A stretch of 32,000 nt of DNA from Puniceicoccales bacterium (GCA_031283585.1 JAITBP010000002.1:1-32000), one strand, 5' to 3'. Counted from the stretch's first letter, positions 1-32,000 are shown. Notes: generated by a model from the letters alone, not told the origin. Numbers and translations: made by a program.

Positions 1-786
1 AAATTGTATCGTTCCATTGAACTTATTCGATCGGCAACCGTAATGCTAAAGTCTATGTATGAATTTTGCAATAGTTATAATGTGAATATGTTTTGTATCG
101 ATTTCGACACCATACAGAACATACGGAATCTATTCGATGTAAATCAACATAATAAATATAATCGCTATTTTATAGATTTATATCGAATCGTGTGTCCTGA
201 AAATATAGACCAAGCAAATAATGATTCGATGGTTGACATAGTTAATGCGGCCATCAGTGAATCTTTAAAACAGGAATATCGACAACTATTAAATCCAGGC
301 AGATTAATTGCAGAACTGGATAACTTTAAAATAAATCTGCCAATCTGCCTAAATAGAATAGGTGCTATATATAATAAACTTTCATTCTGCTCTGGCTATG
401 TTGACGTAGTCAATAGTTCAATCAATAATCTGGCACAAATATCAAAAAATATCATGTCGATCCGTGAAGATATATCCAGGTTTATATTCGATGACATACA
501 TGAGTTGGAAAAAAATATGGACACTATAACTTTCATCCTAGCCAAGCATGATAATGAAGGATGGTTCAGAAAAAAAATCAGCAATAGGTTTGGTGGCAAC
601 AGAAACCCGTTTAGTGTTGTTAAAGAGACTATCGAAAAGATCCGTTCAATGCTTAAACTGCTTATCGGATCTTATAACGATTACAAATTCAACACACTTC
701 ATGGTTGCCTGAACAATCTAGAAGAATGGATCTCCTCGGATCCGCAAAAGCATGTCCTAAGAATCAAAATTAATCCGCCTGGTTAA
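1..786 (+). CDS. hypothetical protein with no recognisable homolog, possibly 5'-truncated by the window edge
   Basis: The frame is open from nt 1, with the first start-like codon (TTG) at 4 and the stop at 784-786. The Asn/Ile/Lys-rich product has no motif I recognise. The region is visibly more AT-rich than the adjacent ribosomal-protein genes. Confidence 0.4.
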   Translation, partial: KLYRSIELIRSATVMLKSMYEFCNSYNVNMFCIDFDTIQNIRNLFDVNQHNKYNRYFIDLYRIVCPENIDQANNDSMVDIVNAAISESLKQEYRQLLNPGRLIAELDNFKINLPICLNRIGAIYNKLSFCSGYVDVVNSSINNLAQISKNIMSIREDISRFIFDDIHELEKNMDTITFILAKHDNEGWFRKKISNRFGGNRNPFSVVKETIEKIRSMLKLLIGSYNDYKFNTLHGCLNNLEEWISSDPQKHVLRIKINPPG

Positions 787-879
787 AATTCGAAAGATTA
801 CTACCCACAACAATCCTATAATTAATCAGGATAACCGGTAGATAGTTGTGGACGAATGCACCGATTCAACAAAAAATGA

Positions 880-907
880 TTGACAGTACAAAACCGTACC
901 CTAGCTT
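880..907 (+). promoter_or_regulatory. candidate sigma70-type promoter of rplM-rpsI
   Basis: TTGACA (880-885), a 16-nt spacer, then TAGCTT (902-907), about 14 nt upstream of the rplM ATG. This is a consensus match only. Confidence 0.35.
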
Positions 908-920
908 TTGTATTTGTTTG

Positions 921-1358
921 ATGAAAACGACCTTGGTTAGTAAAGAAAGCAGCAGATCCAGCAGTTTATGGTATGTAGTCGATGCTAGTAATGTGGTTTT
1001 AGGCAAGCTCGCTGTTAAAATTGCCAATATTTTACGCGGAAAGGATAGACCTATATTCGCTCATCATATCGACTGTGGTGGCTTTGTCATAGTTACGAAT
1101 GCAGGCAGTGTAAAAACAACCGGTGAAAAAAATAGTAAGAAAAAATATATGTTCTATTCCATGTATAAAGGGAATGAGAAGCGTTTTAGTTTAGAAGCTA
1201 TGCGTAAACGTAATCCTGAATTTATAATAAAACATGCGGTGCAGGGTATGCTGCCCAGGAACAGACTTTCCAATGAACTTCTCAAAAAACTGAAGGTATA
1301 TCGGGGTAATGAACATCCCCATGAGGCTCAACAACCAGTAACTCTAACGTCCTTCTAG
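921..1358 (+). CDS. rplM: 50S ribosomal protein L13
   Basis: L13 signature 'WYVVDASNVVLGKLAVKIANILRGKDRPIFAHHIDCGGFVIVTNA' and '...KHAVQGMLPRNRL...KLKVYRG..HPHEAQQP'. ATG at 921 gives a typical 145 aa; the TTG at 846 in the ORF track adds a non-homologous N-terminus. Confidence 0.95.
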   Translation: MKTTLVSKESSRSSSLWYVVDASNVVLGKLAVKIANILRGKDRPIFAHHIDCGGFVIVTNAGSVKTTGEKNSKKKYMFYSMYKGNEKRFSLEAMRKRNPEFIIKHAVQGMLPRNRLSNELLKKLKVYRGNEHPHEAQQPVTLTSF

Positions 1359-1360
1359 TA

Positions 1361-1762
1361 ATGGCTATCGATTCTATTCAAGAGTTTGTGTCTATCGGCA
1401 GAAGAAAGACTGCCCGAGCCAGGGTTCGTCTGTCACCAGGAACAGGGAAAATCAAGGTGAATGGCAAAGATTTTGCCGAATATTTTCCCAATGAAGCTGA
1501 GCAAAAAGCAGCTTTGGCATCGTTGACCTTGGTTGAGAAGACTGACAAAGTTAACATTCGCATCCTTGTGGACGGAGGCGGTAAAAATGGCCAGGCCGGA
1601 GCTGTATGTCTAGGCATCGCCAGAGCCCTTCAGCTCATGGATAGTGGATTGAGATCCAAATTAAAAATGGCTGGACATTTGACAAGGGACGCTCGCATGC
1701 GCGAAAGGAAGAAACCAGGGCAGCCGGGAGCAAGAAAAAGATTTCAGTTTTCAAAACGCTAG
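1361..1762 (+). CDS. rpsI: 30S ribosomal protein S9
   Basis: 'GRRKTARARVRL..GTGKIKVNG' and the C-terminal 'TRDARMRERKKPGQPGARKRFQFSKR'. It starts 2 nt after the rplM stop, matching the conserved rplM-rpsI operon. Confidence 0.95.
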   Translation: MAIDSIQEFVSIGRRKTARARVRLSPGTGKIKVNGKDFAEYFPNEAEQKAALASLTLVEKTDKVNIRILVDGGGKNGQAGAVCLGIARALQLMDSGLRSKLKMAGHLTRDARMRERKKPGQPGARKRFQFSKR

Positions 1763-1881
1763 TTGCTCCACTAGTATAGGTTGTATTTCATGATTTGATC
1801 ATAAAGGCTGATTTGGCTTTTTTAGGTTATATTTTTGTTTAGAAGATCGCAAATTTGTGCATAATATCGGGGAATTCGTAT

Positions 1882-2802
1882 ATGCACATAGAAAATTTTA
1901 AAGTTTTCATCGATATAATCGAGACTAAAAGCTTTTCTAACGCCGCGAAACTAAACCATTTAACTCAATCAGCGGTCAGTCAAAAGCTACATACCATGGA
2001 GCAATACTTTGGAACTAACCTGATCGACAAGACGCACAAGTCATTAACCTTGACCCAGCAGGGCCAAAAACTACTCCAGCATGCAAAAAAAATTGTAACA
2101 AACTACTCATCACTTCGTGGTGAGCTAAATAATATAAATGGGAAAGTCAACGATAAACTACTTATTGGGACAACCTATATCATTGGTATGTACATAATTC
2201 CTCCCTATATTAGCGACTTTTTGAGGTCATCAAGATCAACCAAAATCCAGCTAATGTACTATTCTAATCATGAAAAAATCTGCGAGGACCTAATGGCTGA
2301 TGTCATAGATGTTGGTATCATAGAAGGAGATATCAAAAGCGCAGACATAAAAACACATGCTTTTGGCGAAGAAGAACTGGTAATCATAAGCTCAAAAATG
2401 TCGAAATTATATGGCAACAAAGAGATAGATCCTTTTGAATTAGAAAATATGGCTTTTGTAAAATTTTTACAAAATTCACCTAATCGGAATATAATCGATA
2501 ACATACTCAGTTCAAACAACATAAATACTCGAACATCCACAGAATTCGATAATATAGATTTGATAAAATGTGCCGTTGAAGCCAATCTCGGACCATCGAT
2601 CGTCCCGATTTCTTCGGTATATATGGAACTGGATAAACAGGTGTTTTACTGTTCGAGGATAAAGGATACAAAAATGCCATGCGTGTTGTCGTTTTTTTAT
2701 AAAAAAGACAGTTATGTAACATCAGCAATGAACGTATTTTTCGCTATATTGAAGGGAGACATCAACTTCCTGCACATTGGCAACACTCTTGAAGATAGCT
2801 AA
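1882..2802 (+). CDS. LysR-family transcriptional regulator
   Basis: N-terminal LysR HTH 'FKVFIDIIETKSFSNAAKLNHLTQSAVSQKLHTMEQYFGTNLIDKTHKSLTLTQQGQKLL' followed by a substrate-binding-domain length of about 200 aa. ATG at 1882 is preferred over the upstream start at 1855. Confidence 0.85.
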   Translation: MHIENFKVFIDIIETKSFSNAAKLNHLTQSAVSQKLHTMEQYFGTNLIDKTHKSLTLTQQGQKLLQHAKKIVTNYSSLRGELNNINGKVNDKLLIGTTYIIGMYIIPPYISDFLRSSRSTKIQLMYYSNHEKICEDLMADVIDVGIIEGDIKSADIKTHAFGEEELVIISSKMSKLYGNKEIDPFELENMAFVKFLQNSPNRNIIDNILSSNNINTRTSTEFDNIDLIKCAVEANLGPSIVPISSVYMELDKQVFYCSRIKDTKMPCVLSFFYKKDSYVTSAMNVFFAILKGDINFLHIGNTLEDS

Positions 2803-2819
2803 GCGAAAACAAGCCAACC

Positions 2820-3500
2820 ATGAAAAATAGCAATGGACACAGACAAAACCTGCGAGAAAGATTTCTGAAGGCCGGCTTTGATTGTTTTGCAGAACATGAA
2901 ATTCTAGAGCTGCTATTAACATTATGCATTCCAAGAAAAGATGTTAAGACCCAGGCCAAGGAATTACTACAACGGTTCGGCTCGTTAAGTGAGGTTTTAG
3001 ATGCTGATATTGAAAAATTGCAGGAAATAAAAGGCATAGGTAAAACCACGGCCATCGCCCTCCATATTATAAGGAACGCCGCCGCGCTGTACTTGCAAAA
3101 ATCGGCGGAAAACACCAGGGTAAAATTCGACACAACCTCAAAATTGGAAAATTTTTGGCAAATAAGGATTGGCCATTTAAACCACGAAGTGTTCGAGGTC
3201 GCCTACTTGGATAAGCAGTTGCGTCTGCTCAGGAACGGAATAGAAAGAATAGAAGAGGGAATCATCGACCGAGCTAACGTATTCCCTCGCAAGATAATAG
3301 AACATTCCATAAGAAAAGGAGCCTGCGGAATTGTTCTCGCGCATAATCACCCATCCGGCTCGGAACGGCCATCGGTCTCCGATGAGCGCATAACCAAATC
3401 CATCGTGTACATATGCAATTCACTTTGCATTCGCGTCCTAGACCATATAATAGTCGCTCGAAATTCGGTATTTTCGTTTAGAAGAGCCAACTTGTTGTAG
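2820..3500 (+). CDS. radC: RadC-family JAB/MPN-domain protein (UPF0758)
   Basis: N-terminal 'HRQNLRERFLKAGFDCFAEHEILELLL', a helix-hairpin-helix 'LQEIKGIGKTTAIAL', and the JAMM motif 'LAHNHPSGSERPSVSDERIT'. Confidence 0.9.
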   Translation: MKNSNGHRQNLRERFLKAGFDCFAEHEILELLLTLCIPRKDVKTQAKELLQRFGSLSEVLDADIEKLQEIKGIGKTTAIALHIIRNAAALYLQKSAENTRVKFDTTSKLENFWQIRIGHLNHEVFEVAYLDKQLRLLRNGIERIEEGIIDRANVFPRKIIEHSIRKGACGIVLAHNHPSGSERPSVSDERITKSIVYICNSLCIRVLDHIIVARNSVFSFRRANLL

Positions 3501-3521
3501 TTAAACATCTTAGTATTTTAT

Positions 3522-3878
3522 TCAAAAGGCACTTTTCCTTCTAATCAGGTTATCCACATAATCTCTCAGCTCTTCCAGCTGGGACCTTGGCCTATGGGAT
3601 AATAAATCGGTCACCCGATCCAAAAAGTCTGCGGGAGAATAATTTGCAGTCTCGAGCAGGTATAGCAAAATGCCATCTCGATGGATACGGTAGGATTTCC
3701 TTTTCTCCATGCCTTTCGGAGTCCGGCCGTTGGCCACGTGGCCAAGGATTTTTTGGTTATCAAAGGCATCCCGAACGTATTGGTCTGTCTTACCTATTAT
3801 TGATGCCATCTCCTTGGGCGAAAACCAGTTTTGGTGCGGAACCATAAATCCAAAATGATTATTATCGTTAACATTCAT
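3522..3878 (-). CDS. small DNA-binding protein, excisionase/MerR-like HTH (putative)
   Basis: 'FSPKEMASIIGKTDQYVRDAFDNQKILGH...YRIHRDGILLYL' resembles excisionase-type winged HTH domains. An AAGGA SD lies 8 nt upstream of the ATG. It starts 9 nt after the stop of the 74-aa ORF. Confidence 0.5.
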   Translation of the reverse strand: MNVNDNNHFGFMVPHQNWFSPKEMASIIGKTDQYVRDAFDNQKILGHVANGRTPKGMEKRKSYRIHRDGILLYLLETANYSPADFLDRVTDLLSHRPRSQLEELRDYVDNLIRRKSAF

Positions 3879-3887
3879 ATTTCATCC

Positions 3888-4112
3888 TTATAAAAAAAAT
3901 TTATCACATAACCCTGACATGGACAGTTTTATGGCCCTGATATTGCGATCCACTTTTCCGAGGGCAGCAGCATACTCGCGAAGTTTTGTTGCAGTGGTTT
4001 TATTTGGGATAAAGTCAGCAATAATGTCATATAATTCGACCCTATCGCTGACTTTTTCAGATTCCAGTTTCGTAAGAATATACTCGATTAACTTATATAC
4101 TGGGTCTTTCAT
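3888..4112 (-). CDS. hypothetical 74-aa protein, first gene of a two-gene minus-strand operon
   Basis: Open frame with a helical-looking product and no recognisable motif. The call rests on its position directly upstream of the 118-aa HTH gene and downstream of a candidate promoter. Confidence 0.4.
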   Translation of the reverse strand: MKDPVYKLIEYILTKLESEKVSDRVELYDIIADFIPNKTTATKLREYAAALGKVDRNIRAIKLSMSGLCDKFFL

Positions 4113-4190
4113 TTCATCTTTTGGTTCTATGAATTGGGCAGTTCACAGATATAAATCTATCACCTATTGATTTATTGAGGATAGAACTAA

Positions 4191-4256
4191 TTGCTAAAAA
4201 ACAAATTATTGTTATCATATCTCTCTATGATATGTAATTTTTACACTTTTTAGCAA
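4191..4256. promoter_or_regulatory. nested inverted repeats forming symmetric, overlapping face-to-face promoters or operators
   Basis: Outer inverted repeat TTGCTAAAAA (4191-4200) / TTTTTAGCAA (4247-4256); inner repeat TATCATA (4213-4219) / TATGATA (4226-4232). Plus strand: TTGCTA -35, 16 nt, TATCAT -10. Minus strand: TTGCTA -35, 18 nt, TATCAT -10. Confidence 0.45.
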
Positions 4257-4293
4257 AAATCAAACAAATTCTATCTTTAAGTAGAAAAATTTT

Positions 4294-4779
4294 ATGAAGC
4301 ACAAAAGAATAAGGGACAGTAGCTTCGGGCTAAGATTCAGGATATTGCTTGGGTATCATAACCTAACGCTTAGAGACATAAGCGAAGCAACTGGTGCAGC
4401 TGTCTCCACTGTCAGCACATGGAAAAATGGAAGAATTCCATCTTCCGAAAAAATTCTAGAAAAAATTGCAAAATTATTCCATGTAACCAAGGAATATCTG
4501 ACAAACGGTCATAACTGGGACTCCTATGCCGAACGGCCTGTGGCTAAATTGAATGAAATCATTAAGGAAATAGCCGGATCCGAGGCCAAGAAATGTGACA
4601 AAGAAAGCTTGAGAGCCAAAATAGAAAAACACTTTTCCGAATACTTGAACCGGGCTGAAACAACACGTTACGGCTTGGAACATACATGGATAGAGATCAC
4701 GAAACGTTTTCCACTCAGCTTTTTTGATGACATTCCTCCTGGACACGACAGATTAGCCGATGAGGATGAAAAGTTTTAG
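4294..4779 (+). CDS. XRE-family helix-turn-helix transcriptional regulator with an uncharacterised C-terminal domain
   Basis: 'FGLRFRILLGYHNLTLRDISEATGAAVSTVSTWKNGRIPSSEKILEKIAKLFHVTKEYL' is a classic XRE/Cro-cI HTH. About 90 further residues are of unknown function. Confidence 0.8.
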   Translation: MKHKRIRDSSFGLRFRILLGYHNLTLRDISEATGAAVSTVSTWKNGRIPSSEKILEKIAKLFHVTKEYLTNGHNWDSYAERPVAKLNEIIKEIAGSEAKKCDKESLRAKIEKHFSEYLNRAETTRYGLEHTWIEITKRFPLSFFDDIPPGHDRLADEDEKF

Positions 4780-4864
4780 AAATTAAAAGTTTTTGATAAA
4801 AAATCTGAACATATCAAAAAATTTAACGTCTCATATAATGTGAGGGAGAAATTCTCTCGTGTTC

Positions 4865-5701
4865 CTAAAGTTTAGTTTTATTCCTCGGATCGTCGCTAGT
4901 CGTCGGTCCGTAGTTTTTTACAATACAGCTAGCGATTTTTAAAGCTGACCCGTATTGCAACACTTCGCCCCGGGCATTTTCTTTCATAAATAGCTTACCT
5001 CCAGGCATTTCGACAATGACGTCATTTCCACAGATGTTCAACTTTTTTGATACGGCAAAGGCGGCACAGGCACCACTGCCAGAGGCCAGGGTATAGCCCA
5101 CACCGCGTTCCCATATCTGTATCTGTATCAATGAGTTCGATATCACCTTCAGGAATTGCACATTGGTCCGCCGAGGGAACAGTGGCAATCTTTCCACCAG
5201 TGGGCCGATCCTTTTTGTATTATCAACATCGAGATCATCCACATAGATCACGCAATGGGGATTTCCAAAGGACAGGGCATGCAACTCTACCACTTGACCA
5301 TCAATGTGTTGCAAAAAATCTGCCGGAGCAGGAATGTTTGTGTCGCTGAACCTCGGCCTTCCCATATTCACACATATTTCATCGCCAAATTTACTGCACC
5401 TAGACTCACCTGATGGCGTAGTTATAACCAGCTCGTCCGCCGACGTAATTCCTTCGTCCCAAACGAATTTCGCGAATATCCTCAGGCCGTTACCACTCTT
5501 CTCGGCAACGCTAGCATCCGGATTGAATATCTCAAGCTTGAACCTGTTGTCACCGAGTCTGTTACCGATCAGTACTCCGTCAGAGCCAATGCCATAATGA
5601 CTGTCACAGACGGTCCTTATGGTGGGAGCGTCCAACCCCCTGCCATCCTCATCTCTAAATATCAAGTAGGCATTCCCGAGGGCCTGATATTTTTCAAACA
5701 T
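4865..5701 (-). CDS. dapF: diaminopimelate epimerase homolog with Ser at both catalytic Cys positions
   Basis: DapF-like along its full length: 'ALGNAYLIF', 'IFNPDASVAEKSGNGLR', 'FGNPHCVIYVDD', 'FPRRTNVQF', 'WERGVGYTLASGSGACAA'. ATG at 5701; an alternative GTG lies at 5707. Confidence 0.85.
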   Translation of the reverse strand: MFEKYQALGNAYLIFRDEDGRGLDAPTIRTVCDSHYGIGSDGVLIGNRLGDNRFKLEIFNPDASVAEKSGNGLRIFAKFVWDEGITSADELVITTPSGESRCSKFGDEICVNMGRPRFSDTNIPAPADFLQHIDGQVVELHALSFGNPHCVIYVDDLDVDNTKRIGPLVERLPLFPRRTNVQFLKVISNSLIQIQIWERGVGYTLASGSGACAAFAVSKKLNICGNDVIVEMPGGKLFMKENARGEVLQYGSALKIASCIVKNYGPTTSDDPRNKTKL

Positions 5702-5794
5702 CAACACGATTGCGGGTTATAACCGCCACAAAAATGCTTGGCAACCAAAATATATTTGTTGCTAATGGGCTCTGTCGCTATTCATTACGAAACA

Positions 5795-7078
5795 ATGAAA
5801 ATATTTCTACCGGATTTTCCATTTTCTTCAAAAAATTTTACATTTTTCTATGGTTGGATGATTTTATTCGTCTCGACGATGGCAAAACTGGCAAGTCTTC
5901 CTGGGCACGTCGCCGGAATATGCGCATTTATAGAACCATTGATGAGCAGGTTGTGCATCAGCAGGAACGGCATAAGCACAATTTATGCGATTTGTTCCAT
6001 CCTGTCAGTGTCTTTTTTGCCATTTTTTGGCAGCAAATGCGATAGGATTGGGCCACGCAAAGCTCTGACAATTACATTGGCCTCTTTCGGGTTCTCTATG
6101 TTGTTGCTAGGGTTAATACTTAGCGAACACATACCATTAATACATCTGTCAAAAATTCTAAACATTACAATCCTGTCCCTTGGCGTTTTTGCACTTAAGT
6201 TCTTTGGTCAGAACCTGATACCAATGTTCAGTAGAATAATTCTACTTAATTGGTTTGAGAAAAAAAAATGCATAATGTTGGGTATCTCTGGCATATTTTT
6301 ATCCATCGGCTTTGGCATCGCTCCAAGTTTATTTAACTCGTTGATAGACAATGTTGGAATAGAATTTTCCTGGATAATAATCGCTGGCCTGATCCTGCTG
6401 GTCTTTACGCCAATCATATGGTTGTTCGGGCGAGACCACCCTGCGCAATTTGCCCTAACCCTGGATGGAGGCGAGTCCAACGAGAAAATCTGTCCAGACA
6501 AAGACATCTATCAGGCCATAAAATCCCCAGCATTTTGGCTGTTTACATTGGCCGGATCGATGGTCACGCTCCTAGGAACGGGGATACAATTCCATGTGGT
6601 CGACATCTTCCGGGAGTTTGGTTATGAAAAACAAAACGCGTTTAATTTTTTTAAACCTGTCTCCCTGGTGAGCGCACTTATGAGTCTAATATTCAGCTGG
6701 TTACAAGACAAAGTATCCCTGAAATACGGACTAATGTTATCATTTTTAATACAGATTTTATTATTAACAACGCTGGAATTCGGCAAAACCGATCTTGCCT
6801 ACTATCCTCTCGTATTTTTCATGGGGTGCAACTACGGGATGTACACCATCATGCTGTCAGCACCCTGGGCAAGATTGTTCGGCCGCAAGCACTTAGGAAA
6901 CATAATTGGCTTTGTTTCCCTAAGCGTTTCGATATTTAATGCCGTTAGCCCATACCTTATGAGCCTGTCAAAATCCATATTTTCAACCTATTTGATCGCC
7001 ACGAGATGCTTCATGGTTCTGGCCATAATCCTATTTTTGGCATCGATATTTTTTACAAAAGCATCGGATATGGACTGA
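5795..7078 (+). CDS. MFS-type transporter, substrate unknown
   Basis: About 12 predicted hydrophobic spans in a two-halves layout typical of the major facilitator superfamily. The start is ambiguous: ATG 5765 or 5795, and the ORF-track start is TTG 5738. It ends 26 nt before tgt. Confidence 0.8.
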   Translation: MKIFLPDFPFSSKNFTFFYGWMILFVSTMAKLASLPGHVAGICAFIEPLMSRLCISRNGISTIYAICSILSVSFLPFFGSKCDRIGPRKALTITLASFGFSMLLLGLILSEHIPLIHLSKILNITILSLGVFALKFFGQNLIPMFSRIILLNWFEKKKCIMLGISGIFLSIGFGIAPSLFNSLIDNVGIEFSWIIIAGLILLVFTPIIWLFGRDHPAQFALTLDGGESNEKICPDKDIYQAIKSPAFWLFTLAGSMVTLLGTGIQFHVVDIFREFGYEKQNAFNFFKPVSLVSALMSLIFSWLQDKVSLKYGLMLSFLIQILLLTTLEFGKTDLAYYPLVFFMGCNYGMYTIMLSAPWARLFGRKHLGNIIGFVSLSVSIFNAVSPYLMSLSKSIFSTYLIATRCFMVLAIILFLASIFFTKASDMD

Positions 7079-7104
7079 GCTAATTTTTTGGATTATATAT
7101 AGAT

Positions 7105-8295
7105 ATGTACGAAAACCTTAGTTTTAAAATCACGCACACAGACAGTTCTTCCTGGGCACGATGCGGGTTACTTAAAACACCGCACGGCACCCTGGAGACC
7201 CCGAATTTTATCTTTTGCGCAACAAAAGGCGCCATGAAATCCCTTACAACGCAACAGGTTAAAGAAGCAGGTGCGGATATAATACTGTGCAACACCTATC
7301 ATCTTTTCTTGCAACCCGGCGGCGGCTTTGTTCAAAAACACGGCGGGTTACATAAGATGTTGAATTGGAACGGCCCAATGCTCACCGATTCGGGAGGATT
7401 CCAAATATTTAGCTTTGGTCACGGCGGGATTAGCGCCGAACTCAAGGGAACTAGCAATCAAGCCAGACCGAAAACACTTCTCAAAATAGATGAAACCGGC
7501 GCGACATTCCGATCCTATGTGGATGGCCAGGTTCGTGTTCTGACACCGGAGGCGTCGATAAAAACCCAGTGCCAGCTCGGCGCTGACATAATTCTGGCGC
7601 TGGACGAATGTGCTCCGATCCGCGCGGATAAAAGCTACAACGAGCGTTCGATGAACCTGAGCCATCGCTGGGAACTGCGGTGCCTCGGTGAGTTTAAAAA
7701 ATACGATACATCGATGCAGGCCCTGTATGGTGTAATCCAAGGTGGTGTGTATGAAGATCTTAGAAAACTAAGTGCGGAATTCGTCCGCAGCAACGACTTC
7801 TTCGGCCAGGCCATAGGCGGAAGCCTCGGAAAATCAAAAGCCCATATGCATGAAATTATAAGACTTACATGTCAACACATTGATAAGCAAAGACCTACGC
7901 ATCTTCTTGGCATAGGAGGAATGAGCGATATCATCAATGGCATCGCCGGCGGGATAGATACCTTCGATTGCGTTCATCCGATGAGATTGGCCAGACATGG
8001 AGGCGCACTTCTTGAACCACAACATTGTGATGGAAAAGAGTTTATCAACATCAAGAATTCTAAATTCTCTGGAGATCTATCGCCAATTCAGGAAAACTGC
8101 AGCTGCTATTGCTGTAAAAATTTTACCAAAGCCTATATTCATTATCTGTTCAAAGCAAAAGAACTTCTTGGAGGCCAACTACTTGCAATACATAATACGG
8201 CGTTTATGAGCAACTTCTTAAAAGAAATAAGGGCAGCGATAAAAGCCGGAGCATTTGGCTCTATCATGAAAAGGTGGAATATTGTTGCACCCTGA
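7105..8295 (+). CDS. tgt: tRNA-guanine transglycosylase (queuine tRNA-ribosyltransferase)
   Basis: 'ARCGLLKTPHGTLETPNF', 'NTYHL', 'LTDSGGFQ', 'LALDEC', 'LLGIGG...GIDTFDCV', and the zinc site 'CSCYCC...AIHN'. The segment 'GGSLGKS' is atypical (see findings). Confidence 0.9.
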   Translation: MYENLSFKITHTDSSSWARCGLLKTPHGTLETPNFIFCATKGAMKSLTTQQVKEAGADIILCNTYHLFLQPGGGFVQKHGGLHKMLNWNGPMLTDSGGFQIFSFGHGGISAELKGTSNQARPKTLLKIDETGATFRSYVDGQVRVLTPEASIKTQCQLGADIILALDECAPIRADKSYNERSMNLSHRWELRCLGEFKKYDTSMQALYGVIQGGVYEDLRKLSAEFVRSNDFFGQAIGGSLGKSKAHMHEIIRLTCQHIDKQRPTHLLGIGGMSDIINGIAGGIDTFDCVHPMRLARHGGALLEPQHCDGKEFINIKNSKFSGDLSPIQENCSCYCCKNFTKAYIHYLFKAKELLGGQLLAIHNTAFMSNFLKEIRAAIKAGAFGSIMKRWNIVAP

Positions 8296-9360
8296 TCAAT
8301 CTACCGATATCTCTTGACCGGAGAAGAACTTACGTAATATCTTTGCACGCATGATATCGCGAAACTCTGGCAGAGCAGCTTCATCGGAAAACACCATCAG
8401 GTGGCCTTTTTGGATTTCCAGCATATACCTATCTATGCCGTTTCGATAGGACAACGGCAAAATTTCTCGCTCCGAAGCCAGCCTCATCCAGGATAAAAGC
8501 TCGAAAGCTTCACTACCTCCGATCTTGTAGCAGGATCGCAAAATTCCGTAGGCTCTGCAAATTTTGTCCAAAATAAAAGACCTCGCCGACTTGAATATCC
8601 TGTCTCTCGCCAAATTTTCATGTTCCGTAACTGTCTTAGCCACATGCTCCATTTTCATTATTATGTCCTGTTCAGACAACCCCAGCGTGTGTTGATTCGA
8701 CAGCTGAAAAATGTTACCGAAAGCGTTCGTGCCCTCGCCCAGAACGCCCCTGACCGTAACACCGATCTTATTGAGCGCACCTATGGTATGCTGAATTTGC
8801 TTATCTATCACCAGGCCAGGGAGATGCATCATGACCGAAGCCCTCATCCCGGTGCCAATATTTGTCGGGCAGGCGGTCAAATAACCAAGCCTTTTGTCAA
8901 AAGCAAAATCGCCGCCATCTAGATTGTCATCGATCGCACCTATAACAGTCCAAAGGGCCTTCAATCCCATGCCACCTCTAAGTGCTTGTATACGAAGATG
9001 ATCTTCCTCATTTACCATGATCGAAATGGTCTGATCATTGCTGCAAGCCACGCAGGCACTGGGCAGCGACAGCTCCTTGCTTATGATATAATGTTCGCAT
9101 AGGGCAAGTTTTTCATGGTCTTTCAACTCATTGATCCTGAAAAAAACACCGTCACTTAACTGCTTCAGTTTAATTAACTTAGACTCCGCCACCGAGGCAA
9201 TACTATCACGCTCTGCATCGCTGGCCCAATGCGGAAATCTATGGCTAATCAGGTTTCGCGCCAGCCTGATTCTTGAGCTCAAAACCACATCCTTTTGCTG
9301 GCCAACGTCGCCAAAAAATTTACCACTACTCAGCAAAAACTGTTTTACACTTTTCATCAA
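8296..9360 (-). CDS. mcsB: protein arginine kinase (ATP:guanido phosphotransferase)
   Basis: 'SSRIRLARNL', 'VNEEDHLRIQ' and 'CPTNIGTGMRASVMMHLPGL' are phosphagen-kinase/McsB motifs. Its start overlaps the mcsA stop by 4 nt. Confidence 0.9.
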   Translation of the reverse strand: MMKSVKQFLLSSGKFFGDVGQQKDVVLSSRIRLARNLISHRFPHWASDAERDSIASVAESKLIKLKQLSDGVFFRINELKDHEKLALCEHYIISKELSLPSACVACSNDQTISIMVNEEDHLRIQALRGGMGLKALWTVIGAIDDNLDGGDFAFDKRLGYLTACPTNIGTGMRASVMMHLPGLVIDKQIQHTIGALNKIGVTVRGVLGEGTNAFGNIFQLSNQHTLGLSEQDIIMKMEHVAKTVTEHENLARDRIFKSARSFILDKICRAYGILRSCYKIGGSEAFELLSWMRLASEREILPLSYRNGIDRYMLEIQKGHLMVFSDEAALPEFRDIMRAKILRKFFSGQEISVD

Positions 9361-9854
9361 AATTGCGACCTCAACTGGTCCCTTAGTTTTGCTGCATCTT
9401 CAAATCGTTCTTCTGCTATCGCCCGTTTCATGGCCTCTTCAAGGGATTCCCGTGAATCATTCAAGTTGGTATTCAAAGACTTATCATCCATATGGCCAGG
9501 AATTTTTCCAATATGCTTCGTACTTTTTTGCAAATTTTCGATGGTTTTTATCATGAAATCATACATCCCTGAGTAACATTTCGGACAGCCAACAAACCCG
9601 GTTTCTTTATAATTTGACAGCGAAAAACCACAGCCATCGCAGCTGCAAACCGGACTAAAAGATAGCGCTTGCATCTTGCTGATCAGTGCACTGCCAATAT
9701 TCTTAAGTATCGATAAATGAGGAACATCTGACTCAAATATGCCACATTTCTGGGCACAGGCATTGCACAAAGATATCTCCTGCATGCTGTCGTTCACAAT
9801 CTGCGTCATCTGCACCATCGCAGGGTTTCCACAAAGGTAACATTTACTATCCAT
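9357..9854 (-). CDS. mcsA: McsA-like protein with four Cys-pair zinc motifs and a UVR domain
   Basis: CxxC pairs 'CYLCG', 'CNACAQKC', 'CSCDGCG' and 'CPKC', plus the UvrB/UvrC-type motif 'LEEAMKRAIAEERFEDAAKLRDQL'. ATG 9854 is preferred over TTG 9893. Confidence 0.8.
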   Translation of the reverse strand: MDSKCYLCGNPAMVQMTQIVNDSMQEISLCNACAQKCGIFESDVPHLSILKNIGSALISKMQALSFSPVCSCDGCGFSLSNYKETGFVGCPKCYSGMYDFMIKTIENLQKSTKHIGKIPGHMDDKSLNTNLNDSRESLEEAMKRAIAEERFEDAAKLRDQLRSQF

Positions 9855-9902
9855 GACTACCGATAATATGACCCGTAAAATTAATGCAATCAATCAAAAT
9901 CA

Positions 9903-10937
9903 TTATTGTTTTAACTTACTGATAGCCTTCATGTTAAGGTAATAACGATAGACACCGTTCACAATTGCCAACGCGGTCTTTTCTAGATTACCCTGTGCCG
10001 TAAACAGCCTAGCAACAGTGTCATTTGAAAGAAACTCCACCTCCACAAGCACTCCCGGACAGCTGAGACCTTTCAAAACACCAAACCTGGCATGCTTGAC
10101 CCCGCGATCATCGAATTTTAATCGCTGCTTCATCGAATACAGCATTGAATAGCCAGCAACCGTGTTCCAATGATCAAACCGGTTTCCCGGCAGAGCTATT
10201 GAATCAGAAGTCGTTTTCTTAGAACTAGAAGAAGATGGCTGCCCCGGCGGAGTCAATGTAAAAATTTCCACACCTCTCACGGATTTAGTATTGGCCGAAT
10301 TGAAATGTATGCTCAAAAAAAGATCTGCTTTTGCCCTGTTTGCCGCATTCACCCTATCGGCCAACTCCAGGTGAGCATCGCTGTTCCTTGTAAGGATCGC
10401 ATTGAATCCCAATGTCTTAAGTTCAGTCTGCACAATCTTTGCAACGGCCAGGGTTAAATTTTTTTCTTCCAACTTATAACCGCGATTAGTCGTACCACTA
10501 TCCCTGCCACCATGGCCAGGATCGATAACAATGGTCTTTAATCCGGGAACGGAATTTGCGATGGATCTAGGAGCAAACATCGGCTGGACATATAACTTGT
10601 AATCGTCTATGGCGATATATAACTTTTTCTGTTGCAAGAGGATAGGGCTGCCAATAAAAATTTTACAATCGTTATAATAGAAATACCTATCCTTCGAAAC
10701 AAACTTTGCCGATATGTCGGACTTGGAAATGGTCGCACTGTAATTGGATGAACAAATTTTAGCATCCAAATCCTTTGCCACGGAGTCCAGCGTAACATAC
10801 TCTGTCCCAGCGCTTTTTATGCAGACCAACCCAGGTTTTTGACCCACGTCGGCCCGGAACAGCTTCCCCTGGCAATTTATGACAAAAACCAGGCAGATAA
10901 TAACAACAAAAGTGGACAATAACAGACGAACGGACAT
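9903..10937 (-). CDS. N-acetylmuramoyl-L-alanine amidase (Amidase_3, AmiA/AmiC-like) with a signal peptide and an N-terminal targeting-like domain
   Basis: 'VIDPGHGGRDSGT', 'EEKNLTLAVA', 'ADLFLSIHFNS', 'GVEIF' and 'VLVEVEFLSN' match the zinc ligands and catalytic Glu of Amidase_3. The N-terminus is hydrophobic. Confidence 0.9.
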   Translation of the reverse strand: MSVRLLLSTFVVIICLVFVINCQGKLFRADVGQKPGLVCIKSAGTEYVTLDSVAKDLDAKICSSNYSATISKSDISAKFVSKDRYFYYNDCKIFIGSPILLQQKKLYIAIDDYKLYVQPMFAPRSIANSVPGLKTIVIDPGHGGRDSGTTNRGYKLEEKNLTLAVAKIVQTELKTLGFNAILTRNSDAHLELADRVNAANRAKADLFLSIHFNSANTKSVRGVEIFTLTPPGQPSSSSSKKTTSDSIALPGNRFDHWNTVAGYSMLYSMKQRLKFDDRGVKHARFGVLKGLSCPGVLVEVEFLSNDTVARLFTAQGNLEKTALAIVNGVYRYYLNMKAISKLKQ

Positions 10938-10940
10938 AGG

Positions 10941-11552
10941 CTACAATTCAAGCCCGTTATTAAGATCTTTTATGTTATCGGTGGCAACCTTTTTTTTGTG
11001 CGACCTAACCGGCGATAAGCTCAACGTAATCAGGCGCCCGGCCAATCTTGGCTCGTTGTCAGGCGTGCCAAATTCCTTAACATCTTCAATCACTTTCTTT
11101 ATCAGATCAAAGCCCAGGCCAATAAGGTCCATCTCACGCCCCCTAAAAACCACACCTATTTTGACTTTGCTGCCGTCGGCCAGAAAAGCCAACACATGTC
11201 TCAGTTTAGTTTGGTAATCATGCTCTTCGGTGCAAAAGCGAAATTTTACTTCCTTAACCTTAGCCGTCGCACTTTTACCAGATTTTTGCTTTTTCCCCTC
11301 GTCATACTTGTACTTGCCAAAATCTACGATCTTGCACACCGGAGGGATTGCATTTGCACTAACCTCTACAAGATCAAGACCTTCTTGCTTAGCTATGGCT
11401 ATGGCCGCGGAAACTTCCATCACACCAAGCGGCAGCCCGTCAGAACCTATCACACGAACTTCCTTTGCCTTAATTTTTTCGTTTTTTCTGGTATAATTTT
11501 TCCACGGGCCTTTCTTGCCGAAACCACCGCCTCTAAATGAAACATTTGCCAT
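10941..11552 (-). CDS. infC: translation initiation factor IF-3
   Basis: 'IKAKEVRVIGSDGLPLGVM...AIAIAKQEGLDLVEVSANAIPPVCKIVDFGKYKY' and 'VKEVKFR...EEHDYQTKL...KVKIGVVFRGREM'. The ORF as drawn starts at an ATG. Confidence 0.9.
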   Translation of the reverse strand: MANVSFRGGGFGKKGPWKNYTRKNEKIKAKEVRVIGSDGLPLGVMEVSAAIAIAKQEGLDLVEVSANAIPPVCKIVDFGKYKYDEGKKQKSGKSATAKVKEVKFRFCTEEHDYQTKLRHVLAFLADGSKVKIGVVFRGREMDLIGLGFDLIKKVIEDVKEFGTPDNEPRLAGRLITLSLSPVRSHKKKVATDNIKDLNNGLEL

Positions 11553-11636
11553 TAATATATCAACCCAATCTGCGACAGATATCTGTCTAATTTTTTAGTA
11601 ATTTGACATTTTTTCAATCCAATATTTATAGGTGAT

Positions 11637-13094
11637 TTACCCGGCAACGAACATCTCGTTTTTCCAGTGCGGCTTACTAAACATACACATAATAAATGGA
11701 AAAATAACACTCAACAGGTTGCCGATGATCATCACAGTAACATACAAGAACATATTATCAATATGCAACTCACCCGGAGGTATGAATCCAACAAAATAAC
11801 ACGCTAAACATACCAATATACCAATAATACATACAACTATCATGCCCACATTACCAAAGGGCACCTTATAACTTCTCGTCACCGCCGGGAACTTATACCT
11901 AAGTACCACGGCCGCAACAAACATCAAAATATACATCAGAAGCAGCGACTGGGTTGAAAACGCGACCAAAACCCAAAAACAGGTTTCCACCGAATCCCAC
12001 AGGACGAACAACATGGAAAACAGAGTTATAATACCTGCCTGGAATATCATTATCGCCGATGGCATCCCTACTTCGTTCACCTTCTGCAACATCGGAGGCA
12101 GATTGCCTGTCCGTGCCGTAGCCAACATGCCCCGGGCTGGCCCGGCAATCCAGGTCACAAACCAAGCTACCACACCAAACACCATCATTCCGGCCATCAC
12201 AGGACTTAGCCATTTCAATCCAAATCCGGACAGCAACACATCCATCGCATTGATCACGCCGGTTTCCAGAGTCAAACATTCTTTTGGAACTGCTATGGCA
12301 ATTGCCATGGAGCCAAATGCATACAGACCAAAAACCAACAGCGATGATATCAAAATAGCCCTTGGGAAATTTTTCTGAGGATTAGCCACATCCCGGGTAT
12401 GGACAGCAGACACCTCTAGGCCAGCAAACCCTAGCATCACATTCAAAAACAATACCCATTGGGCCGGCTCGGCCAACGGTGGAACAATCCTGGAAGCGTT
12501 AAACTCAATATTTGAATGTTTGCCTGTCACAAGCCATAGGCCTCCTAGAGCTATGATCACAAACCCAGGAATAAATGTACCAAAAATACTCCCGATGTTA
12601 GTTATCGCCGTTGCAACCCGCATTCCTTTCATCGTCACCAGGGTTCCAATCCATATTGTAACCAAAATAACGCCAAGTACATAGATGTTGTTATGAGCCA
12701 GGGACGGAATACCCACCGCATAGGAAAGCACTCCAGCCAGGTAGACCAGCGAAACCGGAATTGTCACAAAATTTGAAAAATTTTGCAGCCAAACGGCTAA
12801 AAATCCGATCCTGTTACCCAGCGCCTTGCCTACCCAGTTAAAAATACCGCCATCCTCGGGAAATCCTGTGGCCAATTCCGCCGAAACCAGCGCAGTCGGT
12901 ATCAGAAACGTCACCATTGCAACGCCATAAAAAAACAACATCGACATTCCGTAGACAGCCATCGCCGGCAAATTCCTAAGATTCGCTACGGTGGCAAAGG
13001 TCATCATAGCTAGAGAAAATACGCTAATACCCGCCGTCCAAGTTATGTGACCACTAGAATCCACCCCCTTGCACTGAATAACACCCACTGACAT
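11637..13094 (-). CDS. APC-superfamily amino-acid permease or antiporter
   Basis: About 12 transmembrane segments. 'LIPTALVSAELATGFPEDGGIFNWVGKALGNRIGFLAVW' is typical of the amino acid/polyamine/organocation family (GadC/YjeM-like). Confidence 0.85.
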   Translation of the reverse strand: MSVGVIQCKGVDSSGHITWTAGISVFSLAMMTFATVANLRNLPAMAVYGMSMLFFYGVAMVTFLIPTALVSAELATGFPEDGGIFNWVGKALGNRIGFLAVWLQNFSNFVTIPVSLVYLAGVLSYAVGIPSLAHNNIYVLGVILVTIWIGTLVTMKGMRVATAITNIGSIFGTFIPGFVIIALGGLWLVTGKHSNIEFNASRIVPPLAEPAQWVLFLNVMLGFAGLEVSAVHTRDVANPQKNFPRAILISSLLVFGLYAFGSMAIAIAVPKECLTLETGVINAMDVLLSGFGLKWLSPVMAGMMVFGVVAWFVTWIAGPARGMLATARTGNLPPMLQKVNEVGMPSAIMIFQAGIITLFSMLFVLWDSVETCFWVLVAFSTQSLLLMYILMFVAAVVLRYKFPAVTRSYKVPFGNVGMIVVCIIGILVCLACYFVGFIPPGELHIDNMFLYVTVMIIGNLLSVIFPFIMCMFSKPHWKNEMFVAG

Positions 13095-13310
13095 CTGTCA
13101 AGAATATCTAGCCATTAGAAAACAAAAATCATGAAAGCAACGCAGAACTTATCGCATAACACAGGAAAAATAAGGACAGAAAAAATCTTACACTCACAGC
13201 CATCGACTTTATATAATTTATAAAAAAATAAAAAAATCAACATTTTTGTATTTTTTTATGTTAAATTGGTCCGGGCCAACTAATCTCCGATTTTAACAGC
13301 AGAAAAATCC

Positions 13311-14198
13311 ATGAATGAGGTCATATATTACGCCATAAAAGCCCTTGAAGATCTGCGTGATAGCGGACATGAGAGCATTCCAATCAGCGGTGAAAACATA
13401 GAATTTTTATTGTCGCTGATCAACGATGGCCAAAGAGAGGATTACAGCTCTCTGAATTCCATCGACAGGGCCAGTGAAGCCAACGCCATGGCCGACAATG
13501 CTGGATCAAACCCGATTACACCCAACACCATCCAGAACATTGAACCACCGGTTAACGGCTCCATCAACCTACCCGAGGGAACCAAGCAGGAGCAATGGAA
13601 CTGGCTGCGAAACAAAGTCCTTAGCTGTCCGGTATGCAATGCCCAGGTTAATCCTGGGAAAAAAATTGTATTCGGCGTTGGAAATCTCGATGCGGATATC
13701 TTTCTATGTGGAGAAGCACCAGGTGCCGATGAAGAGATTGTTGGTGAACCATTTGTAGGTCGCGCAGGCCAATTGCTAACAAAAATCATCACCGCCATGG
13801 GCATAGGTCGGGAGGATGTTTATATAGGAAATATAATGAATTGGCGGCCCAAAATGCCGACAAAGACTGGCAATAGACCACCGACAAAAGAGGAAATGCA
13901 ATTCTGCCTGCCCTATCTATGCGCCCAGCTGCAAATAGTAAAACCAAAAGTTATCCTGGCCCTGGGCGCAACCGCCGTGAATGGACTGCTTGGCCAGGAT
14001 GACTCCCGAAGAATTTCCGATATCAGAGGCAAGTGGCTGGAATTCAATGGAATAAAACTAATACCAACCTTCCATCCATCCTATGTTTTGAGAAATAACA
14101 GCAACCAAACCAAACGGCTGGTCTGGGAGGATTTTATGAAGGTCATGGAGTTCCTAGGCCTACCGATATCAGACAAGCAACGAAAATTCTTCACCTAA
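13311..14198 (+). CDS. family-4 uracil-DNA glycosylase with an N-terminal extension of about 100 aa
   Basis: 'CPVC', motif A 'LCGEAPGADEE...PFVGRAGQLL', and motif B 'FHPSYVLRN'. The first ~100 aa have no recognisable motif. Confidence 0.85.
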   Translation: MNEVIYYAIKALEDLRDSGHESIPISGENIEFLLSLINDGQREDYSSLNSIDRASEANAMADNAGSNPITPNTIQNIEPPVNGSINLPEGTKQEQWNWLRNKVLSCPVCNAQVNPGKKIVFGVGNLDADIFLCGEAPGADEEIVGEPFVGRAGQLLTKIITAMGIGREDVYIGNIMNWRPKMPTKTGNRPPTKEEMQFCLPYLCAQLQIVKPKVILALGATAVNGLLGQDDSRRISDIRGKWLEFNGIKLIPTFHPSYVLRNNSNQTKRLVWEDFMKVMEFLGLPISDKQRKFFT

Positions 14199-14274
14199 CA
14201 GTGAACTTATCTTTGACAAACCGCCCATCGATAGACAATATTTGCCGACGGCTAAGTATTGTAAGACCAATACA

Positions 14275-14772
14275 ATGAGAAAGTTAAAGAAAGTTTTAAT
14301 CGAATTATTCCTGGCACTTATGGTGGTTCTGGTCTATTTTGCCTTAAAATATAGAACAGTCTTCAGCCACCGGGCATTCCCTGGAATGAAAAACAATTCG
14401 GCCGCCGAATATATGGATAAAAAAACCAAAGCCGAGCCACTGATAGACAGGGCTCGGGAAACGCTTGAAACATGCCTAAGGTTCTTGAACGCCAAGGCTT
14501 TTGACCATGAAGTAGAAGAGCAAAAGCAACTTCTTCTTAAACAAAGAAACGACGTACCTTTGCCCTGCAGAGAATCATTTAATACATTCGTGTTTTTTGT
14601 GGATGAAATAATAAATGAAGATGTTATGGATATAGCTCGAATGGGCATAAATAATCTCGACAAGGCATTGTACGATGCTTTCAACGATTTGATAACCAGC
14701 TATGCATCCTATCTTAACGATCAACCTGGACACGAAAATTTCCAAAAAGCCGCCAAGATGGATTCCAATTAA
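14275..14772 (+). CDS. hypothetical membrane-anchored protein
   Basis: The N-terminal hydrophobic helix 'VLIELFLALMVVLVYFAL' is followed by a helical soluble part with no known motif. ATG 14275 is preferred over TTG 14242. Confidence 0.5.
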   Translation: MRKLKKVLIELFLALMVVLVYFALKYRTVFSHRAFPGMKNNSAAEYMDKKTKAEPLIDRARETLETCLRFLNAKAFDHEVEEQKQLLLKQRNDVPLPCRESFNTFVFFVDEIINEDVMDIARMGINNLDKALYDAFNDLITSYASYLNDQPGHENFQKAAKMDSN

Positions 14773-14781
14773 TTTCAATCA

Positions 14782-15057
14782 TTAAATGGTACCCGCTGGT
14801 TTGTTTTCTGCAGCAACGGCTTCATTTTTTGTCGGATCATCTTTAGACTGTCCGCCACGTTCAATGGTCAAAGCTTTTTCGAAATCCGTGCTTAGCATCA
14901 CCGAAGGCTTGGTTTCATTTTTATTTTGAGCCACTGGATTTTTAGGTTTTGGATCCAATGGTTTTTCGGCTACACTGTCCAATGTGCCGCGATTATTGTT
15001 CACCTGGACATAGCGTCCATCATTATTTACAATTTGTGAAAACTGTGATTCTGTCAT
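14782..15057 (-). CDS. hypothetical 91-aa low-complexity (Asn/Lys/Pro-rich) protein
   Basis: A strong AGGAG SD lies 6 nt upstream of the ATG, and a good promoter match lies upstream. No homology recognised. Confidence 0.5.
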   Translation of the reverse strand: MTESQFSQIVNNDGRYVQVNNNRGTLDSVAEKPLDPKPKNPVAQNKNETKPSVMLSTDFEKALTIERGGQSKDDPTKNEAVAAENKPAGTI

Positions 15058-15087
15058 AATTTACTCCTGCTTATAATTACAAAAATC

Positions 15088-15115
15088 AGTATAATATTTT
15101 TTTTACTTGAGGCAA
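15088..15115 (-). promoter_or_regulatory. candidate sigma70-type promoter of the 91-aa gene
   Basis: On the minus strand: TTGCCT (15115-15110), a 16-nt spacer, then TATACT (15093-15088). It overlaps a plus-strand TATAAT at 15090-15095. Confidence 0.4.
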
Positions 15116-15145
15116 CCATTTATAAACATAAAATTATAATTGACC

Positions 15146-15835
15146 ATGAAAGCGCAGGGCATAAACATAAAATCGAAGTTGGTTGCTTTTATTCTGATTA
15201 CGATTTTTTTAATAAATTCACGGATTGAAGCTGTAGATAAACCGGTTAATGTCGAGGATAGGGTTCATAGTGCTGAGGACAAGGTTCATAGTGTCGAGGA
15301 CAAGGTTCATAGCGCCGAGGATAGGGTTCATTTGGAAAAAATAAAATTCGCCAAAAACAGACTTCTTGTGGCGATGAAGCGTTGGGGAGAAATAAAAATC
15401 AATATAAGGGCAGTGGCAGCCAACCCCAAGGCCGAGTGGGTAGATGATTGCAGAATAAAACTATACATCGGCTATAATGGTCTTGGGAAAAACGGTAAGA
15501 TGTTGGCATTCAAATCGTCATGCAAAATATTTACCTTACCAAACAACTCCACGCAAAGCATATATTTCTACCTTCCCGGTGACCTGAGAAAGCGCTATAA
15601 ATTAACACAAGATCCTGATTTCTATACTGTTAGAATAACGGTTGATGGGGTGAAAATGCCACTTGGGGAACTGGAATGTAGCCAATCTCTCAAAACTCCG
15701 AAACAACGAGAAGATTTTTACAAAAAAATCAAAAAAGAGGCAAGTTTGCTTGAGTCAGCGCTTTGCAATGCTAACCAACTACCTCCCTATGCCGATCTAA
15801 AGGTCGACAGCCAGCCCACTCTACGGCGGAATTAG
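15146..15835 (+). CDS. hypothetical secreted protein with a heptad tandem repeat
   Basis: The signal-peptide-like N-terminus 'KLVAFILITIFLINSRIEA' is followed by (V/A)ED(R/K)VHS x4 and a C-terminal domain of about 150 aa with no known motif. Confidence 0.55.
   Translation: MKAQGINIKSKLVAFILITIFLINSRIEAVDKPVNVEDRVHSAEDKVHSVEDKVHSAEDRVHLEKIKFAKNRLLVAMKRWGEIKINIRAVAANPKAEWVDDCRIKLYIGYNGLGKNGKMLAFKSSCKIFTLPNNSTQSIYFYLPGDLRKRYKLTQDPDFYTVRITVDGVKMPLGELECSQSLKTPKQREDFYKKIKKEASLLESALCNANQLPPYADLKVDSQPTLRRN
15251..15331 (+). repeat. 21-bp tandem repeat, 3.9 copies, in frame
   Basis: gtcgaggatagggttcatagt / gctgaggacaaggttcatagt / gtcgaggacaaggttcatagc / gccgaggatagggttcat, read directly from the sequence. 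Confidence 0.95.
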
Positions 15836-15847
15836 TTGGAAAAATAA

Positions 15848-16810
15848 TCAGACATCCGTGTATTTTAGGCCATTTTCGCATTCATCGATGGGTCTATCCA
15901 GCCAATTAACCGACAGATATCTTCCGATGTTGCAGCCAAAGGCAATTTTTTTCACCCGGAGCTTTGTCCTGTGTTTTGTTACTTCATCAACCATATCTAT
16001 TTCTGTCATCACCCATTGGCCATCGATTTTTTTAAATCTCAGCAGATCCATTTTCTTTAATAAATTATCCTGTTTATCAAAGTATTCCACCCTTATAATC
16101 GCACCGTAAGATGTACAGAATGAGATACGTACATATCCGACATTGGCCAAGCCAACAGCCTGACCAGGGCCTGGTTCAAGTTTGAACTGCTGGGTCTGCA
16201 GCCCAAGGACATTTTTCGGCCCAAGATAGGTAAACTTATCCCAAAAAATGAATGAAAACCCCATATCTGCTGGCGTAAAAATAAACCCTGGGATTATCTG
16301 GTCATAGATACTATCGGGTGGACTGGTGACTTTGTTATCAACATCACATAACAGCCCTAGCCAGGGCAAAACCAGTTTCATAGGGCTCAACGGCGGCAAC
16401 AACCTGTGGACCAACAACCCAAGCCTGGCCAGGATCACCGGAACACCGGATATTCTGCCATGATAATGCAGCACCATCGACGGAGAAGGGGAATTAACCA
16501 GGTTCAACAACAACGAATATTTTTGGCCCGGCACATCCAGCCTCATTGATCTATTGTTTCCTGTCTCTGTGCCAGATATGAAACAGGTCTCAGGTTTTTT
16601 CTTTGAATCCTTCGACCGGTGTTCCAAGTCAAAAACAAAGGAATAGCTCCCCAGCGACTGTTTTTTAAGCTTTTCCAACTCAAGCTCTGCCTGTTTTGGT
16701 GTCAAAGTCGGTATAAACGACCTACGCACCATGGATGCATTCGATGCACAAACCAAGACGATTATGGCCAGGGTAGATAGAGCACGGTTCGGGTACTTAT
16801 TCACCCTCAT
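15848..16810 (-). CDS. LolA-like outer-membrane lipoprotein-sorting family protein (putative)
   Basis: Signal-like N-terminus 'ALSTLAIIVLVCASNA'. The C-terminal 'YFDKQDNLLKKMDLLRFKKIDGQWVMTEIDMVDEVTKHRTKLRVKKI' resembles LolA-like/DUF1571-type proteins. A start at ATG 16810 overlaps the secG end by 14 nt. Confidence 0.5.
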   Translation of the reverse strand: MRVNKYPNRALSTLAIIVLVCASNASMVRRSFIPTLTPKQAELELEKLKKQSLGSYSFVFDLEHRSKDSKKKPETCFISGTETGNNRSMRLDVPGQKYSLLLNLVNSPSPSMVLHYHGRISGVPVILARLGLLVHRLLPPLSPMKLVLPWLGLLCDVDNKVTSPPDSIYDQIIPGFIFTPADMGFSFIFWDKFTYLGPKNVLGLQTQQFKLEPGPGQAVGLANVGYVRISFCTSYGAIIRVEYFDKQDNLLKKMDLLRFKKIDGQWVMTEIDMVDEVTKHRTKLRVKKIAFGCNIGRYLSVNWLDRPIDECENGLKYTDV

Positions 16811-17357
16811 TGTCGAATGAATCATCGTAAGTATCCTCGGAATCGGAAAAACCCGAATCATCGTAGTATTCGCCGAGCTCACCGAGGAAATTATCACCTT
16901 CCGCGGTAATGGGTTCTGAAACAGGTTCCGAATCACCGGCCGAATATGAATACAAGTCCTCCTTGGCATCGTTGGAATCCGTACCGGGCTCACCTGTCTC
17001 AGCACTTTTCCCGAGGCTATTCTCTTCCACCGTAGTAGCTTTCGTGTCATCAGCCACCTCGGTGACAGCCATTTTCTTTGGAATAATCTCATCGGCCTTT
17101 CCCGGTTTATGTTCCCGGGCCATGTAGATCATAGCCAACAGAAACGCCGCCAGATAAAAAAATCCTACACACCATTTTGTCCATCTCGCCAACACATTGA
17201 CCGCATCTCCACCAAATACCGCTGTCACGGAACCCTCTCCCAATGTGGCACCTAGGCCGGTTTCTTCGTTTGGCCGCTGCATCAATATGATCATCACAAT
17301 AAACATACTGACCAATACCAAAGCCAGGGTCAGGACAACTATAAAAAACATGCTCAT
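16797..17357 (-). CDS. secG: preprotein translocase subunit SecG with an acidic C-terminal extension of about 105 aa
   Basis: Two transmembrane segments flank 'LMQRPNEETGLGATLGEGSVTAVFGG', a SecG-type Gly-rich loop. The tail is rich in Asp, Glu and Ser ('YYDDSGFSDSEDTYDDSFDNEGE'). Confidence 0.75.
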   Translation of the reverse strand: MSMFFIVVLTLALVLVSMFIVMIILMQRPNEETGLGATLGEGSVTAVFGGDAVNVLARWTKWCVGFFYLAAFLLAMIYMAREHKPGKADEIIPKKMAVTEVADDTKATTVEENSLGKSAETGEPGTDSNDAKEDLYSYSAGDSEPVSEPITAEGDNFLGELGEYYDDSGFSDSEDTYDDSFDNEGE

Positions 17358-17386
17358 AATAGAATAGGCATTAACCCTAATAGAAT

Positions 17387-18343
17387 TTAGAAATTTTCAA
17401 GCAATAATCTGTTTATCTTCGGTGGTTCTAGGCCACGCGCCAGGTAAGCCGTTCTGAAATGCAATTTTGCAAACTCTCCAAGTCTATCATCACCGAACTT
17501 TTCGACCAATTTCCTGGCCTGCTCAAGGGTCTGTTTACCAGCACCTTTTTGTAATTTTTCTCCGGCGAGCTTCGACAGCTCAGCCATCTGCCTAACATAC
17601 TCAGCCCTTGCAACTATCGACGCTGCAGCCACCACCGGATCCCTCTCGGCTTTGGTCTGCATATCAAGAGTGAAGCCATCCGCATCCTTGAGGTATCGCT
17701 GAACCAAGGGAGCCTTCGAAAATTGATCCAACAGACCGCGGCTGACCGGCCGCAGCTGCAATGCGCCCAAAAGCGACCGCGAATGCATCCAGGCCAGCAA
17801 TCGATTCATGTTAGAACCGAATGAAAGGTATAACTCATTGTATTTCTTCATGCTAAGAACCATCTTCTGGCAAACGACACCTTTCTGCGCATGGATCCTC
17901 GAATCCAGATCCAAAATAATATTTTCTGAATGAATTTTTTTACTATCTTTAACACCTTTGGCCAGCAATGACTTAATCGCACCTGGGCCGGCTATGACAC
18001 AGGCCGTGACCAGTGGCCCAAAAAGATCACCTTTGCCGCTCTCGTCCAGGCCTGCATGCTCTTGGAACCAAAGTGGATCCGCCTCATCGTTAGACCCAAA
18101 ATTAAACTCCATGGTTATTTCGGGCTCCAGCACAAAGGTGATAAATTCTTCGGTTTCCTTCCCCTGGATGACGGTCTTGCCGCTATTATAATGTACAATA
18201 TTGATACCGTTGCCCTTAAATGCGAAATCAGCATAGGCTACCTGGTACCGATCCCAGGACCTGGCCAAACAATATTCCTTAAGCTTCAAAGCCTGTTGTG
18301 CTGTGAGTTCTATCGAATAAACGCAATTCTTTTTTTTATCCAT
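17387..18343 (-). CDS. rnhC: ribonuclease HIII
   Basis: An N-terminal domain of about 90 aa is followed by 'GLDESGKGDLFGPLV' (RNase HII/HIII active site) and 'DPVVAAASIVARA'. ATG 18343 is preferred over TTG 18373. Confidence 0.85.
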   Translation of the reverse strand: MDKKKNCVYSIELTAQQALKLKEYCLARSWDRYQVAYADFAFKGNGINIVHYNSGKTVIQGKETEEFITFVLEPEITMEFNFGSNDEADPLWFQEHAGLDESGKGDLFGPLVTACVIAGPGAIKSLLAKGVKDSKKIHSENIILDLDSRIHAQKGVVCQKMVLSMKKYNELYLSFGSNMNRLLAWMHSRSLLGALQLRPVSRGLLDQFSKAPLVQRYLKDADGFTLDMQTKAERDPVVAAASIVARAEYVRQMAELSKLAGEKLQKGAGKQTLEQARKLVEKFGDDRLGEFAKLHFRTAYLARGLEPPKINRLLLENF

Positions 18344-18416
18344 CGATGGCGGCGCACCAAATGCGATTAGCAATAATTTAATAAATAGATCCTAGTACAA
18401 TAATTTTTCATAAGTT

Positions 18417-18444
18417 TTGACATTTATCTACCCAATTCTAGCAT
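18417..18444 (+). promoter_or_regulatory. candidate sigma70-type promoter of the DUF374 gene
   Basis: TTGACA (18417-18422), a 16-nt spacer, then TAGCAT (18439-18444), about 33 nt upstream of the ATG. This is the same TTGACA-N16-TAGCnT architecture as upstream of rplM. Confidence 0.35.
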
Positions 18445-18476
18445 TGCTTTTGGTTGATTTAACAAAATTTTAACAT

Positions 18477-19136
18477 ATGGCGAAAATTAATACCCTATCA
18501 TGGCCAAAGAAAGTACTGGTTCGCATCGCTATGATTTTTATACGCCTATGGAGCAAAACGCTCAAAATAGAGTTATCCAACCAAGCCCAGGATGTACTCT
18601 CGACCAGTGTGGACTGGCCGAAGATCTACGCATTCTGGCACAATCGGTTATTTGTGGCGGCCGAGGTTTACAAAAGATATATGTCCAACACAAAAATATA
18701 TGGGCTGATCAGTCCAAGCAAAGACGGTGCCTGGTTGACGGAAATCTACAGGTCCGCTGGCATAAAAGCCATTCGTGGTTCAAGCAAACGCCGTGGACAC
18801 AAAGCACTCACAGAGCTTGAAAACATGCTGAATTGTGGTTGTAATTGCGCCATCACGCCGGACGGTCCCAGGGGCCCAAGATATGTGGTCAAAGCCGGCA
18901 TTGCGGTGCTGGCAAAAAAGGTAGATGTGTCCATAATTCTACTCGGTTGCAGGTTTGCATCTGCTTGGCGATTAAACTCCTGGGATAAATTTTACATCCC
19001 AAAACCATTTTCACGGGTTATAATCAACGCGATTAAAATAGATCCATCGCAATACAAAAATCTCCTGGAAGAAGAACTGATTGGATTAATACAAAGGGAA
19101 ATGTTAATATTAAATAAAAGCCGTCGAGGCAGCTAG
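18477..19136 (+). CDS. DUF374 / lysophospholipid acyltransferase-family protein
   Basis: 'FWHNRLFVAAE', 'ISPSKDGAWLTEIYRSAGIKAIRGSSKRRG' and 'AITPDGPRGPRYVVKAGIAVLA' are typical of the DUF374 family. Confidence 0.75.
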   Translation: MAKINTLSWPKKVLVRIAMIFIRLWSKTLKIELSNQAQDVLSTSVDWPKIYAFWHNRLFVAAEVYKRYMSNTKIYGLISPSKDGAWLTEIYRSAGIKAIRGSSKRRGHKALTELENMLNCGCNCAITPDGPRGPRYVVKAGIAVLAKKVDVSIILLGCRFASAWRLNSWDKFYIPKPFSRVIINAIKIDPSQYKNLLEEELIGLIQREMLILNKSRRGS

Positions 19137-19714
19137 GATTTATTCACCGGGGTAGATTTCTTCTCCCTGATTTTGGAAAAGAGGTACACTCCACACAACA
19201 CAATGACTACCAGCAACGTTATGGCCGCAAATGCCGGCATGGTATCAAACTTTCCATCCATGATGACATCTGCGATTATATAGCCAACAAAACAGCAAAT
19301 CATTGCCCAGGTGGCACCGGAAAAAACGTTATAAATCCAAAATTTTACCGGATTGATTTCCGCCGCCCCCAAAATCAATGGGCTCGCAATCCTGATTCCA
19401 TAGATAAACCTAAAAGAAAATATAAACAGACCTCCCAGCCTGTGCAGAAGGTCATACACCCTGTCAACACATTTTTTTACCTTTGGAAACCTGTTGGTGA
19501 CCGATTCGATTCCCATTCTGCGGCCAATCCAAAAAAGGCCCTGATCGGTCAAAACCGTTGACAGGAATGCCACCAAAAAGACTTTGTATATGGACATAAC
19601 TCCATAGGCTGCAAGAGCCGCGGCCGTAAGAATTATCACTTCGCCTTCTATCATAGCGCCGAGAAAAACAGCCAAATAACCCCATTCTTTTATAAAATCT
19701 GTGAAATTGATCAC
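19133..19714 (-). CDS. DedA-family (SNARE-associated) membrane protein
   Basis: 'EWGYLAVFLGAMIEGEVIILTAAALAAYG' and 'DQGLFWIGRRMG' are DedA signatures. It has 4-5 hydrophobic spans. Confidence 0.85.
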   Translation of the reverse strand: MINFTDFIKEWGYLAVFLGAMIEGEVIILTAAALAAYGVMSIYKVFLVAFLSTVLTDQGLFWIGRRMGIESVTNRFPKVKKCVDRVYDLLHRLGGLFIFSFRFIYGIRIASPLILGAAEINPVKFWIYNVFSGATWAMICCFVGYIIADVIMDGKFDTMPAFAAITLLVVIVLCGVYLFSKIREKKSTPVNKS

Positions 19715-19857
19715 CGGTCAGAGCTCCGTTCTACTTAGAATATCCTGTTGAAGGTTTGTCAATGATTTTATCCATGATCAAATAAATTTAAAATTTATTA
19801 ACAACTTGATTAAAACCTGGACTGAATACAGTTGCTCTTCATCAAATTTCCATTGAT

Positions 19858-19877
19858 TTAGGGAAAATCAACCCTAA
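19858..19877 (+). promoter_or_regulatory. small hairpin abutting the upp Shine-Dalgarno sequence
   Basis: TTAGGG (19858-19863), an 8-nt loop, then CCCTAA (19872-19877). The 3' arm overlaps the TAAGG SD (19875-19879), 8 nt upstream of the ATG at 19888. Confidence 0.3.
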
Positions 19878-19887
19878 GGTCTAATCC

Positions 19888-20508
19888 ATGGCTTTGCATA
19901 CTGTAAGTAATCCGATAATGCAAAATGCACTATCACTGTTAAGAAATGTAAATAGTTCGCTGATCCAATTCCGTCAGGCTTGCAAACAAGTCACCGCCGG
20001 CCTGGTGCTTGATGCGTCTAACCGTTTTTCTACAAAAGACGTAATTATCAAAACACCACTGGCAACCTGCAAAGCCTGCCGGATCGAAAATCAGGTGGCT
20101 TTTATCCCAATTTTAAGGGCAGGACTGGCCATGTTAGACTGTGCCATCGGCCTTATTCCCGAAGCCAAAATCGGCTACCTTGGGCTCCAGCGTGACGGGA
20201 AGCCCACGAAAACGTCACCGTACTATGAAAATCTACCCAGCCTGGACGGAGCCAATGTGATGCTGCTGGATCCCATTCTGGCCACCGGTAATTCGGCGAT
20301 TCAGGCCATCGAACGCATTTTGAAAAAAAATCCCAAAACCGTAACCCTGTGCTGTATCGTCGTGTCTTCGGAAGGCATAACCCATATATCAGAAAAATTT
20401 TGCGATGTGCATGTCTACACCGTTGCCATCGACGACAACATCAACGCCAAAAAGTATCTAGTGCCTGGCCTGGGTGACTTTGGAGATAGATTCAATGCAA
20501 CGATTTAA
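19888..20508 (+). CDS. upp: uracil phosphoribosyltransferase
   Basis: 'IPILRAGLAMLD', the PRPP motif 'VMLLDPILATGNSA', and the C-terminal 'YLVPGLGDFGDR'. Confidence 0.9.
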   Translation: MALHTVSNPIMQNALSLLRNVNSSLIQFRQACKQVTAGLVLDASNRFSTKDVIIKTPLATCKACRIENQVAFIPILRAGLAMLDCAIGLIPEAKIGYLGLQRDGKPTKTSPYYENLPSLDGANVMLLDPILATGNSAIQAIERILKKNPKTVTLCCIVVSSEGITHISEKFCDVHVYTVAIDDNINAKKYLVPGLGDFGDRFNATI

Positions 20509-20526
20509 TGCCTAAATTCTGCTCCA

Positions 20527-22416
20527 ATGGATGAGTTAGAATACAGGCTTGGGTTAAAAAAAATCCGCCTAATATTGCTCTATATAGTCCTGTTTGGCCT
20601 GGCAATTTTTCTGGCAACTGGCATGTTTTGGCGTCAGATAATTTGCTACGAACATTTTTTGCAAAAAGAACGACACCAAAATCTTAGAAGAATCCTGGTA
20701 CCCGCACCGCGAGGTAATATATATGACCGAAATGGCAACCCTCTTGCCCATAATTCGCCCAGCCACGAGTTGCTGCTCTATCTACCATTGCTTCGCAGTG
20801 AATTTAACCAGGAATATGTCAATCTTCTTCGAAGCGCAAGGGCTTCTGGCATAAATACAAACAAAAAAAATCTACAGATCGAAGCCCGTAAAAATATAAT
20901 TCAAAAATACATGGACCAGGTCAGGGCACTAACCCATAGAAACCTGTCCGTGACTCCGGCACAGATCGAACGCCATTATAACAAAGAACTGCTGCTGCCA
21001 TTTGTACTGATGGGTAATCTGACCGATCTGGAATACGTAACACTGGTAGAAAACATCGCCCCGGACTCACCATTACGGATTGGGACAGAATATGTTAGGT
21101 CCTATCCTCGGGGCACAGCAGCCTGCCATGTGATTGGCTACGTAACATCCACCAAAACACTGGGAGGCCTGGATAATAACATAACCACATTTCGCCAATA
21201 TAATAAGCTGGGCAAAGCTGGCATTGAACTGATAATGAATGACTTGCTAAGCGGAACCTCGGGTGAAGAAATCCTCTCGGTGGATCCATCTGGGTTTAAA
21301 GCCCAAACCACCGAGTTCAGAAACCCTGAGAAAGGCCAGGACTGTTATATAAGCATAGACATAGATCTACAGCAGGTTGCCGAAACCTCCCTCGGCGACA
21401 AAATTGGCAGTGTCGTGGTCCTGGACGTGCGCACCGGCGAAGTACTTGTGATGGCAAGTAAGCCGAATTATGACCTTGGAAAGATGAGTCCACGCATAAC
21501 CAATGAAATTTTTAGCAAAATATCCGCAGAAACCGGCTGGCTAAATCGATCAACCCAGGGACTATATCCGCCGGGGTCCACATTTAAGCTCCTGTCGGCC
21601 ATAGCATTCCTAAAATCTGGCACGGCAACCTGGGATCCAGCGGATACCGAACTTTGCCAGGGCAGCACGATGATTGGTACAGGAAAATTTCGCTGCGATA
21701 ACCATCGCGCCCATGGAAAAATCGGATTACACGAAGCCATCAAAAAAAGCTGTAATGTATATTTTTATAATCGCAGCCAAAAATGTGGCATAGACTTCAT
21801 AAGCAAGGAAGCCCACAGGTTTGGACTAGACTCTAAAACCGGCCTGGAGTTGCCCTACGAAACCTCAAAAATGATTGTGCCGACCAAAACCTGGAAAATC
21901 GCTAAAAATCTAGGACCCTGGTTGGGCGGTGACACGGCCAACACGTCCATCGGCCAGGGATACCTACGGCTAACACCGCTGCAAATGGCCTGCTTCACCG
22001 CCTCGGTGGCCAGAAATGAAACCAGAACCACTCCCCATATTATACATGAAGAAAACAGACCATCCCAACAGGGTTGCCACGAAGAAATAGGCCTCAGCAA
22101 CGATGACTACACAAAGCTTATCTCAGCCTTCGAAGATGCGGTCAATGGTGGAACCTGTTGGCGTGCAAGGATACAAGGACTGCGTGTCGCCGGTAAAACC
22201 GGCACAGCCCAGGTATGGGAAAACGGCAAAAAAAGGAACGTGGCCTGGTTTATAGGATTCGCACCGGTGGAAGATCCTCAAATCGCCATCGCCGTGGCTG
22301 TACAAGAAAAATCCGAATCGGACAGCTACTACGGTTCAACCCATGCGGCGCCCCTGGCTAAAGATACCATGGAATACTATTTTTCTAAATTTTTAAACAA
22401 AATTCCATGCCCTTGA
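20527..22416 (+). CDS. mrdA: penicillin-binding protein 2 (class B transpeptidase)
   Basis: N-terminal transmembrane anchor and the pedestal motif 'RGNIYDRNGNPLA'. The transpeptidase motifs are SxxK 'STFK', SxN 'SCN' and 'KTGTAQ'. Confidence 0.9.
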   Translation: MDELEYRLGLKKIRLILLYIVLFGLAIFLATGMFWRQIICYEHFLQKERHQNLRRILVPAPRGNIYDRNGNPLAHNSPSHELLLYLPLLRSEFNQEYVNLLRSARASGINTNKKNLQIEARKNIIQKYMDQVRALTHRNLSVTPAQIERHYNKELLLPFVLMGNLTDLEYVTLVENIAPDSPLRIGTEYVRSYPRGTAACHVIGYVTSTKTLGGLDNNITTFRQYNKLGKAGIELIMNDLLSGTSGEEILSVDPSGFKAQTTEFRNPEKGQDCYISIDIDLQQVAETSLGDKIGSVVVLDVRTGEVLVMASKPNYDLGKMSPRITNEIFSKISAETGWLNRSTQGLYPPGSTFKLLSAIAFLKSGTATWDPADTELCQGSTMIGTGKFRCDNHRAHGKIGLHEAIKKSCNVYFYNRSQKCGIDFISKEAHRFGLDSKTGLELPYETSKMIVPTKTWKIAKNLGPWLGGDTANTSIGQGYLRLTPLQMACFTASVARNETRTTPHIIHEENRPSQQGCHEEIGLSNDDYTKLISAFEDAVNGGTCWRARIQGLRVAGKTGTAQVWENGKKRNVAWFIGFAPVEDPQIAIAVAVQEKSESDSYYGSTHAAPLAKDTMEYYFSKFLNKIPCP

Positions 22417-22461
22417 CTAAAGATTCTTGATGTTTTGGCTCCAAAAGCTAAGGTCAGGTTT

Positions 22462-24012
22462 ATGTCCGAAGCTATTTTGAACCAAATACGTGAAGAAATC
22501 AATGCCATCAGGTTCTCCTGTCAAAAGAAAAACCTAGGTGAAATAGTGGAACTTGCCGATGGAGTTGCCCTGGTCGAAGGTCTATCCGGAGCGATGGCCA
22601 ATGAGATGATATCGTTTGGCAATAGCATATTTGGCATAGCCCTAAATCTCGAGGAGGACTACGTGGGCGTCGTTTTGCTCGGTGACAGCACAGGCCTAAA
22701 AGAAGGTGATCAGGCGGAAACCACTGGTAGGCTCCTGTCCGTACCGGTGGGCATGGCATTGCTTGGTCGGATCATCGACCCACTGGGAAACCCGTTGGAT
22801 GGCAAGGGACAGTTAGACCGCAGCACCATGTACCCTATGGAAAAGCCTGCACCGGGCATTATGGCCAGAAAATCTGTCACCCAACCGCTCCAGACCGGGA
22901 TAATTGCGATCGATGCGATGATACCGATAGGCCGGGGTCAAAGGGAACTGATAATCGGCGATCGATCCACCGGCAAAAGCGCCATAGCCATAGATACGAT
23001 CATCAATCAGGCCAGGATAAATCGCGCTGGAATCGCCAGCAAAGACAAGGATTTTCGACCTGTGTATTCGATCTATGTGGCGATTGGTCAAAAAAATTCC
23101 ACCGTGGCCAGAACCATACAGCTTCTGACCGAAACCGGTGCATTGGATTACACCGTTGTGGTGAATTCTCCGGCCGCCGACAATCCGGCCAATCAATATC
23201 TGGCACCCTACGCCGGTTGTGCTATCGGTGAATGGTTTATGGAACATGGCCAGGATGCGTTAATTGTATACGATGACCTTTCTAAACACGCCACCGCCTA
23301 TCGACAGATATCGCTGGTTCTGAAGCGTCCATCGGGGCGTGAAGCCTATCCAGGTGATGTGTTTTATCTGCATTCCAGGTTGCTTGAAAGGTCGGCAAAA
23401 TTGAATGAAGACCTGGGTAATGGTTCGCTGACCGCTCTGCCCATAATAGAAACCCAGGCCGGGGATGTTTCGGCCTACATTCCCACCAACGTCATATCCA
23501 TCACCGATGGCCAAATTTTCCTGGATACAGATCTATTCAACCGAGGCATTAGGCCAGCAATCTCGGTGGGAATCTCAGTATCAAGAGTCGGGTCAGCGGC
23601 CCAGTTGAAAGCATTTAAACAACTGGCCAACAAATTAAAGCTCCAGCTCGGCCAATACTACGAACTAGCTGCCTTTGCCCAATTCGGTTCGGATCTGGAT
23701 CAAAACACCCAGCAACAGCTAGACCGTGGGGCCCGGATCGTAGAGTTATTCAAGCAGTCGACATCAAAGCCCAAGGACATAGGTGAGCAACTCCTAATAC
23801 TCTGGGCCATAAATCACGGCATTTTCGATGACATTCCATTGCCCAGTGCATTGGAAGCCTCGGACCAGGTGATTGCCCACTGCCAGGCCACCTCCATCGA
23901 TTTGCTGAATTCGATCATCTCTAAAAAAGAAATAACCGACGAACTGAACCAACAGTTGGACACGGTGATCTCTTCCTGGAAACAATCTTTCCTAGCCAAT
24001 TCACCGGCCTAA
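22462..24012 (+). CDS. atpA: F1 ATP synthase alpha subunit, without neighbouring atp genes
   Basis: Collinear with E. coli AtpA: '[26 protein letters not shown]', the P-loop 'GDRSTGKS', 'YVAIGQK.STVA', '[43 protein letters not shown]', '[29 protein letters not shown]' and '[10 protein letters not shown]'. An AAGG SD precedes ATG 22462. Confidence 0.9.
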
Positions 24013-24020
24013 TTTTACTA

Positions 24021-24048
24021 TTGTTAAAATTTTTTACATTATTATAGT
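24021..24048 (+). promoter_or_regulatory. candidate promoter of paralog A
   Basis: TTGTTA (24021-24026), a 16-nt spacer, then TATAGT (24043-24048). It lies in a 20-nt block (24015-24034) repeated 19/20 upstream of paralog B at the same 45-nt distance from the ATG. Confidence 0.4.
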
Positions 24049-24059
24049 TCATATCTGTT

Positions 24060-24593
24060 ATGGGTGGAATTGGCGATATAAATAATAATAATTATAATTA
24101 TAATGGCGTCAGCTGGACTGGAAGGAGAGAAATTCTTAAAAATAATGGCATCGGTAACTGCTTTTCCAGACTGTTTCTTGCCAGCAAATGGGGCTCAGGG
24201 AAAAATGCCATGAGCGTTGCAATGAGTGGAACAACCGCTATTTCAAATATAAAAACCGGAAGCCTAAAGGAAAAAAAAGCCATAAAATACGGCCAACAAT
24301 TCATACAAAATCTTGTCAACAAATTTAACAGCCCTAATACCACCCCAAAGGAGAAGACTGAAATAGCCAACCAAATTAGGTCGCTAACAGGGAAAAGAGA
24401 AGATGCAAGCATAGGTGTAGATAACCGAACTGAAAATCGATATGATTTTATCACTGACAATAAGTTAAAAGATGATTTAGCAAAGATAGAAAAAGACCCA
24501 TCAATAAGAAAAACTCATGAACAATCTATGACTCAGCAATCAATGAAAGAACTAGCAGCAAAATTAAATAAAGGAAATCCACATCCTAAATAA
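24060..24593 (+). CDS. hypothetical protein, paralog A of a tandem pair
   Basis: Shares collinear blocks with the next gene: 'YNGVSWTGRREILKNNGIGNCFSRLFLA' versus 'YNSLSWSEKRKVLANANVGNWFTRLFLA', and 'FIQNLVNKFN...EKTEIANQIRSLTGKR' versus 'IFQSLVNKYN...EKKEIGTRIKVLLGKK'. No known domain. Confidence 0.55.
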   Translation: MGGIGDINNNNYNYNGVSWTGRREILKNNGIGNCFSRLFLASKWGSGKNAMSVAMSGTTAISNIKTGSLKEKKAIKYGQQFIQNLVNKFNSPNTTPKEKTEIANQIRSLTGKREDASIGVDNRTENRYDFITDNKLKDDLAKIEKDPSIRKTHEQSMTQQSMKELAAKLNKGNPHPK

Positions 24594-24670
24594 TAGAAAG
24601 ATACCTGGCTATGGGGTATCAAAACAAAAAATACCTTAAAAATTCCGTTACTGAATTTTCCTGAGCTGCT

Positions 24671-24700
24671 TCCCTGGGTCTACCAGGGATTCGATTTTTC
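24671..24700 (+). terminator. Rho-independent terminator candidate after paralog A
   Basis: A 7-bp GC-rich stem TCCCTGG (24671-24677) / CCAGGGA (24683-24689) with a 5-nt loop, followed by TTCGATTTTTC. Confidence 0.55.
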
Positions 24701-24799
24701 TAAAAAAGAAGTAACTGACGATCTGAATCATCATTTGGAAGCCTCGTTTTTTTCTTGGAAACTGGCTTTTTTTGCCGGTTTGCCGGAAGTGATTTACTA

Positions 24800-24827
24800 T
24801 TGTCAAAATTTTTCATACTATTATTAT
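24800..24827 (+). promoter_or_regulatory. candidate promoter of paralog B
   Basis: TTGTCA (24800-24805), a 16-nt spacer, then TATTAT (24822-24827). It lies within the duplicated block 24794-24813. Confidence 0.4.
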
Positions 24828-24838
24828 ATTGGATTGCT

Positions 24839-25318
24839 ATGGGATGGATGGGAATTACTGGTAGTAGGCGTAATTATAACAGCCTTTCCTGGTCTGAAAA
24901 GAGAAAGGTACTCGCAAATGCAAACGTTGGGAACTGGTTCACCAGATTATTCCTTGCTATTGGCGACAGACATGAATCAAATACAATGGAACCAATTGCG
25001 AAAAAAGTAGTAGCTTTGACCAGCATCAAGCTATCCGAACGCAAGGTCCATAAAACCATGCATGGGGCAGAGAAAATATTCCAGTCCCTGGTTAATAAAT
25101 ACAATCAATCGGAAAATGAAACCGAAAAAAAAGAGATAGGTACCCGCATAAAAGTCCTACTAGGAAAAAAAGGCAGCAATGCCCAGGAAAATGATCCTCT
25201 AATCTCCATCAGCAATGATAAATTAAGAGAAGACATCGCCAACCTATTGCAAGATATGGCTAAAAACAACGACATGCCAGTCGAAATATTGCGGCCAATG
25301 CAGCCTTTACATAAATAA
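24839..25318 (+). CDS. hypothetical protein, paralog B of a tandem pair
   Basis: Homology to paralog A starts at the 'MG' N-terminus. ATG 24839 was chosen because the promoter-block-to-ATG spacing (45 nt) is identical to paralog A. The upstream extension to 24755 covers the promoter. Confidence 0.55.
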   Translation: MGWMGITGSRRNYNSLSWSEKRKVLANANVGNWFTRLFLAIGDRHESNTMEPIAKKVVALTSIKLSERKVHKTMHGAEKIFQSLVNKYNQSENETEKKEIGTRIKVLLGKKGSNAQENDPLISISNDKLREDIANLLQDMAKNNDMPVEILRPMQPLHK

Positions 25319-25339
25319 AACCCTAGCCTAATAACCAAA

Positions 25340-25415
25340 TGGTGGAGCCGATCGGGTTCGAACCGACGACCTCCACAATGCCATTGTGGCGCTCTTCCAA
25401 CTGAGCTACGACCCC
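25340..25415 (-). tRNA. tRNA-Ala (anticodon GGC), CCA encoded
   Basis: Reverse complement: GGGGTCG-TA-GCTC-AGTTGGAA-GAGC-G-CCACA-ATGGCAT-TGTGG-AGGTC-GTCGG-TTCGAAC-CCGAT-CGGCTCC-A-CCA. It folds as a cloverleaf with the G3:U70 Ala identity pair. Confidence 0.9.
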
Positions 25416-25419
25416 ATTC

Positions 25420-25496
25420 TGGCACACCCCACAGGAGTCGAACCTGCAACCTTCTGATCCGTAGTCAGATGCTCTATCCAATTGAGCTAGGGGTGC
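25420..25496 (-). tRNA. tRNA-Arg (anticodon ACG), CCA encoded
   Basis: Reverse complement: GCACCCC-TA-GCTC-AATTGGATA-GAGC-A-TCTGA-CTACGGA-TCAGA-AGGTT-GCAGG-TTCGACT-CCTGT-GGGGTGT-G-CCA. It resembles bacterial tRNA-Arg(ACG), with a G1:U72 wobble in the acceptor stem. Confidence 0.88.
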
Positions 25497-25552
25497 AACC
25501 AGGTCCTCTAGGCTGTAACAGCCAACGTTTTTGCAAGGCAAATTTTATAACT

Positions 25553-26386
25553 CTAGGATAAGCCATGGATTTTGTATTTAGCCAAAATTTCAAAACTACC
25601 GATATCTTCCCAGTCAAAAGTACCAATAGCCATCAAAAGATCGTCCAATTTTTCAAGCACAGCACGATCAAAAGATATGTTCTTGATCTGGCCATAGGCA
25701 TAGTCTGATCCGGCAACATGGCTTCTAATATTTTCATATATATCATTGGCATGTAGTTTGATTGCCCTGCGGATAGCATATCCGGTGGCTATTATCATGC
25801 CTGTATTCCAAAAGTACTTGCAAGACTTTACATAACTATTTGCAGTTGTTTTATCCGGCTTCTCCACAAATCTATCCACATTAAATATCTTTTCACCAAG
25901 TTCCACCACAGAACCAATTTTAATGTACCCATATTGGGAAGATGAGTCTTTAGGTGATACACCGATAACCGTTATTTTATTGGTAATTGAAGCAAAATCA
26001 ATCGCACTGGTTAAGGTTTCCTTAAACCCGGCCAGGTCATTTATTACAGAATCCGATGGTATAAATACTATTGGCCTAGTCCCAGCCCGATTGCTGAGAA
26101 CCTCATTAGCTAAACAAATGGCCGCAGCGGTATTTCTAGCAAATGGCTCTAATATTATGTTGTCTTTTCGTAACATCGGCAGCTTTTCCATGATCAGCTG
26201 GCTATTTTCTTTGATTGTAGAAATAAATATGTTGGAAACATTGCAGAGCAAAAGCCCTCGCTGGAAAGCTGATTGAATCAATGAAGTCTCATCTATCCTC
26301 AACAAATACTTCGGCCTTTCAGTAGTACTTAGTGGCCATAGGCGTTCGCCAATTCCTCCAGCCAGAATAACAACCAGAACATCCAT
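25553..26386 (-). CDS. sugar-1-phosphate nucleotidyltransferase, mannose-1-phosphate guanylyltransferase-like (N-terminal domain only)
   Basis: 'VVILAGGIGERLWPLSTTERPKYLL' is the GGxGxRLWPLS motif of ManC/CpsB-type enzymes. At 277 aa it lacks the C-terminal cupin/isomerase domain. Confidence 0.8.
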   Translation of the reverse strand: MDVLVVILAGGIGERLWPLSTTERPKYLLRIDETSLIQSAFQRGLLLCNVSNIFISTIKENSQLIMEKLPMLRKDNIILEPFARNTAAAICLANEVLSNRAGTRPIVFIPSDSVINDLAGFKETLTSAIDFASITNKITVIGVSPKDSSSQYGYIKIGSVVELGEKIFNVDRFVEKPDKTTANSYVKSCKYFWNTGMIIATGYAIRRAIKLHANDIYENIRSHVAGSDYAYGQIKNISFDRAVLEKLDDLLMAIGTFDWEDIGSFEILAKYKIHGLS

Positions 26387-26501
26387 AAATCCCCAACACT
26401 GTGCATTATAATACTAATCGGCGTTATTACAGCAATAATATGAATATAGTTGTATATTTTTCTGGACAAAGCGAATAGATAATAGCATAGTGTCAAATGT
26501 G

Positions 26502-27620
26502 ATGAGTTTTAAATCAACCTATGTAGGGATTTTTTATTTGTTATTTACATCAATTGGGCTATGCGTAGAGACTGCCGATGCTGTGGACCTGGATAAAATA
26601 GAGGTCCCGGGTGAAAATTACGATAATGCCCAATCCACGATAGACACTGAGAAATCGATCCAGTCCATTGACCACAAATATGACAAACTTATAACGGCCT
26701 ATGGTTGGTTATCTGGACATAAACTTAACATTACAGAACTGGAATTCACCGACCGAGAGTGGGAATTGTTTATCCAGGGGCTAAGACTCTGCTGTAAAGA
26801 TAAATATCCAAAGATTGAAGGCAGTGATGAAGCGGAACATTACATAGAAAAAAGACGTGAAGAAAATCGCAGGAAAGAATCCGAAGATTATATTAACTAT
26901 CTTTGTAAAAATCATAGTGTGATCAACCTCTGCGATGGGGCATGGTGTGAAATTATTAACAAGGGTGATGAAAAAATGCGACCCAACGACAATTCCATAG
27001 TGACCATAGAGTATATGCTTAGGTCGACAGCCGATAAGGTAACTATCTCTTCGAGGGACCTTCATTATTACCAAGGGTTAAAAGTAGATATTAATTCTCT
27101 TCCAAAAGAATATAATAAAGGATTGAGGTTAGTAGGCAAAGGCGGTTCAATGTGGTTGTACTCTGTAGCAGAGGCTAATCCTGACAATTATGACAACCTA
27201 TGGCCAGATTGGTCAGGTTATAATGGTGACGAATTGGAGTTTAAAAAAGCAATTTTTTCGATTGGGTCTGTCAGAATATCAAGGGTTACTCTGTTGGATG
27301 TGGAACCGTCCAATGGCCAGAAGCCACCTATTACCAAGGCTTTGGATGATTTTGTTTTTTTCTATTTTGATGATAATTTTAATGGTGGTAATGATATGGA
27401 TGACGACATCGGCGATGACGATGACATCGGCGACGACGTTGGCGATGATGTTGATAATGAAAAAGATGATGATTTATTCTCACCGCTCGACGCCAGCCCA
27501 ACAGTAGATGATGGTCTGGAAGATGATGAGGAAGGTGACGATGACGACGTCATATTTCTGCCATCGCCTGCCCAATTATTAAAATCGGCGGCATCAACTG
27601 AGAAAACACCGGCTCCCTAA
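26502..27620 (+). CDS. Mip/FkpA-like secreted protein with a degenerate FKBP domain and a poly-Asp C-terminal tail
   Basis: The signal peptide 'VGIFYLLFTSIGLCVETADA' is followed by an FKBP_N-like region 'ITAYGWLSGHKLN...EFTDREWELFIQGL'. Next is 'CEIINKGDEKMRPNDNSIVTIEYML...GLRLVGKGGSMWLYSV', collinear with Mip 'YKVINAG.G.KP...D.V.VEY.G.L...GL.LM..GS.W.L.IP'. The tail is 'DDDIGDDDDIGDDVGDDVDNEKDDD...EDDEEGDDDD'. Confidence 0.45.
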   Translation: MSFKSTYVGIFYLLFTSIGLCVETADAVDLDKIEVPGENYDNAQSTIDTEKSIQSIDHKYDKLITAYGWLSGHKLNITELEFTDREWELFIQGLRLCCKDKYPKIEGSDEAEHYIEKRREENRRKESEDYINYLCKNHSVINLCDGAWCEIINKGDEKMRPNDNSIVTIEYMLRSTADKVTISSRDLHYYQGLKVDINSLPKEYNKGLRLVGKGGSMWLYSVAEANPDNYDNLWPDWSGYNGDELEFKKAIFSIGSVRISRVTLLDVEPSNGQKPPITKALDDFVFFYFDDNFNGGNDMDDDIGDDDDIGDDVGDDVDNEKDDDLFSPLDASPTVDDGLEDDEEGDDDDVIFLPSPAQLLKSAASTEKTPAP

Positions 27621-27640
27621 CCGGCGATTACTAGAATAGC

Positions 27641-28474
27641 TCAGAGAAGTTGCCTAAGTTCCTTATCCAGTTTTTGCCAGGTCTCAATGGGGACATTTTC
27701 AGGCCTGGACGTATAGTCTATTCCAGATGTTTGAAGTGCTTTTTTAAGAAATGGGCCATCTTCTGCCTCGCATATTTTTAATGTGCTGCCGATCTGTTTC
27801 CTTCTGTAGTTGAACAGGAACCGGATCAAAGATTTGGTTTTCAGAAAAAAAATATAGGGTTGCTCCATTTTTCTCAGGACAAGCAGTGATGAATCCACCT
27901 TTGGCTCGGGATAAAAACATTTTCTTGACACATTATGTATACATTCTATCGAATAGGCCGAGTTCAGAAACAGGGATATTGCACCGAAATTTTTACAATC
28001 GGGGGATGATGTAAATCTGCTAACCGTTTCCCTTTGAAGCATTAACACCATAATTTTTGGTAAAAAATCACGGCCCAGGACACCATCGAGCCAGGCCGTT
28101 GAAATCGCATAGGGTAGGTTTGAAACTATTTTGTAATCAAAAACATCATCCGGCAACCCGGCCACCGGAAACTCCACCGCATCACCATTGAGCAGCGAAA
28201 ACAGCCCATTTTGCGAAAAATTTTTACATAAAAATGAATACAACGCTCTATCATATTCCACAGCAAAGACTTTTGCACCGGCGTCCAGCAAACCCATGGT
28301 AAGAGCTCCGAGGCCAGGACCAATCTCGACCACATTATCGCCGGCCTGGATTCCGGCCAGCTGCACAGATTTTTTTATCATATTCGGATCGATTAGAAAA
28401 TTTTGGCCAAGTCTTTTATTGGGAGCGCAACCGATATCTTTCAACACGGATAGGGTGGATTTCAGGCCAAACAT
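27641..28474 (-). CDS. rsmA: 16S rRNA (adenine1518/1519-N6)-dimethyltransferase
   Basis: 'KRLGQNFLIDPNMIKK', the SAM motif 'VVEIGPGLGALT', and 'IVSNLPYAIST'. The ATG directly follows the surE stop (TAAATG). Confidence 0.9.
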   Translation of the reverse strand: MFGLKSTLSVLKDIGCAPNKRLGQNFLIDPNMIKKSVQLAGIQAGDNVVEIGPGLGALTMGLLDAGAKVFAVEYDRALYSFLCKNFSQNGLFSLLNGDAVEFPVAGLPDDVFDYKIVSNLPYAISTAWLDGVLGRDFLPKIMVLMLQRETVSRFTSSPDCKNFGAISLFLNSAYSIECIHNVSRKCFYPEPKVDSSLLVLRKMEQPYIFFLKTKSLIRFLFNYRRKQIGSTLKICEAEDGPFLKKALQTSGIDYTSRPENVPIETWQKLDKELRQLL

Positions 28475-29278
28475 TTAAAATGTACACAGCTTTCTAATAC
28501 TTATGATAGAATCACTTATGTTGTACTGGGCCAGGCATGACACGTCGCTACCTTCGGAAAAATTCAAGCCACTGAAATCACCCGAAGGGAATTTGAATAT
28601 AAATTTGTCACCAACCAGCTCATACAATGACCCATAGGCTCCAAAGTCCGTGCCATTATTCAGAGTTATATCCGCCAGCCGTGTTTTTTTCACCGGAGTG
28701 GAAGGTTTTGTCGGATATGGAAAATTTACATTATGAAGCTCAACCTTCTTACTCGCAACAAGTTCCGTTGCGATATCAACGGCTATATCGGCAGAAATTT
28801 TTATTACACTCATCAGGCCCGGGTGATTTATATAATCAATCCTGCGCTGTAGATAATGCTCTTTTTGATCCGGAAGTCCTTGGGAAAAAGCGATTGACGG
28901 CACGCCCCAGCAAAAACCTTCCATGGCACCACCAACGGTACCTGAACTGAATATAATTGGGACTGTTATATTTAACCCCCAGTTGATGCCAGAAATAACC
29001 AAATCTGGTTTTTTTTGTAAAAGATTTCCCAGAGCGATGTTCACACAATCGCTCGGCGTACCATTAATCGCCCATGCATTGCAACCACTTAAAGAAACTT
29101 TCCGGGAAAAAAATTCTTTGCTCAATCCCATGGAACGCCCAACACCGCTTTGTTCCTCGCTTGGCGCCACAACAAAAACATCCCAATCATTAGAGACAAA
29201 ACTTTTGACCAACGCCATTAATGCCGCCGAATCGATCCCATCATCATTGGTAATCAACACACTAGCCACCACATCCAA
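28475..29278 (-). CDS. surE: 5'/3'-nucleotidase SurE
   Basis: 'VLITNDDGIDSAAL', 'VVAPSEEQSGVG' and 'VISGINWGLN' are SurE signatures. Confidence 0.9.
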   Translation of the reverse strand: MDVVASVLITNDDGIDSAALMALVKSFVSNDWDVFVVAPSEEQSGVGRSMGLSKEFFSRKVSLSGCNAWAINGTPSDCVNIALGNLLQKKPDLVISGINWGLNITVPIIFSSGTVGGAMEGFCWGVPSIAFSQGLPDQKEHYLQRRIDYINHPGLMSVIKISADIAVDIATELVASKKVELHNVNFPYPTKPSTPVKKTRLADITLNNGTDFGAYGSLYELVGDKFIFKFPSGDFSGLNFSEGSDVSCLAQYNISDSIISIRKLCTF

Positions 29279-29333
29279 TGGTATTCATCGTAAAAATAAT
29301 TGCAATAAAAATACACCTTTGACCTATAAGAAC

Positions 29334-29975
29334 TTATAACAAGCGCAAAAATGTGGACGTGCCGGCGATTATCGATTCAAGGGCTATGCAGATAAGAATC
29401 AGACCTGTAATTTTCTCAATGACACCGAGTACCTTCGGAGTCAACAAGTTAGCAAACTTGCACGAAATAACGAAGGTCAGATAGGACAGGAATATGACAA
29501 ATATCATGGCGGTAAAAAAAACTGCCATACTGGAAAAATTATTTGGAATACTAGACTTTTTGACCAATGTGGCGGTTATTGTGCCCGGACCGGTAAGCAA
29601 AGGCGTCCCGATTGGAGTTATGGCGATATTACCGCTAACCTGTTGTACCGGTTTGCCTTGAGAATCACCAGTCTTTTCTTCTTTAGCTTCTTTAGCTTCT
29701 TTAGCTATTACCATGCCAACAGCTATGGTCAGCAGATACATGCCTCCGCCCACCTGGAAGGCGTGGGTAGATATCCTGAACACCGTCTCCATTATAAAAT
29801 TTCCGGCCACGGCAAACACAATCAGCAATGACCCGGCCACAAGGCAGGCCTGTCTTGAGATACGGATTCGCTCGTCCGGCGTCGCCGTTGGCGTCATTCC
29901 AATCATAATAGCGGCCCCGATAACCGGAGACAAAATAGTATAAATACTGACAGTTGTTTCTACAAACAAGTTCAT
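29334..29975 (-). CDS. MarC-family (UPF0056) integral membrane protein
   Basis: 'IYTILSPVIGAAIMIGMT' and 'FRISTHAFQVGGGMYLLTIAVGMV' match the MarC-family pattern. About 6 transmembrane segments, with a central KEAKEAKEEK loop. Confidence 0.7.
   Translation of the reverse strand: MNLFVETTVSIYTILSPVIGAAIMIGMTPTATPDERIRISRQACLVAGSLLIVFAVAGNFIMETVFRISTHAFQVGGGMYLLTIAVGMVIAKEAKEAKEEKTGDSQGKPVQQVSGNIAITPIGTPLLTGPGTITATLVKKSSIPNNFSSMAVFFTAMIFVIFLSYLTFVISCKFANLLTPKVLGVIEKITGLILICIALESIIAGTSTFLRLL
29679..29705. repeat. perfect 9-bp tandem repeat x3 (TTCTTTAGC) inside the MarC-family gene
   Basis: Read directly from the sequence. It encodes (AKE)3 on the minus strand and is a multiple of 3, so copy-number change stays in frame. 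Confidence 0.95.
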
Positions 29976-30032
29976 TTAGCTTGGACATAATACATCGCCC
30001 AGGACAAAGTCAACGGCATAAGTAGTATTAAA

Positions 30033-31658
30033 TCACCTAATTTTTGACAACAACACACGGTTTATTTTTGAATTATGTCTGACATCGACCGGAAATGCCT
30101 TGCAAAAGAAGAACTTATTTATTTTTTTTGTTTTAGGGTATTTGCTGGCTATTGAACGCAGTTCCATGGAAAATTTTCGCCTTTGCCAAAAGAATCTTGG
30201 AAAAAATCCATGCTTTGGAAGAACTGCAATGGCAGGGGTGATCGTTGTGTAATTTTTACACTTTATCAGAGCAACTCTTTCCACGGCACTATGTTGCATG
30301 AATAGAGGTTCTACACACTCTGGATAGTAAATCTCGTCACCAACCTCGACGCGCTCGGATTTTCTACCACAGAACCATAGCCGGCCTCTTTGGTCAAAAA
30401 ACCCGAGATCACCGGTCCTATGCCAGGTCACGGTGACGTCGTATATTTTAGCCATAGAAGTTTCAAGTTCAAGATCATCATACTCTTCTGTTACAGCGCC
30501 TCCGCTTACAATAATCTCACCGACATGGCCCGTTGGCAGGACCATATCACTCTCCATTAATGGCACCCGGGTATCGACCGATTTTATTACCTTAACATTC
30601 ACGCCATCAACAGGATATCCAACGCAAACACCGGCACCACAGCTTTCCAAATCCGCCACAGAAATTATTTCATCGGCCTCCAGATCACAGATTGGCAGTG
30701 CTTCGGTGGCACCGTAGGGCGTGTGAATTTCCGCATTAGGAGCTATTTTTTTGATCATTTTTACGGTGGCCGCGCCGGCGGAAACCCCGGCCAAAAATAT
30801 GAATCTAAAATCATCCAGTGTTATGCCCCTAATATGACAGTATCTGGCTATCTTCTTCCACAGAATTGGTGACGCAAAACTACTTGTTGCTTTGACAGTT
30901 ATAGCTGCTTGGACAAACTTTTTAGGGTCAAGTTTTGCCGGGCTTGAGGGATCGATTTCCGGCAAAACCGTCGCACGCCCCAGCACCGGATTAAACAGCA
31001 TAAACACTGGCAAAAGTGTCAAATCCACTTCTTTTTCACCGATTTTATACAAATTTTTCAAAATATTCAGCTGGGCCAAAAAATGCCTATGCCTATAAAC
31101 TACGCCCTTCGGAATACCCGTTGAGCCGGATGTAAACAACACAGCGGCAATGGCATCTGGATCAATTATTGCCGGCTTCGGAACCTCCGAAGGCAAAGAT
31201 TTGGCAAAGAGCTTCGATTTTGGAAGAAGCGACCTGATCCCGGGCAATCTATAGAATTTTAACATCATCAGTGCAAATTTTTCACCTATTACAAATTCCG
31301 GCCTGGAATGTTTTGCACAGCTAAAAAATGTCCACGGGCCTATCCCAGGATCTATCAGGATCGGAACAGCTCCCAGGCGTAAAAGTGAAAAAAATACACA
31401 GATGAATTCATAGCTTGGTTTAAGCATCATCAAAATTCGCGAGCCATAGCAAACACCTGCGGCAGAAAGATTAACAATAACCCTGTCGATATCTTGATTT
31501 AGCCTGGAGAATGGAATTTTTTCATAGCTCAACCGCCTAAATAGATCACGCCGTGGAATCATTACGGCCCAGCTGTCCGGCTGGGTTTCGGCCAGTCTGT
31601 CTATCATCTCCGCTATATTAGTGCTTCTACTGCAATGGGTTTTAGTTTTTTCCTTCAC
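30033..31658 (-). CDS. AMP-dependent synthetase/ligase (acyl-CoA or acyl-AMP ligase family)
   Basis: The adenylation motifs are 'LFTSGSTGIPKGVVYRHRHF', 'YGATE' and 'HRTGDLGFFDQRGRLWFCGRKSERV'. The C-terminus carries 'DVRHNSKINR'. The N-terminal homology begins before ATG 31607, so the GTG at 31658 is used. Confidence 0.85.
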   Translation of the reverse strand: MKEKTKTHCSRSTNIAEMIDRLAETQPDSWAVMIPRRDLFRRLSYEKIPFSRLNQDIDRVIVNLSAAGVCYGSRILMMLKPSYEFICVFFSLLRLGAVPILIDPGIGPWTFFSCAKHSRPEFVIGEKFALMMLKFYRLPGIRSLLPKSKLFAKSLPSEVPKPAIIDPDAIAAVLFTSGSTGIPKGVVYRHRHFLAQLNILKNLYKIGEKEVDLTLLPVFMLFNPVLGRATVLPEIDPSSPAKLDPKKFVQAAITVKATSSFASPILWKKIARYCHIRGITLDDFRFIFLAGVSAGAATVKMIKKIAPNAEIHTPYGATEALPICDLEADEIISVADLESCGAGVCVGYPVDGVNVKVIKSVDTRVPLMESDMVLPTGHVGEIIVSGGAVTEEYDDLELETSMAKIYDVTVTWHRTGDLGFFDQRGRLWFCGRKSERVEVGDEIYYPECVEPLFMQHSAVERVALIKCKNYTTITPAIAVLPKHGFFPRFFWQRRKFSMELRSIASKYPKTKKINKFFFCKAFPVDVRHNSKINRVLLSKIR

Positions 31659-31673
31659 AAAAATATAAATTAA

Positions 31674-32000
31674 TCAATAAAACTCCAAAAAACCATCGAC
31701 AATCATCTGCTCGGCGGTTTGCAGATCGATGCCTCTGGATCTAAGATAAAATAATTGCTCCGAATTTATTTCGCTAACAGTGGCGCCATGGTAGCATTTT
31801 ATGCCAGGATTCCTAATGTCCATCGATGGAACGCTAGTTGTTCTGGCCGAGTCAGATAGGATAATATTTTTATTCAATTGTCTAGCCTCGGAATCGATGG
31901 CCGTTTCCGTCGCTATAATTTTTCCACAGAATGAAGAATTTGCATTTTCTTTCAGTGCAAATTTTGCAACCAAGTTCGAGATGGTGTTGCGGCCCAAGTG
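31674..32000 (-). CDS. sufD: Fe-S cluster assembly protein SufD, C-terminal part (gene continues beyond the window)
   Basis: 'SEARQLNKNIILSDSARTTSVPSMDIRNPGIKCYHGATVSEINSEQLFYLRSRGIDLQTAEQMIVDGF' matches the SufB/SufD C-terminal beta-helix. 'KC.HGATVG..D.EQLFYL.SRGI' is SufD-like. Confidence 0.75.
   Translation of the reverse strand, partial: HLGRNTISNLVAKFALKENANSSFCGKIIATETAIDSEARQLNKNIILSDSARTTSVPSMDIRNPGIKCYHGATVSEINSEQLFYLRSRGIDLQTAEQMIVDGFLEFY

Follow-up and report, generated by a model that had tools for sequence, protein, structure and literature searches.

A widespread DapF subfamily with serine at both catalytic cysteine positions is a probable diaminopimelate epimerase

A DapF-like gene with serine at both catalytic cysteine positions was analyzed in a 32,000-nucleotide stretch of DNA (the window) from the Puniceicoccales bacterium assembly GCA_031283585.1 (JAITBP010000002.1:1-32000), which is metagenome-derived (a MAG). 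The sequence comparisons suggested, with a probability that we put at roughly 0.65, that this gene encodes a working LL-/meso-diaminopimelate (DAP) epimerase of a distinct and ancient DapF subfamily, designated here Ser/Ser. Canonical DapF is the textbook cofactor-independent two-cysteine amino-acid epimerase, and its thiol-thiolate pair is Cys73/Cys217 (Haemophilus influenzae, PDB ID: 1GQZ and 2GKE; Escherichia coli, 4IJZ; Anabaena, 9MRO). If the window protein is a true epimerase, its two serines would very probably be the proton-transfer residues; the catalytic activity of the Ser/Ser protein, the role of both serines, and its status as sole epimerase are what we infer below. The first-pass annotation of the window had left three options: a pseudoenzyme, a neofunctionalized isomerase or dehydratase, or an epimerase with serine chemistry. 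The third was the best supported, by the substrate pocket, gene clusters, and gene fusions, and recent decay was excluded by a dN/dS of 0.14.

The open reading frame began with a GTG codon at 5707 and encoded 280 amino acids; public gene calls began at the ATG at 5701 (278 amino acids), which is likely the true start. The frame was intact over the whole gene, with zero stop codons and zero frameshifts, as the first-pass annotation had stated. The protein scored 161.6 bits against Pfam PF01678 (DAP_epimerase; cutoff 34.7, E = 1e-47, two repeats) and 204.9 bits against the NCBIfam equivalog TIGR00652 (cutoff 114.65, residues 3–261). When it was compared with all PDB chains by phmmer, residues 3–251 aligned to residues 2–259 of H. 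influenzae DapF (E = 4e-46); the top two matches were the engineered C217S and C73S mutants of that enzyme, and no Ser/Ser clade member was found among the PDB chains. An AlphaFold2 model, for which 50 relatives served as input (pLDDT 94.2, pTM 0.90), had the two-domain fold of the DapF type with helices 72–84 and 210–222 at the center, and the first Foldseek matches of the model were DapF structures (TM 0.82–0.87). The collinearity with DapF noticed at first reading was thus confirmed by both profiles, by phmmer against the PDB, and by Foldseek. By homology and fold, the window protein is a member of the DapF family; by the two-cysteine hallmark, it is not a canonical DapF. The positions of the features are given in Table 1.

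Table 1. Location of the DapF-like gene, its motifs, and two cell-wall genes in the window
Feature	Position	Strand	Remark
DapF-like gene, Ser/Ser subfamily	4865..5707	minus	From ORF, profiles, and model; stop codon included
Asn12-Ala13-Tyr14	5666..5674	minus	Asn12 = Asn11 of H. influenzae DapF, proximal-amine ligand (PMC12039745)
AEKSGNGLR, subfamily signature (residues 68–76)	5480..5506	minus	Takes the place of canonical AEMCGNGxR
Ser71, codon AGT	5495..5497	minus	Column of catalytic Cys73 (H. influenzae numbering), just ahead of helix 72–84
Glu200-Arg201	5105..5110	minus	= Glu208-Arg209; conserved
GVGYTLASGSGACAA motif (residues 202–216)	5060..5104	minus	Second serine motif
Ser209, codon TCT	5081..5083	minus	Column of catalytic Cys217 (H. 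influenzae), just ahead of helix 210–222
Amidase_3 amidase	9903-10937		In window
PBP2	20527-22416		In window

Reading of the strand around the two sites gave gccgag aag AGT ggt aac ggc for Ser71 (AGT, 5497–5495) and ctg gcc TCT ggc agt ggt for Ser209 (TCT, 5083–5081), and TGT lies one base away from each codon, as had been claimed. In the phmmer alignment, Ser71 was paired with Cys73 and Ser209 with Cys217 of H. influenzae DapF, and the model put both serines right before the two central helices, where DapF has its cysteines. The central claim of the first-pass annotation, serine at both catalytic cysteine columns, therefore held in the strand itself, in the alignment with H. influenzae DapF, and in the predicted structure. 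In the AEKSGNGLR motif, Glu69, Gly72, Asn73, and Arg76 were retained and the canonical Met was replaced by Lys70; the residue that follows the motif was Ile77, and Cys/Cys relatives have Cys there. The second motif had the consensus GxGYTLASGSSSCAA in the subfamily versus GxGETLACGTGACA in canonical enzymes. In the GVGYTLASGSGACAA motif of the window protein, Tyr205 stood in for Glu213, and Gly212 was retained at a position occupied by Ser in 92% of the clade.

The distance of a single base between each Ser codon and TGT, together with the metagenome source of the assembly, would fit a sequencing or assembly error or a decaying pseudogene, but we regard this explanation as vanishingly improbable. 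The ortholog in an independent sister MAG (GCA_031255005.1), with 70% identity, carried the identical Ser pair, and the two MAGs shared the synteny of infC, amiA, mcsA, mcsB, tgt, MFS, dapF-like, HTH, RadC, LysR, rpsI, and rplM. Between the two orthologs, dN was 0.20 and dS was 1.4, giving the dN/dS of 0.14 mentioned above, and the window gene is under purifying selection; the intact frame and the pLDDT of 94 also speak against decay, as do the hundreds of independent genomes with the same Ser/Ser state. Both serines were invariant in an alignment of 50 diverse clade members at approximately 40% identity, in which the adjoining G-N-G-x-R and G residues were likewise invariant, and practically every one of the 80 species loci had the Ser/Ser state. 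At these loci the first Ser was encoded by AGC (56), AGT (19), TCC (3), or TCG (1), and the codons at the second site were TCN (69), AGY (10), and TGT (1). Since both codon families were used at both sites, Ser has been maintained across switches between two unconnected families. The same serines in the sister MAG, the dN/dS value, and the clade-wide occurrence of Ser together exclude both sequencing error and pseudogenization. The possibility of a sequencing error, which inspection of raw reads had been proposed to settle, was refuted by the sister-MAG ortholog and by the 122 of 150 representatives described below, with AGY as well as TCN codons. Whether orthologs of related genomes keep the pair had also been raised, and they do, in the sister MAG and throughout the clade.

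The matches listed in the initial homology search were the protein itself, its Puniceicoccales ortholog (70% identity), and 118 others with 42–53% identity; Ser was present in the first motif of all 120 and in the second motif of nearly all of them. Because this search used a word index, which could favor words such as 'KSGNG', it was repeated with word-free phmmer against 1.84 billion cluster representatives, and the best 150 were typed. Ser/Ser accounted for 122 of these and Cys/Cys for 20; there were also three Ser/Cys, one Thr/Cys, and one Ser/Thr, and the remaining three were one Arg/Ser, one Ser/Arg, and one whose second site was a gap. With 122 of the 150 still Ser/Ser, a word-index bias was rejected as the source of the Ser excess. 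In the neighbor-joining tree, the 20 Cys/Cys representatives formed one clade that also contained two Ser/Cys representatives and one stray Ser/Ser, and every other Ser/Ser representative was placed outside it. The tree and the motif types indicated that the Ser/Ser proteins are, that stray one aside, a large monophyletic DapF subfamily spread over many phyla.

When GTDB species were scanned with each represented by one genome, at least 589 of these genomes carried a relative. Complete genomes with the Ser/Ser gene include CP070652.1, OZ242002.1, and OW818695.1, and P0076 is encoded on a 3.6-Mb contig. They included members of Verrucomicrobiota (Puniceicoccales, Opitutales, and Limisphaerales), Pirellulales, Acidobacteriota, Chloroflexota, Bacteroidales/Prolixibacteraceae, Desulfobacteraceae and other deltaproteobacterial groups, SAR324, Aquificota, Trueperaceae, Spirochaetaceae, and Ignavibacteriota, and also Pseudomonas, Ewingella, Rahnella, Mangrovibacter, Cellvibrio, Nostoc, Aphanothece, and a Clostridium. 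The gene was therefore not a peculiarity of one genome, as it had first appeared, given the at least 589 species and the 122 Ser/Ser among 150 representatives. The Ser/Ser gene was absent from the 5,426 E. coli genomes searched; in the plasmid and E. coli collections canonical dapF alone was matched, at less than 40% identity, and mostly on large records resembling chromosomes or megaplasmids. A cluster-member look-up and two protein searches, one started from Bacteroidales and one from Verrucomicrobia representatives, matched MAG or metagenome relatives in all cases, and none of these matches came from Verrucomicrobium spinosum, Akkermansia, or Bacteroides. We found no description of a natural Ser-type DapF in the full-text literature, of which our coverage was incomplete, so an earlier description is possible.

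To compare the active sites, we calculated column frequencies for the 122 Ser/Ser and the 20 Cys/Cys representatives (H. influenzae numbering). Asn11, Asn64, Gly74, Asn75, Asn157, His159, Asn190, Glu208, Arg209, and Gly218 were each present at 95% or more in both groups, as was Ser/Thr at position 219, and the phmmer alignment to H. influenzae DapF showed that the window protein itself has all of the DAP-contact residues. In the DapF structures of Anabaena, Arabidopsis, and Haemophilus with aziDAP, the ligand is held by these conserved pocket residues at its proximal carboxylate and amine and at its distal L-center, with Glu208-Arg209 binding DAP through its distal amino and carboxyl groups (PMC12039745). 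The clade-specific switches were grouped around the catalytic pair, that is, around Cys73 to Ser and Cys217 to Ser: residue 72 was mostly Lys, the conserved Cys79 was Ile, Glu192 was Gln, residue 213 was mostly Tyr rather than Glu, and Gly220 was Ser, with further switches at Leu/Ile46, at Val206 (Ile), and at Leu242 (Met). Tyr14 of the window protein replaced Phe13, and Tyr was found at this position in 95% of the Ser/Ser clade. Judged from these columns, the substrate pocket is retained in the Ser/Ser clade and the catalytic shell is remodeled. A change of substrate would give the reverse of this kept pocket and altered shell, and the pattern is also unlike neutral decay.

These coordinated switches (F13Y in 95%, residue 72 mostly Lys, E213 mostly Tyr, E192Q, and G220S) would also agree with a true epimerase in which other groups carry out the proton transfer and the two serines just position the substrate. 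Such groups could be an ordered water, a bound metal or cofactor, or the residues Tyr14, Lys70, and Tyr205. Basic residues are absent from the surroundings of the catalytic sulfurs in canonical DapF (PMC12039745), so that the Lys is a genuine difference, and the chlamydial DapF fold supports a PLP-dependent side activity (PMC5885031). However, the Lys70 and Tyr205 positions varied among the clade representatives, with Ile, Met, Arg, His, and Phe found there, Tyr at position 13 also occurred in 35% of the Cys/Cys relatives, and the sole strictly invariant clade-specific residues were the two serines. We therefore consider proton transfer by other groups improbable, and Lys70 as a Schiff-base lysine for PLP was rejected, since its position was not invariant.

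The comparison with canonical DapF can be summarized as follows. Both have the two-domain fold (TM 0.82–0.87), with 32–35% identity, shared DAP contacts, and the catalytic pair at the N-termini of two helices, and the clade has dapL, lysA, dapA/dapB, and murE as neighbors. In contrast to canonical DapF, the Ser/Ser clade has Ser for both Cys and Ile for Cys79, and residues 13, 72, 192, 213, and 220 are switched in this separate branch.

The window gene was located alone and was not part of a dap operon: its transcription diverged from that of an MFS transporter gene on one side and converged with that of an HTH gene on the other, and tgt and mcsB came next. No riboswitch or other RNA element was found near it, the Rfam search detecting two tRNAs alone in the window. 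PBP2 and the amidase, which the first-pass annotation had reported in the window, were both confirmed (Table 1); they and further housekeeping genes were located apart from the DapF-like gene. No gene neighborhood was conserved across all 80 loci, and the association with dap and lys genes was lineage-specific. DapL (LL-DAP aminotransferase; TIGR03542, 613 bits) was encoded one to three genes away in 9 of the 80 loci, LysA was fused to the Ser/Ser gene in two and encoded within four genes in nine more, and two Verrucomicrobia MAGs had the order Ser/Ser-dapF, dapA (+1), dapB (+2). A DAP or lysine gene lay within six genes of the Ser/Ser gene in 14 of the 80 loci, and by a rough estimate a few percent of loci would have such a neighbor by chance. 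The Ser/Ser domain was also fused to LysA in two proteins whose LysA model score was over the cutoff (P0133 and P0151), in addition to the fusions at loci L024 and L044, to the meso-DAP-adding ligase MurE in one, likewise over the cutoff (P0206), and to alanine racemase (Alr) in two (P0171 and P0219). The operon and fusion partners are thus precisely a maker of LL-DAP (DapL) and users of meso-DAP (LysA and MurE). No second DapF-like gene was found in the window or within 10 kb on either side of any of the 80 loci.

In Verrucomicrobium spinosum, the DapL pathway has been verified biochemically, neither a Ddh gene nor Ddh activity is present, and a single dapF is annotated (VspiD_010100011375), with a locus tag consecutive with those of dapA and dapB (PMC3390587). 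This dapF-dapA-dapB arrangement matches the two Ser/Ser loci L008 and L026, and from this operon orthology the V. spinosum dapF is probably Ser/Ser. The MurE of V. spinosum is specific for meso-DAP. The gene (VSP_RS11565) was scored essential by Tn-seq (PMC12283558 Data S7). We tentatively propose, at a little below even odds, that the Ser/Ser branch is the sole and essential DAP epimerase of whole lineages and that it works as a cofactor-independent oxygen acid-base Ser pair; with the same reserve, these lineages would be Verrucomicrobiota, Planctomycetota, many Bacteroidales, Chloroflexota, deltaproteobacterial groups, and others.

A different explanation, which we judge unlikely though weightier than those considered above, is that the Ser/Ser proteins are DAP-binding paralogs that catalyze another reaction, such as elimination or isomerization, or have a non-catalytic role in DAP binding, regulation, or activation of a partner. 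In that case meso-DAP would be made elsewhere, by a Cys/Cys DapF, Ddh, the PLP-dependent DapF2, or a promiscuous racemase. The position of the window gene outside any dap operon is in keeping with such a role, as is the presence of the clade in Trueperaceae, whose relatives have ornithine-type walls and synthesize lysine via the aminoadipate route. Pseudomonas, Ewingella, Rahnella, Mangrovibacter, Nostoc, and Clostridium belong to groups that normally have a Cys/Cys DapF, and Cys-type DapF structures of E. coli and P. aeruginosa were among the Foldseek matches; in Pseudomonas, Enterobacterales, cyanobacteria, and Clostridium the Ser/Ser gene is presumably a second copy beside the canonical DapF. 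Its neighbors in those taxa were unrelated to DAP (transporters, an FAD amino-acid-oxidase-like gene, AraC, and MCP), and the occurrence of the clade among such neighbors, in taxa that normally have a Cys/Cys DapF, weakens the case for an epimerase. The cyanobacterial copies were approximately 70% identical to Verrucomicrobia proteins and the Clostridium copy approximately 66% identical to Bacteroidales proteins, which indicated horizontal transfer.

The loss of both textbook catalytic residues also favors a paralog with another role. Cys-to-Ser mutation hinders catalysis in DapF and in the histidine racemase HisR, and single Cys-to-Ser mutants serve to trap the open form (PMC11602996, PMC12039745); this, with the location of the window gene outside a dap operon, lowers our confidence in an epimerase. 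The H. influenzae C73S and C217S mutants (PDB ID: 2Q9H and 2Q9J) and HisR C67S and C209S have Ser at one catalytic position. Whereas these engineered mutants are single laboratory substitutions, the window protein has a natural double Ser that is invariant and accompanied by changes around it. A weak or absent DapF may be survivable in some organisms, as E. coli without dapF grows normally (bioRxiv 10.1101/2024.10.14.618325) and DapF2, a PLP-dependent, alanine-racemase-like DAP epimerase, exists in Staphylococcus (PMC9026213; bioRxiv 10.1101/2024.10.14.618325); both observations also fit synthesis of meso-DAP by another protein. DapF2 resembles the Ser/Ser clade as a non-canonical answer to the same step that was spotted via a lysine-operon context, but it has an unrelated fold and a cofactor and is a non-orthologous displacement, not a DapF variant. 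A second, non-catalytic role of DapF is known from the E. coli DapF-RppH complex (PDB ID: 6D13), which was among the Foldseek matches and in which DapF is the partner of RppH.

Against a paralog of this kind, a new substrate or chemistry should alter the pocket, yet all DAP contacts are kept, and mere binding would not need a Ser pair that is invariant across codon-family switches. Its partners would hardly be DapL, which makes LL-DAP, and LysA and MurE, which use meso-DAP, and no second DapF-like gene was encoded within 10 kb of the 80 loci. The kept pocket, the invariant serines, the low dN/dS, the neighboring dapL, lysA, and dapA-dapB genes, and the LysA and MurE fusions favor a working epimerase.

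Related enzyme families were compared with the window protein. 3-Hydroxyproline dehydratases of the proline-racemase family (PDB ID: 6R76 and 4K7G) have a Cys/Thr pair. The window protein had no Pfam or NCBIfam match to the proline-racemase family, with which it shared a remote fold likeness (12–14% identity, TM approximately 0.7), and the substrates and genomic contexts of that family are unlike those of the Ser/Ser clade; with no profile match and a remote fold likeness alone, identity as a dehydratase of this family was rejected. A PhzF/YddE isomerase (PF02567) was likewise rejected, as there was no family match and the likeness was at the fold level, with 12–13% identity. In the E. coli Asp/Glu racemase EcL-DER, Thr naturally replaces one Cys (PMC8142540), which is a precedent for a hydroxyl in place of a thiol at one position, in a fold that differs from that of the window protein. 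In such precedents one position is replaced and the directionality or the chemistry is altered, whereas the Ser/Ser clade has both positions replaced. The bifunctional DapF/glutamate racemase of Chlamydia resembles the window protein as a DapF of the PVC superphylum with a remodeled pocket, but it retains both cysteines (Cys72 and Cys207; PMC5885031), and the window protein scored 54.9 bits against the chlamydial bifunctional model NF038284, far under the cutoff of 350; a Chlamydia-type bifunctional DapF was therefore rejected.

As a working epimerase, the Ser/Ser protein would bind LL-DAP as DapF does and close over the substrate. Placed at the N-termini of the two central helices, where the helix dipoles are positive, Ser71 and Ser209 would then point toward the reacting alpha-carbon and act as base and acid on opposite faces of this carbon in a 1,1-proton transfer, either directly or via a short relay or a water. 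A Ser hydroxyl near neutral pH is a much poorer acid or base than a thiol, which we counted against an epimerase; the added Tyr, Lys, and extra Ser hydroxyl may tune the pKa of the serines as a co-evolved second shell. The product meso-DAP would be passed to MurE for peptidoglycan and to LysA for lysine.

DapF is an antibacterial target, and its best inhibitors alkylate the catalytic cysteines. An active clade would mean that two hydroxyls of weak acidity, in suitably tuned surroundings, can remove the alpha-proton of an amino acid with neither PLP nor a metal, a catalytic solution that would be new to enzymology and biocatalysis. Neither thiol-directed DapF inhibitors nor the disulfide formation by which oxidation inactivates Cys-type DapF would then affect the Ser/Ser enzymes, and such inhibitors, like Cys signatures, would miss a sizeable part of bacterial diversity, Verrucomicrobia and environmental Bacteroidales among it. 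An inactive clade would instead mean that the annotation 'diaminopimelate epimerase' is wrong in thousands of genomes and that the DapL pathway of those lineages relies on some other protein for the epimerase step.

Among the relatives of the DapF-like protein (P-handles; cluster representatives from the phmmer search), P0183, P0221, and P0253 formed a divergent Ser/Ser subgroup with the motif CDRSANGIR. In P0183, the fusion partner of the Ser/Ser DapF domain was a GntC/VioD-like PLP enzyme resembling capreomycidine synthase; this suggested a role in the biosynthesis of non-proteinogenic amino acids or natural products, and not of DAP. Other Ser/Ser DapF domains were joined to a GGACT domain (gamma-glutamyl cyclotransferase-like) in P0170, a methyltransferase in P0211, and a GNAT acetyltransferase domain in P0012 and P0035. 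The Ser/Ser gene was also carried by Deinococcota relatives (Trueperaceae, loci L018 and L023). Ornithine-type peptidoglycan and lysine synthesis through the aminoadipate pathway are usually ascribed to this group; if this is true of these MAGs, they may use the gene for a different function.

The catalytic pair itself was mixed in several relatives: Ser/Cys in P0149, P0187, and P0245, Thr/Cys in P0175, and Ser/Thr in P0188. A Ser/Ser pair was placed within the Cys/Cys clade of the neighbour-joining tree (P0258), and the second-site codon was TGT in one of the 80 species loci carrying the Ser/Ser-type gene. These natural hybrids may have arisen independently, by reversion, or as evolutionary intermediates; such proteins would be useful in studies of the mechanism.

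Other features of the window and of its sister MAG (GCA_031255005.1) are listed in the table.

Features of the window and of the syntenic contig (L082) of the sister MAG
Feature	Position	Strand	Remarks
Small genes coding for 74 and 118 aa	within 3500-4290	-	public gene calls; between RadC and HTH gene
ORF of the 74-aa gene	3888-4112	-	ORF listing of the window
354-aa protein-arginine kinase of the McsB type (ATP:guanido phosphotransferase) and 178-aa McsA-like protein with a UVR motif	8296-9893	-	
F1-ATPase alpha-type gene	22435-24012	+	ATP-synt_ab N, central, and C domains
tRNA-Ala(GGC) and tRNA-Arg(ACG), neighbours	25340-25496	-	Rfam/ARAGORN
796-aa protein	L082 12996-15386		faint ankyrin-repeat matches

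The F1-ATPase alpha-type gene was located directly downstream of PBP2. Neither of the next two ORFs had a Pfam match; therefore, the gene was not obviously a member of an atp operon. The two tRNA genes were the sole Rfam or ARAGORN matches in the window. McsA/McsB pairs are typical of Firmicutes, whereas the pair found here belonged to a Verrucomicrobium and was kept in the sister MAG. The McsA-like gene was upstream of the kinase gene, and the pair adjoined amiA and infC.

The two small genes had no Pfam match and were likewise kept in the sister MAG; beside the HTH regulator, they might represent a small toxin-antitoxin-like or mobile module. The ankyrin-repeat-like protein, together with a GC content of approximately 42%, hinted at a host-associated lifestyle of these Puniceicoccales.
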